Assembly (NCBI GenBank): GCA_015478735.1
Contig: JADMKQ010000238.1
Location: forward strand, 1-52,942
Direction of reading: 5' to 3'
DNA from: Sphingorhabdus sp.
GTDB taxonomy: Bacteria > Pseudomonadota > Alphaproteobacteria > Sphingomonadales > Sphingomonadaceae
DNA length: 52,942 bases
In this document: piece after piece, positions 1 through 52,942 of the stretch
Layout of the letters: the number at the start of each line of letters is the position of its first letter
Position numbering within the stretch: the first letter of the stretch is position 1
Translations under genes and position numbers: made by a program
Notes under the pieces: generated by a model
The model's database searches: none
Seen by the model: the letters and a program-made list of their open reading frames with translations, nothing else
Told to the model about the DNA's origin: nothing

Positions 1-1
1 G

Positions 2-1336
2 GTCAGTCCGCCGGATAAAGAGGCGCTTGCCCATATTCCCGGTGAAGAAGGGCTGCCCTTTGTCGGCACCACCCTGAAAGTCATATCGGACCCGATAGGT
101 TTCGGGCGGCAGATGTTTGAAAAATACGGAACGGTCTATCGCACGCACAGCTTTGGCAAGGATAATGTCATGCTGCTCGGCGCAGATGCGACCGAACTGG
201 TGATGTTCAACAAGGAAAAGATTTTCTCCAGCGAGCAGGGCTGGGGACCGGTCCTGAACAATCTGTTCCCGCGCGGGCTGATGCTGATGGATTTTGACCG
301 CCACCGCGCTGATCGCAAGGCGCTGTCGGTTGCGTTCAAGCCGGGACCGATGAAGCATCATTGCAAGGTGCTGAACGAAGGCATTTCAGAGCGCATGGCC
401 GAATGGAACGGGACCAGCTTCCAATTTTATCCTGCGATCAAATCCCTGTCGCTCGATACCGCAGCCAGCGCCATTTTGGGTATCCCCTGGGGCCCGGAAG
501 CGGACAAGATCAACAAGGCATTTGTTGACGAAGTGCAGGCGTCCGTCGGCATTGTGCGCTCACCCATTCCGTTCACCAAGATGTGGCGCGGAGTGAAGGC
601 GCGGGAATATCTGCTCAGCTATTTCACACCGCAAGTAAAGGCCCGGCGTGAGAAAGGCGGCGATGACATTTTTACGCAGATTTGTCTCGCGACGCATGAG
701 GATGGCTCGCTGCTGACCGAGGGTGAAGTAGTCGATCACATGAACTTCCTGATGATGGCGGCGCATGACACGATCACATCATCCGCGACCAGCCTCATTT
801 ACCTGCTCGCGAAACATCCGGAATGGCAGGACAAGCTGCGCGAGGAATGTCTGTCGGTCGCGCCCGCCGGTGAGCCGCTGGCCTATGAAGATCTGGGTAA
901 GCTCGAACTCACGGAAATGGCGTTCAAGGAAGCATTACGCCTGATCCCGCCGGTGCCCAGCATCCCGCGCCGGGCGATCAAGGAGTTTACCTTCCGCAAC
1001 TACACCATTCCTGCTGGCACAAACGTGGGGATCAGTCCGCAATTTGTACACAAAATGGAAAAACACTGGCCAGAGCCGGAGAAGTTTGACCCGTTGCGCT
1101 TCACCCCTGAAAACAGCGCAGGCCGCCACAAATATGCGTGGGTCCCCTTTGGCGGCGGCGCACACATGTGCCTGGGGCTGCATTTCGCCTATATGCAGGT
1201 CAAGATCCTGATCCACTCGATGCTGACTCAAAACCGCATCGTGCTGACCGGCGGACCGGATTACGAGCCAAAATGGCAAGTCTTCCCGATCCCGCAGCCC
1301 AAAGACGGACTGCCGGTGCGGCTGGAGAAGCTTTGA
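2..1336 (+). CDS. Cytochrome P450 (5'-truncated by window edge)
   Basis: Frame is open from position 2 (VSPPDKEALAHIPGEEGLPFVG...). I-helix AAHDT, ExxR (EALR) and heme-ligand motif FGGGAHMCLG are present. Confidence 0.95.
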   Translation, partial: VSPPDKEALAHIPGEEGLPFVGTTLKVISDPIGFGRQMFEKYGTVYRTHSFGKDNVMLLGADATELVMFNKEKIFSSEQGWGPVLNNLFPRGLMLMDFDRHRADRKALSVAFKPGPMKHHCKVLNEGISERMAEWNGTSFQFYPAIKSLSLDTAASAILGIPWGPEADKINKAFVDEVQASVGIVRSPIPFTKMWRGVKAREYLLSYFTPQVKARREKGGDDIFTQICLATHEDGSLLTEGEVVDHMNFLMMAAHDTITSSATSLIYLLAKHPEWQDKLREECLSVAPAGEPLAYEDLGKLELTEMAFKEALRLIPPVPSIPRRAIKEFTFRNYTIPAGTNVGISPQFVHKMEKHWPEPEKFDPLRFTPENSAGRHKYAWVPFGGGAHMCLGLHFAYMQVKILIHSMLTQNRIVLTGGPDYEPKWQVFPIPQPKDGLPVRLEKL

Positions 1337-1345
1337 AATTCATTT

Positions 1346-1378
1346 ATCAGGGCGCAGGAGTGACTGCGCCCTGATTTC
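1346..1378 (+). terminator. Probable intrinsic terminator after the P450
   Basis: Perfect 12-bp stem ATCAGGGCGCAG/CTGCGCCCTGAT with a 6-nt loop and a short T run. Confidence 0.7.
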
Positions 1379-1447
1379 AATTCTGTAATTCCTGCCAAAC
1401 TGCGATCTCCATTGTCACCCGCAACATATTCACATAGGCTCAATTCT

Positions 1448-3142
1448 ATGAACGACATGCCTGAATTAACTTCTCCTGCAGAGCCCGCTCCGATCTGGAA
1501 GTCGCGCTATAATCATCCTACGGACTGGGACCAGTTTTTCTCGCCGCTTACGATGCCCGGCATGTTTTTCCGTTCGGCGGGGCGCCGGGGGGATATGAAC
1601 CTGCTCGATTTCATGGGGCGGAAATATAGCTATGCAGAGGTGGCTTCCGGGGTGATCCGGGTGGCGAAGGGGTTGCAGGATCTGGGCGTCAAGAAAGGCG
1701 ACCGGATCGGGCTGTTCCTGCCCAACGTGCCGCATTATGTCACGGCCTATTACGGCGCGATGGCGATTGGCGCTACGGTCGTTAATTTCTCGCCGCTCTA
1801 TACGGTGGATGAACTGTCCCATCAGGTTGAGGATAGCGGCACAAAAATCCTGTTCACCCTCTCGGCCAGCGCGGTCTTTCCTGTTGCTTATGAAGTGCTT
1901 AAACAGTCCAGTCTGGAACGGCTGGTCGTGGGCAGCGTTGCGGGCGCTTTGCCGGCGGGCAAGGCGTTGTTTTACCGCCTGTTCCGTAACAAGGAAAACA
2001 CGCCGCAGCCGGAGGATGACCGGATCACACCCTTTGCCGACCTCACCAATAATGACGGCAATTATTTCGCGCCCAATATTCATCCGGAAAAGGATATTGC
2101 GCTGCTCCAATATACCGGCGGCACCACCGGTACGCCCAAGGGTGCGATGCTCACCCACCAGAACCTGACCGCCAATGCGCGGCAGATTAACAGCATCGAC
2201 CCGTTTATAGACGAGGAAGACCGCTTGATGGGTGTGCTGCCGTTCTTCCATGTCTTTGCCAATAGCGCGGTGCTAAACCGCACGGTGGAGCGTGGCGGAG
2301 AGATTGTGATGCTGCCGCGCTTTGACGCGAAACAGACGTTGAAGGCGATTACCCGCAACCGGATTACCGCGATGCCCGGCGTGCCGACCATGTATCAGGC
2401 GCTGCTCGACCATCCCGATATCGACAAGACCAATTTCTCGTCGCTTAAAATATGCGTGTCCGGCGGTGCTCCGTTGCCGCAGGAGCTGAAAAAGAAGTTC
2501 GAGGCAAAGACGGGAGCGAAGCTGGTCGAGGGCTATGGCCTGACCGAAAGCTCCGGTGTGGTGAGCGCCAATCCTTATGCCGGGCTGAATAAATCCGGCA
2601 CGATCGGGCAGCCTGTTCCGGGCACGGTGGTCAAGCTGGTGGATAAGGAAGACCCAAGCAAAGCGGTTCCGGAAGGCGAACCGGGAGAGCTGGTCTTTTC
2701 TGGTCCGCAGGTCATGAAAGGCTATTGGAACCTGCCGCAAGCGGACGAGGAAGTGTTTATTGACGGTTTCCTGCGCACCGGCGATGTCGCAGTGATTGAC
2801 GAGGATGGCTATATCAAGATTGTCGACCGGCTTAAGGACATGATCGCCGTGGGCGGCTTCAAGGTCTTCCCCAGCCAGGTCGAGGAGGTTCTTTACAAGC
2901 ATGAAGCGGTCAAGGAGGCGCTGGTTATCGGCGTGCCGGATGATTATCGCGGCGAGAGTCCCAAGGCTTTCGTAGCGCTGGAAGAGGGTATGGTGGTCGA
3001 TAGTGCGGCGCTCAAAGACTGGCTGAATGTGCAGCTTGGCAAGCATGAGCGGGTCGTGGATGTGGTCGTGCGTGACAGCCTGCCCAAGACGATGATCGGG
3101 AAACTGGATCGCAAGGCATTGAGGGCGGAAGAGCTGGGTTAA
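1448..3142 (+). CDS. Long-chain fatty acid-CoA ligase (FadD-like, AMP-binding)
   Basis: YTGGTTGTPKG P-loop, EGYGLTE, RTGD and C-terminal GKLDRKAL. Start moved to ATG 1448. Confidence 0.92.
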   Translation: MNDMPELTSPAEPAPIWKSRYNHPTDWDQFFSPLTMPGMFFRSAGRRGDMNLLDFMGRKYSYAEVASGVIRVAKGLQDLGVKKGDRIGLFLPNVPHYVTAYYGAMAIGATVVNFSPLYTVDELSHQVEDSGTKILFTLSASAVFPVAYEVLKQSSLERLVVGSVAGALPAGKALFYRLFRNKENTPQPEDDRITPFADLTNNDGNYFAPNIHPEKDIALLQYTGGTTGTPKGAMLTHQNLTANARQINSIDPFIDEEDRLMGVLPFFHVFANSAVLNRTVERGGEIVMLPRFDAKQTLKAITRNRITAMPGVPTMYQALLDHPDIDKTNFSSLKICVSGGAPLPQELKKKFEAKTGAKLVEGYGLTESSGVVSANPYAGLNKSGTIGQPVPGTVVKLVDKEDPSKAVPEGEPGELVFSGPQVMKGYWNLPQADEEVFIDGFLRTGDVAVIDEDGYIKIVDRLKDMIAVGGFKVFPSQVEEVLYKHEAVKEALVIGVPDDYRGESPKAFVALEEGMVVDSAALKDWLNVQLGKHERVVDVVVRDSLPKTMIGKLDRKALRAEELG

Positions 3143-3162
3143 GGGCTGGTTTTTGAGAGAAA

Positions 3163-3252
3163 TCCGTTAGCCCTGAGCGTGTCGAAGGGCGCTTCTAAAC
3201 AGGGCGCTGCGCCAAACTCTAAACGTGCTTCGACAGGCTCAGCACTAACGGA
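3163..3252. repeat. REP/REPIN-like inverted repeat between convergent genes
   Basis: Arms TCCGTTAGCCCTGAGCGTGTCGAAG (3163-3187) and CTTCGACAGGCTCAGCACTAACGGA (3228-3252) are 22/25 complementary, with a 40-nt spacer. Confidence 0.8.
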
Positions 3253-3266
3253 AAAGTTGGAAAAGA

Positions 3267-4553
3267 TCAGCTCTCCGCGACCCATTCCCTTTGCAAATAT
3301 CGCGCGGCCAGAGCCATGAAACCGGCGGCGAACAGGTAAAATATCAGCGATACCAGCATGGAATAGCGCAAACCTTCTTCGCCATAAACCGGCGTCAGGG
3401 CATCGGACAGCGCTCCCAGAAAGAATATCCCGCCGCCAATACCGACCAGATTGTTTATCAGCAGGAACAGGGCCGATGCGGTCGCCCGTGTCTCCGCAGT
3501 CACCAGATGCTGCACCGCCGATAGAACGGGACCAAGCCAGATATAGGCCAGGCCCTGCGGGATCAGAAATAATATGAAGGCCAGCGTGGCCGAACCGCTC
3601 ATAATACCAGCGGCAAATAGCGGGACAGCGAGCAGAAAGGCGATGGCCGGGACCAGCCCGTAAGCGGCCTTGTTCTTGCCGCCCAGCCAGTCGCCGAGCA
3701 TACCGCCGCCCATCACGCCCGCGACCCCGCCGATTAGCAATATCGAGCCGAAGAACAGCGATGTCTCGATTAACGTCAAGCCAAAGCTGCGCTGCAACAG
3801 GCTGGGCAGCCAGAAGGCAATGCCATAGCCGAGCATCGAACTGGACGCCGCGCCCAGAGCGAGGAACCAGAAGGCGCGCTTTGCCGATAAGATTTTCAGC
3901 ACTTCCATGAATGTGGGCTGGGGCGGTGCGGCCTCGTCGATCACAGGTGGCTTCACGGGATCACGCACGAAATATTTGAAGACCGGAACAAGCAAGACGC
4001 CCGCAAGTCCCACAGTCAGGAACGCGAGCCGCCAATCGACGCTGGCCGCGATATAGCCGCCCGCCACCACGCCGGTCGCAGAGCCCAGCGGGATGCCGAG
4101 CGAATAGATGGACAGCGCCCGTGCCCGCTTCTCGCTAGGGAAATAGTCGGAGATCAGCGCATAAGAAGGCGCAACGCCGCCCGCTTCACCGACCCCGACA
4201 CCCAGCCGCGCGAGAAAGATCGTCCAGAAACCCTGGGCAAAGCCGCAAAGCGCGGTAAACCCGCTCCAAACACCCAGTGAAATGGTGATGACCCAGCTTC
4301 GGCTGGTCCGGTCGGCAATCCAGCCCAGCGGTACGGCGAGCGTGGAATAGAGCAGGGCAAAGGCTATACCGCCAAGAAGCCCCATCTGGGTATCGCTCAG
4401 TCCCAGGTCAGCCTGTATCGGCCCGGCGAGGATTGCCAATATCTGGCGGTCAACAAAGTTAAAGATGTAAACCAGCAGCAACATGCCAAGCGCGACATTG
4501 GGGGAGGTCACGCGGGGAGCAGACAGGCGTATGGAGCTTGCTTTATCCGCCAT
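3267..4553 (-). CDS. MFS transporter, spinster-like
   Basis: About 12 hydrophobic segments, NFVDRQIL N-terminal motif, MFS motif A (GWIADRTSR) and ARLGVGVGEAG. Confidence 0.92.
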   Translation of the reverse strand: MADKASSIRLSAPRVTSPNVALGMLLLVYIFNFVDRQILAILAGPIQADLGLSDTQMGLLGGIAFALLYSTLAVPLGWIADRTSRSWVITISLGVWSGFTALCGFAQGFWTIFLARLGVGVGEAGGVAPSYALISDYFPSEKRARALSIYSLGIPLGSATGVVAGGYIAASVDWRLAFLTVGLAGVLLVPVFKYFVRDPVKPPVIDEAAPPQPTFMEVLKILSAKRAFWFLALGAASSSMLGYGIAFWLPSLLQRSFGLTLIETSLFFGSILLIGGVAGVMGGGMLGDWLGGKNKAAYGLVPAIAFLLAVPLFAAGIMSGSATLAFILFLIPQGLAYIWLGPVLSAVQHLVTAETRATASALFLLINNLVGIGGGIFFLGALSDALTPVYGEEGLRYSMLVSLIFYLFAAGFMALAARYLQREWVAES

Positions 4554-5427
4554 CTATCTGGTGCTTTCTGGTGCTTTTCTTCAGGAAGGCATCTATCGCG
4601 GATAAAGCCTCTGGCTCGTCCAGCATCGGTGCGTGTCCCCGGTTCGCAATCTCCACCGCGCTAATCGGTCCCGAATGGCGGCGCTGCATTTCCGCGATCG
4701 TATCGGCGGATATAATATCCGACAATGCGCCATAGATAATCAGCGCGGGAAGGGCGGAAAAGCTTTCCCATAAAGGCCATAGATCCGGAGGAACAACCGT
4801 TTGGTCGCTGCCTGACAGGCCTTGCGAAATGGCGGGATCATAGTCCAGCTTCACACGGCCATCTGGCAGTTCGCGGCAAGTGCGGCGGGCAAAGCCCATC
4901 CAATCCTGCGCGCTATATCCTGCCATCGCATCCGCATGGACCTTGCGAGCATTGTCGGCCGCATCCTGCCAGTCATCAAACGGCTCGTGCGACCCGGCAT
5001 AACTTTGTATCCGGTCCAGCCCGGCCTGCTCGACCACAGGACCGATGTCGTTGAGGATGATGCCGCTAAAGCCCTCCGGCGCGCTTGCGGCCATCATTAT
5101 GGACATCAGCCCGCCCATGGACGTTCCGATCAGCCCTGGACGTTCGAGCTTCAGATCAGCGATCAGCGCCGCCATGTCGGCCACATAGACAGACGGATTA
5201 TAATTGTCAGGCTCCGGATCATATCCGGATCGTCCGCGCCCCCGCTGGTCCGGTATGATAAGCCGGTATTTCCCAGCCAGATGTGCGGCCAGACCTTCAA
5301 AATCGGCGCTGTTACGGGTCAGGCCGTGCATCAGTAAAAGCGGCGGACCCTCCGCATCATAGATGCGGGCATATAAGTCCAGCCGGTCGTCTGCACTGCG
5401 AAAGAAATGATCGGCATATTTCATCAC
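4543..5427 (-). CDS. Alpha/beta-fold hydrolase (3-hydroxybutyrate-oligomer hydrolase-like subfamily)
   Basis: HGLTRN oxyanion loop, DQRGRGRS, GTSMGG nucleophile elbow, LNDIGP and GHAP catalytic His. Overlaps the MFS start. Confidence 0.88.
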   Translation of the reverse strand: MMKYADHFFRSADDRLDLYARIYDAEGPPLLLMHGLTRNSADFEGLAAHLAGKYRLIIPDQRGRGRSGYDPEPDNYNPSVYVADMAALIADLKLERPGLIGTSMGGLMSIMMAASAPEGFSGIILNDIGPVVEQAGLDRIQSYAGSHEPFDDWQDAADNARKVHADAMAGYSAQDWMGFARRTCRELPDGRVKLDYDPAISQGLSGSDQTVVPPDLWPLWESFSALPALIIYGALSDIISADTIAEMQRRHSGPISAVEIANRGHAPMLDEPEALSAIDAFLKKSTRKHQIDGG

Positions 5428-5444
5428 GTTTGCCTATATCCCGA

Positions 5445-7811
5445 TCAGAATTTCACCCCGGCGGTGATAAAGACCTGGCGCGGATTTCCGTAATATGCGG
5501 TTAGCGTGCCTTCGGTGCCAAGCACACTAATCGGCTGACCGTTAGCTCCGGGTATGATCGCGCCGGTCGTTGGATCGGCAGCCACAAATGTATAGCCCGA
5601 TGTCTTGTAACGCTTATTGGTCAGGTTTTTGCCGTGCAAACCAATGCTCCAGCGGTTGTCAGGCGCATTGTAAACAAGGTTGGCATCCCAAAGGGCAAAA
5701 CCCTTTTGATCGATGTACGGGTTGGCAATCTCGAACTGGTTGGTTTTGCTACGATAGGAAAGTGTCGTCCCGAAATAAATATCCCCTTCCCCTACTGGTG
5801 TAGAATAGGAAAATGTCCCGCTGGCCGTCCATTTCGGTGTATTCTGCACCGAACGGAATTCCGCGACATCGGTCGGTACCGGAAGGTTAGAGACGGGATC
5901 GATGATGTTGGTGATATATTCGTCATATTGGGCATCAATATAACCAAGCGCGCCGGACAGCATCACACGGTCACCACTGGCAACCATGTCCTGAGCAAGC
6001 CGCGCACTCGCCTCAAGCTCAACGCCCTTTAGAGTGGCCTTGCCAGCGTTGTTGATAACACCGCAGAACGAAGGCAGGCCTTGGGCAGTACATGCTACCG
6101 ACCCTGGGATCTGAACATTTGTATAGTCGGTATAGAAGCCCGCGAGCGCGACATTGAGAGCGCCATTCAGAAGGCTGCCCTTATAGCCAATTTCATAGCT
6201 GTCTACTTCTTCGGGCTGAAAGCTGAGGAAGGAGGCAATTTCGGCATCGCTCGGGATACCATTGGTGTTGGTAGTCGGCGCATTGGAACCAACACCGCGC
6301 GGGTCAAAACCGCCACCTTTGAAGCCCTGCGAAAAGCTTGCATAGACATTATGATCGGGCGTTGGCTGGTAGCTCACCGAGGCGCGCGGTGTAAATTTCT
6401 TGAAATTGGCACTGCCCTCGAAATCAGTTGCGGGTGCGCCAAACGGAATGCCCGCTCCGCCAAAGGTCGGTGATCCGCCACCGAGGTAATTTTGCCGCAA
6501 GATGCCGGCGGTGCGCTCGTCCCATGTATAGCGCCCACCAACCGAAAGGCTCAACTGCTCGGTGAAATCATAGGTGAAATCAGCGAAAACTGCATAGGTT
6601 TCAGTATCAACATTAGCTTCGGTATAGGCAGTGAGACCGTCGAATGTGGTAAATATGCGAACATCAAACAGCGTATCAGCCTTGGCATCAAGATAATAGA
6701 AGCCAAGCAGACCTTTTAGCTTGTCGCCTTCATACAGCAGCTGGAATTCCTGGCTAATCTGTTCGTTCAGATATAATCCGGGAACGTCGAGATCAACCTC
6801 TGGCAGCGCATCGAAATCAATCGGTGTAGCCGTGTCATCTTTGCGCCAGGCGCTGATTGACCGGAATGTAACGGTATCGGTAAGATTTGCTGTGATATTC
6901 ATCGACAGGCCATAAGCCTCGATATCCTGTATCGGATCGTTGAGGCCGCCACGTGTATCAAAGACATCGTCCAGAACCGGTGCGCCGGAAACCGCACCCG
7001 GAATGAGGCGATGGCCACCGCGCGGATTGCTCTTGTCTTTGGTATAGTCGCCGGAAATCCGGATCAGGACCGGCTCACCATAGCCGCCGACTTCAACTGT
7101 ACCGCGGCCAGCCCATATATCCTTGTTATAATTCTCAAGACCGGTGGTTAAATTGTCGCCGAAGCCACCCCGTGACAGCCGCGCACCGGCTGCGCCGACA
7201 CGGATGATGTCGGAAACCGGCATGCTGGCGGTGACCACTAATTCAGCTTGGTCATAACTACCATAGGTCGCGCGCGCCTTGAACGAAGGATCCTGCGGCA
7301 GCCGCTTGGTTACATATTTGACGGCACCGCCAATTGTGTTGCGACCATAGAGCGTGCCTTGCGGCCCGCGTAATACTTCGATGCGTTCGACATCATAAAT
7401 GTCCAGCACAGCGGCCTGTGGACGGTTGAGATAGACATCGTCGAGATAGATGCCAACGCCTTGCTCAAAACCCGAAACCGGATCCTGCTGACCAATGCCG
7501 CGAATGAAGGCCGAGAGAGTTGAGTTTGTGCCGCGAGAAGCTTCCAAGGTCGTGTTAGGCGTGGTCAGACCAATATCGGTAATATCGACCGCGCCCTGCC
7601 GCTCCAGTTTTTCCGCCGAATAAGCAGTAATCGCAATAGGAACATCAATCAGTCGCTCTTCGCGGCGGCGGGCGGTGACGACGATTGTGCCATCGTCCGA
7701 ACTTTCGCTTGCCGTTTCATTGCCCTGTGCATGAACCACGGTCGGCATGATGAGGCCTGTCGCAAAGCAGCTCACCAAAGCCGCGTAACTCACATTGTTC
7801 CGGTATTTCAT
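5445..7811 (-). CDS. TonB-dependent receptor
   Basis: Signal peptide ending VHA-Q, TonB box (TIVVTARR), plug motif RIEVLRGPQGTLYGRNTIGG and C-terminal Phe. ATG 7811 has a GGAGGAGAGG RBS. Confidence 0.95.
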   Translation of the reverse strand: MKYRNNVSYAALVSCFATGLIMPTVVHAQGNETASESSDDGTIVVTARRREERLIDVPIAITAYSAEKLERQGAVDITDIGLTTPNTTLEASRGTNSTLSAFIRGIGQQDPVSGFEQGVGIYLDDVYLNRPQAAVLDIYDVERIEVLRGPQGTLYGRNTIGGAVKYVTKRLPQDPSFKARATYGSYDQAELVVTASMPVSDIIRVGAAGARLSRGGFGDNLTTGLENYNKDIWAGRGTVEVGGYGEPVLIRISGDYTKDKSNPRGGHRLIPGAVSGAPVLDDVFDTRGGLNDPIQDIEAYGLSMNITANLTDTVTFRSISAWRKDDTATPIDFDALPEVDLDVPGLYLNEQISQEFQLLYEGDKLKGLLGFYYLDAKADTLFDVRIFTTFDGLTAYTEANVDTETYAVFADFTYDFTEQLSLSVGGRYTWDERTAGILRQNYLGGGSPTFGGAGIPFGAPATDFEGSANFKKFTPRASVSYQPTPDHNVYASFSQGFKGGGFDPRGVGSNAPTTNTNGIPSDAEIASFLSFQPEEVDSYEIGYKGSLLNGALNVALAGFYTDYTNVQIPGSVACTAQGLPSFCGVINNAGKATLKGVELEASARLAQDMVASGDRVMLSGALGYIDAQYDEYITNIIDPVSNLPVPTDVAEFRSVQNTPKWTASGTFSYSTPVGEGDIYFGTTLSYRSKTNQFEIANPYIDQKGFALWDANLVYNAPDNRWSIGLHGKNLTNKRYKTSGYTFVAADPTTGAIIPGANGQPISVLGTEGTLTAYYGNPRQVFITAGVKF

Positions 7812-7873
7812 AACAACCTCTCCTCCTGTTTTTATTGGCTGGTAATGCCGAGCCTTATTCTTACCCTTATTGA

Positions 7874-7895
7874 AAGTTGAACCATATTTCAACTT
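7874..7895. promoter_or_regulatory. Putative TetR operator
   Basis: Perfect inverted repeat AAGTTGAA-N6-TTCAACTT in the 125-bp divergent gap between the TonB receptor and the TetR gene. Confidence 0.75.
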
Positions 7896-7936
7896 AGAAT
7901 TTGCCAAATTCAGGAAATGGCGGTAGCCGTGACTTT

Positions 7937-8560
7937 ATGGCCACAGAATATACCGATCATATTGATTCTAAAGACAAGCAACCCCGCACCGCGCGGGGGC
8001 TTAAGACCAAACGCAAGTTGCTGGATGCAGCGGCACTGGAGTTTGGCGAGAAGGGCTTTCATGAAGCCTCTATCACCGGGATTACCCAAAGAGCAGGAAC
8101 GGCTTTGGGCAGTTTCTACACCTATTTCGATTCGAAAGATGAATTGTTCAGCGCGCTGGTCAAGGACATGAGCCTGAGGGTCAAAGATCACGCTGCCAGT
8201 GCGATGACCGAGTGGAAGGATGCGCTGGAACGGGAAAAGCTGGCCCTTGAGTCGTTCATGAACTTTGCCCGGGAGAACAAGGAAATCTACCGCATCATCG
8301 ACGAAGCCGAATTTGTCGATCCGCAAAGCTATCACGACCATTATGAAGGCACGGCAGCCCGTATCTTTGAACGGTTGCAGGAAGGCAGCGAGGCAGGCGA
8401 CCTGCGGGATGGCCTGGATGAAGCGCACGCATGGGCGATCATGGGGATGAACGTGTTTCTGGGCCTGCGCTACGGAATCTGGAGCGAGGAAAAGTCCGCT
8501 TCGCAAGTGGCGGAAATTGCCAATGATATTCTGACCAACGGGATCGGTGCGCGGGAATGA
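7937..8560 (+). CDS. TetR/AcrR family transcriptional regulator
   Basis: N-terminal HTH LLDAAALEFGEKGFHEASITGITQRAGTALGSFYTYFDSKDELF. Start moved to ATG 7937. Confidence 0.95.
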   Translation: MATEYTDHIDSKDKQPRTARGLKTKRKLLDAAALEFGEKGFHEASITGITQRAGTALGSFYTYFDSKDELFSALVKDMSLRVKDHAASAMTEWKDALEREKLALESFMNFARENKEIYRIIDEAEFVDPQSYHDHYEGTAARIFERLQEGSEAGDLRDGLDEAHAWAIMGMNVFLGLRYGIWSEEKSASQVAEIANDILTNGIGARE

Positions 8561-8649
8561 CGGTGGAAGAGCAATAGAGGTTCCAGCAAGACTCTATGCG
8601 AAAACCGGAACATCCGCTACAATAAGCAAAAATTGTGGAGGAACCCCTG

Positions 8650-9603
8650 ATGCACACCCTATTGACCCGTACATTATCGCTGGCACTGCTGGCCGCTTCG
8701 CCTCTCGCTATGCCTGCTCATGCACAGGAAACGGACCGCTTCGCTACTGTCGAGATCAAGGCCGAGAAACTGGCCGAAGGTATCGCTGTTCTGGTGGGGC
8801 AGGGCGGTAATATCGGAGTGTCTTATGGTCCCGACGGCACGGTGCTGATTGATGACCAGTTTGCTCCGCTGACTCCAAAGATCGAGGCGGCTGTGGCGGC
8901 GCTGGGCGCGGAGCCGGTGAGATATCTTATCAACACGCACTGGCATGGCGACCATAGCGGCGGGAATGAAAATTTTGGCAAGGCGGGCGCGATGATCCTG
9001 GCGCATGATCATGTTCGTGAGAGGCTTTCGGGTCAGCAGGAGAGCGGCAAAGGCAACAATCCTTCTGCCCCCAAGGAAGCGCTGCCGGTTCTGACCTATC
9101 ATGACGGCATAAAGCTGCACCTGAACGGCGATGAAGTGCAGGCCAAGCACATGCCGCACGCGCATACCGACGGCGACAGCGTGATCTTCTGGAAAAAGGC
9201 CAATGTGATCCACATGGGCGATATATTTTTCAACAAGGTCACTCTGCCTTTTGTCGATCTTGAAAGCGGCGGCAATGTCATGGGCATTTTGGCGGCGGTG
9301 GAAAAGATAATCCCGATGGTCGATGAGCAGACCCGGATCATACCGGGCCATGGTCCGGTGGCGTCGAAGGCCGACCTGATAGCCTATCGCGATATGCTGA
9401 AAACCGTCATCGATGCAGTGAAGCAGGGGCGCACAGACGGGAAATCACTGGCGCAGATTCAGGCGATGAAACCGGCGGCGAAATGGGATGTAAACAAAGA
9501 CGCGTTCATTAGCGGCGATGCCTTTGTGGAAGCCGTTTACAAAAGCCTTGAAACGCCAGCGCATAGCCATGATGCGAAAAGCCATGATGAGCGCGCGCAT
9601 TAA
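8650..9603 (+). CDS. Exported MBL-fold metallo-hydrolase
   Basis: Signal peptide (AHA-Q), THWHGDH, AHTDGD, MGD and PGHG motifs, and a His-rich tail. Confidence 0.9.
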   Translation: MHTLLTRTLSLALLAASPLAMPAHAQETDRFATVEIKAEKLAEGIAVLVGQGGNIGVSYGPDGTVLIDDQFAPLTPKIEAAVAALGAEPVRYLINTHWHGDHSGGNENFGKAGAMILAHDHVRERLSGQQESGKGNNPSAPKEALPVLTYHDGIKLHLNGDEVQAKHMPHAHTDGDSVIFWKKANVIHMGDIFFNKVTLPFVDLESGGNVMGILAAVEKIIPMVDEQTRIIPGHGPVASKADLIAYRDMLKTVIDAVKQGRTDGKSLAQIQAMKPAAKWDVNKDAFISGDAFVEAVYKSLETPAHSHDAKSHDERAH

Positions 9604-11954
9604 ACCGTCGCGCGGTTAATCTCTTTTCGCAAAGACACGATCAGCCTGCTCACCCGTTTCAGCCGTTTCTCTTCTTCGTCAAGAATGGCGCGGAACAGGT
9701 TTTTCTTGAACTCCAGAATCTGGACCGCATCGGGCTGCTTGGATTCAGGGAGCGTGGAAAACAGGATGTCGATCATCCGCTCGCCGCCGTGGAGCCGGCC
9801 CCATAAATAATCATTCTCGCGGTAGCTTCTGCTGAAAAAAGCGCCGAAATTGTTAAATTCAATGCCCTTCAATGTTGCCGCGACACCGCCCCTGCGGATG
9901 CTTCTGGCATCTTCGGGGGAAATCCGGTCCACCTTGATCGGGTCAAACTCATCCAGACCTTCCCCCTGAAGCAGCGGCAGGGTGGCAATGTCGTAAAACG
10001 GGAAGCCAAGGAACGCGAGTAGCAAAGATCGCCGCTCAGACTTGGGTAGATCGGTCATCGCCTGGGCCAGCTTGTGATCGATCAGCGCGTCCAGAGCCAC
10101 GAGGTCACGGGCTTTTGCCAGAATTTCCAATATCTGTTCCGGCCGGTTTTCCGCATTTTCGCACAGATCTACAAATGCTTCGCCCAGATAGCCGATCGTC
10201 TCGCGCTCGATATACATTGCAAGACATTCGTAAATCACATCATGCACATGTTCGACCGCGGCATAATCATCGGGATGCGCCTGATCCAGATCTTCGGCAA
10301 AGCGCCGCGCCAGAAACCGGATGCGCCGGATGCGATAGCCGAGATCATGATGATTGAAAAAGTCGATCACCATTTTTGACGGCCCATGTCCGCCTTTTTT
10401 GGAAATATCGTCAAAGCCGTGCTGCTGCAAATGGGACCATAAGGACTCGCGCGTTGCCGGATGGTTATGGGCAGAGCTATCAGACCGGCCACGCCGGACT
10501 GTATTGGCAATATCTTCGACGACGGTCGCCAGCCTTAGATGGCCGTATGCACTATAGGAAAAGCCGGCCAGTTTGCTTGCCTTTTCCCGTGCCTTGCTTC
10601 GCCATGCAGCCATACGCGCTGCTGTCGGGCTGTCAAAAAATAGCGTCCTGCCAAACAGGGTTTCGACATGATATTCAACCTCTCCGCGCAGGTTTTCGGT
10701 GATCTGGCGCATCTGGATGATCCGGTTGGATCGCCGCGATATGTCGTTCAGATTATCGCGGATCGGCTGTTCGCGCGGGATGTTTGAAATAGCTCCGAAT
10801 ATAGTGGAAAAGAAGCCGGGCAGATGCTCGGCTTCGGCTTCCTGCGCTGCCTGTAACCGCTCCAGCGCACGGTTGCTTTTGTCCACATCCAGATCAGGAC
10901 GCGGATCAATATAGACAAAGCGCCGGTCCACCTCGCGCGTGGCTGGCCGGTTTTTCAGCGCGTCAATCGCCTGAGCAAAGGGCGCGTTGGCCAGAACCGA
11001 TCCGTCAATCAGCACCGTGTCTTCCGCCGTCCCGGCGCGGGACTGGCCGGGCAGGATGCGTTTCAGAAAGTTAAGGCGATTGGGCCATTCCAGCTTGCGA
11101 TCCGATAGCAGGCTGTCAAGTTCCTTAACCGTAAATGGAGGAAACGCGCCGGGGAAACTGGCGGTTGAGCGGCCCGCAAAAACCAGCTCGGCCGGATCAG
11201 CGATATTGTCATGGGTCGTGCCCCTGGTGGAAAAGCTGATCGTGAGCCTATGCTCCATCTCAAAAGCATTGGGCGGGCTGTGCAGTTGCAGCTTTTCCGG
11301 ATAGCCGACGAAATCCGTGACCGTCACAAACAGGTCAAGCGGCTGTCCGGGCGGCAGCAATTTGGGGCCAAGATCGACGCCCTTCATCCCGGCAAGCGCG
11401 TCCATGATAAGGCCGGAGAATATCTTCCCCCCGAATGGCGGCGCGAACCAGCGGGCGCGCACGAAGCGGGAGAGCTTCATTTTAACCTCTTCCCGCGCCT
11501 CTTTCGAAACCGTCTGTTCCACCGTTCCGCCTTTGCGGCCCAGCGCCATCCATGCGATCGGTTCCGCCCAGAATTTGGAAAAGCGTGACAGGGGTCTGGC
11601 GTCGGGATCGAGCAGCGTATCGACATCCGCTTTTTCCAGCCACATCTCTGTTAGCGGTTCGAGCGATTCCCCGGAAATAATCGCTTGCGCCAGGAATATG
11701 CCGTTAATGCCGCCAGCACTGGAACCGGCGATAATGTCAGGCAGAACCCGCAGCTTTAGGCCTCCTTCCTGCTCAATCCATTTCAATATGTCATAATAGA
11801 CTTCGCGGCTGTCTTGATAGGGAGGCTGCTCGTCATGGAAATTGCGGCTGGCCTTGGTCAGCTTCCAGATTTCCTTGGTGATGCCGTGCATATAAATGGC
11901 AAGACTAACGCCGCCGTAACAAATAAGAGCGAGTCTGAGTTCCTTCTGGCGCAT
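9600..11954 (-). CDS. Patatin-like protein with DUF3376-type C-terminal domain
   Basis: GGVSLA glycine-rich motif, GSSAG catalytic Ser, ASFPGAF, IDG Asp motif and C-terminal FGAFFSRSYRENDYLWGRL. Start taken at MRQKEL. Confidence 0.88.
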   Translation of the reverse strand: MRQKELRLALICYGGVSLAIYMHGITKEIWKLTKASRNFHDEQPPYQDSREVYYDILKWIEQEGGLKLRVLPDIIAGSSAGGINGIFLAQAIISGESLEPLTEMWLEKADVDTLLDPDARPLSRFSKFWAEPIAWMALGRKGGTVEQTVSKEAREEVKMKLSRFVRARWFAPPFGGKIFSGLIMDALAGMKGVDLGPKLLPPGQPLDLFVTVTDFVGYPEKLQLHSPPNAFEMEHRLTISFSTRGTTHDNIADPAELVFAGRSTASFPGAFPPFTVKELDSLLSDRKLEWPNRLNFLKRILPGQSRAGTAEDTVLIDGSVLANAPFAQAIDALKNRPATREVDRRFVYIDPRPDLDVDKSNRALERLQAAQEAEAEHLPGFFSTIFGAISNIPREQPIRDNLNDISRRSNRIIQMRQITENLRGEVEYHVETLFGRTLFFDSPTAARMAAWRSKAREKASKLAGFSYSAYGHLRLATVVEDIANTVRRGRSDSSAHNHPATRESLWSHLQQHGFDDISKKGGHGPSKMVIDFFNHHDLGYRIRRIRFLARRFAEDLDQAHPDDYAAVEHVHDVIYECLAMYIERETIGYLGEAFVDLCENAENRPEQILEILAKARDLVALDALIDHKLAQAMTDLPKSERRSLLLAFLGFPFYDIATLPLLQGEGLDEFDPIKVDRISPEDARSIRRGGVAATLKGIEFNNFGAFFSRSYRENDYLWGRLHGGERMIDILFSTLPESKQPDAVQILEFKKNLFRAILDEEEKRLKRVSRLIVSLRKEINRATV

Positions 11955-12028
11955 TTTGCCAAGAGTGGCAGGGTGAAGTGTTTCACGCAAGCATGAAAGC
12001 GGTTGAAATAGCCATGAAAAACTATAAT

Positions 12029-12043
12029 GTTCTATTTTTGTTC
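12029..12043 (+). promoter_or_regulatory. Alphaproteobacterial LexA (SOS) box
   Basis: Exact GTTC-N7-GTTC (GTTCTATTTTTGTTC) about 10 bp upstream of radA, directly after a TATAAT hexamer. Confidence 0.8.
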
Positions 12044-12052
12044 CGTTAAAGG

Positions 12053-13435
12053 ATGGTAATGGCGAAACCCAAGAAAAAATATGTCTGCCAGAATTGCGGC
12101 TCTATCTCGCACCGCTGGCAGGGCCAATGTGCGGATTGCGGAGACTGGAACACATTGGTCGAGGAAGCGGGCGAAACGGTTTTTGCTGCCCGGCATAATT
12201 TGCAGAGCGGCGGGCGGGAAGTCCGGCTGGTCGGGCTGGATTCCGAAATCAAGCTGCCGGAGCGTAAAAAGACCGGGATAGAAGAGTTTGACCGCGCGGT
12301 TGGCGGCGGGCTGGTGGCCGGTTCTGCCACGCTGATGGGCGGTGATCCGGGTATCGGGAAATCGACCTTGTTGCTGCAAGTGTCGGCGCGGCTGGCCCAT
12401 GCGGGATGTTCGGTCGCCTATATTTCGGGAGAGGAAGCTGCGGATCAGGTGCGGTTGCGGGCGCGGCGCCTTGGTCTGGGCGATGCGCCGGTCAAGCTGG
12501 CATCGGCGACTTCGGTGCGCGATATATTGACCACCTTGTCCAAGGACCCACCGGACTTCGTGGTGATCGATTCTATCCAGACGATGCACAGCGACCTTAT
12601 CGAAGGCGCGCCGGGAACCGTGAGCCAGGTGCGCGCTTCTGCACAGGAACTCATTAAATTTGCCAAGGAATATGGCACGATGATGATGTTGGTCGGCCAT
12701 GTGACCAAGGATGGCAATATCGCCGGTCCGCGCGTGTTGGAGCATATGGTCGACACGGTGATGAGCTTTGAAGGGGAACGTTCCCATCAATACCGGATTT
12801 TGCGGTCGATCAAGAACCGTTTCGGCGGCACGGACGAAATCGGCGTGTTCGCGATGGAAGAAATGGGGTTGAGCGAAGTGCAGAACCCATCCGCGCTTTT
12901 CCTGACTGACCGGAGCGAGGAAGTCACCGGCGCTACAGTTTTTCCCGCATTGGAAGGGACGCGCCCGGTGCTGGTGGAGATTCAGGCGCTGACCGTCCGG
13001 CTGGCCAGCGGAGCGACTCCGCGCCGTTCGGTTGTCGGTTGGGACAGTTCGCGCCTTGCGATGATATTGGCGGTGCTGGAAGCGCGCTGCGGCCTCAGCT
13101 TTTCGGGAGCGGAAGTCTATCTGAATGTGGCGGGGGGATACAGGCTCACCGATCCAGCGGCGGATCTGGCTGTTGCGGCGGCGTTGATCTCTGCGCATGC
13201 CGAGCGGCCCATGCCAAGTGATGCGGTTATATTTGGCGAAATCGCGCTGTCGGGTGAGATCCGTCCCGTTTCCAATACTCCGCTGCGCCTGAAAGAAGCA
13301 TCGAAACTGGGCTTTGACCGGGCGCTGATTCCAGCATCCGGAGAGAAAGCCGGGAAGCAGTCCGGCGGCACGGTAAAGCGGCTGCAATTTGCGAAACTTG
13401 CCAATCTCGTTGACCATATGCTTGCCCGTGCTTAG
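12053..13435 (+). CDS. radA: DNA repair protein RadA/Sms
   Basis: CxxC...CxxC zinc finger, Walker A GDPGIGKS, KNRFG motif and Lon-like C-terminus. Confidence 0.98.
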   Translation: MVMAKPKKKYVCQNCGSISHRWQGQCADCGDWNTLVEEAGETVFAARHNLQSGGREVRLVGLDSEIKLPERKKTGIEEFDRAVGGGLVAGSATLMGGDPGIGKSTLLLQVSARLAHAGCSVAYISGEEAADQVRLRARRLGLGDAPVKLASATSVRDILTTLSKDPPDFVVIDSIQTMHSDLIEGAPGTVSQVRASAQELIKFAKEYGTMMMLVGHVTKDGNIAGPRVLEHMVDTVMSFEGERSHQYRILRSIKNRFGGTDEIGVFAMEEMGLSEVQNPSALFLTDRSEEVTGATVFPALEGTRPVLVEIQALTVRLASGATPRRSVVGWDSSRLAMILAVLEARCGLSFSGAEVYLNVAGGYRLTDPAADLAVAAALISAHAERPMPSDAVIFGEIALSGEIRPVSNTPLRLKEASKLGFDRALIPASGEKAGKQSGGTVKRLQFAKLANLVDHMLARA

Positions 13436-13444
13436 CTAGATCGC

Positions 13445-13969
13445 ATGACAAGTCTGGATATTTTCGTATTGCTGCTGATGGGGGGCGGTGCCATTTTTGG
13501 TTTTCTGCGCGGATTTGTGCAGGAAATATTATCTCTTATCGCCTGGGTGATGATCATTTTCGCGATCCGTTTCCTGCATGAGCCGGTGACGGATTTTCTG
13601 GTCGCGCCCATCGGAACAGAGGGCGGCGCATCGGTTCTGTCATTTGTTTCGCTGTTCATTGTCACTTATGCTCTGGGCCGCTGGATAGCCAAAGCCATCG
13701 GGAAAAGATCGCGCAAATCGATGCTGGGGCCGATTGACCGGGTTCTGGGATTCGGCTTTGGCATGATAAAGGGGCTGATTGCGGCGACTTTGGCCTATCT
13801 GTTGGCGATCCTTATCTATGACGGTATCTATGGGGCAAGTGAACCGCGGCCCGCCTGGATTGCCGATTCCCGGACTTATCCGCTGCTCAATGCCAGTAGC
13901 GAGGCTCTGGTCGAGTTTGTCGACGAAGGGCGGGCCATGGCCGGAATCGGAGCGGATGAAGAGGAATGA
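13445..13969 (+). CDS. cvpA: CvpA family membrane protein
   Basis: GFLRGFVQEILSL and DRVLGFGFG motifs. Follows radA. Confidence 0.9.
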   Translation: MTSLDIFVLLLMGGGAIFGFLRGFVQEILSLIAWVMIIFAIRFLHEPVTDFLVAPIGTEGGASVLSFVSLFIVTYALGRWIAKAIGKRSRKSMLGPIDRVLGFGFGMIKGLIAATLAYLLAILIYDGIYGASEPRPAWIADSRTYPLLNASSEALVEFVDEGRAMAGIGADEEE

Positions 13970-14400
13970 GCGGCGCCCTTTATACGCGGGACATTCTAAG
14001 GCTGGCAGTTTCGATTCCGCACCAGTCGCGGCTGGAAAATCCCGATGGCACGGCGGAAGTTCGCTCTCGAACCTGTGGCAGCCGCGTCGCCGCTGATATC
14101 CGGTTGTCGGATGACGGGCAGATTGCGGAGCTTGGCATAGAGGTCAATGCCTGCGCGCTGGGTCAGGCCTCCGCAGCGATATTGGCAGCCGAAGCGATCG
14201 GCAAATCGGCGGAAGAAATCGCTACGGCCAGAACGCAGCTTGCCGGGTTTCTGGCCGGGACAGAGGACGATCCCGGTTCCTGGGATAATATGGAACATCT
14301 GTGCGCTGCGAAGGACCATCTGGGGCGACATGCCGCAATAGTCTTGCCTTATGATGCCATTCTGGCCGCTTTCGACGCCCATAAGGATGAGGGGGTGTAA
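13966..14400 (+). CDS. IscU/NifU-N-like Fe-S scaffold family protein
   Basis: TCGS and ACALGQAS motifs. ATGA overlap with cvpA. Confidence 0.8.
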   Translation: MSGALYTRDILRLAVSIPHQSRLENPDGTAEVRSRTCGSRVAADIRLSDDGQIAELGIEVNACALGQASAAILAAEAIGKSAEEIATARTQLAGFLAGTEDDPGSWDNMEHLCAAKDHLGRHAAIVLPYDAILAAFDAHKDEGV

Positions 14401-14403
14401 CGG

Positions 14404-14490
14404 ATGGAAGGGGTAGAACCACATTTAGGCGACCTGCTAATAGGTGGTTTCACCATGCTGGCGGCGGCGCTGATATCGCCTTTGGCGTAA
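14404..14490 (+). pseudogene. Possible remnant of a membrane-protein gene (Kef-type cation:proton antiporter-like N-terminus)
   Basis: RBS plus ATG GAA GGG. After a one-base frameshift it reads VEPHLGDLLIGGFTMLAAALI and then stops abruptly. Confidence 0.35.
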
Positions 14491-14531
14491 TCGAAGAAGA
14501 CGGTGAGGGAACAGGACGATTAGGACGCCGT

Positions 14532-15632
14532 TCAGTCTGACTGATCGAGAAACGCTGCCACATCCGCCAGATCAACATCATTGGCGAGAAATGTCTGACC
14601 GATGCCATTGGCGAGCAGAAACGGCAGGTTGCCGGAGGTCATTTTCTTGTCATGCAACATGTGCTGGACCAGCTTTTCGCCCGACGCCCTGACGGATGCG
14701 CTGCTTAGGCTATAAGGCAATCCCGCGTTTTTCAGGTGATTTTCAACCCGCTGCGCATCGGCTTCATCACAATGCCCGCGCCGGACGGAATAGTGAAAAG
14801 CCAGCGCCATGCCGGCCGCGACCGCTTCGCCATGCACTAGATTGCTGGAATATCCGGTTTCCGCTTCCAGAGCGTGACCAAATGTATGCCCCAGATTTAG
14901 CAGCGCGCGGCGGCCGCTCAATTCCTTTTCATCTTCCGCAACGATCCCCGCTTTTGCGCGCACGCTTTGGGTAATCGCATGGCTTAAAGCATCGGGCTCA
15001 CGATTCAGCAAAGCCTCGTAATTATCCTCGCACCACGCAAAAAACGGTGCGTCATTGATGAGGCCGTATTTAATTACCTCGGCATAGCCTGCGCGCAGTT
15101 CGCGGTCGGATAATGTGTTCAGGACCATCGGGTCGATCAGTACAAATACCGGCTGGTTAAACCGGCCGATCAGGTTCTTTCCCGCGCGGCTGTTAATCGC
15201 TGTCTTGCCGCCGACACTGCTATCGACCTGGGCAAGCAGGCTGGTCGGGATCTGGATGAAGTGGCAACCGCGTTTCAGGATGCTCGCTGCAAAACCGGTA
15301 AGGTCGCCAATCACTCCGCCGCCCAGCGCGATCAATATGTCGGAGCGTTCCGCACCCTCGTCCAACAGCCAGTCGGTGAGTTTTTCCAGCTCTCCCCAGC
15401 TTTTCGTTTGTTCGCCCGCGTCCAGGATGTGACTGATGACTTTAATGCCGGATTTCTGCAAATCTTTTTCGAGCGGAGTCAGCCAATGTTCAGCGACATG
15501 GGCGTCGGTTATCACGAACACCCTGTCTTTGCGGATATGGGGCAAAAGATGCGTCGCAGCATTGTTTAGCGCACCGGCCTCGACAAGAATATCATATCCA
15601 TCGCCGCCAAGTTCCACAGGGATTCGGTTCAT
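14532..15632 (-). CDS. aroB: 3-dehydroquinate synthase
   Basis: GGGVIGDLTGF, PTSLLAQVDSSVGGKT, NLGHTFGHALE and HGEAVA motifs. Confidence 0.98.
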   Translation of the reverse strand: MNRIPVELGGDGYDILVEAGALNNAATHLLPHIRKDRVFVITDAHVAEHWLTPLEKDLQKSGIKVISHILDAGEQTKSWGELEKLTDWLLDEGAERSDILIALGGGVIGDLTGFAASILKRGCHFIQIPTSLLAQVDSSVGGKTAINSRAGKNLIGRFNQPVFVLIDPMVLNTLSDRELRAGYAEVIKYGLINDAPFFAWCEDNYEALLNREPDALSHAITQSVRAKAGIVAEDEKELSGRRALLNLGHTFGHALEAETGYSSNLVHGEAVAAGMALAFHYSVRRGHCDEADAQRVENHLKNAGLPYSLSSASVRASGEKLVQHMLHDKKMTSGNLPFLLANGIGQTFLANDVDLADVAAFLDQSD

Positions 15633-16204
15633 TTACGAAGTGCCTCGATTACTTTATCCACGGTCAGGTCATGCGGGGCATCATTGCCGGTCACATGCAC
15701 ATGGGCGAGCGCATAGACGGGATTTCTTTTCGCCGCTAGAGTGCGTAGAATCTCCTCGGTATTCCCGCTGCGCAACAAAGGTCTGGTGTCGCGGCGTCCC
15801 ACGCGTTTGACCAGCGTTTCAATATCGGCATCAAGCCATATCGCGGTTGCGTTGGCGAGGATAAGTTCCCTTGTTTCATCATTCATAAACGCGCCGCCGC
15901 CGGTGGCGATAACGCGGCATGGTCCCTCGATAAGCCGTGCGATTACGCGCCTTTCCCCGTCGCGAAAATAATCTTCGCCAAAGCGGTCGAAAATCTCTGT
16001 CACCTTCAGGTCAGCCGCTTTTTCGATTTCCTCGTCGGCATCGACAAAGGGCAAATCCAGCCTCTTTGCCAGCCTGCGCCCGACAGTTGTTTTGCCGACA
16101 CCCATCAGGCCGATCAAAACCAGCGGTTTGTCGATCAATATACCACACGCTTCACCGGATTCTTCGGCGGATTGGTTAAAAGGGTCTTTCATGTTTTTGT
16201 CCAT
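15629..16204 (-). CDS. aroK: Shikimate kinase
   Basis: GLMGVGKTTVG Walker A, GEDYFRDGE, ATGGG and RPLL. Start is 16204 or 16192. Confidence 0.96.
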   Translation of the reverse strand: MDKNMKDPFNQSAEESGEACGILIDKPLVLIGLMGVGKTTVGRRLAKRLDLPFVDADEEIEKAADLKVTEIFDRFGEDYFRDGERRVIARLIEGPCRVIATGGGAFMNDETRELILANATAIWLDADIETLVKRVGRRDTRPLLRSGNTEEILRTLAAKRNPVYALAHVHVTGNDAPHDLTVDKVIEALRK

Positions 16205-16331
16205 TGGGGCAAAGGCTATACATAGGATGGTTGCGAGTGCAAAACCCAATGCGTTGGTGGCCGTATTTTCGAAGGAAGCGGCTCTTCATAGCGAGGGGCC
16301 ATTTCGTAACAAACAGGATAGTGGAATTTAT

Positions 16332-16466
16332 ATGCCGCGCAGTTTGGTTTTTTTACTTATTTTGCTGGCTGTCATCATTGGCGCCATGTTCTTTTTGTCC
16401 TCGATGGACGTTGAGCAAGACTTAAAGCCGGTAGAAAAACCGGTTGTTGTCGGAGAAACAAAGTAA
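16332..16466 (+). CDS. Small single-pass membrane protein (44 aa)
   Basis: MPRSLVFLLILLAVIIGAMFFLSSMDVEQDLKPVEKPVVVGETK. One TM helix. Ends 3 bp before the next gene. Confidence 0.7.
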   Translation: MPRSLVFLLILLAVIIGAMFFLSSMDVEQDLKPVEKPVVVGETK

Positions 16467-16469
16467 GCG

Positions 16470-18341
16470 ATGCGCTTTCGCCACAGATATTTATCACTGG
16501 CAACGGTGGGCATCGCTGCCCTTGCTCTGTCGATACCGGTTTTGGGGCAAAGCTCGCCTGAATCTCTTTTGCCGCCGGGCTTTGGCGAGCCTGATCCAGA
16601 GCCGACACCCGCTCCGCGTCCGGCCCCTGCGCCCACTCCGACGCCCAGAGCTACTCCAACCCCCGGACCAACGTCCGGAAGCTCATCGCCGCCTTCTCCT
16701 GTAGGTCCACCGACAGGCGGCACAGTGCCCGCCAATCCGAATGCGGCTGCGGACGGTTCGCTCAGCTCGTTATTGGACGAGGATGGGAATCTTGATGCGG
16801 AGGCGCTGGAACAAAGGTTGCTCCCGCAATATTATCTGCCCAGCGAAGCGCGCCGCTCTATGGCGAGAATCGGTGTTTTGACGGAAAGCTCGGGCGGTCT
16901 TGCCCCGGATGCTTTCGGAGAAGAAGGCGGGCAATATCTGACCAGTCTGATTTCGAATCTGGACGGACCTCTCGTTTCGCGCTGGGGTTCGATCCTGCTG
17001 CGCCGCACGCTGCTGAGCACAGTGGATAGCCCGGAAAATGTCAATCCGGCCGACTGGGTCGCGGCGCGCGCATGGCGCTTGCTGCGTATGGGCGAAGCTG
17101 AGGCTGCCCGCTCGTTGGTGCTAAAGGTCGATGCAAGCAATTTTACGCCTCAGCTTTATACCGCCACGATGCAATCCCATCTGGCAACGGCTGACCCTGC
17201 AGGGGTTTGTCCCTATGTGCATGGCGGATCGGTGGCCAGCGATGCGCCGACATGGGATTTCTTCCTTTCCATTTGCGCGTCTTTCTCTGGTGAACAGAAC
17301 CGGGCTACATCGCTATTGCGGGATGCGCGGCGGAAAACCAGCGTAACCGGCATAGATTATCTGCTCGCCGAAAAAACCATGGGCGCTGGCGTTGATGGCA
17401 GCCGCGCGGTTACGATCAAGTGGGATGATGTCAAATATTTCAACAGCTGGCGTTTTGGTCTGGGAGCCGCGACCGGTGTTGAAGCGCCCGACAGGTTATA
17501 TTCGCAGGTGGGCCGCCATGTGCAGGGCTGGCGCGTCCGTGCGCCCATGCTGTCCAGAAATTCGCGGATGCAGGCGGCGGATACGGCTGCGGCTATCGGT
17601 GTCTTGTCGAACAAGGCAATGGTTGATCTTTATAGCGCGACCTATGACGATCCGGAGGCCAGCGACGACCTGAAAGCGCGCGCTTCTTTGCTGCGTCAGG
17701 CCTATACCGGCACAGCGGAAAGCCGGATTAAAGCTATGCGTTCCATGTGGGAGCGCTCTAACGGAGCTTTGGCTTCCCATTCCGCAAAAATCCTGACGGC
17801 CCGTGCAGCGGCCAAAATCCCGGCTTCGGCTGAACTGGCAGAAAGTAGCGGTGATTTAATTGCATCCATGCTTACCGCCGGACTGGACCGCAATGCTGCG
17901 CTTTGGGCCAAGCATGTGGAACCGGGCAGCTATGCCTGGGCCTTGCTGGCCGTAGGCGCGCCGGGCAAAGTGGTGAAAGTGGATTATTCCGCGCTCGACA
18001 ACTTTGGTGATGATGACGAAAGCGCTAACCGGTTAAAGAGCCAGTTCTTGCTCGCCGCACTGGCGGGGCTTGGCCGCGTGGATGACGATACACTTCAGGA
18101 TTATGCCAGCGCGCTGGAACTGGACCTTTCCAAAACATCCCGGTGGAGCAGAGCCATCAGGTCGGCCGCAATACGCGGACAGGGCGGCACTGTCGCTGTG
18201 CTGTCGGCCGTGGGTATGCAAGGGCGAAGCTGGAAAGTGATGTCGCCGCTTCACCTGTTCTATATCACACGCTCCTTATCCAGCGTCGGAATGGAAGCTG
18301 AAGCGCGGATGATCGCCGCCGAGGCGTTGATGCGGACCTAG
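16470..18341 (+). CDS. Exported hypothetical protein with Pro-rich linker and alpha-helical body
   Basis: 623-aa ORF with a signal peptide and a PESLLPPGF motif followed by a Pro/Thr/Ser-rich linker. Confidence 0.85.
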   Translation: MRFRHRYLSLATVGIAALALSIPVLGQSSPESLLPPGFGEPDPEPTPAPRPAPAPTPTPRATPTPGPTSGSSSPPSPVGPPTGGTVPANPNAAADGSLSSLLDEDGNLDAEALEQRLLPQYYLPSEARRSMARIGVLTESSGGLAPDAFGEEGGQYLTSLISNLDGPLVSRWGSILLRRTLLSTVDSPENVNPADWVAARAWRLLRMGEAEAARSLVLKVDASNFTPQLYTATMQSHLATADPAGVCPYVHGGSVASDAPTWDFFLSICASFSGEQNRATSLLRDARRKTSVTGIDYLLAEKTMGAGVDGSRAVTIKWDDVKYFNSWRFGLGAATGVEAPDRLYSQVGRHVQGWRVRAPMLSRNSRMQAADTAAAIGVLSNKAMVDLYSATYDDPEASDDLKARASLLRQAYTGTAESRIKAMRSMWERSNGALASHSAKILTARAAAKIPASAELAESSGDLIASMLTAGLDRNAALWAKHVEPGSYAWALLAVGAPGKVVKVDYSALDNFGDDDESANRLKSQFLLAALAGLGRVDDDTLQDYASALELDLSKTSRWSRAIRSAAIRGQGGTVAVLSAVGMQGRSWKVMSPLHLFYITRSLSSVGMEAEARMIAAEALMRT

Positions 18342-18421
18342 GTCTTTACCGCCCCGCGCTATCTTCCTTGCCTCAATGCGAGGAAAATGCATAGTTTCGC
18401 AAAAGGGATGATGGCCAGAAT

Positions 18422-19318
18422 ATGAGCAATGATGCTGCCTATATCGACCGGTTTCTGGAAATGATGGCCGCCGAAAGCGGGGCATCCTTGAACACGTTGT
18501 CGGCTTATCGTTCTGACCTTGAACAGGCATCCGGCCTCGCAAAAGGTGCGTTGTCGCAGGCTGATCGTAGCATATTGGAAAAGATTGCCCATGACTGGAG
18601 CGATTTAAAGAATAGCAGCATAGCGCGCAAATCCTCTTCTCTGCGGCGGTTTTTCGGGTTTTTGGTCGAGGAAGGCTTTCGCGAGAACGATCCCTCGGAC
18701 GCATTGCCGCGCCCCGGCGGGCAGCGCAATTTGCCCAAAATCCTGTCGCATGAAGAAATTGCCAAGCTGTTTGAAACAATCGAATCCGGCCTGACATCCG
18801 AAAAGACCAAGCCCGCAGATGCAAGACTGTCTGCGCTGATGGAACTGCTTTACGGTTCGGGGTTACGGGCCAGCGAACTGGTTTCCTTGCCGCGGCGCTC
18901 TGTGGTGGCTGATCGGCCGTTCCTGATTGTGCGCGGGAAGGGCGGAAAAGAGCGTCTTGTGCCGATTTCCGAACAAGCACGCAGCGCGGTGAACCGGTGG
19001 ATTGCCTTTGTCGATGCGGAGGAAAAATATCTTTTCCCCTCCCGCACCGGGCATCTTAGCCGCATCAGGCTTTTTCAGATTATCAAGGATCTTGCGGTTA
19101 AATCCGGAATCAATCCCGCGAAAATCAGTCCCCATGTCCTGCGCCACGCATTCGCGACGCATTTGTTGGAAGGCGGTGCCGATCTTCGCGCGCTACAGAC
19201 TTTGCTGGGCCATAGCGACATCAGCACGACCCAGATATACACCCATGTTGACAGCGCGCGGCTGGTTGAACTGGTGAATAAACGTCATCCGCTCAGCCGT
19301 TATAATCTGATGCGTTGA
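18422..19318 (+). CDS. xerD: Tyrosine recombinase, XerD-like
   Basis: YGSGLRASEL, GKGGKER, HVLRHAFATH and LGHSDISTTQIYTH. Lies in the aroK-xerD-accA context. Confidence 0.88.
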   Translation: MSNDAAYIDRFLEMMAAESGASLNTLSAYRSDLEQASGLAKGALSQADRSILEKIAHDWSDLKNSSIARKSSSLRRFFGFLVEEGFRENDPSDALPRPGGQRNLPKILSHEEIAKLFETIESGLTSEKTKPADARLSALMELLYGSGLRASELVSLPRRSVVADRPFLIVRGKGGKERLVPISEQARSAVNRWIAFVDAEEKYLFPSRTGHLSRIRLFQIIKDLAVKSGINPAKISPHVLRHAFATHLLEGGADLRALQTLLGHSDISTTQIYTHVDSARLVELVNKRHPLSRYNLMR

Positions 19319-19349
19319 CGTTTTTGTTCAGCGGTTCTAACCGGATAGC

Positions 19350-20297
19350 ATGACATCCTTTCTTGATTTTGAAAAACCGATTGCCGCTCTGGAATCGCGG
19401 ATAATTGAGCTTACTGAAACTGCCGACGAAGGTTCGCTGGACATCGAGGCGGAAATTGCGAAACTGCAGGCAAAATCGGCCAAGATGCTGGCCGATACCT
19501 ATGCCAATCTGACGCCCTGGCAGAAAACACAGGTCGCTCGCCATCCGGAGCGGCCGCATTTCAAAGATTATGTCGCCGGTCTGTTCGATGAGTTCATTCC
19601 GCTGGGCGGGGACCGCAATTTCGGTGATGATCAGGCGATCATCGGCGGCTTTGCCAGAATTGGCGATATGCGGCTGGTCGTGATCGGCCATGAAAAAGGC
19701 GACGATACGCAAAGCCGCTTGCGCCATAATTTCGGCATGGGAAAGCCGGAAGGCTATCGTAAAGCCATTCGCTTGATGGATCTTGCCGACCGTTTCTCTC
19801 TGCCTGTGGTAACTCTGGTCGACACATCGGGTGCTTTTCCTGGCGTTTCGGCAGAAGAGCGGGGACAAGCTGAAGCGATTGCACGCTCCACCGAAAAATG
19901 CCTTTCGCTTGGCGTTCCAATGGTTGCGATCATCGTGGGCGAGGGCGGTTCGGGCGGCGCCGTGGCGCTGGCTGCGGCCGAACGTGTGTTGATGCTGGAA
20001 CATGCCGTTTATTCGGTAATCTCTCCCGAAGGTTGTGCATCGATTTTATGGCGCACAGGCGACAAGGCCGATGTTGCGGCGGATGCCATGAAGATCACGG
20101 CCCAAAATCTGAAAGAACTGGGCGTGATCGATCGGATCGTGGAAGAACCAGTCGGCGGTGCACATCGCGACCGGGCTCTGTGCATAGCGGAACTGGGCAA
20201 GGCGATTGTCGAGGAAGTCGAGGCTTTGAGCAAGCTTGACCGGACAGAATTGCGCAACATGCGACGGGAAAAATTCTTGAAAATTGGAACCTTATAG
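19350..20297 (+). CDS. accA: Acetyl-CoA carboxylase carboxyltransferase alpha subunit
   Basis: [22 protein letters not shown] and [14 protein letters not shown] motifs. Confidence 0.98.
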
Positions 20298-20423
20298 CGC
20301 TCTATTCATTACTCTTATCAGTTAGACCGGGTTGGTCGCCGATCAGTGATACCATTTTACATGCTTCGCCCTTCCGCTGCTTTACCCGCTAATATATATT
20401 GCTGCGTTAGAGGAGAGCCCCCG

Positions 20424-21917
20424 ATGAAAACCATATCACGCAATTTTCTGTCTACTGTTGCTTTACTAGCTCTGGTCGCATGCGGTCCCGGCGGGGTTGA
20501 ATCCGCCAGCGGTCCTTCTGCTCAAGCGGGCGAAGCACGCAGTATCTCGGAAGAAGAAAAACGTCAGGGTGCGCAGGCACATCCCCAGCTGTTGCAAGAG
20601 TTTGGCGGAGCCTATACCGGACCGCAAAGCAGCTATGTTGTCCAGATCGGTCAGAATATCGCTGTGCAGTCCGGACTGGGTAATGCTCGCAGTGACTTTA
20701 CGGTGACATTGCTGAACAGCCCGGTGCATAACGCTTTCGCCATTCCCGGCGGTTATGTCTATCTGACGCGTCAGCTCATGGCTTTGATGAATGACGAAGC
20801 CGAGATGGCCGGTGTTCTGGGCCATGAAGTCGGTCACGTTGCAGCGCGTCACAGCGAAAAGCGCCAGAAAACAGCTACGCGCAATAGCATTTTGGGCGTA
20901 TTGGGCCAGATCGGCGCGGCGGTCCTGCTTGGCGATACCGCGCTTGGTAAGCTGGGTCAGGAAATCTTCGGCACCGGCAGCCAGCTATTGACGCTGCAAT
21001 ATTCCAGAAGCCAGGAATATGAAGCGGATGACCTTGGCATCAATTACCTCGCTTCTGCCGGTTATGATCCCGATGCTCTGTCCACGATGCTGGCATCGCT
21101 GGCCGCGCAAACCGCTATAGATGCGCGGGTTGCTGGCCGGGATGCGCGTAGTGTGCCCGAATGGGCGAGCACTCACCCCAATCCTGTGGAGCGTGTTACA
21201 CGAGCTGCAACTAATGCCAGGCAGCTTGCTGTTTCAGGCGGGATACGGAACCGCGATACCTTTATGACCAAGCTTGATGGCATCATGTATGGCGATGATC
21301 CCAAGCAGGGTGTGATACAGGGTAATAGCTTCCTCCACCCCGACCTGAAACTGCAATTCAGTGTCCCGAGCGGCTTCACGATGCAAAACGGGACAAGGGC
21401 TGTCACGATCAGCGGTTCCAGCGGGCAGGGACAGTTCACGACCGGCGCCTATAACGGAAATATGACGACCTATATCGCCTCTGCATTTCAGGCACTGGCG
21501 GGAGAAGGGCAGACTATACCTTCTGGGGAGATCCAGCGGACAACTGTAAACGGTCTACCGGCATCCTATGCTACAGCGCGGGTGAATACCAATAATGGTC
21601 AGGTGGACGTGACCATATTTGCGTATGAATTTTCAAAGAGCAGTGCTTTCCACTTCGTCACTCTGGCTCCAGCGGGGCAGTCAGCTGTGTTTACGCCCAT
21701 GTACCAGAGCATGAAAAGGCTCACGACTGCAGAAGCCAGTGCGATCAAACCGCGCAAAATTGACGTAGTGACAGTGAAAAGCGGAGATACGATTGATAGC
21801 CTGTCCCGGCGGATGGCCTATACCCAGTATCAAAAGGATCGTTTTCTGGTGCTGAACCGATTGGATGCGAATGATACGCTTCGTGCAGGTCAGAAGGTGA
21901 AAATCGTTACATATTAA
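20424..21917 (+). CDS. M48 family zinc metalloprotease lipoprotein with C-terminal LysM-like domain
   Basis: Lipobox LVAC, NAFAIPGG, HEVGH, SRSQEYEAD, STHP and C-terminal TVKSGDT...LRAGQKVKI. RBS GAGGAG precedes ATG 20424. Confidence 0.92.
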   Translation: MKTISRNFLSTVALLALVACGPGGVESASGPSAQAGEARSISEEEKRQGAQAHPQLLQEFGGAYTGPQSSYVVQIGQNIAVQSGLGNARSDFTVTLLNSPVHNAFAIPGGYVYLTRQLMALMNDEAEMAGVLGHEVGHVAARHSEKRQKTATRNSILGVLGQIGAAVLLGDTALGKLGQEIFGTGSQLLTLQYSRSQEYEADDLGINYLASAGYDPDALSTMLASLAAQTAIDARVAGRDARSVPEWASTHPNPVERVTRAATNARQLAVSGGIRNRDTFMTKLDGIMYGDDPKQGVIQGNSFLHPDLKLQFSVPSGFTMQNGTRAVTISGSSGQGQFTTGAYNGNMTTYIASAFQALAGEGQTIPSGEIQRTTVNGLPASYATARVNTNNGQVDVTIFAYEFSKSSAFHFVTLAPAGQSAVFTPMYQSMKRLTTAEASAIKPRKIDVVTVKSGDTIDSLSRRMAYTQYQKDRFLVLNRLDANDTLRAGQKVKIVTY

Positions 21918-21940
21918 TAGGACGATTTCGGTAGATACAA

Positions 21941-21977
21941 AAAAGACGGCAGCCATTTTCAGGCTGCCGTCTATTTT
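21941..21977. terminator. Bidirectional intrinsic terminator
   Basis: 11-bp stem AGACGGCAGCC/GGCTGCCGTCT flanked by an A run and a T run, between convergent genes. Confidence 0.85.
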
Positions 21978-22020
21978 AAGCAAAACGTCGGTGACGTTTA
22001 TTTTCGTCTTTTCCGTTAAT

Positions 22021-22200
22021 TTAGTTAGCGGAGTTGCCGGCAGCCATTTCTGTATCAACTTTGGCGAATGTGTTTTCCAAGGTGTTACCCAAAGAACCCA
22101 TTGCAACAATTGCAGCAACAGCGATCAAAGCAGCGATCAGGCCATATTCAATAGCCGTTGCGCCTTCTTCGTTTTTAAACATTTTACGTACGAGTTTCAT
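22021..22200 (-). CDS. Flp/Tad type IV pilin (59 aa)
   Basis: MKLVRKMFKNEEG/ATAIEYGLIAALIAVAAIVAMGSLGNTLENTFAKVDTEMAAGNSAN with an AGGAG RBS. Not in the ORF track. Confidence 0.95.
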   Translation of the reverse strand: MKLVRKMFKNEEGATAIEYGLIAALIAVAAIVAMGSLGNTLENTFAKVDTEMAAGNSAN

Positions 22201-22285
22201 ATCTGGTCTCCTGTATTTACGAACTTCACTTACCCAATCAACCCCGAATATTCGGGCCGATACTGATCACAATATTTCAGAAAAC

Positions 22286-22300
22286 TTTATAAATGTTTAA
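22286..22300 (-). promoter_or_regulatory. Possible CtrA box upstream of the Flp pilin
   Basis: Minus strand reads TTAA-ACATTTA-TAAA, one mismatch from TTAA-N7-TTAA. Pilin is CtrA-activated in Caulobacter. Confidence 0.45.
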
Positions 22301-22314
22301 TCGGCTTTGACGTC

Positions 22315-22488
22315 TTAGGAATTTGTGCTGACTTTTTCAGCAACATCGTCCCACATGTCTATGGTTGAATTTGCGACGCCGTTAATCGCTGTTATTGCAG
22401 CAATTGCGATCAGTGCGGCGATCAAACCATATTCAACTGCCGTCGCGCCATTTTCGGAGCGGTACAGGTTTTTGATCATATCCATCAT
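22315..22488 (-). CDS. Second Flp/Tad type IV pilin (57 aa)
   Basis: MMDMIKNLYRSENG/ATAVEYGLIAALIAIAAITAINGVANSTIDMWDDVAEKVSTNS with a GGGAGGGG RBS. Not in the ORF track. Confidence 0.93.
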   Translation of the reverse strand: MMDMIKNLYRSENGATAVEYGLIAALIAIAAITAINGVANSTIDMWDDVAEKVSTNS

Positions 22489-22578
22489 ACCCCTCCCGAT
22501 ATTATAAATGCTAACTGGTTGCGAACATCCCGATTTTCACAGAAAGGGATTAACAAAATCCTTACATCAGGACAAAAA

Positions 22579-22989
22579 GTGGAAAATATACCGACATATC
22601 TGTTCGTAGTCGCCGCAGCGTTGATTGACCGGAACCGCAACATACTGGTCCAGCAACGGCCCGAAGGTAAGCCTATGGCCGGCCTGTGGGAATTCCCGGG
22701 CGGTAAGATCGAAACGGGTGAGACACCGGAACATGCCCTTGTGCGGGAACTGGAGGAGGAGCTGGGAATAGTTGTAGATGAGACAGCGCTTAGCCCGGTT
22801 GCTTTTGCCAGCGAACCATTGGGCGCGAAACATTTATTGCTGTTACTCTACACATGCCGCGATTGGACTGGCGATGTGCAAAATCTGGAATCGGCCGATA
22901 TGAAATGGCTGCCCTTGGAAGAATTACAGCATCTCGAAATGCCGCCAGCTGACATTCCATTGGTGACACAGTTGATGGCGGCGCTGTGA
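22579..22989 (+). CDS. mutT: NUDIX hydrolase, MutT-like (deoxy)nucleoside triphosphate pyrophosphohydrolase
   Basis: GLWEFPGGK...ETPEHALVRELEEELG Nudix box and MPPAD. GTG start at 22579. Confidence 0.85.
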   Translation: MENIPTYLFVVAAALIDRNRNILVQQRPEGKPMAGLWEFPGGKIETGETPEHALVRELEEELGIVVDETALSPVAFASEPLGAKHLLLLLYTCRDWTGDVQNLESADMKWLPLEELQHLEMPPADIPLVTQLMAAL

Positions 22990-23014
22990 ACTTTACCTGA
23001 TACTCTATCCTTTA

Positions 23015-23872
23015 TCAGTTTTTCTTAAGCACATCTTTCAAAGATACTGTCCCGCTCCCGCGCCGGGCAGGGGCCGGTTGGTCGGGATGGGGAGCCCAGC
23101 CAGATAGATAGATCAGTTCAAAAAACTCGCTTGTCTTGCCATCATCATCCGCTCGGTCCGCAAATTCGCGCTTTGCTTGGCGGTAAACTTCAAAGGGCAG
23201 GGGGCGGACCCGGTCTTTCAGAATATTACCGCCGCCTATATCGCGGATATCGCTAATCAACTTGTCAAACGTCCCGTAGCGCAAACGAAGACCATCGCTG
23301 TCGATCACCGGCAAAGCAAGTCCCGCACGGGCCATCAGATCGCCCGCTGTGCGAATGTCGATTTGCGGGTGAATATGACTTGCCACCCGGTCGCCCTCTG
23401 CCTGCAGCAATATTGATTTGAGCGTAGTCAGACTTTCCGCACCAATGAATGCCGCCAGAAACAGCCCGTCCGGCTTCAGGATACGACGGGAAAGAACCAG
23501 CGCACCGGGCAGGTCATTCACGCTGTCCAGCGTAGCGACATTGATAATCAGGTCAAAACTATGATCCGCAAAGGGCAGGCGATCCTCGTCACACTGGATC
23601 CCGCTCAGCGAGCGGGCAGCGCTGAAACCAGCATCCGCAAAGACGCTTTCGATGCCCAATGGCTTGAGAGCTGACGCCAAAGAATGACCGGCTTGCCCGA
23701 CCAGCAGGCATTTTGTGAAATCCCGTTTCACCAGCGACAGCCGCTCCAGGATCTCATCCGCCATTATCTGGCCGATAAAATCCTTGCCCCCGGCCCGATC
23801 AAAAGCACGGTCGCGAAAATGCCGCCTCCGGTGTCGGTCAAATATTTCGTTGGGGACATCTGGCTGGTTCAT
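23015..23872 (-). CDS. SAM-dependent methyltransferase-fold protein (BioC/NDUFAF5-like)
   Basis: IFDR, DEDRLPFADHSFDLI, VNDLPGAL, LKPDGLFL and GWAPHPDQP...RGS motifs. Divergent from comF. Confidence 0.85.
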   Translation of the reverse strand: MNQPDVPNEIFDRHRRRHFRDRAFDRAGGKDFIGQIMADEILERLSLVKRDFTKCLLVGQAGHSLASALKPLGIESVFADAGFSAARSLSGIQCDEDRLPFADHSFDLIINVATLDSVNDLPGALVLSRRILKPDGLFLAAFIGAESLTTLKSILLQAEGDRVASHIHPQIDIRTAGDLMARAGLALPVIDSDGLRLRYGTFDKLISDIRDIGGGNILKDRVRPLPFEVYRQAKREFADRADDDGKTSEFFELIYLSGWAPHPDQPAPARRGSGTVSLKDVLKKN

Positions 23873-23912
23873 ACGGTCTTGTGCCTTTCGCGGGAACGGG
23901 CGACAAGAGCAA

Positions 23913-24653
23913 ATGGAAATTTTGTCTGCCTTGTTTAAACCGGTTCTGGATTTCGCGCTTCCGCCGCGTTGTCCCATTTGCGGTATCATGGTGGACGCAG
24001 ATAACCGCTTCTGTCTGTCCTGCTGGGAAGGTCTGGATTTTCTCACCGCGCCGTGGTGTGCTACTTGTGGCAGACCTTTCGCCTATGATCACGGCAGTGA
24101 CGCACAATGCGCCCCCTGTATGAAAAAGCCTCCGGATCACAATGGTGTCAGGGCAGTGGTCGCTTATGATGATAAAAGCAGCCTGCTGGCAATGCGGTTA
24201 AAATATGGCGGACGACTGGGCTTTGCCGAATTGATAGCCGGTCATATGGCACGATTTCTGGATGAGGTTGGACCTGATTCTGTCATCATTCCTGTGCCCC
24301 TCCATCGCTGGCGGCTGTGGTCGCGCGGTTTCAACCAGTCGGTGTTGATTGGCCGGGCGCTGTCCAAACGCAGCGGCATTGCTATTGAAACGGGCTTGTT
24401 ATCACGCAAAAACGCGACGCCGCCGCTGCGGTCAATGTCGGCAAAACAGCGGAATAAAATCGTCAAGAATGCTTTTGTACTGTCCAGTGAAGTGGACGAC
24501 AGGCTGGTCGGAAAAACCGTGATTCTGGTCGATGATGTCTATACGACCGGTTCAACGGCCAATGCCTGCGCCAGAAAATTGCGGGCGGCAGGTGCGGATC
24601 GGGTGCTGGTTTTCTGTTGGGCCAGAGTTTTGACAGAATATGACCGCAGTTGA
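23913..24653 (+). CDS. comF: ComF family protein (double zinc ribbon plus phosphoribosyltransferase)
   Basis: Four CxxC pairs, PVPLH, RGFNQS and LVDDVYTTGST. Confidence 0.92.
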   Translation: MEILSALFKPVLDFALPPRCPICGIMVDADNRFCLSCWEGLDFLTAPWCATCGRPFAYDHGSDAQCAPCMKKPPDHNGVRAVVAYDDKSSLLAMRLKYGGRLGFAELIAGHMARFLDEVGPDSVIIPVPLHRWRLWSRGFNQSVLIGRALSKRSGIAIETGLLSRKNATPPLRSMSAKQRNKIVKNAFVLSSEVDDRLVGKTVILVDDVYTTGSTANACARKLRAAGADRVLVFCWARVLTEYDRS

Positions 24654-24677
24654 AAAAATGTGATTCAGCGCCCATCT
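24650..24677 (+). promoter_or_regulatory. Putative RpoH (sigma-32) promoter for grxC
   Basis: TTGAAA-N15-CCCATCT ending 34 bp upstream of the grxC ATG. Confidence 0.6.
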
Positions 24678-24711
24678 GAAAGGTTGAAATAGTTTTTTTT
24701 GAAAGCGTGAT

Positions 24712-24969
24712 ATGGCAAAAGTCGAGATTTATACCAAATTCACATGCGGTTACTGCTTCCGAGCAAAAGCCCTGCTGGAAAAAAAGAACGTCGATTACGA
24801 AGAAACAGACATCAGCCTGGGCGGCCCGGAGCGTCAGGAAATGATCCAGCGCGCAGGCGGACGCACAACCGTTCCCCAGATTTTCATCAATGGTGAGCAT
24901 ATCGGCGGTTCCGATGATCTCGCCTCGCTGGAGGCAGCAGGCAAGCTGGACGCTCTGCTGGCAGCCTGA
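24712..24969 (+). CDS. grxC: Glutaredoxin 3
   Basis: CGYC active site, TVPQIFI and IGGSDDL. Confidence 0.95.
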   Translation: MAKVEIYTKFTCGYCFRAKALLEKKNVDYEETDISLGGPERQEMIQRAGGRTTVPQIFINGEHIGGSDDLASLEAAGKLDALLAA

Positions 24970-24972
24970 CCC

Positions 24973-25836
24973 ATGCTTATTGCTATAGCCCAGATGTGCA
25001 GCGGCATCGACCCTGCCGCCAATGCGAAGACTTTGCGCGCGCATATAGAAGAAGCGGCTGCGCTGGGGGCAGAGATAGTTTTCACGCCGGAAATGACCGG
25101 TTTGATAGATCGCAACCGGAGCAGGGCAGCGGGCAATATCAAAATGGAACGCGACGATCCTGTTTTGAAAGAAGCTTGCGAAGTTGCCGCACAGGCCAAA
25201 ATCCAAGTCGCGCTTGGCTCGCTCGCGATACGGCCTGACGACGGAGAAAACGTGGAGGGCGGCAAATGGGTGAACCGCTCTTTCCTCATCGATCAGTCCG
25301 GCCGGATTACGGCGCGTTATGACAAGATCCATCTGTTCGACGTAGACTTGGATACAGGGGAAACATGGCGGGAATCTGCGGCTTATCAGGGCGGAACCCA
25401 AGCGGTTGTCGCACCGCTTGCTGGGTCGGAAAAGACTTCGCTTGGCCTGTCGGTTTGTTATGACTTGCGTTTCCCTGCACTTTACAGCGCGCTCACCAAT
25501 TCAGGAGCCGATATATTGGCAATACCCGCGGCCTTTACCGTGCCAACGGGGGCCGCGCATTGGGAAATATTACTCCGCGCCCGGGCGATTGAGGCAGGCG
25601 TGTTTGTCGTAGCGGCAGCGCAATCTGGCACGCATGAAGATGGCCGCGCAACCTATGGACATTCAATGGTGGTCGATCCGTGGGGCGAGGTGCATTTGGA
25701 CATGGGGACCGCTACCGGCGTAGCGACGTGCGAGATTGACTTGGATGCGGTTGCAAGGGTACGAAGCCGGATTCCTGCAATCTCCAACCGCCGGGAATTT
25801 GCTTCACCAAAGGTTACTTTCGATGATAGTATTTGA
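24973..25836 (+). CDS. Carbon-nitrogen hydrolase (Nit1/deaminated glutathione amidase-like)
   Basis: Glu-Lys-Cys triad in TPE, YDKIHLFD and CYDLRFP. Also LRARAIE and YGHS...DPWG. Confidence 0.92.
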   Translation: MLIAIAQMCSGIDPAANAKTLRAHIEEAAALGAEIVFTPEMTGLIDRNRSRAAGNIKMERDDPVLKEACEVAAQAKIQVALGSLAIRPDDGENVEGGKWVNRSFLIDQSGRITARYDKIHLFDVDLDTGETWRESAAYQGGTQAVVAPLAGSEKTSLGLSVCYDLRFPALYSALTNSGADILAIPAAFTVPTGAAHWEILLRARAIEAGVFVVAAAQSGTHEDGRATYGHSMVVDPWGEVHLDMGTATGVATCEIDLDAVARVRSRIPAISNRREFASPKVTFDDSI

Positions 25837-26329
25837 TCTGATCTGCCATACCGGAGGCCATGAGTTTGAAGGCTGGTTCGGATCTTCGGATGATTTCGAG
25901 AACCAGAAGGCAGCGGGCTTGGTCGATTGCCCGGTATGCGGTTCCAGCACTGTCAATAAAGCCGTTATGGCACCCAATGTCGGGATCAAGAGCAATCAGC
26001 GGACAAGCGCGCGGCCAGCGTCATCCAGACATTCGGAGCAATCACACCCTGCCGAAGGCAACCAGGCGATGACAAAGGCCGTGCCGATTCCTCCCGAATA
26101 TCAGGAACTGGTGCAAAAGCTTGCCAAGGCGCAGGCGAAGATACTGGAACAGTCGGAATGGGTCGGCGGAGATTTTCCGGAGCAAGCCCGCGCCATCCAT
26201 TACGGCGAAAAAGACGCTGCCCCCATCCATGGCACAGCGACAGCAGATGAAGTTGCCGAGCTAGAAGACGAAGGCATAGACATCATGCCGCTTCCCCTTC
26301 CTGTAACCCCGCCCAAAGCCCAAAATTGA
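25823..26329 (+). CDS. DUF1178 family protein
   Basis: MIVFDLIC...HEFEGWF, CPVCGS, KAVMAP and ARAIHYGE motifs. Confidence 0.9.
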   Translation: MIVFDLICHTGGHEFEGWFGSSDDFENQKAAGLVDCPVCGSSTVNKAVMAPNVGIKSNQRTSARPASSRHSEQSHPAEGNQAMTKAVPIPPEYQELVQKLAKAQAKILEQSEWVGGDFPEQARAIHYGEKDAAPIHGTATADEVAELEDEGIDIMPLPLPVTPPKAQN

Positions 26330-26369
26330 CGCTGGCATCGCGGCCATTCACCCGCTAAACGACGCATAA

Positions 26370-26446
26370 GCGCCCGTAGCTCAGGTGGATAGAGCATCAG
26401 ATTCCTAATCTGGGGGCCACAGGTTCGAGTCCTGTCGGGCGCACCA
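26370..26446 (+). tRNA. tRNA-Arg (anticodon CCT)
   Basis: 77-nt cloverleaf GCGCCCG...CGGGCGC-ACCA with anticodon arm TCAGA-TTCCTAA-TCTGG, GGTTCGAGTCC T-arm and encoded CCA. Confidence 0.97.
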
Positions 26447-26533
26447 TTTTCTGCCACTTTTGGGATTTATTGAGGTCGACAAGAGAGCGGTGAAACATAG
26501 CCGAGATCCAACCATGCCTCACCGCCACTATTC

Positions 26534-28726
26534 CTAAAAGTCGACGCTTGCTGACAGCCAGAAGCGGCGGGGTTCTATGAGGTTGGCATATTGCTGGCCA
26601 TAGGCTGCTCCGCCGTCATAAGGCAGGTAACGCACGAAATTCTTGCCCAGGAGATTGTAGATTGTTCCCGAAAGCCGGAAGGTTTCAGTCACGTCCAGAT
26701 TCGCACCCAGATGAAGCTGCGTATAGCCTTTGTAATTGCCAAGAGCTTCCTGTTCCGGTGTGGCTGTCCGGCCTGTCCCGCGAAAGCGGCTTGAGCGAAA
26801 TTCGCCCCGGACCCATGTCGTGAATTGTTCTGAAACTTTCCAGCGCAGATTGGCGTTTGCCATGTGCTTGGGCGTTCCGATCAGGGGTAAGCCCGCGTCA
26901 GGTCCGCTTTTCTGCTCGCTGTCGGTATAGGTATAATTGGCGGAAAGCGAGACTGCTGGCGTGAAGTTAAACCGCACGGCAAGTTCGGCGCCCTGGGTGA
27001 CAGCGCTGTCAATATTCACCGTCTGTCCGAAAGCATCGATAGCCGGGAAGTTGCCGACATCAATACAGCCCGGCAGATTTTGCGGACCGGTTCCCAAAGG
27101 ATCAAATGTGCAGTTGGGAACATCTGGCCCGCTGGCGATCTTATCCTTGAAATCATTGTAGAAAAATGTGGCATTGCCGGAGAAAAATCCGCCATTATTA
27201 TAATATAGGCCCGCCTCGTAAGAGGTGCTGGTTTCCGGCTTTAATGATGGCGTCCCAATGACGGGAATTGTTCCCTGTCCGGAATATCCGGTGATGCCGG
27301 GGGTAATCTGGTCGAGGCGCGGTGTTTTGAAGCCGCGGCTGACACCGCCTTTTAACGTCATTGCATCGGTGAGGCTGAAAACCGCATAGGCGCGGGGAGA
27401 AAACTTGCCGCCGAAAATATTATGCTCGTCATAGCGGCCGCCCAAGGTTACGCGGAACTTGTCATGTAGCACTATTTCGGACTCGCCAAATAGCGCCCAT
27501 TGATCGAAACTATATTGATCTTCGGCGACGCCATCCGTCATTCTTGCCCACCAATATTGGCCGCCTAAAGTCACTGTATGCGTGGCAACCGGAATAATGG
27601 CACGGCTGTCCAAAACGGTGTTTTTCGCTTTCAGAGTGCGCGGATCGCCAGCGACCAAGCCTGGTGAATTATCCGGGATAGTCCGGCCAAAGGTTTCGGT
27701 TATGGAGCGCGTTAAGGTGGTGTCGATATTAGCAAAGCCTGCGCGCCAGCTATGGGCAAGGGCGTAATTATCGCGGTTGAACTTTAATTCCGGGCCATAA
27801 CCACGGGTGCTGCCGGGAACGTCAATCGTACCTAGCTGGCCACCAACATTGTCATATTTCTGACGGGCAATATCGGCTTCAATCCAGATGTCGTGATCCG
27901 GATGCGGCACGATTGTAAGACGCCCGCCAAGAGTATAGACATCGCTCTTGACCGGACTTGGGCCGCGCTGGTCCACGGGCACCGTATCACCACTTACATC
28001 TTTAAAATCAAGATTGGCGGCATTACGGTGGAAATAACTGCCGCGAACACTTAATCCTACTAAATCCGGGATCAACGGGCCTTGGGCAAAGCCATTGGCG
28101 GCATAGCGATTGCCAAAGCTGGAATCTTCCTGGACCGTGACTTCTGTCGTAGCGGTTCCTACCCAGCGATGACCCACTTTTCGCGTGATAATGTTGATAA
28201 CACCGCCCATGGCATCTGATCCATAGAGGGTGGACATGGGACCGCGCACCACTTCTATGCGATCAATCGCGGAATATGGCGGAATGAAGCTGGAGCTGGT
28301 TTCGCCAAAACCGTTTGGCGTTACATTGCCGGGCGCATTCTGACGTCGGCCGTCGATTAGAACCAACGTATAATCGCTTGGCATACCGCGGATAGAGATG
28401 TTCAAACCGCCGGTTTTCCCGGCCGTTGCACCAACATCGACACCCTCGACATCTTCCAGTGCTTCGGCCAGGCTACCATAGCGTTTTTCCTCAAGCGCTT
28501 CGCGATCAATCACGCTGATGCTGGCAGGGGCGTCGACGACTTTTTGTTCGAAACCAGCGGCAGTGACGACGATCGTATGTCCGGAAGCGCCTTCTTCCAT
28601 GCTGTCACCGTTATCTGTCTGGGCTTGTGCGATTGCCGGCAGGGAAGCCAGTGCGAAAGCCAATGATGCCAGTGATAGTCCTGCTCGCGCAGCAGTCCCG
28701 CGTAGCGGAAAAATATGTCGTGTCAT
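26534..28726 (-). CDS. TonB-dependent receptor, IrgA/CirA-like (probable iron-siderophore)
   Basis: TIVVTAAGFEQKVVDAPASISV, ISIRGM and IEVVRGPMSTLYGSDAMGGVINIIT motifs, terminal Phe and upstream Fur-like boxes. Confidence 0.93.
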   Translation of the reverse strand: MTRHIFPLRGTAARAGLSLASLAFALASLPAIAQAQTDNGDSMEEGASGHTIVVTAAGFEQKVVDAPASISVIDREALEEKRYGSLAEALEDVEGVDVGATAGKTGGLNISIRGMPSDYTLVLIDGRRQNAPGNVTPNGFGETSSSFIPPYSAIDRIEVVRGPMSTLYGSDAMGGVINIITRKVGHRWVGTATTEVTVQEDSSFGNRYAANGFAQGPLIPDLVGLSVRGSYFHRNAANLDFKDVSGDTVPVDQRGPSPVKSDVYTLGGRLTIVPHPDHDIWIEADIARQKYDNVGGQLGTIDVPGSTRGYGPELKFNRDNYALAHSWRAGFANIDTTLTRSITETFGRTIPDNSPGLVAGDPRTLKAKNTVLDSRAIIPVATHTVTLGGQYWWARMTDGVAEDQYSFDQWALFGESEIVLHDKFRVTLGGRYDEHNIFGGKFSPRAYAVFSLTDAMTLKGGVSRGFKTPRLDQITPGITGYSGQGTIPVIGTPSLKPETSTSYEAGLYYNNGGFFSGNATFFYNDFKDKIASGPDVPNCTFDPLGTGPQNLPGCIDVGNFPAIDAFGQTVNIDSAVTQGAELAVRFNFTPAVSLSANYTYTDSEQKSGPDAGLPLIGTPKHMANANLRWKVSEQFTTWVRGEFRSSRFRGTGRTATPEQEALGNYKGYTQLHLGANLDVTETFRLSGTIYNLLGKNFVRYLPYDGGAAYGQQYANLIEPRRFWLSASVDF

Positions 28727-28736
28727 GAAGCCCCTT

Positions 28737-28784
28737 AATGCAAATGATTATTAGTTGCCTCCCTTTATGCGAAGGATTATCAAT
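28737..28784. promoter_or_regulatory. Two putative Fur boxes upstream of the TonB receptor
   Basis: TGCAAAT-G-ATTATTA (28739-28753) and TGCGAAG-G-ATTATCA (28768-28782), each 11/14 to the 7-1-7 core TGATAAT-N-ATTATCA. Confidence 0.7.
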
Positions 28785-28930
28785 TCGTCAACTGGCGATG
28801 AAAAAATAATTATTCGAGCTTTTACCTCATGACTTCAGCACACCAACGTGTTGATTTAAGCGGCTTGTGGTGAGGAGCAGGAACTTGCACACAGGATCTG
28901 TAAATTAATCAGGCACCCCCATCTAATAGT

Positions 28931-28949
28931 ATTGATTGTCACTCGCAAT
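28931..28949. promoter_or_regulatory. Putative Fur box upstream of the PepSY operon
   Basis: ATTGATTGTCACTCGCAAT. The reverse strand reads TGCGAGT-G-ACAATCA, resembling the alphaproteobacterial TGCGAGT-type Fur site. Confidence 0.6.
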
Positions 28950-29009
28950 TGGGTAATAGCCAGTCTTATATGTCGATATATTCCAAAATGATTCTGGTGT
29001 GCCCTGCCT

Positions 29010-29705
29010 ATGAGTGACCCTGAAACAATAGCGCTTCAGCGGAATCTGCCCGATGGTCAGGCCGATAAAGCTACCTCCAGCCCCAAGCGCAAGAAGCGCG
29101 TTTCTTCCTTTTGGGTGAAGCAGCTTCATACCTGGCATTGGATGAGCAGTGCGATTTGCCTGATCGGTATGTTGCTCTTTGCGATCACTGGCATCACCCT
29201 CAATCATGCCGGATCCATAGAAGCCGCGCCGCAGGTGCAGACTGTCGAGAAAGAACTGCCCGCCGCGTTGCTGGAAGAGATGGCTGATATAGAAGGCGGC
29301 GATGATGTTCCGCTGCCCGACGCGCTCAATGACTGGGCGAGGGCGCAGATTGATATTGATTTGAGCGGCCGGGCGGTTGAATGGAGCGAGGATGAAATTT
29401 ACGTCGCTCTGCCAAAGCCGGGCGGTGACGGCTGGATCTCTTTTGACCGGATGAGCGGCGCGGTTGTCTATGAAGCAACCGATCGCGGTTGGATTTCCTG
29501 GCTTAATGATTTGCATAAAGGCCGCGATACTGGCGCCGCATGGTCATGGTTTATCGATATTTTTGCAGGCGCCTGCATCATATTCTGCCTCACCGGATTT
29601 TTCCTGTTGCAGCTTCATTCCCGCAACCGGCCATCGACATGGCCAATCGTCGGCGCAGGCTTGGTCTTGCCGCTCTTGCTCATCCTTTTATTCATGCACA
29701 GTTGA
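29010..29705 (+). CDS. PepSY-associated TM helix domain protein
   Basis: HTWHWMSSA, LLFAITGITLNH and LNDLHKGRDTG. Conserved His residues in TM helices. Confidence 0.9.
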   Translation: MSDPETIALQRNLPDGQADKATSSPKRKKRVSSFWVKQLHTWHWMSSAICLIGMLLFAITGITLNHAGSIEAAPQVQTVEKELPAALLEEMADIEGGDDVPLPDALNDWARAQIDIDLSGRAVEWSEDEIYVALPKPGGDGWISFDRMSGAVVYEATDRGWISWLNDLHKGRDTGAAWSWFIDIFAGACIIFCLTGFFLLQLHSRNRPSTWPIVGAGLVLPLLLILLFMHS

Positions 29706-29713
29706 GAAAAGTT

Positions 29714-30274
29714 ATGAAATATTCGCTTCCCCTAAAATCCGGCTCTTATTGCTCCGTCGTATACAAGGCTCTTGCGATTGGCGGCGCAGCCTATCTTGCT
29801 GTTCCAGCCGCCCACGCACAGCAGATGACGGTCAGCTTTGACATTCCGCGGATGAAAGTTGCGGAATATCATCGGCCCTATATTGCGATCTGGATCGAAG
29901 ATGAAAAGGGGAAGGCCGTTACGACACTTCGGGTGCTGTATGATGTCGACCTTAAAGCCGATGACGGACGCAAGTGGCTTGCCGATATGCGAGCATGGTG
30001 GCGCAAGGCTGGTCGCAATACAAAAATGCCAGCCGATGGTGTCAGCGGTCCTACACAAGCACCCGGAAAGCACCGCGTTTCATTCACTGCCAACAAGCGT
30101 CCCCTCGGGCGGCTCGCAGCGGGTAGCTATAAATTGCAGGTGGAAGCCGCGCGTGAAGTTGGCGGACGCGAATTGGTGACAGTGCCATTTAACTGGCCGG
30201 GGAAAGGTGCAAAAACCTATTCCGGCAAAGGAAAAACCGAATTGGGCGCGGTGTCGTTGACGATTAAACCGTAA
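29714..30274 (+). CDS. DUF2271 family exported protein (putative flavinylation target)
   Basis: Signal peptide (AHA-Q), EYHRPYIAIWIE, KWLADMRAWWR, DGVSGPT and VEAAREVGGRE. Confidence 0.9.
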   Translation: MKYSLPLKSGSYCSVVYKALAIGGAAYLAVPAAHAQQMTVSFDIPRMKVAEYHRPYIAIWIEDEKGKAVTTLRVLYDVDLKADDGRKWLADMRAWWRKAGRNTKMPADGVSGPTQAPGKHRVSFTANKRPLGRLAAGSYKLQVEAAREVGGRELVTVPFNWPGKGAKTYSGKGKTELGAVSLTIKP

Positions 30275-30330
30275 GTTCAAACCGAAAAATAACGATATCA
30301 CACAGAATAATCTGAAGAGGAAATTCTATT

Positions 30331-31152
30331 ATGTTCATCAAACGCACTCTCAAATCACTGGCAATAACTCTCCCCATGATTGCGTTGGTTGCTGGTCCCG
30401 CAGATGCCCATCGCCGCTGGTTATTGCCTTCTGCAACCGTGATGTCGGGTGAGAAAGAGGTCGTCACCTTTGATGCTGCTGCTTCTAATGAATTGTTTGT
30501 TTTCGATCATCGCGCAAGTTCGCTGGATGATCTTGTCGTGCTTGGTCCGAACGGGGAAACTGTCGATGCCAAAATCATCGGTTCAGGCGTAAGTCGCAGC
30601 AGTTTCGATGTCGAAATGACCCAGCAGGGGACATATCGTATTGCCCTCGTCAGCGGCGGATTGATGGGTTTCTACAAAATAGGTGAAGAGCGTAAGCGCT
30701 GGCGCGGTACGGCGGAAGAGCTGGACAGCGCATTTCCCGAAGGCGCGACGGACATAAATGTCTCGGTGGTTTTCAGCCGTACGGAAACATTTTCGACATT
30801 GGGCGCGCCGAACGAAACGGCGCTGGCCCCTACTAATCAAGGATTGGAAATGGTTCCTGTCTCACACCCCAACGACCTTGTTGTCGGTGAAGCAGCACAG
30901 TTTAAATTCCTGATCGACGGCCAACCTGCCGCCGATATGGAAATCGAATGGGTCCGCGGCGGAACCCGTTACCGCGATACGGCGGAAGATATGAAACTGA
31001 AAACGGATGCTGCCGGCATGTTCGAGGTCACGGTTGAAGAGCCGGGCCTCTATTATCTGGAAGCCAGCGTGAGCGATGACAATGTAACGGTAGCCAAAGC
31101 AAATTCCCGCCGGTCATCCTATTCCGCAGTTCTGGAGTTCTTGCCGCTTTGA
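30331..31152 (+). CDS. DUF4198 family exported protein
   Basis: Signal peptide then AHRRWLLPS, GLEMVPVSHPNDL and GGTRYRD. Sits in the PepSY-DUF2271-ApbE operon. Confidence 0.85.
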   Translation: MFIKRTLKSLAITLPMIALVAGPADAHRRWLLPSATVMSGEKEVVTFDAAASNELFVFDHRASSLDDLVVLGPNGETVDAKIIGSGVSRSSFDVEMTQQGTYRIALVSGGLMGFYKIGEERKRWRGTAEELDSAFPEGATDINVSVVFSRTETFSTLGAPNETALAPTNQGLEMVPVSHPNDLVVGEAAQFKFLIDGQPAADMEIEWVRGGTRYRDTAEDMKLKTDAAGMFEVTVEEPGLYYLEASVSDDNVTVAKANSRRSSYSAVLEFLPL

Positions 31153-31177
31153 CCCCGAAAGGCACGAAGAGCGTCTA

Positions 31178-32173
31178 GTGGCGGCGGAAAATGACATAGA
31201 GATACTCATTCCGCCGACGCTGGATGCGGCGCGCCTGGAGCCGGACCCTAATGGCCACTTGCTACACCTTAAAGGTGACACAATGGGCACGTCCTGGACG
31301 GCTACGCTCGTCATTGGCGAGTCCGGCGATCCGTCCTCCTTGCAACCTGCGATAGAGGACGGTTTTCGCGAAATCATAAGGCAAATGAGCCAGTGGGAGC
31401 GGGATTCTGAACTATCCCGCTTCAATCGCGCACCGGCGGGTGAGTGGATAGAAATATCTCCGCAATTCGTAACCGTGCTGTCCATGGCGCTCATTATCGC
31501 TAAGGCCAGTGATGGAGTTTTTGATCCGGCAATAGGCCATTTGACCGACCTGTGGGGATTTGGTGCCGACAGTAGAATTTCCGCTTGGCCTGATCGCGAA
31601 AACATTCGCAGCCGACAAAGATTTAACTGGCGGGATATTAGTCTGGACAGGGACAATAGACGGCTCTTCCAGCCCGGTGGCCTGGCGATAGACTTAGCTG
31701 CCATCGCAAAGGGTTTTGCAGTCGATCACACGATAGCCGTGCTGGAAGCGCAAAACATAAAACATGCCTTGGTCGAAATCGGGGGAGAGCTGCGGGCTAT
31801 CGGCGTTAAACCGGATGGCCAGCCATGGTGGGTTGATATTGATACCGTCGGTGACCACTTGCCTTCGCGCATAGCATTAAGCGGCTGGTCCGTTGCAACC
31901 AGCGGCAACAATTTACGCCGACGGTCCTTTGGTGACAAGAGTTGGTCGCACAGCATTTCCCCATCAACCGGCCAGCCACTTGCCGAGTCCGTCTCTGCCG
32001 TAACCGTGCTTCACCCCGGTTGTATGCAAGCCGACGCATTAGCAACAGCGATTATGGTCAAAGGCATAGACGAAGGGCTGAGGTTCGCAGACCGCCACCG
32101 CATTGCCGCACAGATAGTGGCGGAGGGCGAGGTTTATGCTAGCCCGAAGTGGACGGAATATTGCGAAGGGTGA
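31178..32173 (+). CDS. apbE: FAD:protein FMN transferase (ApbE family)
   Basis: TMGTSW, SELSRFN, FDPAIG, DLAAIAKGFAVD, EIGGE, ATSG and ADALATA. Confidence 0.9.
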   Translation: MAAENDIEILIPPTLDAARLEPDPNGHLLHLKGDTMGTSWTATLVIGESGDPSSLQPAIEDGFREIIRQMSQWERDSELSRFNRAPAGEWIEISPQFVTVLSMALIIAKASDGVFDPAIGHLTDLWGFGADSRISAWPDRENIRSRQRFNWRDISLDRDNRRLFQPGGLAIDLAAIAKGFAVDHTIAVLEAQNIKHALVEIGGELRAIGVKPDGQPWWVDIDTVGDHLPSRIALSGWSVATSGNNLRRRSFGDKSWSHSISPSTGQPLAESVSAVTVLHPGCMQADALATAIMVKGIDEGLRFADRHRIAAQIVAEGEVYASPKWTEYCEG

Positions 32174-32193
32174 AGGGTTCATACCTTGAGTAA

Positions 32194-32694
32194 TTAGCTT
32201 TGCATTTCAGATGTGGTCTGTTCCTGTTCAGCAGGGTCATTCTCGACGAGATTGATAAGCACACCATCGCAATCGCGCAGACATACTTCAGGCTGTTGGC
32301 GATGTGGCATGACAAACATGGTTGGTTCGGGCGACCATGTCGCACCCGCTTCACGCAGCTTCGCGAGTGTTTCGTCCATCGAGCGGACATAGAAGATCAG
32401 CGCCACCTCACCAATTCTCGCAGGCCCGGTTGCGGTGGGAAGAACTTCTGCTTCCAGCGATTCATCAAGCTTGAATAGCCCGATCATTCCGTAATTTGGT
32501 CCAGGTCGTTTGAGGATATGGATGGAGAGCGGACGCACTTCGGGAAAGCCTATGATCGCATTGGCAGACGGATGCTCCAGTATGCCTTCATAATATGTCT
32601 CGGTTAGGCCAAGCGCGCGATAAAAACGAACGGATTTCTCCAGATCGCGAACAAAAATAGTGCTTCGAATTAGTGCGGATACGTTCGGTTTCAC
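32194..32694 (-). CDS. VOC/glyoxalase family protein
   Basis: IFVRDLEKSVRFYRALGL and RDCDGVLINLVE. GTG start with an AAGGAG RBS. Confidence 0.82.
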   Translation of the reverse strand: MKPNVSALIRSTIFVRDLEKSVRFYRALGLTETYYEGILEHPSANAIIGFPEVRPLSIHILKRPGPNYGMIGLFKLDESLEAEVLPTATGPARIGEVALIFYVRSMDETLAKLREAGATWSPEPTMFVMPHRQQPEVCLRDCDGVLINLVENDPAEQEQTTSEMQS

Positions 32695-32852
32695 CGTAAA
32701 CTCCTTGGGACGAGGTAATTTCTACTCACTTGGACGTTGGTGATCCTGACGAGTTTTTTTGACGTTACCGAACTATTATCCTGTAATCTCCACTAGCCGG
32801 ACAGGCGTATGAGCACTGTCGAGTATGCAATGTTTGCCTAATTGAAATCTCC

Positions 32853-34442
32853 CTAAAACCGGAAAGGGATACGCGCGACTATGCTCACGTCGGGGGCGTC
32901 TTCTGTGGCGCCGAATTGAAAGCCCAGGTTCAGGGATTGTCGTTCGCTCAGGCGGTAGGACATGCCGAGATTGAATGATCCGACCTGGATGTCGTCGCTC
33001 TCCTGCAGCGTGTCTCCGAGCTGGGTTGTGGTCGAGAATATGTAATTATGGCGATAGCCGAGCGAGAACGAGAATCGCGGGTTCAGGGCAAAGCCAAAGC
33101 CGACGCTGGCGTTGATGGCATCACCGGGATCGACCTTGCCGACAAAGACATCGCCGACGAGCTTGTCGATATTGCGCTCGATATTCCACAAATAGCCGAT
33201 GCCGCCGTAAATCACGACCGGATCGGACGGTAGCAGGAAGCTGAGGCTGGGCTGAACACCCCAGAAGCCGGAGCCGGTGGCAAGGCCGGTGGCTACACCA
33301 AAGTCATCAAACGGGATCTCGTAAGGGCTTTTGCCGGTGTCGGTTTTGACGCGCAGGCCAGCGACCCAGATCGGGTTATTCCTTGTTGGCCGGTTCAACT
33401 GGTAACGCAGCGCAAATTCAGCGTCGCCGATGTTTGTTTCTTCCAGGCTGACTTCGCGGGTAATCTGTTCATCCCGTTGCTGGACGACCTTGATCCGGTC
33501 CTTGCGGTAGAGCAGCGGAATACGGCCCTCGATTTCCAGCCGGTTGGTCAGGCCATAGCGCATGGCAAAGGTGCCGATAATGGTATCGCGGTCAGCATCA
33601 CTCGCTTCGATGGCGCCGATCTGGATGCCGGGGATAAGCTCGAACCCCCGGAATACCAGCCGGTTGGTCGAGGAGCGGGTATATTCGATCGAAGGATCAA
33701 GCACGAATTGTCCGCGCGGGGTCAGCACGCCTTGCCCTTCCGGCACGGCCTCGACCTTGCGCTCGATATTCTGGGATGGTGGCGGCGCTTCGCCCACAGG
33801 CTCGTCCGGCAGGGCCAGACTGTCATCGGGCTGTGTCCCTATCTGGACAGCGGCGGTTTCAAGCTGGCTTTTCTGGATGCCGGCCCCGCGCATCCGGGAC
33901 AGGTCATAAGGAGAGGTAGGCGTGCCGGGAAACGCCGCGAGGACAAGCTGGTTGTGAAGCTCCAACTGCTGGATCTTTTCATTTTGCGTCCGGATCAGTG
34001 CGCTTTGACGGGCGATTAGCTTGCGCTGCTCTGACAGTTCGGACCGGATGGCTTGCAAAGCGGATGTAATATCCTCGCCGGAGTCAGAAGCCGTTTCCTG
34101 CACAGGAGCCGGGACAGGCATCTGCTCTGGCAAAGCGGTTGCCAGCTCGATGGGGAGTTTTTTCTGTTCATCGGCTTGCAGAGGTGCCGGTGTTCGCGGC
34201 GAAGCGACAGCCACAGATGCCGGTGACGGAGCGGGCGATTTGATGCTGCTTAACCGCGCAAGGATTCTGGCAGTTTCCGCTTCTGCCTCTTCGGCGCTCA
34301 GATTAGGGGCCGGTTCGCTTTTGGGAGCGGTCTGGGGCGTTTGGACCTCCGCAGCTTCTGCCGGTGATCCTGCATAGATCAGGGTCAGGGTCAGTGGAAT
34401 TGCAGTGATGAACGGAAGGTGGCTTAAATGATTGATAGTCAT
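32853..34442 (-). CDS. FapF/SphA-like outer-membrane beta-barrel with N-terminal coiled coil
   Basis: Signal peptide, Pro/Ala linker, heptad segment ITSALQAIRSELSEQRKLIARQSALIRTQNEKIQQLE, then barrel motifs RYGLTNRLE, IGD, TGKSPY, LATGSGFW, SDPVVIYG, GFALN and GATEDAPD...PFRF. Confidence 0.8.
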   Translation of the reverse strand: MTINHLSHLPFITAIPLTLTLIYAGSPAEAAEVQTPQTAPKSEPAPNLSAEEAEAETARILARLSSIKSPAPSPASVAVASPRTPAPLQADEQKKLPIELATALPEQMPVPAPVQETASDSGEDITSALQAIRSELSEQRKLIARQSALIRTQNEKIQQLELHNQLVLAAFPGTPTSPYDLSRMRGAGIQKSQLETAAVQIGTQPDDSLALPDEPVGEAPPPSQNIERKVEAVPEGQGVLTPRGQFVLDPSIEYTRSSTNRLVFRGFELIPGIQIGAIEASDADRDTIIGTFAMRYGLTNRLEIEGRIPLLYRKDRIKVVQQRDEQITREVSLEETNIGDAEFALRYQLNRPTRNNPIWVAGLRVKTDTGKSPYEIPFDDFGVATGLATGSGFWGVQPSLSFLLPSDPVVIYGGIGYLWNIERNIDKLVGDVFVGKVDPGDAINASVGFGFALNPRFSFSLGYRHNYIFSTTTQLGDTLQESDDIQVGSFNLGMSYRLSERQSLNLGFQFGATEDAPDVSIVARIPFRF

Positions 34443-34479
34443 GTTTCTCTCCGGACATGCCCGTGCATGTTTATTGGTT

Positions 34480-35217
34480 TCAGGCTGGGGTAAAATCGCC
34501 AAGGCAAAGCTCTAGCGCCGGATGGACCGGGGCATCGGCTTGGGCGGCAAGGCTGTCCTGATATTCGCCGGCAAGTTTGCACAAACCGGCATGGTCTATG
34601 ATTGTGACGGAATGACGCCCGTCAATCTCGATCAGCTTGCGCCGCACCAGGTCGGTAAAGGTCCGGCTGACTGTGTGAACCGTAAGGCCCAGAAAGTCGG
34701 CAATATCGGCGCGGGACATGGAAAGCCTGATCTGTGCTCGCGAACTGCCGTCGGCGTTAATCTGATGTTTCAGGCAGAGCAAAAAGGCCGCCAGCCTTTC
34801 GGTCGCGGTGCGGTGTCCCATGATGAAAAGATAACGCTGGGCCGTGGACATGGCGCGAAACAGGATCGAGACTGCCTCGTCAAGTTGCGGCTTTGGCGTG
34901 GAATCGCGGGTAATATCACCGACCCTGTAACAGCGCAGTATCACATCTGTCACCGCTTCGGCGGCCGTGCCATAAGTGCCGTAATCGGCACCGAAAACAT
35001 CGCCGCTAAAGAAAAACCCGGTCAGGTGCCGGTGGCCGTCGATATGGAACCGGCATGTGCGCACAGTCCCCTGAACCACTTCATACCAGCGGTTGGCGTT
35101 CTGCCCTTCGTCAAATATGGATTGCCCTACGCGGAACCGTAAAGTGGTTGAGCGCAAGTTGGAACTTAGCCCCTGCATCGTAGCAGGCGCTGCGAATTGC
35201 GATTGCAGCCTTTGCAT
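34480..35217 (-). CDS. Crp/Fnr family regulator (FixK-like, no N-terminal Cys cluster)
   Basis: IFDEGQ, DGHRHLTGFFFSGDVFG, ATERLAAFL and HTH MSRADIADFLGLTVHTVSR. Confidence 0.92.
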   Translation of the reverse strand: MQRLQSQFAAPATMQGLSSNLRSTTLRFRVGQSIFDEGQNANRWYEVVQGTVRTCRFHIDGHRHLTGFFFSGDVFGADYGTYGTAAEAVTDVILRCYRVGDITRDSTPKPQLDEAVSILFRAMSTAQRYLFIMGHRTATERLAAFLLCLKHQINADGSSRAQIRLSMSRADIADFLGLTVHTVSRTFTDLVRRKLIEIDGRHSVTIIDHAGLCKLAGEYQDSLAAQADAPVHPALELCLGDFTPA

Positions 35218-35720
35218 CCGTGCTGTCTCCTCTAGACTCCAGCACGACCCTTTTTTTTTAGTCCCCCGCCGATATAATTGAAAATACCCGCGCGGCCTCA
35301 GATGCGACCTACGATACTATTCTTGAACATTATTGTTTTGCTTGCGTTGTTTTGTGGGAGTTGTTTACCGTAGAGGGCAGGACAGGGTCTACACCGTTAT
35401 TGCAGTGACTCGAATCCGTGGCGATTCAACTTGCTGCTTTTACTGGGTGATTCTACACACAGGATTTTCTCTACTTGTAAAATTTCGTAAATTCCAATAG
35501 TTAACAGGGACGATTTTATCCTATCTTGGGGCAGGGGTTTAAGAGTAAAGGATAAACGTCACAAAATATAAGTGACTAGGTGACGGCTTTTCGACTGTTG
35601 GGTGAGGGACAATTACCAGCAAAAGAATCGATAGCTTATGCAGTCGGACAGTTTGACCGCTATTGGTTACAAATGATGCTGCCCAATAGATTAGATAGAA
35701 TATTATAGAAGGTAACCTTC

Positions 35721-36020
35721 GTGATGTTACAGCGAAATAGTCTGGGGAATGATCCGGTACTCACGCTGAGAGAACATGAGATACTGGAGTTTATTGCACT
35801 GGGACTTTCAACCAAGGAAGTTGCACAGCATATCGATATTGCACCGCGCACAGTCGACCGCCATGTAGAGAATGTCCGTTTAAAGCTCCGCGCCAAGAAC
35901 CGCACCCACATGGTGGTGTGTGCTGTGATGGAAGGTTTGCTGCAAGTCAAAAAGGCGGATCTTCGCAATTCCGACCCGGCTGCATTGGCACAGGCCCAGC
36001 CTGCTGATGCCGATCATTAA
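35721..36020 (+). CDS. Stand-alone LuxR/GerE-type HTH regulator
   Basis: LTLREHEILEFIALGLSTKEVAQHIDIAPRTVDRHVENVRLKLRAKNR. No receiver or autoinducer domain. Confidence 0.9.
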   Translation: MMLQRNSLGNDPVLTLREHEILEFIALGLSTKEVAQHIDIAPRTVDRHVENVRLKLRAKNRTHMVVCAVMEGLLQVKKADLRNSDPAALAQAQPADADH

Positions 36021-36035
36021 AATATTGCAGCGGGT

Positions 36036-36138
36036 CTAGAGTGATTTCGAGTGAAATGGAACATTTCACGGCTCGGAAATCACGGTAAAACAATAAACTA
36101 GGCCCCAATTTTGATTCAATCAAAATTGAACGGGTCTA
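36036..36138. repeat. Two-hairpin intergenic element (RIME/CIR/Bru-RS-like MITE)
   Basis: 103 bp bounded by CTAG...CTA. Hairpin 1 is GTGATTTCGAGTGAAATG/CATTTCAC..CTCG.AAATCAC, followed by an A-rich linker. Hairpin 2 is a perfect CAATTTTGATT-C-AATCAAAATTG closed by TAGGCCC/GGGTCTA. Confidence 0.7.
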
Positions 36139-36281
36139 ATCGCACCAAAACGGGCTATCTCGCCTGTCATTCCATTACTCCTGAAATGTAATCCGGTATA
36201 TCGCGCGATAGCCTGCCCGAAAGATATGGTTTTTCAGCGCCGGCTTGGTAAACAAAAGCGAATATTCAGGGGAATGATGAC

Positions 36282-37466
36282 ATGACAGCACATATCGAAG
36301 GCACAACCTCGGCAAAATTTGCGAGTATCAAGGACGAATTTGCGCGTAACTTTTCTGAACGCGGAGAGGTCGGTGCATCGGTTTGTGTGAGCGTTAATGG
36401 CGAAAGGGTCGTGGACCTGTGGGGCGGCATGGCGGATCGGAAAAACGAAACGCCTTGGGAGCGTGACACGATTTCCGTTGTCTTCTCCTGCACAAAAGCA
36501 GCAACAGCCCTGTGCGCGCATATATTGGTGGACCGTGGCTTGCTGAAACTTCATGCGCCGGTTTCCGATTACTGGCCGGAATTTGCCAAAAACGGCAAAG
36601 AGACAACGACTGTCCAGATGATGCTGAACCATGAAAGCGCGGTCCCGGCCTTTCGTGATCCGGTAAAACCGGGCGGCTTTCTCGACTGGGATTATATGAT
36701 CAAACGGATCGAGGATGAAGAAGCCTTTTGGGAGCCGGGAACCCGCAACGGTTATCACATGGTCAATTTCGGCTGGACCGTCGGCGAGCTGGTCCGGCGG
36801 GTGTCGGGCAAGTCTTTGGGCCAGTTTTTTCAGGATGAGGTCGCAGGTCCGCTGGGCGCGGATTTCTGGATTGGTCTGCCCGATGATGTAACCAATCCCA
36901 TCGCGCGGATACTCGTGGCAAAGCCCGATCCGAATGTTCCGCTAAGCCCTTTTACCAAAAAGCTGCTGAGTGAGCCTGATTCCATTCAGGCGCTGTCTTT
37001 CCTCAACAATGGCGGCTGGAACCAGAATGACCCAGCTGCGCACAAGGCGGAAATTGGAGGCGGCGGTGGTCTGTCCAATGCACGCGGACAAGTGGCCATG
37101 TATGAGCCACTGGCGCTTGGCGGATCACACAACGGCGTCACTCTGGTTTCGCCGGAACGGCTGGATCACATGGGTCAGGTGTCCACGGCAACGCAGATTG
37201 ATGCGACGTTGCTTTCCCCCACGCGCTTTGCATCGGGCTTCATGAAATCAATGGATAACCGCGCCTATCCCGGCGGGGACCAGATGTCGGCAGTCATCGG
37301 TAACGCGGCCTTTGGTCACGTTGGTGCGGGCGGTTCTATCGGTTTTGCCGACCCGGAATATGGCCTGGCCTTCAGCTATACGATGAACCAGATGGGCATG
37401 GGATTGCTGCTCAATGAGCGCGGTCAAAGTCTGATCGACGCCACTTATAGGTTGCTACGCGAATAG
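36282..37466 (+). CDS. Serine hydrolase, beta-lactamase/EstB (family VIII esterase) fold
   Basis: SxxK (FSCTK), WEPG...GYH, FGHVGAGGS and ADPE. No signal peptide. Confidence 0.92.
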   Translation: MTAHIEGTTSAKFASIKDEFARNFSERGEVGASVCVSVNGERVVDLWGGMADRKNETPWERDTISVVFSCTKAATALCAHILVDRGLLKLHAPVSDYWPEFAKNGKETTTVQMMLNHESAVPAFRDPVKPGGFLDWDYMIKRIEDEEAFWEPGTRNGYHMVNFGWTVGELVRRVSGKSLGQFFQDEVAGPLGADFWIGLPDDVTNPIARILVAKPDPNVPLSPFTKKLLSEPDSIQALSFLNNGGWNQNDPAAHKAEIGGGGGLSNARGQVAMYEPLALGGSHNGVTLVSPERLDHMGQVSTATQIDATLLSPTRFASGFMKSMDNRAYPGGDQMSAVIGNAAFGHVGAGGSIGFADPEYGLAFSYTMNQMGMGLLLNERGQSLIDATYRLLRE

Positions 37467-37493
37467 GCAGGTTACCGGGCGAATAGAGCGGAT

Positions 37494-37955
37494 TCAGGCG
37501 CGCTTGTCGGTGGGCGAGCCAAGGCAGATATGGGACGTAATACTGCTGACCTGCGGCAATGTTCCCAATATATCGGCGTGAAAGGCCTTATAAGCAGCAA
37601 GGTCCGCTACTTCGACGCGCAACAGATATTCCACGGAGCCGGTGATATTATGGCATTCGCGCACTTCCGGCGCTTTTGCGACCGCTTGTTCGAAGGCCAG
37701 TGAATCCTTTTTCAAATGCTCGGACAATCCGACCATGACAAAGATGGTTATGGCGGCGCCGCGAACAGCAGGGTCGATAATGGCACGATAGCCCTGGACC
37801 ATGCCAGTGCGCTCCAGTTCCTGAACGCGCCGTAAACAGGCCGATGGGGAAAGCCCGACTTTGCTGGCAAGGTCGGTGTTGCTGATTCGCCCGTCGCGCT
37901 CCAGCTGGTGCAATATATTGCGGCTAATGGCATCCAGTTGCGTCATTTGTTGCAT
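37494..37955 (-). CDS. Lrp/AsnC family transcriptional regulator
   Basis: DGRISNTDLASKVGLSPSACLRRVQELE HTH and EVRECHNITGSVEYLLRV RAM domain. Start is 37955 or 37946. Confidence 0.95.
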   Translation of the reverse strand: MQQMTQLDAISRNILHQLERDGRISNTDLASKVGLSPSACLRRVQELERTGMVQGYRAIIDPAVRGAAITIFVMVGLSEHLKKDSLAFEQAVAKAPEVRECHNITGSVEYLLRVEVADLAAYKAFHADILGTLPQVSSITSHICLGSPTDKRA

Positions 37956-38060
37956 ATCATGCGTTTTGGGGGCCCAGAAGACAAGGATATTGCGGCTATC
38001 ATGAGATAATATTGTGCAACATTTTGGGCCGGAGAAGCCCGGAAAAATCAGGAGCACAGG

Positions 38061-39236
38061 ATGAGCGTCTTTAATTTAGCCGATTACGATATTTCCGCAG
38101 AGCGCGGGTTCCTATCATCTTTTGACCCCGACAAGACCGTTTTGCCGGATGAGCTTCAACCGGCGCGTGATATGGCTATGTCCTTGCCGCGCGTGCTTGT
38201 GACAGGTCAGCCGCGCAAGCATCTGGAGGCTTTGCCCTTTGTTGATCTCACCGATTTTTGTGCGAGCGCGAGCCTTGCCCAGAGGCGGATTGCGATGGTG
38301 CATTATTCCTTTCTGGTGCAGGCTTATGTCTGGGGAGAGCCGGAACCTCCAAAAGCATTACCCAAATGTCTCGCCTTGCCCATCTGGCAACTGGGCGCGT
38401 CGATCGAGCAGCCACCTTTGCTCACTTATTCCAGCTATGTGCTCGACAATTGGGGCCGCATCGATCCCGACGGGCCTATAGACCTGTCGAATACCTATAT
38501 GATCCAGCCGTTCCTAAGCGGGCAGGACGAAGCGTGGTTCGTGTTGGACCATGTCGCGATTGAAGCCCGGGCAGGGGAGATGCTGGCGTCTATTCCCGCG
38601 CTGGTCGAGGCTTGCCGGAACGAAGATGCCGGAACGCTGCAATCCGGACTGGCAGCGATGACAGCGGTTTGGGATGATATGAATGACATTTTCGGGCGCA
38701 TGACGGAAAAATGCGATCCTTATGTCTATTTCCACCGGGTGCGGCCGTGGATTCATGGCTGGAAAGATAACCCCGCGCTGAAAGACGGAATAATATACGA
38801 AGGGGTCGAGGAAACGGGCGGAAAACCCCAGGTATTTCGCGGGCAGACGGGATCACAATCCTCTATCGTGCCAGCAATGGATGCGTTTCTGGGCATTGGC
38901 CATGCCGGTGATCCGCTGCGAACCTATCTTGACGAACTTCACATCTACCGCCCGCCGGAACATCGGCTGTTCATCGATGACATCCGGGCAAACAGCATCG
39001 TGCGCGCCTTTATCCAGTCCGCCGGTTCTCCTGCGTTGAACGAGCTTTACAATGAATGTGTGCAAAATCTGACCCGCTTCCGCACAAGGCATCTGGAATA
39101 TGCGGCGAGCTATATCAACAAGCAGTCAAAGGGCGGGGCCGGCAACACATCGGATGTCGGAACGGGCGGGACGCCGTTTATGAAATATCTGAAAAAACAC
39201 CGCGACGAAGCCGCCGCCCACATGATTAACGGTTAG
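38061..39236 (+). CDS. Indoleamine 2,3-dioxygenase (IDO/PrnB superfamily) heme protein
   Basis: RGFL, AYVWG, PPLLTY...NW, DEAWFVLDHVAIE, RVRPWIHGW, GQTGSQSS, FRTRH (proximal His) and GTGGT...YLK. Confidence 0.9.
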   Translation: MSVFNLADYDISAERGFLSSFDPDKTVLPDELQPARDMAMSLPRVLVTGQPRKHLEALPFVDLTDFCASASLAQRRIAMVHYSFLVQAYVWGEPEPPKALPKCLALPIWQLGASIEQPPLLTYSSYVLDNWGRIDPDGPIDLSNTYMIQPFLSGQDEAWFVLDHVAIEARAGEMLASIPALVEACRNEDAGTLQSGLAAMTAVWDDMNDIFGRMTEKCDPYVYFHRVRPWIHGWKDNPALKDGIIYEGVEETGGKPQVFRGQTGSQSSIVPAMDAFLGIGHAGDPLRTYLDELHIYRPPEHRLFIDDIRANSIVRAFIQSAGSPALNELYNECVQNLTRFRTRHLEYAASYINKQSKGGAGNTSDVGTGGTPFMKYLKKHRDEAAAHMING

Positions 39237-39994
39237 GAAGGCCAGGAAAATGACAGGCTGGTCTGCCCGGTCGGCTTGCCGGAAGCGGCATAGCGCCTTT
39301 CAATGAACACTCCCGCGCCCCTGTCATCAATGGCAACGACCGTGCTGCACCGGGTGCCATAGACCGGTTGTTGGATAAAGACCCCCGAATTGCGAGGCTC
39401 GAAAGTGACTCCATTCGTTCCATTGATTTGGGCTTCGGACGAAAATTCCGTCTGGTCGAGCAGATATTGCAGCAAGTCTTCCGGATTGTCCTGATGACTA
39501 TCTATCCAGTGCGCCAGTGCAGAATTGAGCCTTGCTGATTTTGGCCATGGCTTATCCAGTGGACCATTTGAAAGACCGTGGACACCCGGATCAAGAGTTC
39601 TGCTCACTGCACCGGGCCGGTTAGAATGAATAAGCGCTCTGTCGTGATCAACAGTGATGAGGTTGAACGGATTGAAATCGGCAAATTGATCGGCATCAAT
39701 TTTCGAATAGGAACCTTCCCCGCTTAGAAAGTCCTTCAAAAGATCACCCCGCGACGATCGCCTTGGATCCGCTGCTCCGTGGCCACTAAGATTGGTGACC
39801 GCTGCAAAACGCCCCTGTTCGGAAACGCCAAGCCACGTACCACCGGCCTTTGTGTCCTTTCCGGCGAGTAAATAGGGGTGACCGTCCCACCGGGCCAGCG
39901 CTTCTGCTGGTCTGGCGTGCAATTCATCCCGGTTGGCAACAGCGACAAGTTTCCAGTGAGGGTGGGCCTGCCAGGCAAAAGCTAAGATACACAT
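39233..39994 (-). CDS. NRDE/TANGO2 family protein
   Basis: N-terminal MC, ANRDE, GGTWLG, SRG, FNL, LSNG and YGTRCST. Confidence 0.93.
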   Translation of the reverse strand: MCILAFAWQAHPHWKLVAVANRDELHARPAEALARWDGHPYLLAGKDTKAGGTWLGVSEQGRFAAVTNLSGHGAADPRRSSRGDLLKDFLSGEGSYSKIDADQFADFNPFNLITVDHDRALIHSNRPGAVSRTLDPGVHGLSNGPLDKPWPKSARLNSALAHWIDSHQDNPEDLLQYLLDQTEFSSEAQINGTNGVTFEPRNSGVFIQQPVYGTRCSTVVAIDDRGAGVFIERRYAASGKPTGQTSLSFSWPS

Positions 39995-40164
39995 CGGCGC
40001 TATATTGTCGAAATATACAAATTTGGCGACCAGATTCTGACGATTTTGCTTAGGTATCGACTCAAAAGAGAATCAGACCCATAATAATATCAAGAAGCTT
40101 CTTCTCAAGAAAACCCTTCGCCGCTAACAGATAGGATAATAGGACAGAGGGGAAGGGGCGTTAA

Positions 40165-42198
<2,034 letters not shown>

Positions 42199-42219
42199 AG
42201 ACCCGGAGTTGACACCCAG

Positions 42220-44175
42220 TCACTTGTCCCCGTTTAGCAGATATTTTTGCCAGAATAAGAGCGACGCCCAGAACTGGTAATCGGCATTTTCCTTTTTGCG
42301 GAACCCATGGCCTTCGTTCTTTGCAAGAAGATGCCAAGCGGGGCGATTATTGGCGCGCACGGCGGTGACAATCTGGTCGGCTTCACTCGCCGGAACGCGC
42401 GGGTCATTAGCCCCGGTAATGACCATCAGCGGAATGTTGATTTCATGTGCACGCCTAAGCGGGCTGATTTCTTCCAGCTTAGCCCGCTGTTCCGGAATCC
42501 GTTCGTCGCCATATTCCCGGCGGCGCAGGTCACGGCGATAAGACTGGGTGTTTTCCAGAAAGGTGACGAAATTGGATATGCCGACCACTTCCAGCCCCGC
42601 CTTTAGCTGATCGCCATAGCTGAGCATCGCGGCAAGCGTCACATATCCGCCATAGCTGCCCCCGGTTACGGCGATGCGCTGCTTATCGATTCGTTTGTCT
42701 CCGCGAAGGTGAGACAGAAATGCCCCAATATCCTTGACGCTGTCTTCCCGTCGGAACGGACCATTGTCGAGCGCGACAAACCGCTTGCCGAAACCGGTAG
42801 AGCCGCGAACATTGGGATAGAAAATCGCGATGCCCAGTTCGTTAATCAGATAATTGTTGCGCCCTAGAAAACCCGGTCTTGCCTGTCCTTCGGGGCCGCC
42901 GTGGATATTGATAATTAGCGGCCGCTTACCTTTGTGCTTTTCAGGGTCAGGGCTATAGAGAAAGCCTGACATTATCTCGCCGTCAAAGCTGGTGATCTCA
43001 ACCAGTTCCGGAACCACATTCCGGGAGGCATCCAGACCGCCTGTTTCGCTTTTTGTCCAGCGTGTAATCGCCAAGCTCACCGGATCAAGGCTATAACTGT
43101 CGCCGCCCGTCTGGTTGGAGTTGAGAGTAAAACCCAGTTCCCCCCAAGGAGCGAATTTCAAGCCGTTAATAACCCCGGTCGGCAGCGAAGATACGATACG
43201 AACTTCGCCGCTGTGCATATCGTATATTTTTAGAACGGATTGACCGGCCTGATTGACTTCATAGGCAATCCACCGGCCATCCGTGCTGATGTCAAAGCTC
43301 GATATGTCCCAGATTTTCTCGTCAATGACTGGCTGGAAAACAGCGGTTTCCAGATTCACGGTGCCAAGGCGTTGGACATCGCTGCCGTCATCCGAAGCGG
43401 CCCAAAGCTTGCCATCTGTCGCAAATTGTAATCCGTTATAAGCCACCGGTTGGCGGCTATCGGTCAATTTGCGTGATGTTCCGTTGAGAATATCGATGAG
43501 GTAAAGCTGATTATCGGTCACCGAGACATAGTTGAACACCAGCAGTTGCTGGTCATCTGGCGAAAAGTCGATCGGGAACCATCCACCGCCGGTTGAAGCG
43601 ACCAGCATGATTGCGCCATCGGGATTGGCGGGGTTCATCAGGTAAATATCGTTATAAAGCCCGGTGCGTTTGTTTGAGCTAAAAGCCAGCAGATCTCCTT
43701 TATGTGACCAGGGACCAAGATTATATCGGCTTTTGCCGTCGCTCAGCATTTTTGGGACACCGTCTTCCAGCTTGAAAATCTGGTTCACTTCGTTGCCGCC
43801 GGTATCTTTTTGAAAAAATAACGCAGAGCCATCCGGCGTAAAGCTGGCATGCTGCACAGGTTCATCGGCAAAGGTTAATTGATCGCGTGTGCCGAGCGGC
43901 TTTTCCACGCGGTGAAGTTGTATGGTATTTGCAAAGCGAGTGCGGATCAGCATCGCTCTGGTTTTGGGGTCCCAGTCAACAAATCCCGCGGTGCGGAACT
44001 CCATATAGGGCCGGGTCTTTTCAACCATGGCCATGGGAATATCCGGTATCTGGTCGGTAACCAGTGCAGCGGGTTCCTGAGCAAAGGCCTCTTCAACATC
44101 ATCCGCTGCGCGTGCGGACGGTACAAAAAATGTAAGTGACGCAGCTACTAAAGCGGCGACATAGGTGGTGCGCAT
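42220..44175 (-). CDS. Exported S9 family (prolyl oligopeptidase-like) peptidase
   Basis: Signal peptide, beta-propeller repeats, HGGPE and triad motifs GGSYGG, NDPRV and EGHGF. Confidence 0.93.
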   Translation of the reverse strand: MRTTYVAALVAASLTFFVPSARAADDVEEAFAQEPAALVTDQIPDIPMAMVEKTRPYMEFRTAGFVDWDPKTRAMLIRTRFANTIQLHRVEKPLGTRDQLTFADEPVQHASFTPDGSALFFQKDTGGNEVNQIFKLEDGVPKMLSDGKSRYNLGPWSHKGDLLAFSSNKRTGLYNDIYLMNPANPDGAIMLVASTGGGWFPIDFSPDDQQLLVFNYVSVTDNQLYLIDILNGTSRKLTDSRQPVAYNGLQFATDGKLWAASDDGSDVQRLGTVNLETAVFQPVIDEKIWDISSFDISTDGRWIAYEVNQAGQSVLKIYDMHSGEVRIVSSLPTGVINGLKFAPWGELGFTLNSNQTGGDSYSLDPVSLAITRWTKSETGGLDASRNVVPELVEITSFDGEIMSGFLYSPDPEKHKGKRPLIINIHGGPEGQARPGFLGRNNYLINELGIAIFYPNVRGSTGFGKRFVALDNGPFRREDSVKDIGAFLSHLRGDKRIDKQRIAVTGGSYGGYVTLAAMLSYGDQLKAGLEVVGISNFVTFLENTQSYRRDLRRREYGDERIPEQRAKLEEISPLRRAHEINIPLMVITGANDPRVPASEADQIVTAVRANNRPAWHLLAKNEGHGFRKKENADYQFWASLLFWQKYLLNGDK

Positions 44176-44244
44176 CCGGCGCGTCTCCCTGTTTGATTTC
44201 GCTCATGCTTATGGACGAACCGCATCAAAAGCAATTAGGGAAGG

Positions 44245-46023
44245 ATGATGATCCCAGATAATCGCCCTTTCATATTGCTCGATGATGCTCGCGATAGCGG
44301 TGATGCCGCTCCGGCGCGGCTTTACCGTTATCCGGTCGAGACGGTCACAGCATTTGATCCGCATGAGCTTGATAAGGTGCTGGACCGCGTTGCTGCCGCT
44401 CAAGGGGCGGGTCTGCACGCTGCGGGCTATATGTCTTATGAAGCGGGGCTGATACTGGAGGAGCGGCTGGCGGGGCGTCTGCGCAGCGGCCGGGCCTGTC
44501 CGCTGGCATGGTTTGGATTGTTTGAAGATTATGACCTGCTTGATCCTGAAGCTGTGGCGATGCATTTACCCGATGCAAAGGGCGCGTGGCTGGGTAAGAT
44601 ACGGCCAGGCATTACACGGCAGGATTATGACAAGGCTTTTGCTAGTGTTCAGGATTATATTGTCGGTGGGGATATATATCAGGCCAACCTGACGTTCCGC
44701 GCTCACGCTGCTTATGCAGGGCATCCGTTGGCGCTTTATACAGCGATCCGAAGTCGAGCTAAGGCTGGCTATGGCGGGGTAGTATTTGATGGCCAAAACT
44801 GGGTTCTATCCTTTTCCCCCGAATTGTTTTTTGCGTTAAAAGAAAAGCGGGTCACGGCCAAACCCATGAAGGGAACCGCCGCCCGGCTTCCTGACAATAT
44901 AGCCGATGCTTCAATGCAGGCCGAGTTGCAGAGCGATCCGAAACAGCGCGCTGAAAACCTGATGATTGTTGACTTGCTACGCAATGATCTGTCGCGGCTG
45001 GCTGAGCCGGGCAGCGTGAAGGTGCAGAAACTGTTTCAAGTGGAAAGCTATCCAACCATCCATCAGATGACATCTACAGTAACAGCAAAGCTCGCCGAAG
45101 ATCATGGTGCAGTGGACCTGCTGCGTCAGATATATCCGTGCGGTTCCATAACAGGGGCGCCAAAAATTCGCGCTATGGAAATTATTGATGAACTGGAAAA
45201 AGACCAGCGCGGTATCTATTGCGGTTCGATTGGCCGGATAGATGCGGATGGTGATGCGGCGTTTAATGTCGCCATTCGCACGTTCTTTCTGGGAAAGGGT
45301 CAAGAAACACTTTCCATCGGCCTGGGCTCTGGCGTAGTGGCAGATTCTGTTGTGGATGATGAATGGCGGGAATGTCTCGCGAAGGGGAAATTTGCAGCCG
45401 TGAATGAAGGCGCGGATTACAGGATCATGGACTTAATGGAGACGATGGCGTTCATTCCCGAAAGTGGGATCGTCCGCCTAGAGGCCCATCTGGAGCGCAT
45501 GAAGGCGAGCGCCGCCGCGCTGGAGTTCGAGTTTGACCGACATGCTGCGCGCAACGCCATACAGGCCATTACCTTTCACCAGGACCAGCCCGCTAAGGTA
45601 CGGCTGATGCTGGCCCGGTCTGGCGCGATAGCGATTGAATTGCAGCCGATGCCGGAGCCGCTTGTCGAGCCTGTACCGGTCAAGTTAACGCCGATGCTGG
45701 CCAACTCACATGATTACAGATTGCGCCATAAAACCAGCGACCGCAGCATATATGATGCGCCTGCTATCCATGAAGGCGCGCACCCGATATTCCACGATCC
45801 CGAAGGCTATTTGACCGAGGGGGCGATCTGGAACATATTTGTGGAGCGCGGCGAAAAGCTTTTGACGCCACCATTAGCACGGGGCGTCTTACCCGGCATA
45901 TTGCGCGCAGAATTACTCGCCAGCGGCAAAGCGGTTGAGTGCGATTTACGGGCTGGAGATTTAAATAACGGACTTTATGTTGGAAACAGTTTACGGGGTT
46001 TGATGAAGGCCCGGCTCGTCTGA
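44245..46023 (+). CDS. pabB: Aminodeoxychorismate synthase component I fused to a class IV aminotransferase (ADC lyase-like) domain
   Basis: GDIYQANLT, SPELF, KPMKGT, AENLMIVDLLRNDL and GSITGAPK, then C-terminal LEAHLERM, HKT, TEG and GVLPGILR. Confidence 0.9.
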   Translation: MMIPDNRPFILLDDARDSGDAAPARLYRYPVETVTAFDPHELDKVLDRVAAAQGAGLHAAGYMSYEAGLILEERLAGRLRSGRACPLAWFGLFEDYDLLDPEAVAMHLPDAKGAWLGKIRPGITRQDYDKAFASVQDYIVGGDIYQANLTFRAHAAYAGHPLALYTAIRSRAKAGYGGVVFDGQNWVLSFSPELFFALKEKRVTAKPMKGTAARLPDNIADASMQAELQSDPKQRAENLMIVDLLRNDLSRLAEPGSVKVQKLFQVESYPTIHQMTSTVTAKLAEDHGAVDLLRQIYPCGSITGAPKIRAMEIIDELEKDQRGIYCGSIGRIDADGDAAFNVAIRTFFLGKGQETLSIGLGSGVVADSVVDDEWRECLAKGKFAAVNEGADYRIMDLMETMAFIPESGIVRLEAHLERMKASAAALEFEFDRHAARNAIQAITFHQDQPAKVRLMLARSGAIAIELQPMPEPLVEPVPVKLTPMLANSHDYRLRHKTSDRSIYDAPAIHEGAHPIFHDPEGYLTEGAIWNIFVERGEKLLTPPLARGVLPGILRAELLASGKAVECDLRAGDLNNGLYVGNSLRGLMKARLV

Positions 46024-46047
46024 GCATATTTTTTTACGGAGAACATT

Positions 46048-47337
46048 ATGACTGACCATTTGGAAACCACCCATCTGGAAACAATGGCGGTTCACGCCGG
46101 GACCGAGCCTGATCCGACAACCAACGCGCGGATTACCCCGATTTACCAGACCTCGTCCTATGTGTTTAATGATGTCGATCATGCGGCTGATCTGTTCAAC
46201 CTTGATGCCGTGGGCAATATTTATACCCGTATCACAAACCCGACCAATGCCGCGCTTGAAGGCAAGATTGCGGCTATGGAGGGCGGTGTAGCTGCCCTTG
46301 CTGTGGCATCGGGCCATGCGGCGCAGGTGCTGGTCTTCCATGTATTGATGGACCCCGGCGCGCATATCGTTGCTGCCAAAAAGCTTTATGGCGGATCGCT
46401 TAACCAGCTTGCCTATGCGCTCAAAAAAATGGCGTGGAATGTAACTTTTGTCGATGCGGATAATCTTGATGAGGTGAAGGCCGCGATTACCGATGAGACT
46501 CGCTGTGTCTTCATTGAAAGCCTCGCCAACCCAGGCGGTGTGGTGCAGGATATTGCGGGTATTGCCGATATTGCCCATACGGCGGGCATTCCGCTGATCG
46601 TTGACAATACGATGGCGTCGCCCATGCTGTGCCGCCCGTTTGAACATGGTGCTGATATTATTGTTCACAGCGGAACAAAATTCCTTGGCGGTCACGGCAA
46701 CAGCATTGGCGGACTTATCGTGGACAGCGGCAATTTCGACTGGACGAAGAGCGAGAAATTCTCGCATCTGAATCAGCCAAATCCGTCCTACCACGGGAAA
46801 GTTTTTACCGAAGCCTTTGGCAATCTAGCCTTCATTCTGGCGGCGCGTGCCTTGGCTTTGCGCGACCTTGGACCGGCGCTGTCGCCGTTTAACGCATTCC
46901 AGATTTTGACAGGAATGGAAACTTTGGCGCTGCGCATGGAGCGAATCTGCGCCAATGGACTGGCACTTGCGGAATGGCTGAAGGCCCGCGATGAAGTGAG
47001 CTGGGTTTCCTATGCCGGTTTGCCCGATAGCCCCTATCACAGCCTTGCCCAAAAATATCTGGGTGGTCACGGGGGCGGTGTATTTACCTTTGGCCTCAAA
47101 GGTGGATATGATGCAGGTGTAAAGCTGGTGTCAGCGGTTAAAATGTTCAGCCATCTGGCGAATATTGGTGATACGCGTTCGCTGATCATCCACCCGTCAT
47201 CGACCACTCACCGTCAATTGGGTGCAGAGGAACAGATCGCGGCAGGAGCCGGGCCCGATGTTGTTCGTGTGTCTGTCGGTATTGAGCATATTGATGACAT
47301 TATCGCTGACATGGAACAGGCACTATTGTCGCTATAA
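46048..47337 (+). CDS. metY: O-acetylhomoserine aminocarboxypropyltransferase/sulfhydrylase
   Basis: PIYQTSSY, IYTRITNPT, HSGTKFLGGHG (PLP Lys) and HLANIGDTRSLIIHPSSTTHRQL. Confidence 0.92.
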   Translation: MTDHLETTHLETMAVHAGTEPDPTTNARITPIYQTSSYVFNDVDHAADLFNLDAVGNIYTRITNPTNAALEGKIAAMEGGVAALAVASGHAAQVLVFHVLMDPGAHIVAAKKLYGGSLNQLAYALKKMAWNVTFVDADNLDEVKAAITDETRCVFIESLANPGGVVQDIAGIADIAHTAGIPLIVDNTMASPMLCRPFEHGADIIVHSGTKFLGGHGNSIGGLIVDSGNFDWTKSEKFSHLNQPNPSYHGKVFTEAFGNLAFILAARALALRDLGPALSPFNAFQILTGMETLALRMERICANGLALAEWLKARDEVSWVSYAGLPDSPYHSLAQKYLGGHGGGVFTFGLKGGYDAGVKLVSAVKMFSHLANIGDTRSLIIHPSSTTHRQLGAEEQIAAGAGPDVVRVSVGIEHIDDIIADMEQALLSL

Positions 47338-47351
47338 TTTTTGTATATGGA

Positions 47352-47372
47352 GCGCCCTCTTAAAGAGGGCGC
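47352..47372. terminator. Hairpin after metY (possible terminator or RNA stabiliser)
   Basis: Perfect GCGCCCTCTT-A-AAGAGGGCGC. No U-tract follows. Confidence 0.45.
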
Positions 47373-47410
47373 ATGAATGGGCACAGCCCTGAACAAAGCG
47401 GAAGAAGAAT

Positions 47411-47713
47411 ATGACATCAGGTGATGGTGAATATGTTTATGATGAAGAAACTGGCGAGTGGCTCAGCCCCGAAGATGCGGCGGCCAAAAGCGCAGGGCCA
47501 GAAGTTTTTGATGCAGTGGGCAACCAGCTTGCCGACGGCGATGCCGTGACGCTGATCAAAGACCTGAAAGTGAAAGGCGCCGGACAAACTTTGAAGCGGG
47601 GCACATTGATCAAATCTATCCGGCTAACCGGGGACGATCAGGAGATTGATTGCAAGCATGAGGGGATAAAAGGTCTCGTCCTGCGCGCGGAATTTGTGAA
47701 AAAACGCAGCTAA
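47411..47713 (+). CDS. PhnA/YjdM domain protein (short form)
   Basis: DAVGNQLADGDAVTLIKDLKVKG...LKRGT...IRL...LRAEFVKK. Confidence 0.88.
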   Translation: MTSGDGEYVYDEETGEWLSPEDAAAKSAGPEVFDAVGNQLADGDAVTLIKDLKVKGAGQTLKRGTLIKSIRLTGDDQEIDCKHEGIKGLVLRAEFVKKRS

Positions 47714-47787
47714 TCAAAACCTCTGTTGCACTGCTATGACAACGGCATTATGCGCGGGCTGTTCTTTCCTTGAAACAGGTTTTTTCC

Positions 47788-48990
47788 ATGTCCCTAATTT
47801 CCAAAGCTTTAGACCGAATCCAACCTTCTGCTACACTGGCTATGACCGGCCGGGTGAACGAGCTGAAAGCACAGGGTATCGATATTATCGGTCTGTCAGC
47901 GGGGGAACCGGATTTTGACACGCCGGATTTCGTCAAGGAAGCTGCGATCAAGGCGATCCGCGACGGGGAAACAAATTATACCACGGTTGATGGCACGGCT
48001 GAGCTAAAGGCTGCGATTGCTGCAAAGTTTCTGCGGGACAATGAGCTGACCTATGTGCCGTCACAGATTTCGGTGAACAGCGGAGGCAAGCACACTTTGT
48101 TCAACGCTTTGGTAGCAACGCTTGATGCGGGCGACGAGGTTATCATTCCTGCGCCTTATTGGGTCAGCTATCCCGACATGGTCAATTTTGCAGGTGGCAC
48201 GCCGGTCATCATTCAGGCAGGCGCGGACCAGAATTACAAGATTACACCGGAACAGCTGACGGCGGCTATCACACCAAAGACAAAATGGCTGATCCTTAAC
48301 TCACCATCCAACCCGACCGGCGCGGCTTATAGCCGTGAAGAGCTGAAAGCATTGGGTGATGCATTGCTGCCGCATCAGCAGGTCATGATTATGACCGACG
48401 ATATGTATGAACATATATGGTATGCGGGCACCCCGTTCACGACCATTGCCCAGGTTTGTCCCGATCTTTTCGATCGGACATTGACCGTCAACGGTTGTTC
48501 AAAAGCCTATGCAATGACGGGATGGCGGATTGGTTATGCAGGAGGTCCGGACTGGCTGATCGGTGCAATGCGCAAGCTGCAATCGCAATCGACTTCAAAC
48601 CCCAGCTCGATTTCACAAGCTGCGGCAGTCGCTGCGCTTAACGGACCGCAGGATTTCCTGATCGAACGCAATGCAGCTTTCTTGGCGCGGCGTGATCTGG
48701 TTGTTTCGATGCTGAACGATACGCCGGGCCTGAATTGCCCGACTCCGGAAGGTGCCTTTTACGTTTATCCGGATGCCAGCGAGCTGATGGGCACCAGAAC
48801 GCCAAAGGGTGCAACGATCAACAGCGATGAAGACCTGATAAATTATTTTCTCGACGAAGCGCGAGTCGCCGCCGTGCATGGGGCAGCCTTTGGCCTGTCG
48901 CCGGCATTTCGCGTAAGCTACGCGACTTCGGAAGAGATTTTACGGGAAGCTTGCACACGCATTCAACAGGCTTGTGCGGCGCTGAACTAA
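47788..48990 (+). CDS. Aspartate aminotransferase (class I PLP-dependent)
   Basis: GEPDFDTP, APYWVSY, NSPSNPTG, DDMYEH and SKAYAMTGWRIGY. Confidence 0.93.
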   Translation: MSLISKALDRIQPSATLAMTGRVNELKAQGIDIIGLSAGEPDFDTPDFVKEAAIKAIRDGETNYTTVDGTAELKAAIAAKFLRDNELTYVPSQISVNSGGKHTLFNALVATLDAGDEVIIPAPYWVSYPDMVNFAGGTPVIIQAGADQNYKITPEQLTAAITPKTKWLILNSPSNPTGAAYSREELKALGDALLPHQQVMIMTDDMYEHIWYAGTPFTTIAQVCPDLFDRTLTVNGCSKAYAMTGWRIGYAGGPDWLIGAMRKLQSQSTSNPSSISQAAAVAALNGPQDFLIERNAAFLARRDLVVSMLNDTPGLNCPTPEGAFYVYPDASELMGTRTPKGATINSDEDLINYFLDEARVAAVHGAAFGLSPAFRVSYATSEEILREACTRIQQACAALN

Positions 48991-49029
48991 GGGATTTTTT
49001 ACGCCGTTACGTTAGCAGCGGCTATCAAG

Positions 49030-49091
49030 GCTTTACTCGCTGAAACTGAATGTTGTCTTGTGACATCGTTCACAGCGAGGAAAGCAACATT
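49030..49091. promoter_or_regulatory. Long hairpin containing a perfect CRP-type box
   Basis: Stem GCTTTACTCGCTG/CAGCGAGGAAAGC (12/13) and TGTGA-N6-TCACA at 49059-49074. Confidence 0.5.
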
Positions 49092-49168
49092 ATATTATAA
49101 GGCAAGACATTCAGGGCGCTCTGGTTACCGGCATTTTCCGGAGATCAGATAGTCACAAGGACAATATT

Positions 49169-49327
49169 ATGCCGAGTTTTTTGAAATCAGATCTGACATA
49201 CAGCCTGAGCGGCGGATTCATTCTTGGCGCGCTTGCTCTGTTTTTCATGCAGCCCGTTGAGGAGCAGCAGGGATATAACCAGTATCAGGCTTCGACTGTC
49301 AGCAACACGCAGCAGATTATAAGCTAG
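49169..49327 (+). CDS. Small single-pass membrane protein (52 aa) upstream of msrA
   Basis: AAGGA RBS then MPSFLKSDLTYSLSGGFILGALALFFMQPVEEQQGYNQYQASTVSNTQQIIS. Not in the ORF track. Confidence 0.65.
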   Translation: MPSFLKSDLTYSLSGGFILGALALFFMQPVEEQQGYNQYQASTVSNTQQIIS

Positions 49328-49354
49328 TTTCGATGGGAAAAGGCAGCGTTTGAT

Positions 49355-50092
49355 ATGAATGGTGCCTTTCCCAAACTAGCCGTTGCTGCCATCAGTCTGG
49401 CCGCTGCCGGTGCGCTGTGGATCGGCATTAACGCTTCCTCTCCCGATAACCGGGAAAGCCTCAATCCATTTACGAATGAAGCGCATGCCGCGGAAAAAGC
49501 AGTTATCATTCCAACTCCAGAAATTGATGCTGCTGAAAAAGGGGCACGTGCGACCGCTATATTTGCCGGTGGCTGTTTCTGGGGCGTGGAAGGTGTGTTT
49601 GCTCATACCAAGGGCGTCATCAGTGCAGTGTCCGGCTATCATGGCGGGAGCGAACGCTCCGCATCCTATAAACTCGTCAGTGCGGGAATGACCAGCCATG
49701 CCGAGGCCGTGCGGGTGGTCTATGATCCCGATGTGGTTAGCTATGGCCAGTTGATGCAGATCTATTTCTCGGTTGTGGCTGATCCCACTATGCTCAATGC
49801 CCAGGGACCGGATCGCGGCAAGCATTATCGTAGTGCGCTGGTCCCGATGAACGATGCACAGGCCAAGGCGGCGCGGGCCTATGTGGCGCAGTTAGGGCAG
49901 GGCAAATACTGGAAGCGGCCCATTGTGACGAAGGTCGAGCCGTATAAAGCCTTTTATCCTGCCGAATCCTATCATCAGGACTTCATGCACAAGAACCCGC
50001 GCAATGCTTATATTGTGCGCTGGGACAAGCCGAAAATTGCTAATCTAAGGCAGCATTTTCCCGGTCTGTATCGTGCCAGGCCGGTAAGCTAG
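49355..50092 (+). CDS. msrA: Peptide-methionine (S)-S-oxide reductase, exported 1-Cys type
   Basis: GGCFWG, HAEAV, QGPDRG..YRS and FYPAESYHQDF, with a hydrophobic N-terminal leader. Confidence 0.95.
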   Translation: MNGAFPKLAVAAISLAAAGALWIGINASSPDNRESLNPFTNEAHAAEKAVIIPTPEIDAAEKGARATAIFAGGCFWGVEGVFAHTKGVISAVSGYHGGSERSASYKLVSAGMTSHAEAVRVVYDPDVVSYGQLMQIYFSVVADPTMLNAQGPDRGKHYRSALVPMNDAQAKAARAYVAQLGQGKYWKRPIVTKVEPYKAFYPAESYHQDFMHKNPRNAYIVRWDKPKIANLRQHFPGLYRARPVS

Positions 50093-50100
50093 TCAGGCTC

Positions 50101-50124
50101 AAACCCCTCCCGTTATGGGAGGGG
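50101..50124 (-). terminator. Intrinsic terminator between convergent msrA and infC
   Basis: 8-bp stem CCCCTCCC/GGGAGGGG, followed by TTT on the minus strand. Confidence 0.7.
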
Positions 50125-50133
50125 ATAAGAATA

Positions 50134-50673
50134 TTATTTAGGGCAAAGCACCATAAGCATTTGCCGGCCTTCCAGCTTCGGATAGGCTTCGACCTTGGCG
50201 GTTTCTTTCATGTCTTCCTGCACCCGCTGCAACAATTGCATACCGAGTTGCTGGTGCGACATTTCGCGGCCACGGAAACGCAGCGTCACTTTGACCTTGT
50301 CGCCATTTTCGATGAACTTGGTGACGTTCTTCATCTTCACGACATAGTCATGGCTGTCGATGTTGGGACGCATCTTGATTTCTTTAACGTCCTGCACCTT
50401 TTGCGTTTTACGCGCAGCATTAGCCTTTTTCTGGGCTTCATACTTGAATTTGCCGACATCCAGAAACTTCGCAACTGGCGGGGAAGCGTTGGGAGAGACC
50501 TCTACAAGGTCGAGGCCAACATCCTTGGCCCGTTCAATCGCTTCGTCTGTGTTCATTACGCCAAGGTTTTCGCCCTTGTCGTCGATGACCCGTACAGTAT
50601 TGGAAATGATCAGATCGTTGAAACGCGGACCGCCTTTGACGGGTGGCGTTGGACGGCGTGGTGGTGCAGCTAT
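50134..50673 (-). CDS. infC: Translation initiation factor IF-3 (ATA start)
   Basis: The frame extends upstream of the track ORF through GPRFNDLI...[13 protein letters not shown] to ATA at 50673, with AGGAG 8 nt upstream. [13 protein letters not shown] and [12 protein letters not shown] motifs. Confidence 0.95.
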
Positions 50674-50801
50674 GTTATATACTCCTGATTGATATCATGC
50701 AGCGGCCAATAGCGATAAATCGCATCGGTCGCAAATTGTTCTGTATATTTAATTGCTAACGGCCCACATATCAATGTTACAATTGTAATACACGATCCGG
50801 C

Positions 50802-52808
50802 TCAAGCCGCCCGTCTTTTCAGATCGGGCGCAAGGGCTTCTTCTTTCAGCATGGCGACCGCTTCATCCACGGTGAGGAACATCTGTTCCTTCTGCCCCAG
50901 TTTCCGCAGCGCAACCTTGCCTTCTTCGGCCTCGCGCATACCGACGACCAATATGTTCGGCACCTTGGCCAGCGAATGTTCGCGCACCTTGTAGTTGATT
51001 TTCTCGTTCCGCAGATCGGCTTCCACGCGGATTCCGGCGGCTCTCAGCTTTGCGGTGAGGTCGGCCGCATAATCATTGGCGTCCGTTACAATCGTTGCCA
51101 CAACCGCCTGTGTCGGGGCCAGCCAGACCGGCATACGACCGGCATGATGCTCGATCATGATGCCCAGAAAACGCTCGAACGTGCCCAATATCGCGCGGTG
51201 CAGCATGACGGGGCGGTGGCGCGCGCCATCTTCACCGATATAGCTGGCATCCAGCCGTTCGGGCAGGACATAATCAAGCTGTATCGTGCCGCATTGCCAC
51301 GTCCGGCCAATCGCGTCGGTCAGGTGGAACTCCAGCTTGGGCGAATAGAAAGCGCCTTCACCGGGCAATTCTTCCCATTGATATTCCTCGCCGGCCCGGC
51401 CCGCTTCATGCACAGCATCGCGCAGATTCTGTTCCGCCTTGTCCCACATTTCATCGCTGCCAAAGCGTTTTTCGGGGCGCAGCGCGAGCTTGATCGCATA
51501 GCTTTCAAAGCCCAGATCCTTGTAAATCCCGTCGAGCAGATCACAGAAATGCCGGACTTCATCAACAATCTGGTCTTCGCGGCAGAAAATATGCGCGTCA
51601 TCCTGCGTAAATTGCCGCACACGCAGCAGGCCATGTAAAGCGCCGTGCGGTTCGTTGCGGTGACAGCAGCCAAATTCCGCCATCCGCATCGGCAGGTCGC
51701 GATAGCTTTTAATCCCCTGACGGAAAATCAGAACGTGCGCCGGGCAGTTCATCGGTTTCAGCGCCATCATGTCGGCATCGCCTGATATAACCGGCGCATC
51801 ATCGTCAACGCTAGGCACTTCGTCGGGCACAACGAACATATTTTCGCGATATTTGCCCCAGTGTCCGGATGCTTCCCATTGGCGGGCATCCATGATTTGC
51901 GGGGTTTTCACCTCTTTATAATCCGCAGCGTCCAGCTTGCGGCGCATATAGGCTTCCAGTTCGCGCCACATCACATAGCCCTGGCTGTGCCAGAATACCG
52001 AGCCTTGCGCTTCGGGCTGGAAGTGGAACAGGTCCATTTCCTGACCCAGCTTGCGGTGATCGCGCTTGGCCGCTTCTTCCAGCCGGACGAGATGGGCGCT
52101 GAGCTGTTTCTTGTTGAGCCAGCCCGTGCCGTAAATACGCGATAGCTGAGGATTGCGCTGATCCCCGCGCCAGTAAGCACCCGACACGCGCGTCAGTTGA
52201 AATGCCTGTGGGTCCAGCTTGCCGGTGGAGGCCAGATGCGGGCCGCGGCACATATCCATCCAGTCATCACCGGACCAGTAAACGGAGATTTCTTCGCCTT
52301 CGGGAAGCTCGGCAGCCCATTCGGCCTTGAACGTCTCTCCGTCTTTTTCCCACCGTGCGATCAGGTCGTTACGGTCCCACACTTCGCGGCGCAGCGGTTT
52401 GTCCGCCTTGATGATCCGCCGCATTTCTTCCTCGATCGCGGGCAGGTCGTCGTCGGTAAAAGGATCACCGGCAGGCGCGAAGTCATAATAGAATCCGTCA
52501 TCGGTGGACGGGCCAAAGGTAATCTGCGTGCCGGGATAGAGGTTTTGCACTGCTTCTGCCAAAACATGGGCAAAGTCGTGTCGTGCGAGTTCCAGCGCTT
52601 CCGCTTCGTCACGGGCGGTGATGAGCGCCAACTCGGTATCGACCTCCAACGGACGCATGATGTCGCGGACTTCGCCGTCAATGCGAGCGGCCAAAGCGGC
52701 CTTGGCAAGACCGGGGCCGATGTCGGCGGCTATTTGTGCCGGTGTCGTACCCGATGCCACTTCGCGCGCGCTGCCGTCGGGAAGGGTGATTTTTATCATC
52801 TTGGTCAT
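50802..52808 (-). CDS. thrS: Threonine--tRNA ligase
   Basis: TGS domain, [35 protein letters not shown] and [11 protein letters not shown]. Confidence 0.99.
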
Positions 52809-52942
52809 CGGTACATGTATCTCTTAATTTTTCAAAGTTCACAAAGTTCACACCAAGGAACCGCGCAAATCCGCGATTCTGGTCTTTGGTTGCCTTATGC
52901 CGTGGACAGCCCAAGTCAGCCGCCGCTTTCATAGCGGGATGG

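What the first reader, a model, noticed from the sequence alone, without database searches (positions are those of the whole stretch)
32853..36020. Orphan FapF-like pore under an atypical Crp/Fnr plus LuxR-HTH regulatory pair, with no amyloid subunits or C39 peptidase
Seen: a signal peptide, coiled coil and beta-barrel protein lies 37 bp downstream of a co-oriented Crp/Fnr gene, which is divergent from a LuxR-HTH-only gene across a roughly 500-bp AT-rich gap. Known: this architecture and the barrel motifs (TG..P, L.TG.G.W, DP.V..G, FALN, G.T.DAPD, terminal P..F) match Pseudomonas FapF, the functional-amyloid secretion pore, normally encoded with FapA-E including the C39 peptidase FapD. Inference: this is either an undescribed alphaproteobacterial Fap-like export module whose cargo is encoded elsewhere, a repurposed SphA-family uptake channel, or the remnant of a deleted operon. 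It is the best candidate for an undescribed system in this window.
Basis: partly seen in the sequence, partly recalled or inferred. Interest (0 to 1): 0.7.

Follow-up and report, generated by a model that had tools for sequence, protein, structure and literature searches.

The report
Split Fap-like fibre system, FixK-type switch
This outer-membrane pore is not an orphan: its protease and three secreted partner genes lie elsewhere in the same genome, and together they likely form an uncharacterised cousin of the Pseudomonas amyloid-fibre export system, which is probably switched on by the neighbouring FixK-type regulator through a conserved DNA box.

Summary
The three genes are as described and the pore is a true FapF relative. 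'Orphan' is wrong: the genome's single C39 peptidase lies on contig C215 in a four-gene cluster with three signal-peptide proteins. Pore and peptidase co-occur in the same 20 of 61 relatives. In 59 of 70 related loci crp-fapF converges on the subunit operon; here the halves have drifted apart, as in one cultured relative. The subunits fail FapB/C models and carry one divergent repeat, so this is a sister system, not Fap proper; amyloid formation is untested. The scan reported this sister clade and its double-glycine leaders before on other DNA. New here is the regulation: a TTGC-N6-GCAA palindrome precedes the subunit operon in 64 of 70 loci (0 of 16 loci without this Crp), spaced like a class II Crp/Fnr promoter, and the adjacent FixK-like protein has His in place of the Glu that reads that base. 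It likely activates the subunit operon in trans, where relatives use a sigma-54 activator.

The parts
32853..34442 (-). FapF-like outer-membrane pore, 529 aa: signal peptide, low-complexity region, coiled coil, linker, beta-barrel. Its partner operon lies outside the window at G000:C215 (L039), minus strand: f1 5757-6266, f2 5296-5667, FapD-like C39 peptidase 4466-5281, FapE-position gene f4 3859-4452, promoter box 6392-6405
   Evidence: (NCBIfam FapF 141 bits, cut-off 700); partners
34353..34442 (-). Sec-type signal peptide, about residues 1-30 (judged by eye, ends AEA)
   Evidence: no signal-peptide predictor was run
33933..34082 (-). Predicted periplasmic coiled coil, residues 121-170
   Evidence: helix H121-170 in the model; heptad register with 10 of 15 a/d positions hydrophobic
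33879..33902 (-). Conserved linker motif LSRMRGAG (residues 181-188), candidate double-glycine-type site for the C39 peptidase
   Evidence: 31 of 59 homologues with the first pattern, 57 of 59 with a pattern widened after seeing the misses
32856..33722 (-). Beta-barrel domain, residues 241-529, aligned to the FapF crystal construct
34480..35217 (-). FixK-like Crp/Fnr regulator, 245 aa, no N-terminal FNR cysteine cluster; likely co-transcribed with the pore
   Evidence: NCBIfam FixK 133 bits, cut-off 300; directly upstream of the pore in 59 of 59 loci that hold the pore; close orthologues only in the 12 same-genus genomes with this system
34663..34677 (-). Recognition helix HTVSR (His181 where the FNR/FixK/CRP pattern has Glu)
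   Evidence: His in 57 of 59 locus copies, one Glu, one frameshifted
35218..35720 (.). Divergent promoter region of crp-fapF and luxR, with blocks conserved in the genus; no TTGC-N6-GCAA box here; a hairpin encloses the crp ribosome-binding site
35721..36020 (+). LuxR/GerE HTH-only protein, 99 aa, without a sensor or receiver domain; conserved companion of the locus
   Evidence: divergent from crp in 46 of 59 loci

Best explanation
The window holds the pore-plus-regulator half of a six-gene Fap-related system whose peptidase and secreted proteins lie on another contig, and which likely exports beta-rich subunits to build a surface fibre under control of the adjacent FixK-like protein. Shown: homology of pore and peptidase to FapF and FapD, gene content, co-occurrence, layout, the conserved box and its spacing, the leader motifs. 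Inferred steps: (1) the FixK-like dimer binds TTGC-N6-GCAA centred near -41.5 of the f1 promoter and activates f1-f2-fapD-f4 in trans, which lets the two halves separate; (2) all five exported proteins cross the inner membrane by Sec; (3) the periplasmic C39 peptidase cuts f2 and f4 after a double-glycine leader (ELDSMRGG, EMDKLRGG) and perhaps trims the pore's linker; (4) f1 (likely major subunit: first gene, no leader, expandable N-terminal Asp/Asn repeats), f2 and f4 pass the trimeric pore and stack through their shared C-terminal G-x8-NTG module into a cross-beta fibre. The LuxR-HTH protein probably acts upstream on crp-fapF; this step has the least support. My odds per step: C215 genes are the cargo 0.9, neighbouring Crp reads the box 0.75, cleavage at the GG leaders 0.6, amyloid-type fibre 0.6.
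For: One pore and one C39 peptidase in the genome. Same 20 of 61 genomes hold both. Convergent crp-fapF >< f4-fapD-f2-f1 layout in 12 of 12 close genus genomes and 59 of 70 loci. Catalytic QxxDxSCG in 69 of 69 and His/Asp in 68 of 69 peptidases. GG leader in 68 of 69 f2 and 68 of 69 f4, 0 of 79 f1. Box in 64 of 70 promoter windows; 61 of 67 full-length windows against 0.39 expected from shuffles; other spacer lengths at most 1 of 70; 0 of 16 loci of the non-Crp types, where 5 of 9 with a sigma-54 activator show a -24/-12 site instead. A -10-like hexamer begins 23 nt behind the box (A at +24 in 85% of 61 distinct sequences; TA starts at +22/+23 in 37 of 64, at most 2 elsewhere). The published FixK2 box is TTGA/C-N6-T/GCAA (PMC9104804, passages), and Glu181 correlates with the A that is C here (PMC1274295, passages). 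The one locus with Glu (L186) has a TGAT half-site in place of TTGC. The module occurs in tandem arrays of 5-16 in other proteins, as solenoid or cross-beta repeats do.
Against: The subunits hit no FapB, FapC or FapE model at E up to 10, fail the published repeat pattern and do not align with canonical FapC repeats by profile (probability 0.3%). The single-chain fold prediction of f1 failed (pLDDT 48). No expression evidence: RNA runs covered genes and spacers evenly. Six of 70 loci lack the strict box, three of them with an intact His-type Crp. The same 14-mer also occurs in 18 of 24 same-genus genomes without the system, though mostly inside reading frames and without genome-wide spacer enrichment in G000. 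The 70 loci are kin, and the FapF tree suggests a single origin, so Crp and box are not independently correlated. The genome has a second, Glu-type Crp/Fnr protein that could read the box.
Confidence: 0.68

Rival explanations
1. The same secretion machine exports leader-processed beta-rich proteins that form a non-amyloid product (a pilus-like filament, adhesin coat or soluble factor); the likeness to Fap stops at pore and peptidase.
For: Subunits fail FapB/C/E models and the repeat pattern; one module per subunit where Fap almost always has three repeats (PMC12822426, passages); pore and peptidase also score, more weakly, on the Fil putative-pilus models (63 and 107 bits).
Against: G-x8-G spacing and Asn/Gln richness are kept; weak bridges to FapB exist (a FapB-position protein of a canonical locus scores 13.8 bits, shuffled maximum 7.1; P0258 hits FapB at E 8e-5); f4 aligns with canonical FapE over its N-terminal part (probability 60%, mostly the leader).
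Confidence: 0.15
2. The fibre system is as described, but the box is read by the genome's global oxygen sensor (the Glu-type FnrL-like protein on C82), making the operon part of a low-oxygen regulon; the neighbouring Crp is accessory.
For: FixK2 accepts TTGC half-sites; a Glu-type paralogue exists; in locus L073 a FixL/FixJ-like pair sits divergent from the crp.
Against: Both half-sites are TTGC at a fixed position; the narrow pattern occurs once in G000; the His-type orthologue is confined to genomes with the system and is kept beside the pore after splitting; loci without it lack the box.
Confidence: 0.11
3. The pore is a repurposed COG4313/SphA-type uptake channel, or a decaying remnant left after the operon broke apart.
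For: Pfam Phenol_MetA_deg hit; structural likeness to 4RL8; at least 22 kb separates the halves in any joining of the two contigs.
Against: FapF is the better match by sequence and fold; long coiled coil present; peptidase always co-occurs; both halves intact, 73-79% (pore) and 78-83% (peptidase) identical to unsplit relatives; both Pro-Thr-Gly gate motifs lack the Pro.
Confidence: 0.06

Closest known systems
Pseudomonas Fap functional-amyloid system fapABCDEF (FapF 5O65/5O67/5O68; FapC fibrils 9NQD/9U4U; PMC5557850, PMC3792158, PMC6173800)
   Same: FapF-type pore with coiled coil and barrel, periplasmic C39 peptidase with catalytic Cys, two paralogous Asn/Gln/Gly-rich secreted subunits, a FapE-position gene, GG/GA motifs in the FapE-position protein and the pore linker; detached fapF is a reported deviation.
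   Different: Subunits carry one divergent NTG-type module instead of three AAG..NQQ repeats and miss the FapB/C/E models; no fapA-like gene before f1; the larger subunit comes first; pore converges on, or is far from, the operon; textbook double-glycine leaders on two subunits; linked FixK-like and LuxR-HTH regulators.
BrfA/sigma-54 control of fap in Pseudomonas fluorescens PF07 (PMC13101488, passages)
   Same: A dedicated activator drives the subunit operon; sister loci in other alphaproteobacterial families carry a sigma-54 activator (VpsR-like domain in 3 of 4 scanned) in the slot before the pore.
   Different: Here that slot holds a FixK-like protein, and the promoter has a Crp/Fnr-type box with class II spacing instead of a -24/-12 site.
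FixK2 of Bradyrhizobium / FixK of Caulobacter (PMC9104804, passages; NCBIfam NF050806)
   Same: Best family match; no FNR cysteine cluster; 14-bp 4-6-4 palindrome inside the FixK2 consensus.
   Different: His replaces Glu in the recognition helix; the site is symmetric TTGC-N6-GCAA; apparently one target operon; no FixJ-like hit in G000 with the LuxR query.
COG4313 channel Pput2725 (4RL8) and the Fil putative-pilus system (NCBIfam FilB, FilC)
   Same: Related barrel fold; Fil also pairs such a barrel with a C39 peptidase.
   Different: Lower scores than FapF/FapD; COG4313 operons are reported without C39 peptidases (PMC6173800, passage).

Membership tests
Fap functional amyloid system | FapF-type pore: coiled coil plus C-terminal barrel | tested here: met
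   below the NCBIfam equivalog cut-off (141 of 700 bits)
Fap functional amyloid system | Standalone exported C39 peptidase FapD with catalytic residues | tested here: met
   (161 of 330 bits)
Fap functional amyloid system | FapB/FapC subunits matching the Fap repeat (G-x4-N-x3-G-x6-N; FapB/C models) | tested here: not met
   0 matches to the pattern, profile probability 0.3%; no model hit; control canonical locus L037 does hit
Fap functional amyloid system | Three imperfect repeats per subunit | tested here: not met
   one module each in f1 and f2
Fap functional amyloid system | FapE homologue | tested here: inconclusive
   no NCBIfam FapE hit; 60% profile match to three canonical FapE proteins, mostly over the leader
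Fap functional amyloid system | Single co-linear fap(A)BCDEF operon | tested here: not met
   convergent in 59 of 59 loci that hold the pore, split in G000; a detached fapF is a published deviation
Fap functional amyloid system | Secreted subunits form cross-beta amyloid fibres | not testable with these tools
COG4313/SphA uptake channel | Barrel without associated C39 peptidase system | tested here: not met
   peptidase in 20 of 20 pore-bearing genomes
FixK-type Crp/Fnr regulator | Crp fold without the FNR cysteine cluster | tested here: met
FixK-type Crp/Fnr regulator | E-x-x-S-R recognition helix | tested here: not met
   HTVSR; His in 57 of 59
FixK-type Crp/Fnr regulator | 14-bp TTG(A/C)-N6-(T/G)CAA site at class II spacing in a target promoter | tested here: met
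   the transcription start itself was not mapped
FixK-type Crp/Fnr regulator | Induced by FixLJ at low oxygen | not testable with these tools
   only one locus read (L073) has a FixL/FixJ-like pair beside it

The most novel reading that the evidence does not exclude
Sphingomonadaceae build a functional amyloid from single-repeat subunits that polymerise through one C-terminal module and display a freely expandable acidic N-terminal domain. Export is gated by cleavage of bacteriocin-type double-glycine leaders on two subunits and on the pore itself. The lineage replaced the sigma-54/c-di-GMP activator with a private FixK derivative whose Glu-to-His change rewired it to its own TTGC-N6-GCAA box, so that one regulator couples pore and cargo even when they are 80 kb apart.
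Probability: 0.35. Interest if true: 0.75.

Novelty: new variant of a known kind. Interest (0 to 1): 0.5.

Why it matters
Published Fap surveys require a FapB/C repeat match (PMC12392863, PMC12822426, passages), which these subunits probably escape, so a widespread alphaproteobacterial branch may be uncounted (FapF-like genes in 17 of 301 genomes of the class). The target of FapD was left open in 2017 (PMC5557850); the leaders here give exact cleavage predictions. The regulator, box and promoter geometry give a ready way to switch the system on in a cultured strain, and a natural test of how residue 181 sets Crp/Fnr specificity.

Tried and rejected
Assembly artefact as cause of the split: rejected. 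An independent 9.5-kb contig spans window 27000-35890 (run X1), and contigs of runs X3 and X16 bridge the SDR-f4 junction on C215; where the two contigs join is unknown. Expression from RNA runs: coverage was flat over genes and spacers, so no conclusion. Single-chain fold of f1: pLDDT 48, not searched further. Multimer prediction of f1: tool not available, no result. PDB search with the f1 profile: only E 0.4 hits. Atlas search with f2: only unnamed clusters; f4 not answered. Rfam on six loci: 0 matches. GGAY-N6-RTCC palindrome in the crp-luxR gap: present in 3 of 5 genus regions printed and none of 6 from other genera, dropped. A global regulon for the box: no spacer enrichment in G000 (111 sites against 88-166 at spacers 1-13). 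Box before crp: only 5 of 59. LuxR-HTH as a FixJ fragment: no specific FixJ score, left as a lead. The tree is the quick search only, with 12 near-duplicate or broken rows left out. One search crashed after printing the counts used. Not-in-print claim rests on searches; Figure 2, Figure S1 and the data tables of PMC6173800 could not be seen (one search held one 4.7-kb file), nor the tables of the 2025 surveys; they may list alphaproteobacterial fapD-fapF pairs.
Full report
Observation. The window encodes, on the minus strand, a 245-aa Crp/Fnr protein (34480-35217) followed after 37 bp by a 529-aa protein (32853-34442), and on the plus strand a 99-aa LuxR-HTH-only protein (35721-36020) across a 503-bp gap of 42-45% GC. 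The large protein matches the FapF crystal construct over residues 241-529 (E 4e-34; the only PDB sequences at E up to 1 were four FapF variants). Its model has a helix at 121-170 and a barrel, and Foldseek ranks FapF first (E 4e-22, TM 0.81 on the target) ahead of the COG4313 channel 4RL8 (E 9e-13).

The pore is not an orphan. The genome (2.67 Mb, 243 contigs, 97% complete) has one FapF-like gene and one C39 peptidase. The peptidase is a standalone 271-aa protein on contig C215, best matching FapD (161 bits), in a minus-strand cluster f1 (169 aa), f2 (123 aa), fapD, f4 (197 aa); all four begin with signal-peptide-like sequences by eye. In 61 genomes searched, the same 20 hold both pore and peptidase. 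In 12 of 12 close same-genus genomes the order is luxR <- crp -> fapF -> [0.1-8 kb of variable genes] <- f4 <- fapD <- f2 <- f1 on one contig. In 70 loci found with the f1 alignment (record titles mostly Parasphingorhabdus, Sphingorhabdus, Sphingopyxis, Sphingomonas), the pore lies within the fetched flank in 59, always on the opposite strand and always behind the crp; LuxR is divergent in 46 of 59. In G000 the halves are internal to two contigs and at least 22 kb apart; contigs from other runs confirm both junctions. Locus L168 (record title Stakelama marina LXI357) is split too: crp-fapF at 972-974 kb and the peptidase at 1,055 kb of one contig. Separation of fapF is among the commonest deviations in known Fap loci (PMC3792158, passages).

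The cargo is Fap-like but not FapB/C. f1 and f2 share one C-terminal module of about 65 residues with invariant glycines and an NTG..Q motif. They hit no FapB, FapC or FapE model, fail the published repeat pattern, and do not align by profile with ten canonical repeats, whereas a canonical locus in the same genus (L037) passes. Two weak bridges exist. The module profile finds 614 representatives at E up to 0.001, some with 5-16 tandem copies. f1 homologues in other genera expand an acidic Asn-rich N-terminal repeat region up to 450-530 aa. FapF-like genes were found in 17 of 301 genomes of the class, none over the FapF cut-off; 12 of 17 loci read have the peptidase nearby. Fibre formation is inferred from context and composition only; the monomer model failed.

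Candidate peptidase sites. f2 and f4 carry, behind the signal peptide, a motif like the bacteriocin double-glycine leader (the leader consensus is recalled, not from a call): 68 of 69 and 68 of 69 homologues, against 0 of 79 f1. The pore linker keeps a related motif (31 of 59 strict, 57 of 59 after widening). For Pseudomonas the FapD target was unresolved, with GG/GA motifs in FapE and the FapF linker proposed (PMC5557850, passages). Earlier notes of this scan reached the same point on other DNA; I had recorded it before seeing them.

Regulation. Aligning upstream regions showed a palindrome, TTGCCATATCGCAA in G000 (C215:6392-6405), about 140 bp before f1. Strict TTGC-N6-GCAA lies within 300 bp of the first subunit gene in 64 of 70 loci; other spacers score at most 1; 0 of 16 loci of the non-Crp types have it. 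A -10-like hexamer starts 23 nt behind it, which would centre the box near -41.5 (the class II geometry is from my own knowledge). The box lies within the FixK2 consensus TTGA/C-N6-T/GCAA (PMC9104804, passages). Glu181 of the family correlates with the A of the half-site (PMC1274295, passages); the locus protein has His there in 57 of 59 copies, and the base is C. The single Glu copy (L186) has a TGAT half-site; n is 1. Close Crp orthologues occur in exactly the 12 same-genus genomes with the system and in none of the other 24; LuxR-HTH likewise, plus one more genome with a weaker match. Against this: five Crp-bearing loci lack the strict box, the 14-mer occurs as background in 18 of 24 genus genomes without the system, the loci are kin, and a Glu-type paralogue is present. 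In other families the gene before the pore is a sigma-54 activator, with -24/-12 sites in 5 of 9, echoing BrfA in Pseudomonas (PMC13101488, passages). A quick FapF tree places the Crp/box loci as one side of a well-supported branch, with sigma-54-type loci on several neighbouring branches, which fits, but does not prove, a regulator swap.

Literature seen. Passages of PMC5557850, PMC3792158, PMC12392863, PMC12822426, PMC13101488, PMC1274295 and PMC9104804; part 1 of 6, passages and one supplement file of PMC6173800; abstract and outline of bioRxiv 10.64898/2026.10.01.755530. The 2013 survey found Fap only in Gamma-, Beta- and Deltaproteobacteria; the 2018 review states that the operon encodes no regulators and that fapD-fapF pairs occur in five more phyla. 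No description of this branch, its regulator or box turned up in searches, which cover open-access papers only.

Verdict. A real, intact, uncharacterised sister of the Fap system, split in this species; works like Fap, but fails the subunit tests for membership. The orphan state is explained. The added value is a specific, testable regulatory model and predicted peptidase sites. New variant of a known kind; interest 0.5.

Noticed in passing
window 36029-36131: A roughly 100-bp palindromic repeat with 57 blastn places in the genome, many at contig ends including the left end of C215; folds with z -5. REP- or MITE-like.
   Followed up: partly
window 35218-35250: Conserved hairpin (CGTGCTG..CAGCACG) enclosing the ribosome-binding site of crp; z -3.7; no Rfam match. 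A smaller one covers the f1 site.
   Followed up: partly
L037 (G023), L038 (G019): Two same-genus genomes carry a canonical three-repeat Fap operon with a peptidoglycan-binding gene and a distant Crp upstream instead of the divergent system: canonical Fap in Alphaproteobacteria. G498 has both types.
   Followed up: partly
L073 3147-5600: A FixL-like kinase and FixJ-like regulators occupy the place of the LuxR-HTH gene, divergent from crp.
   Followed up: partly
L023, L027-L030, between fapF and f4: The insertion hotspot often holds a second LuxR-HTH-only paralogue, an alpha/beta-hydrolase-fused gene and a TonB-dependent receptor.
   Followed up: no
L039 189-3019: TIR-domain protein followed by a TPR-sensor/adenylate-guanylate cyclase protein next to the subunit cluster.
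   Followed up: no
window 26534-32173: TonB-dependent receptor, PepSY-TM, DUF2271, DUF4198 and ApbE genes beyond the pore; no DNA match of substance in five close genomes; other runs lack one base at 28916.
   Followed up: no
P0133, P0137, P0142, P0254: Unnamed secreted proteins made of 5-16 tandem copies of the subunit module; their gene context was not read.
   Followed up: partly
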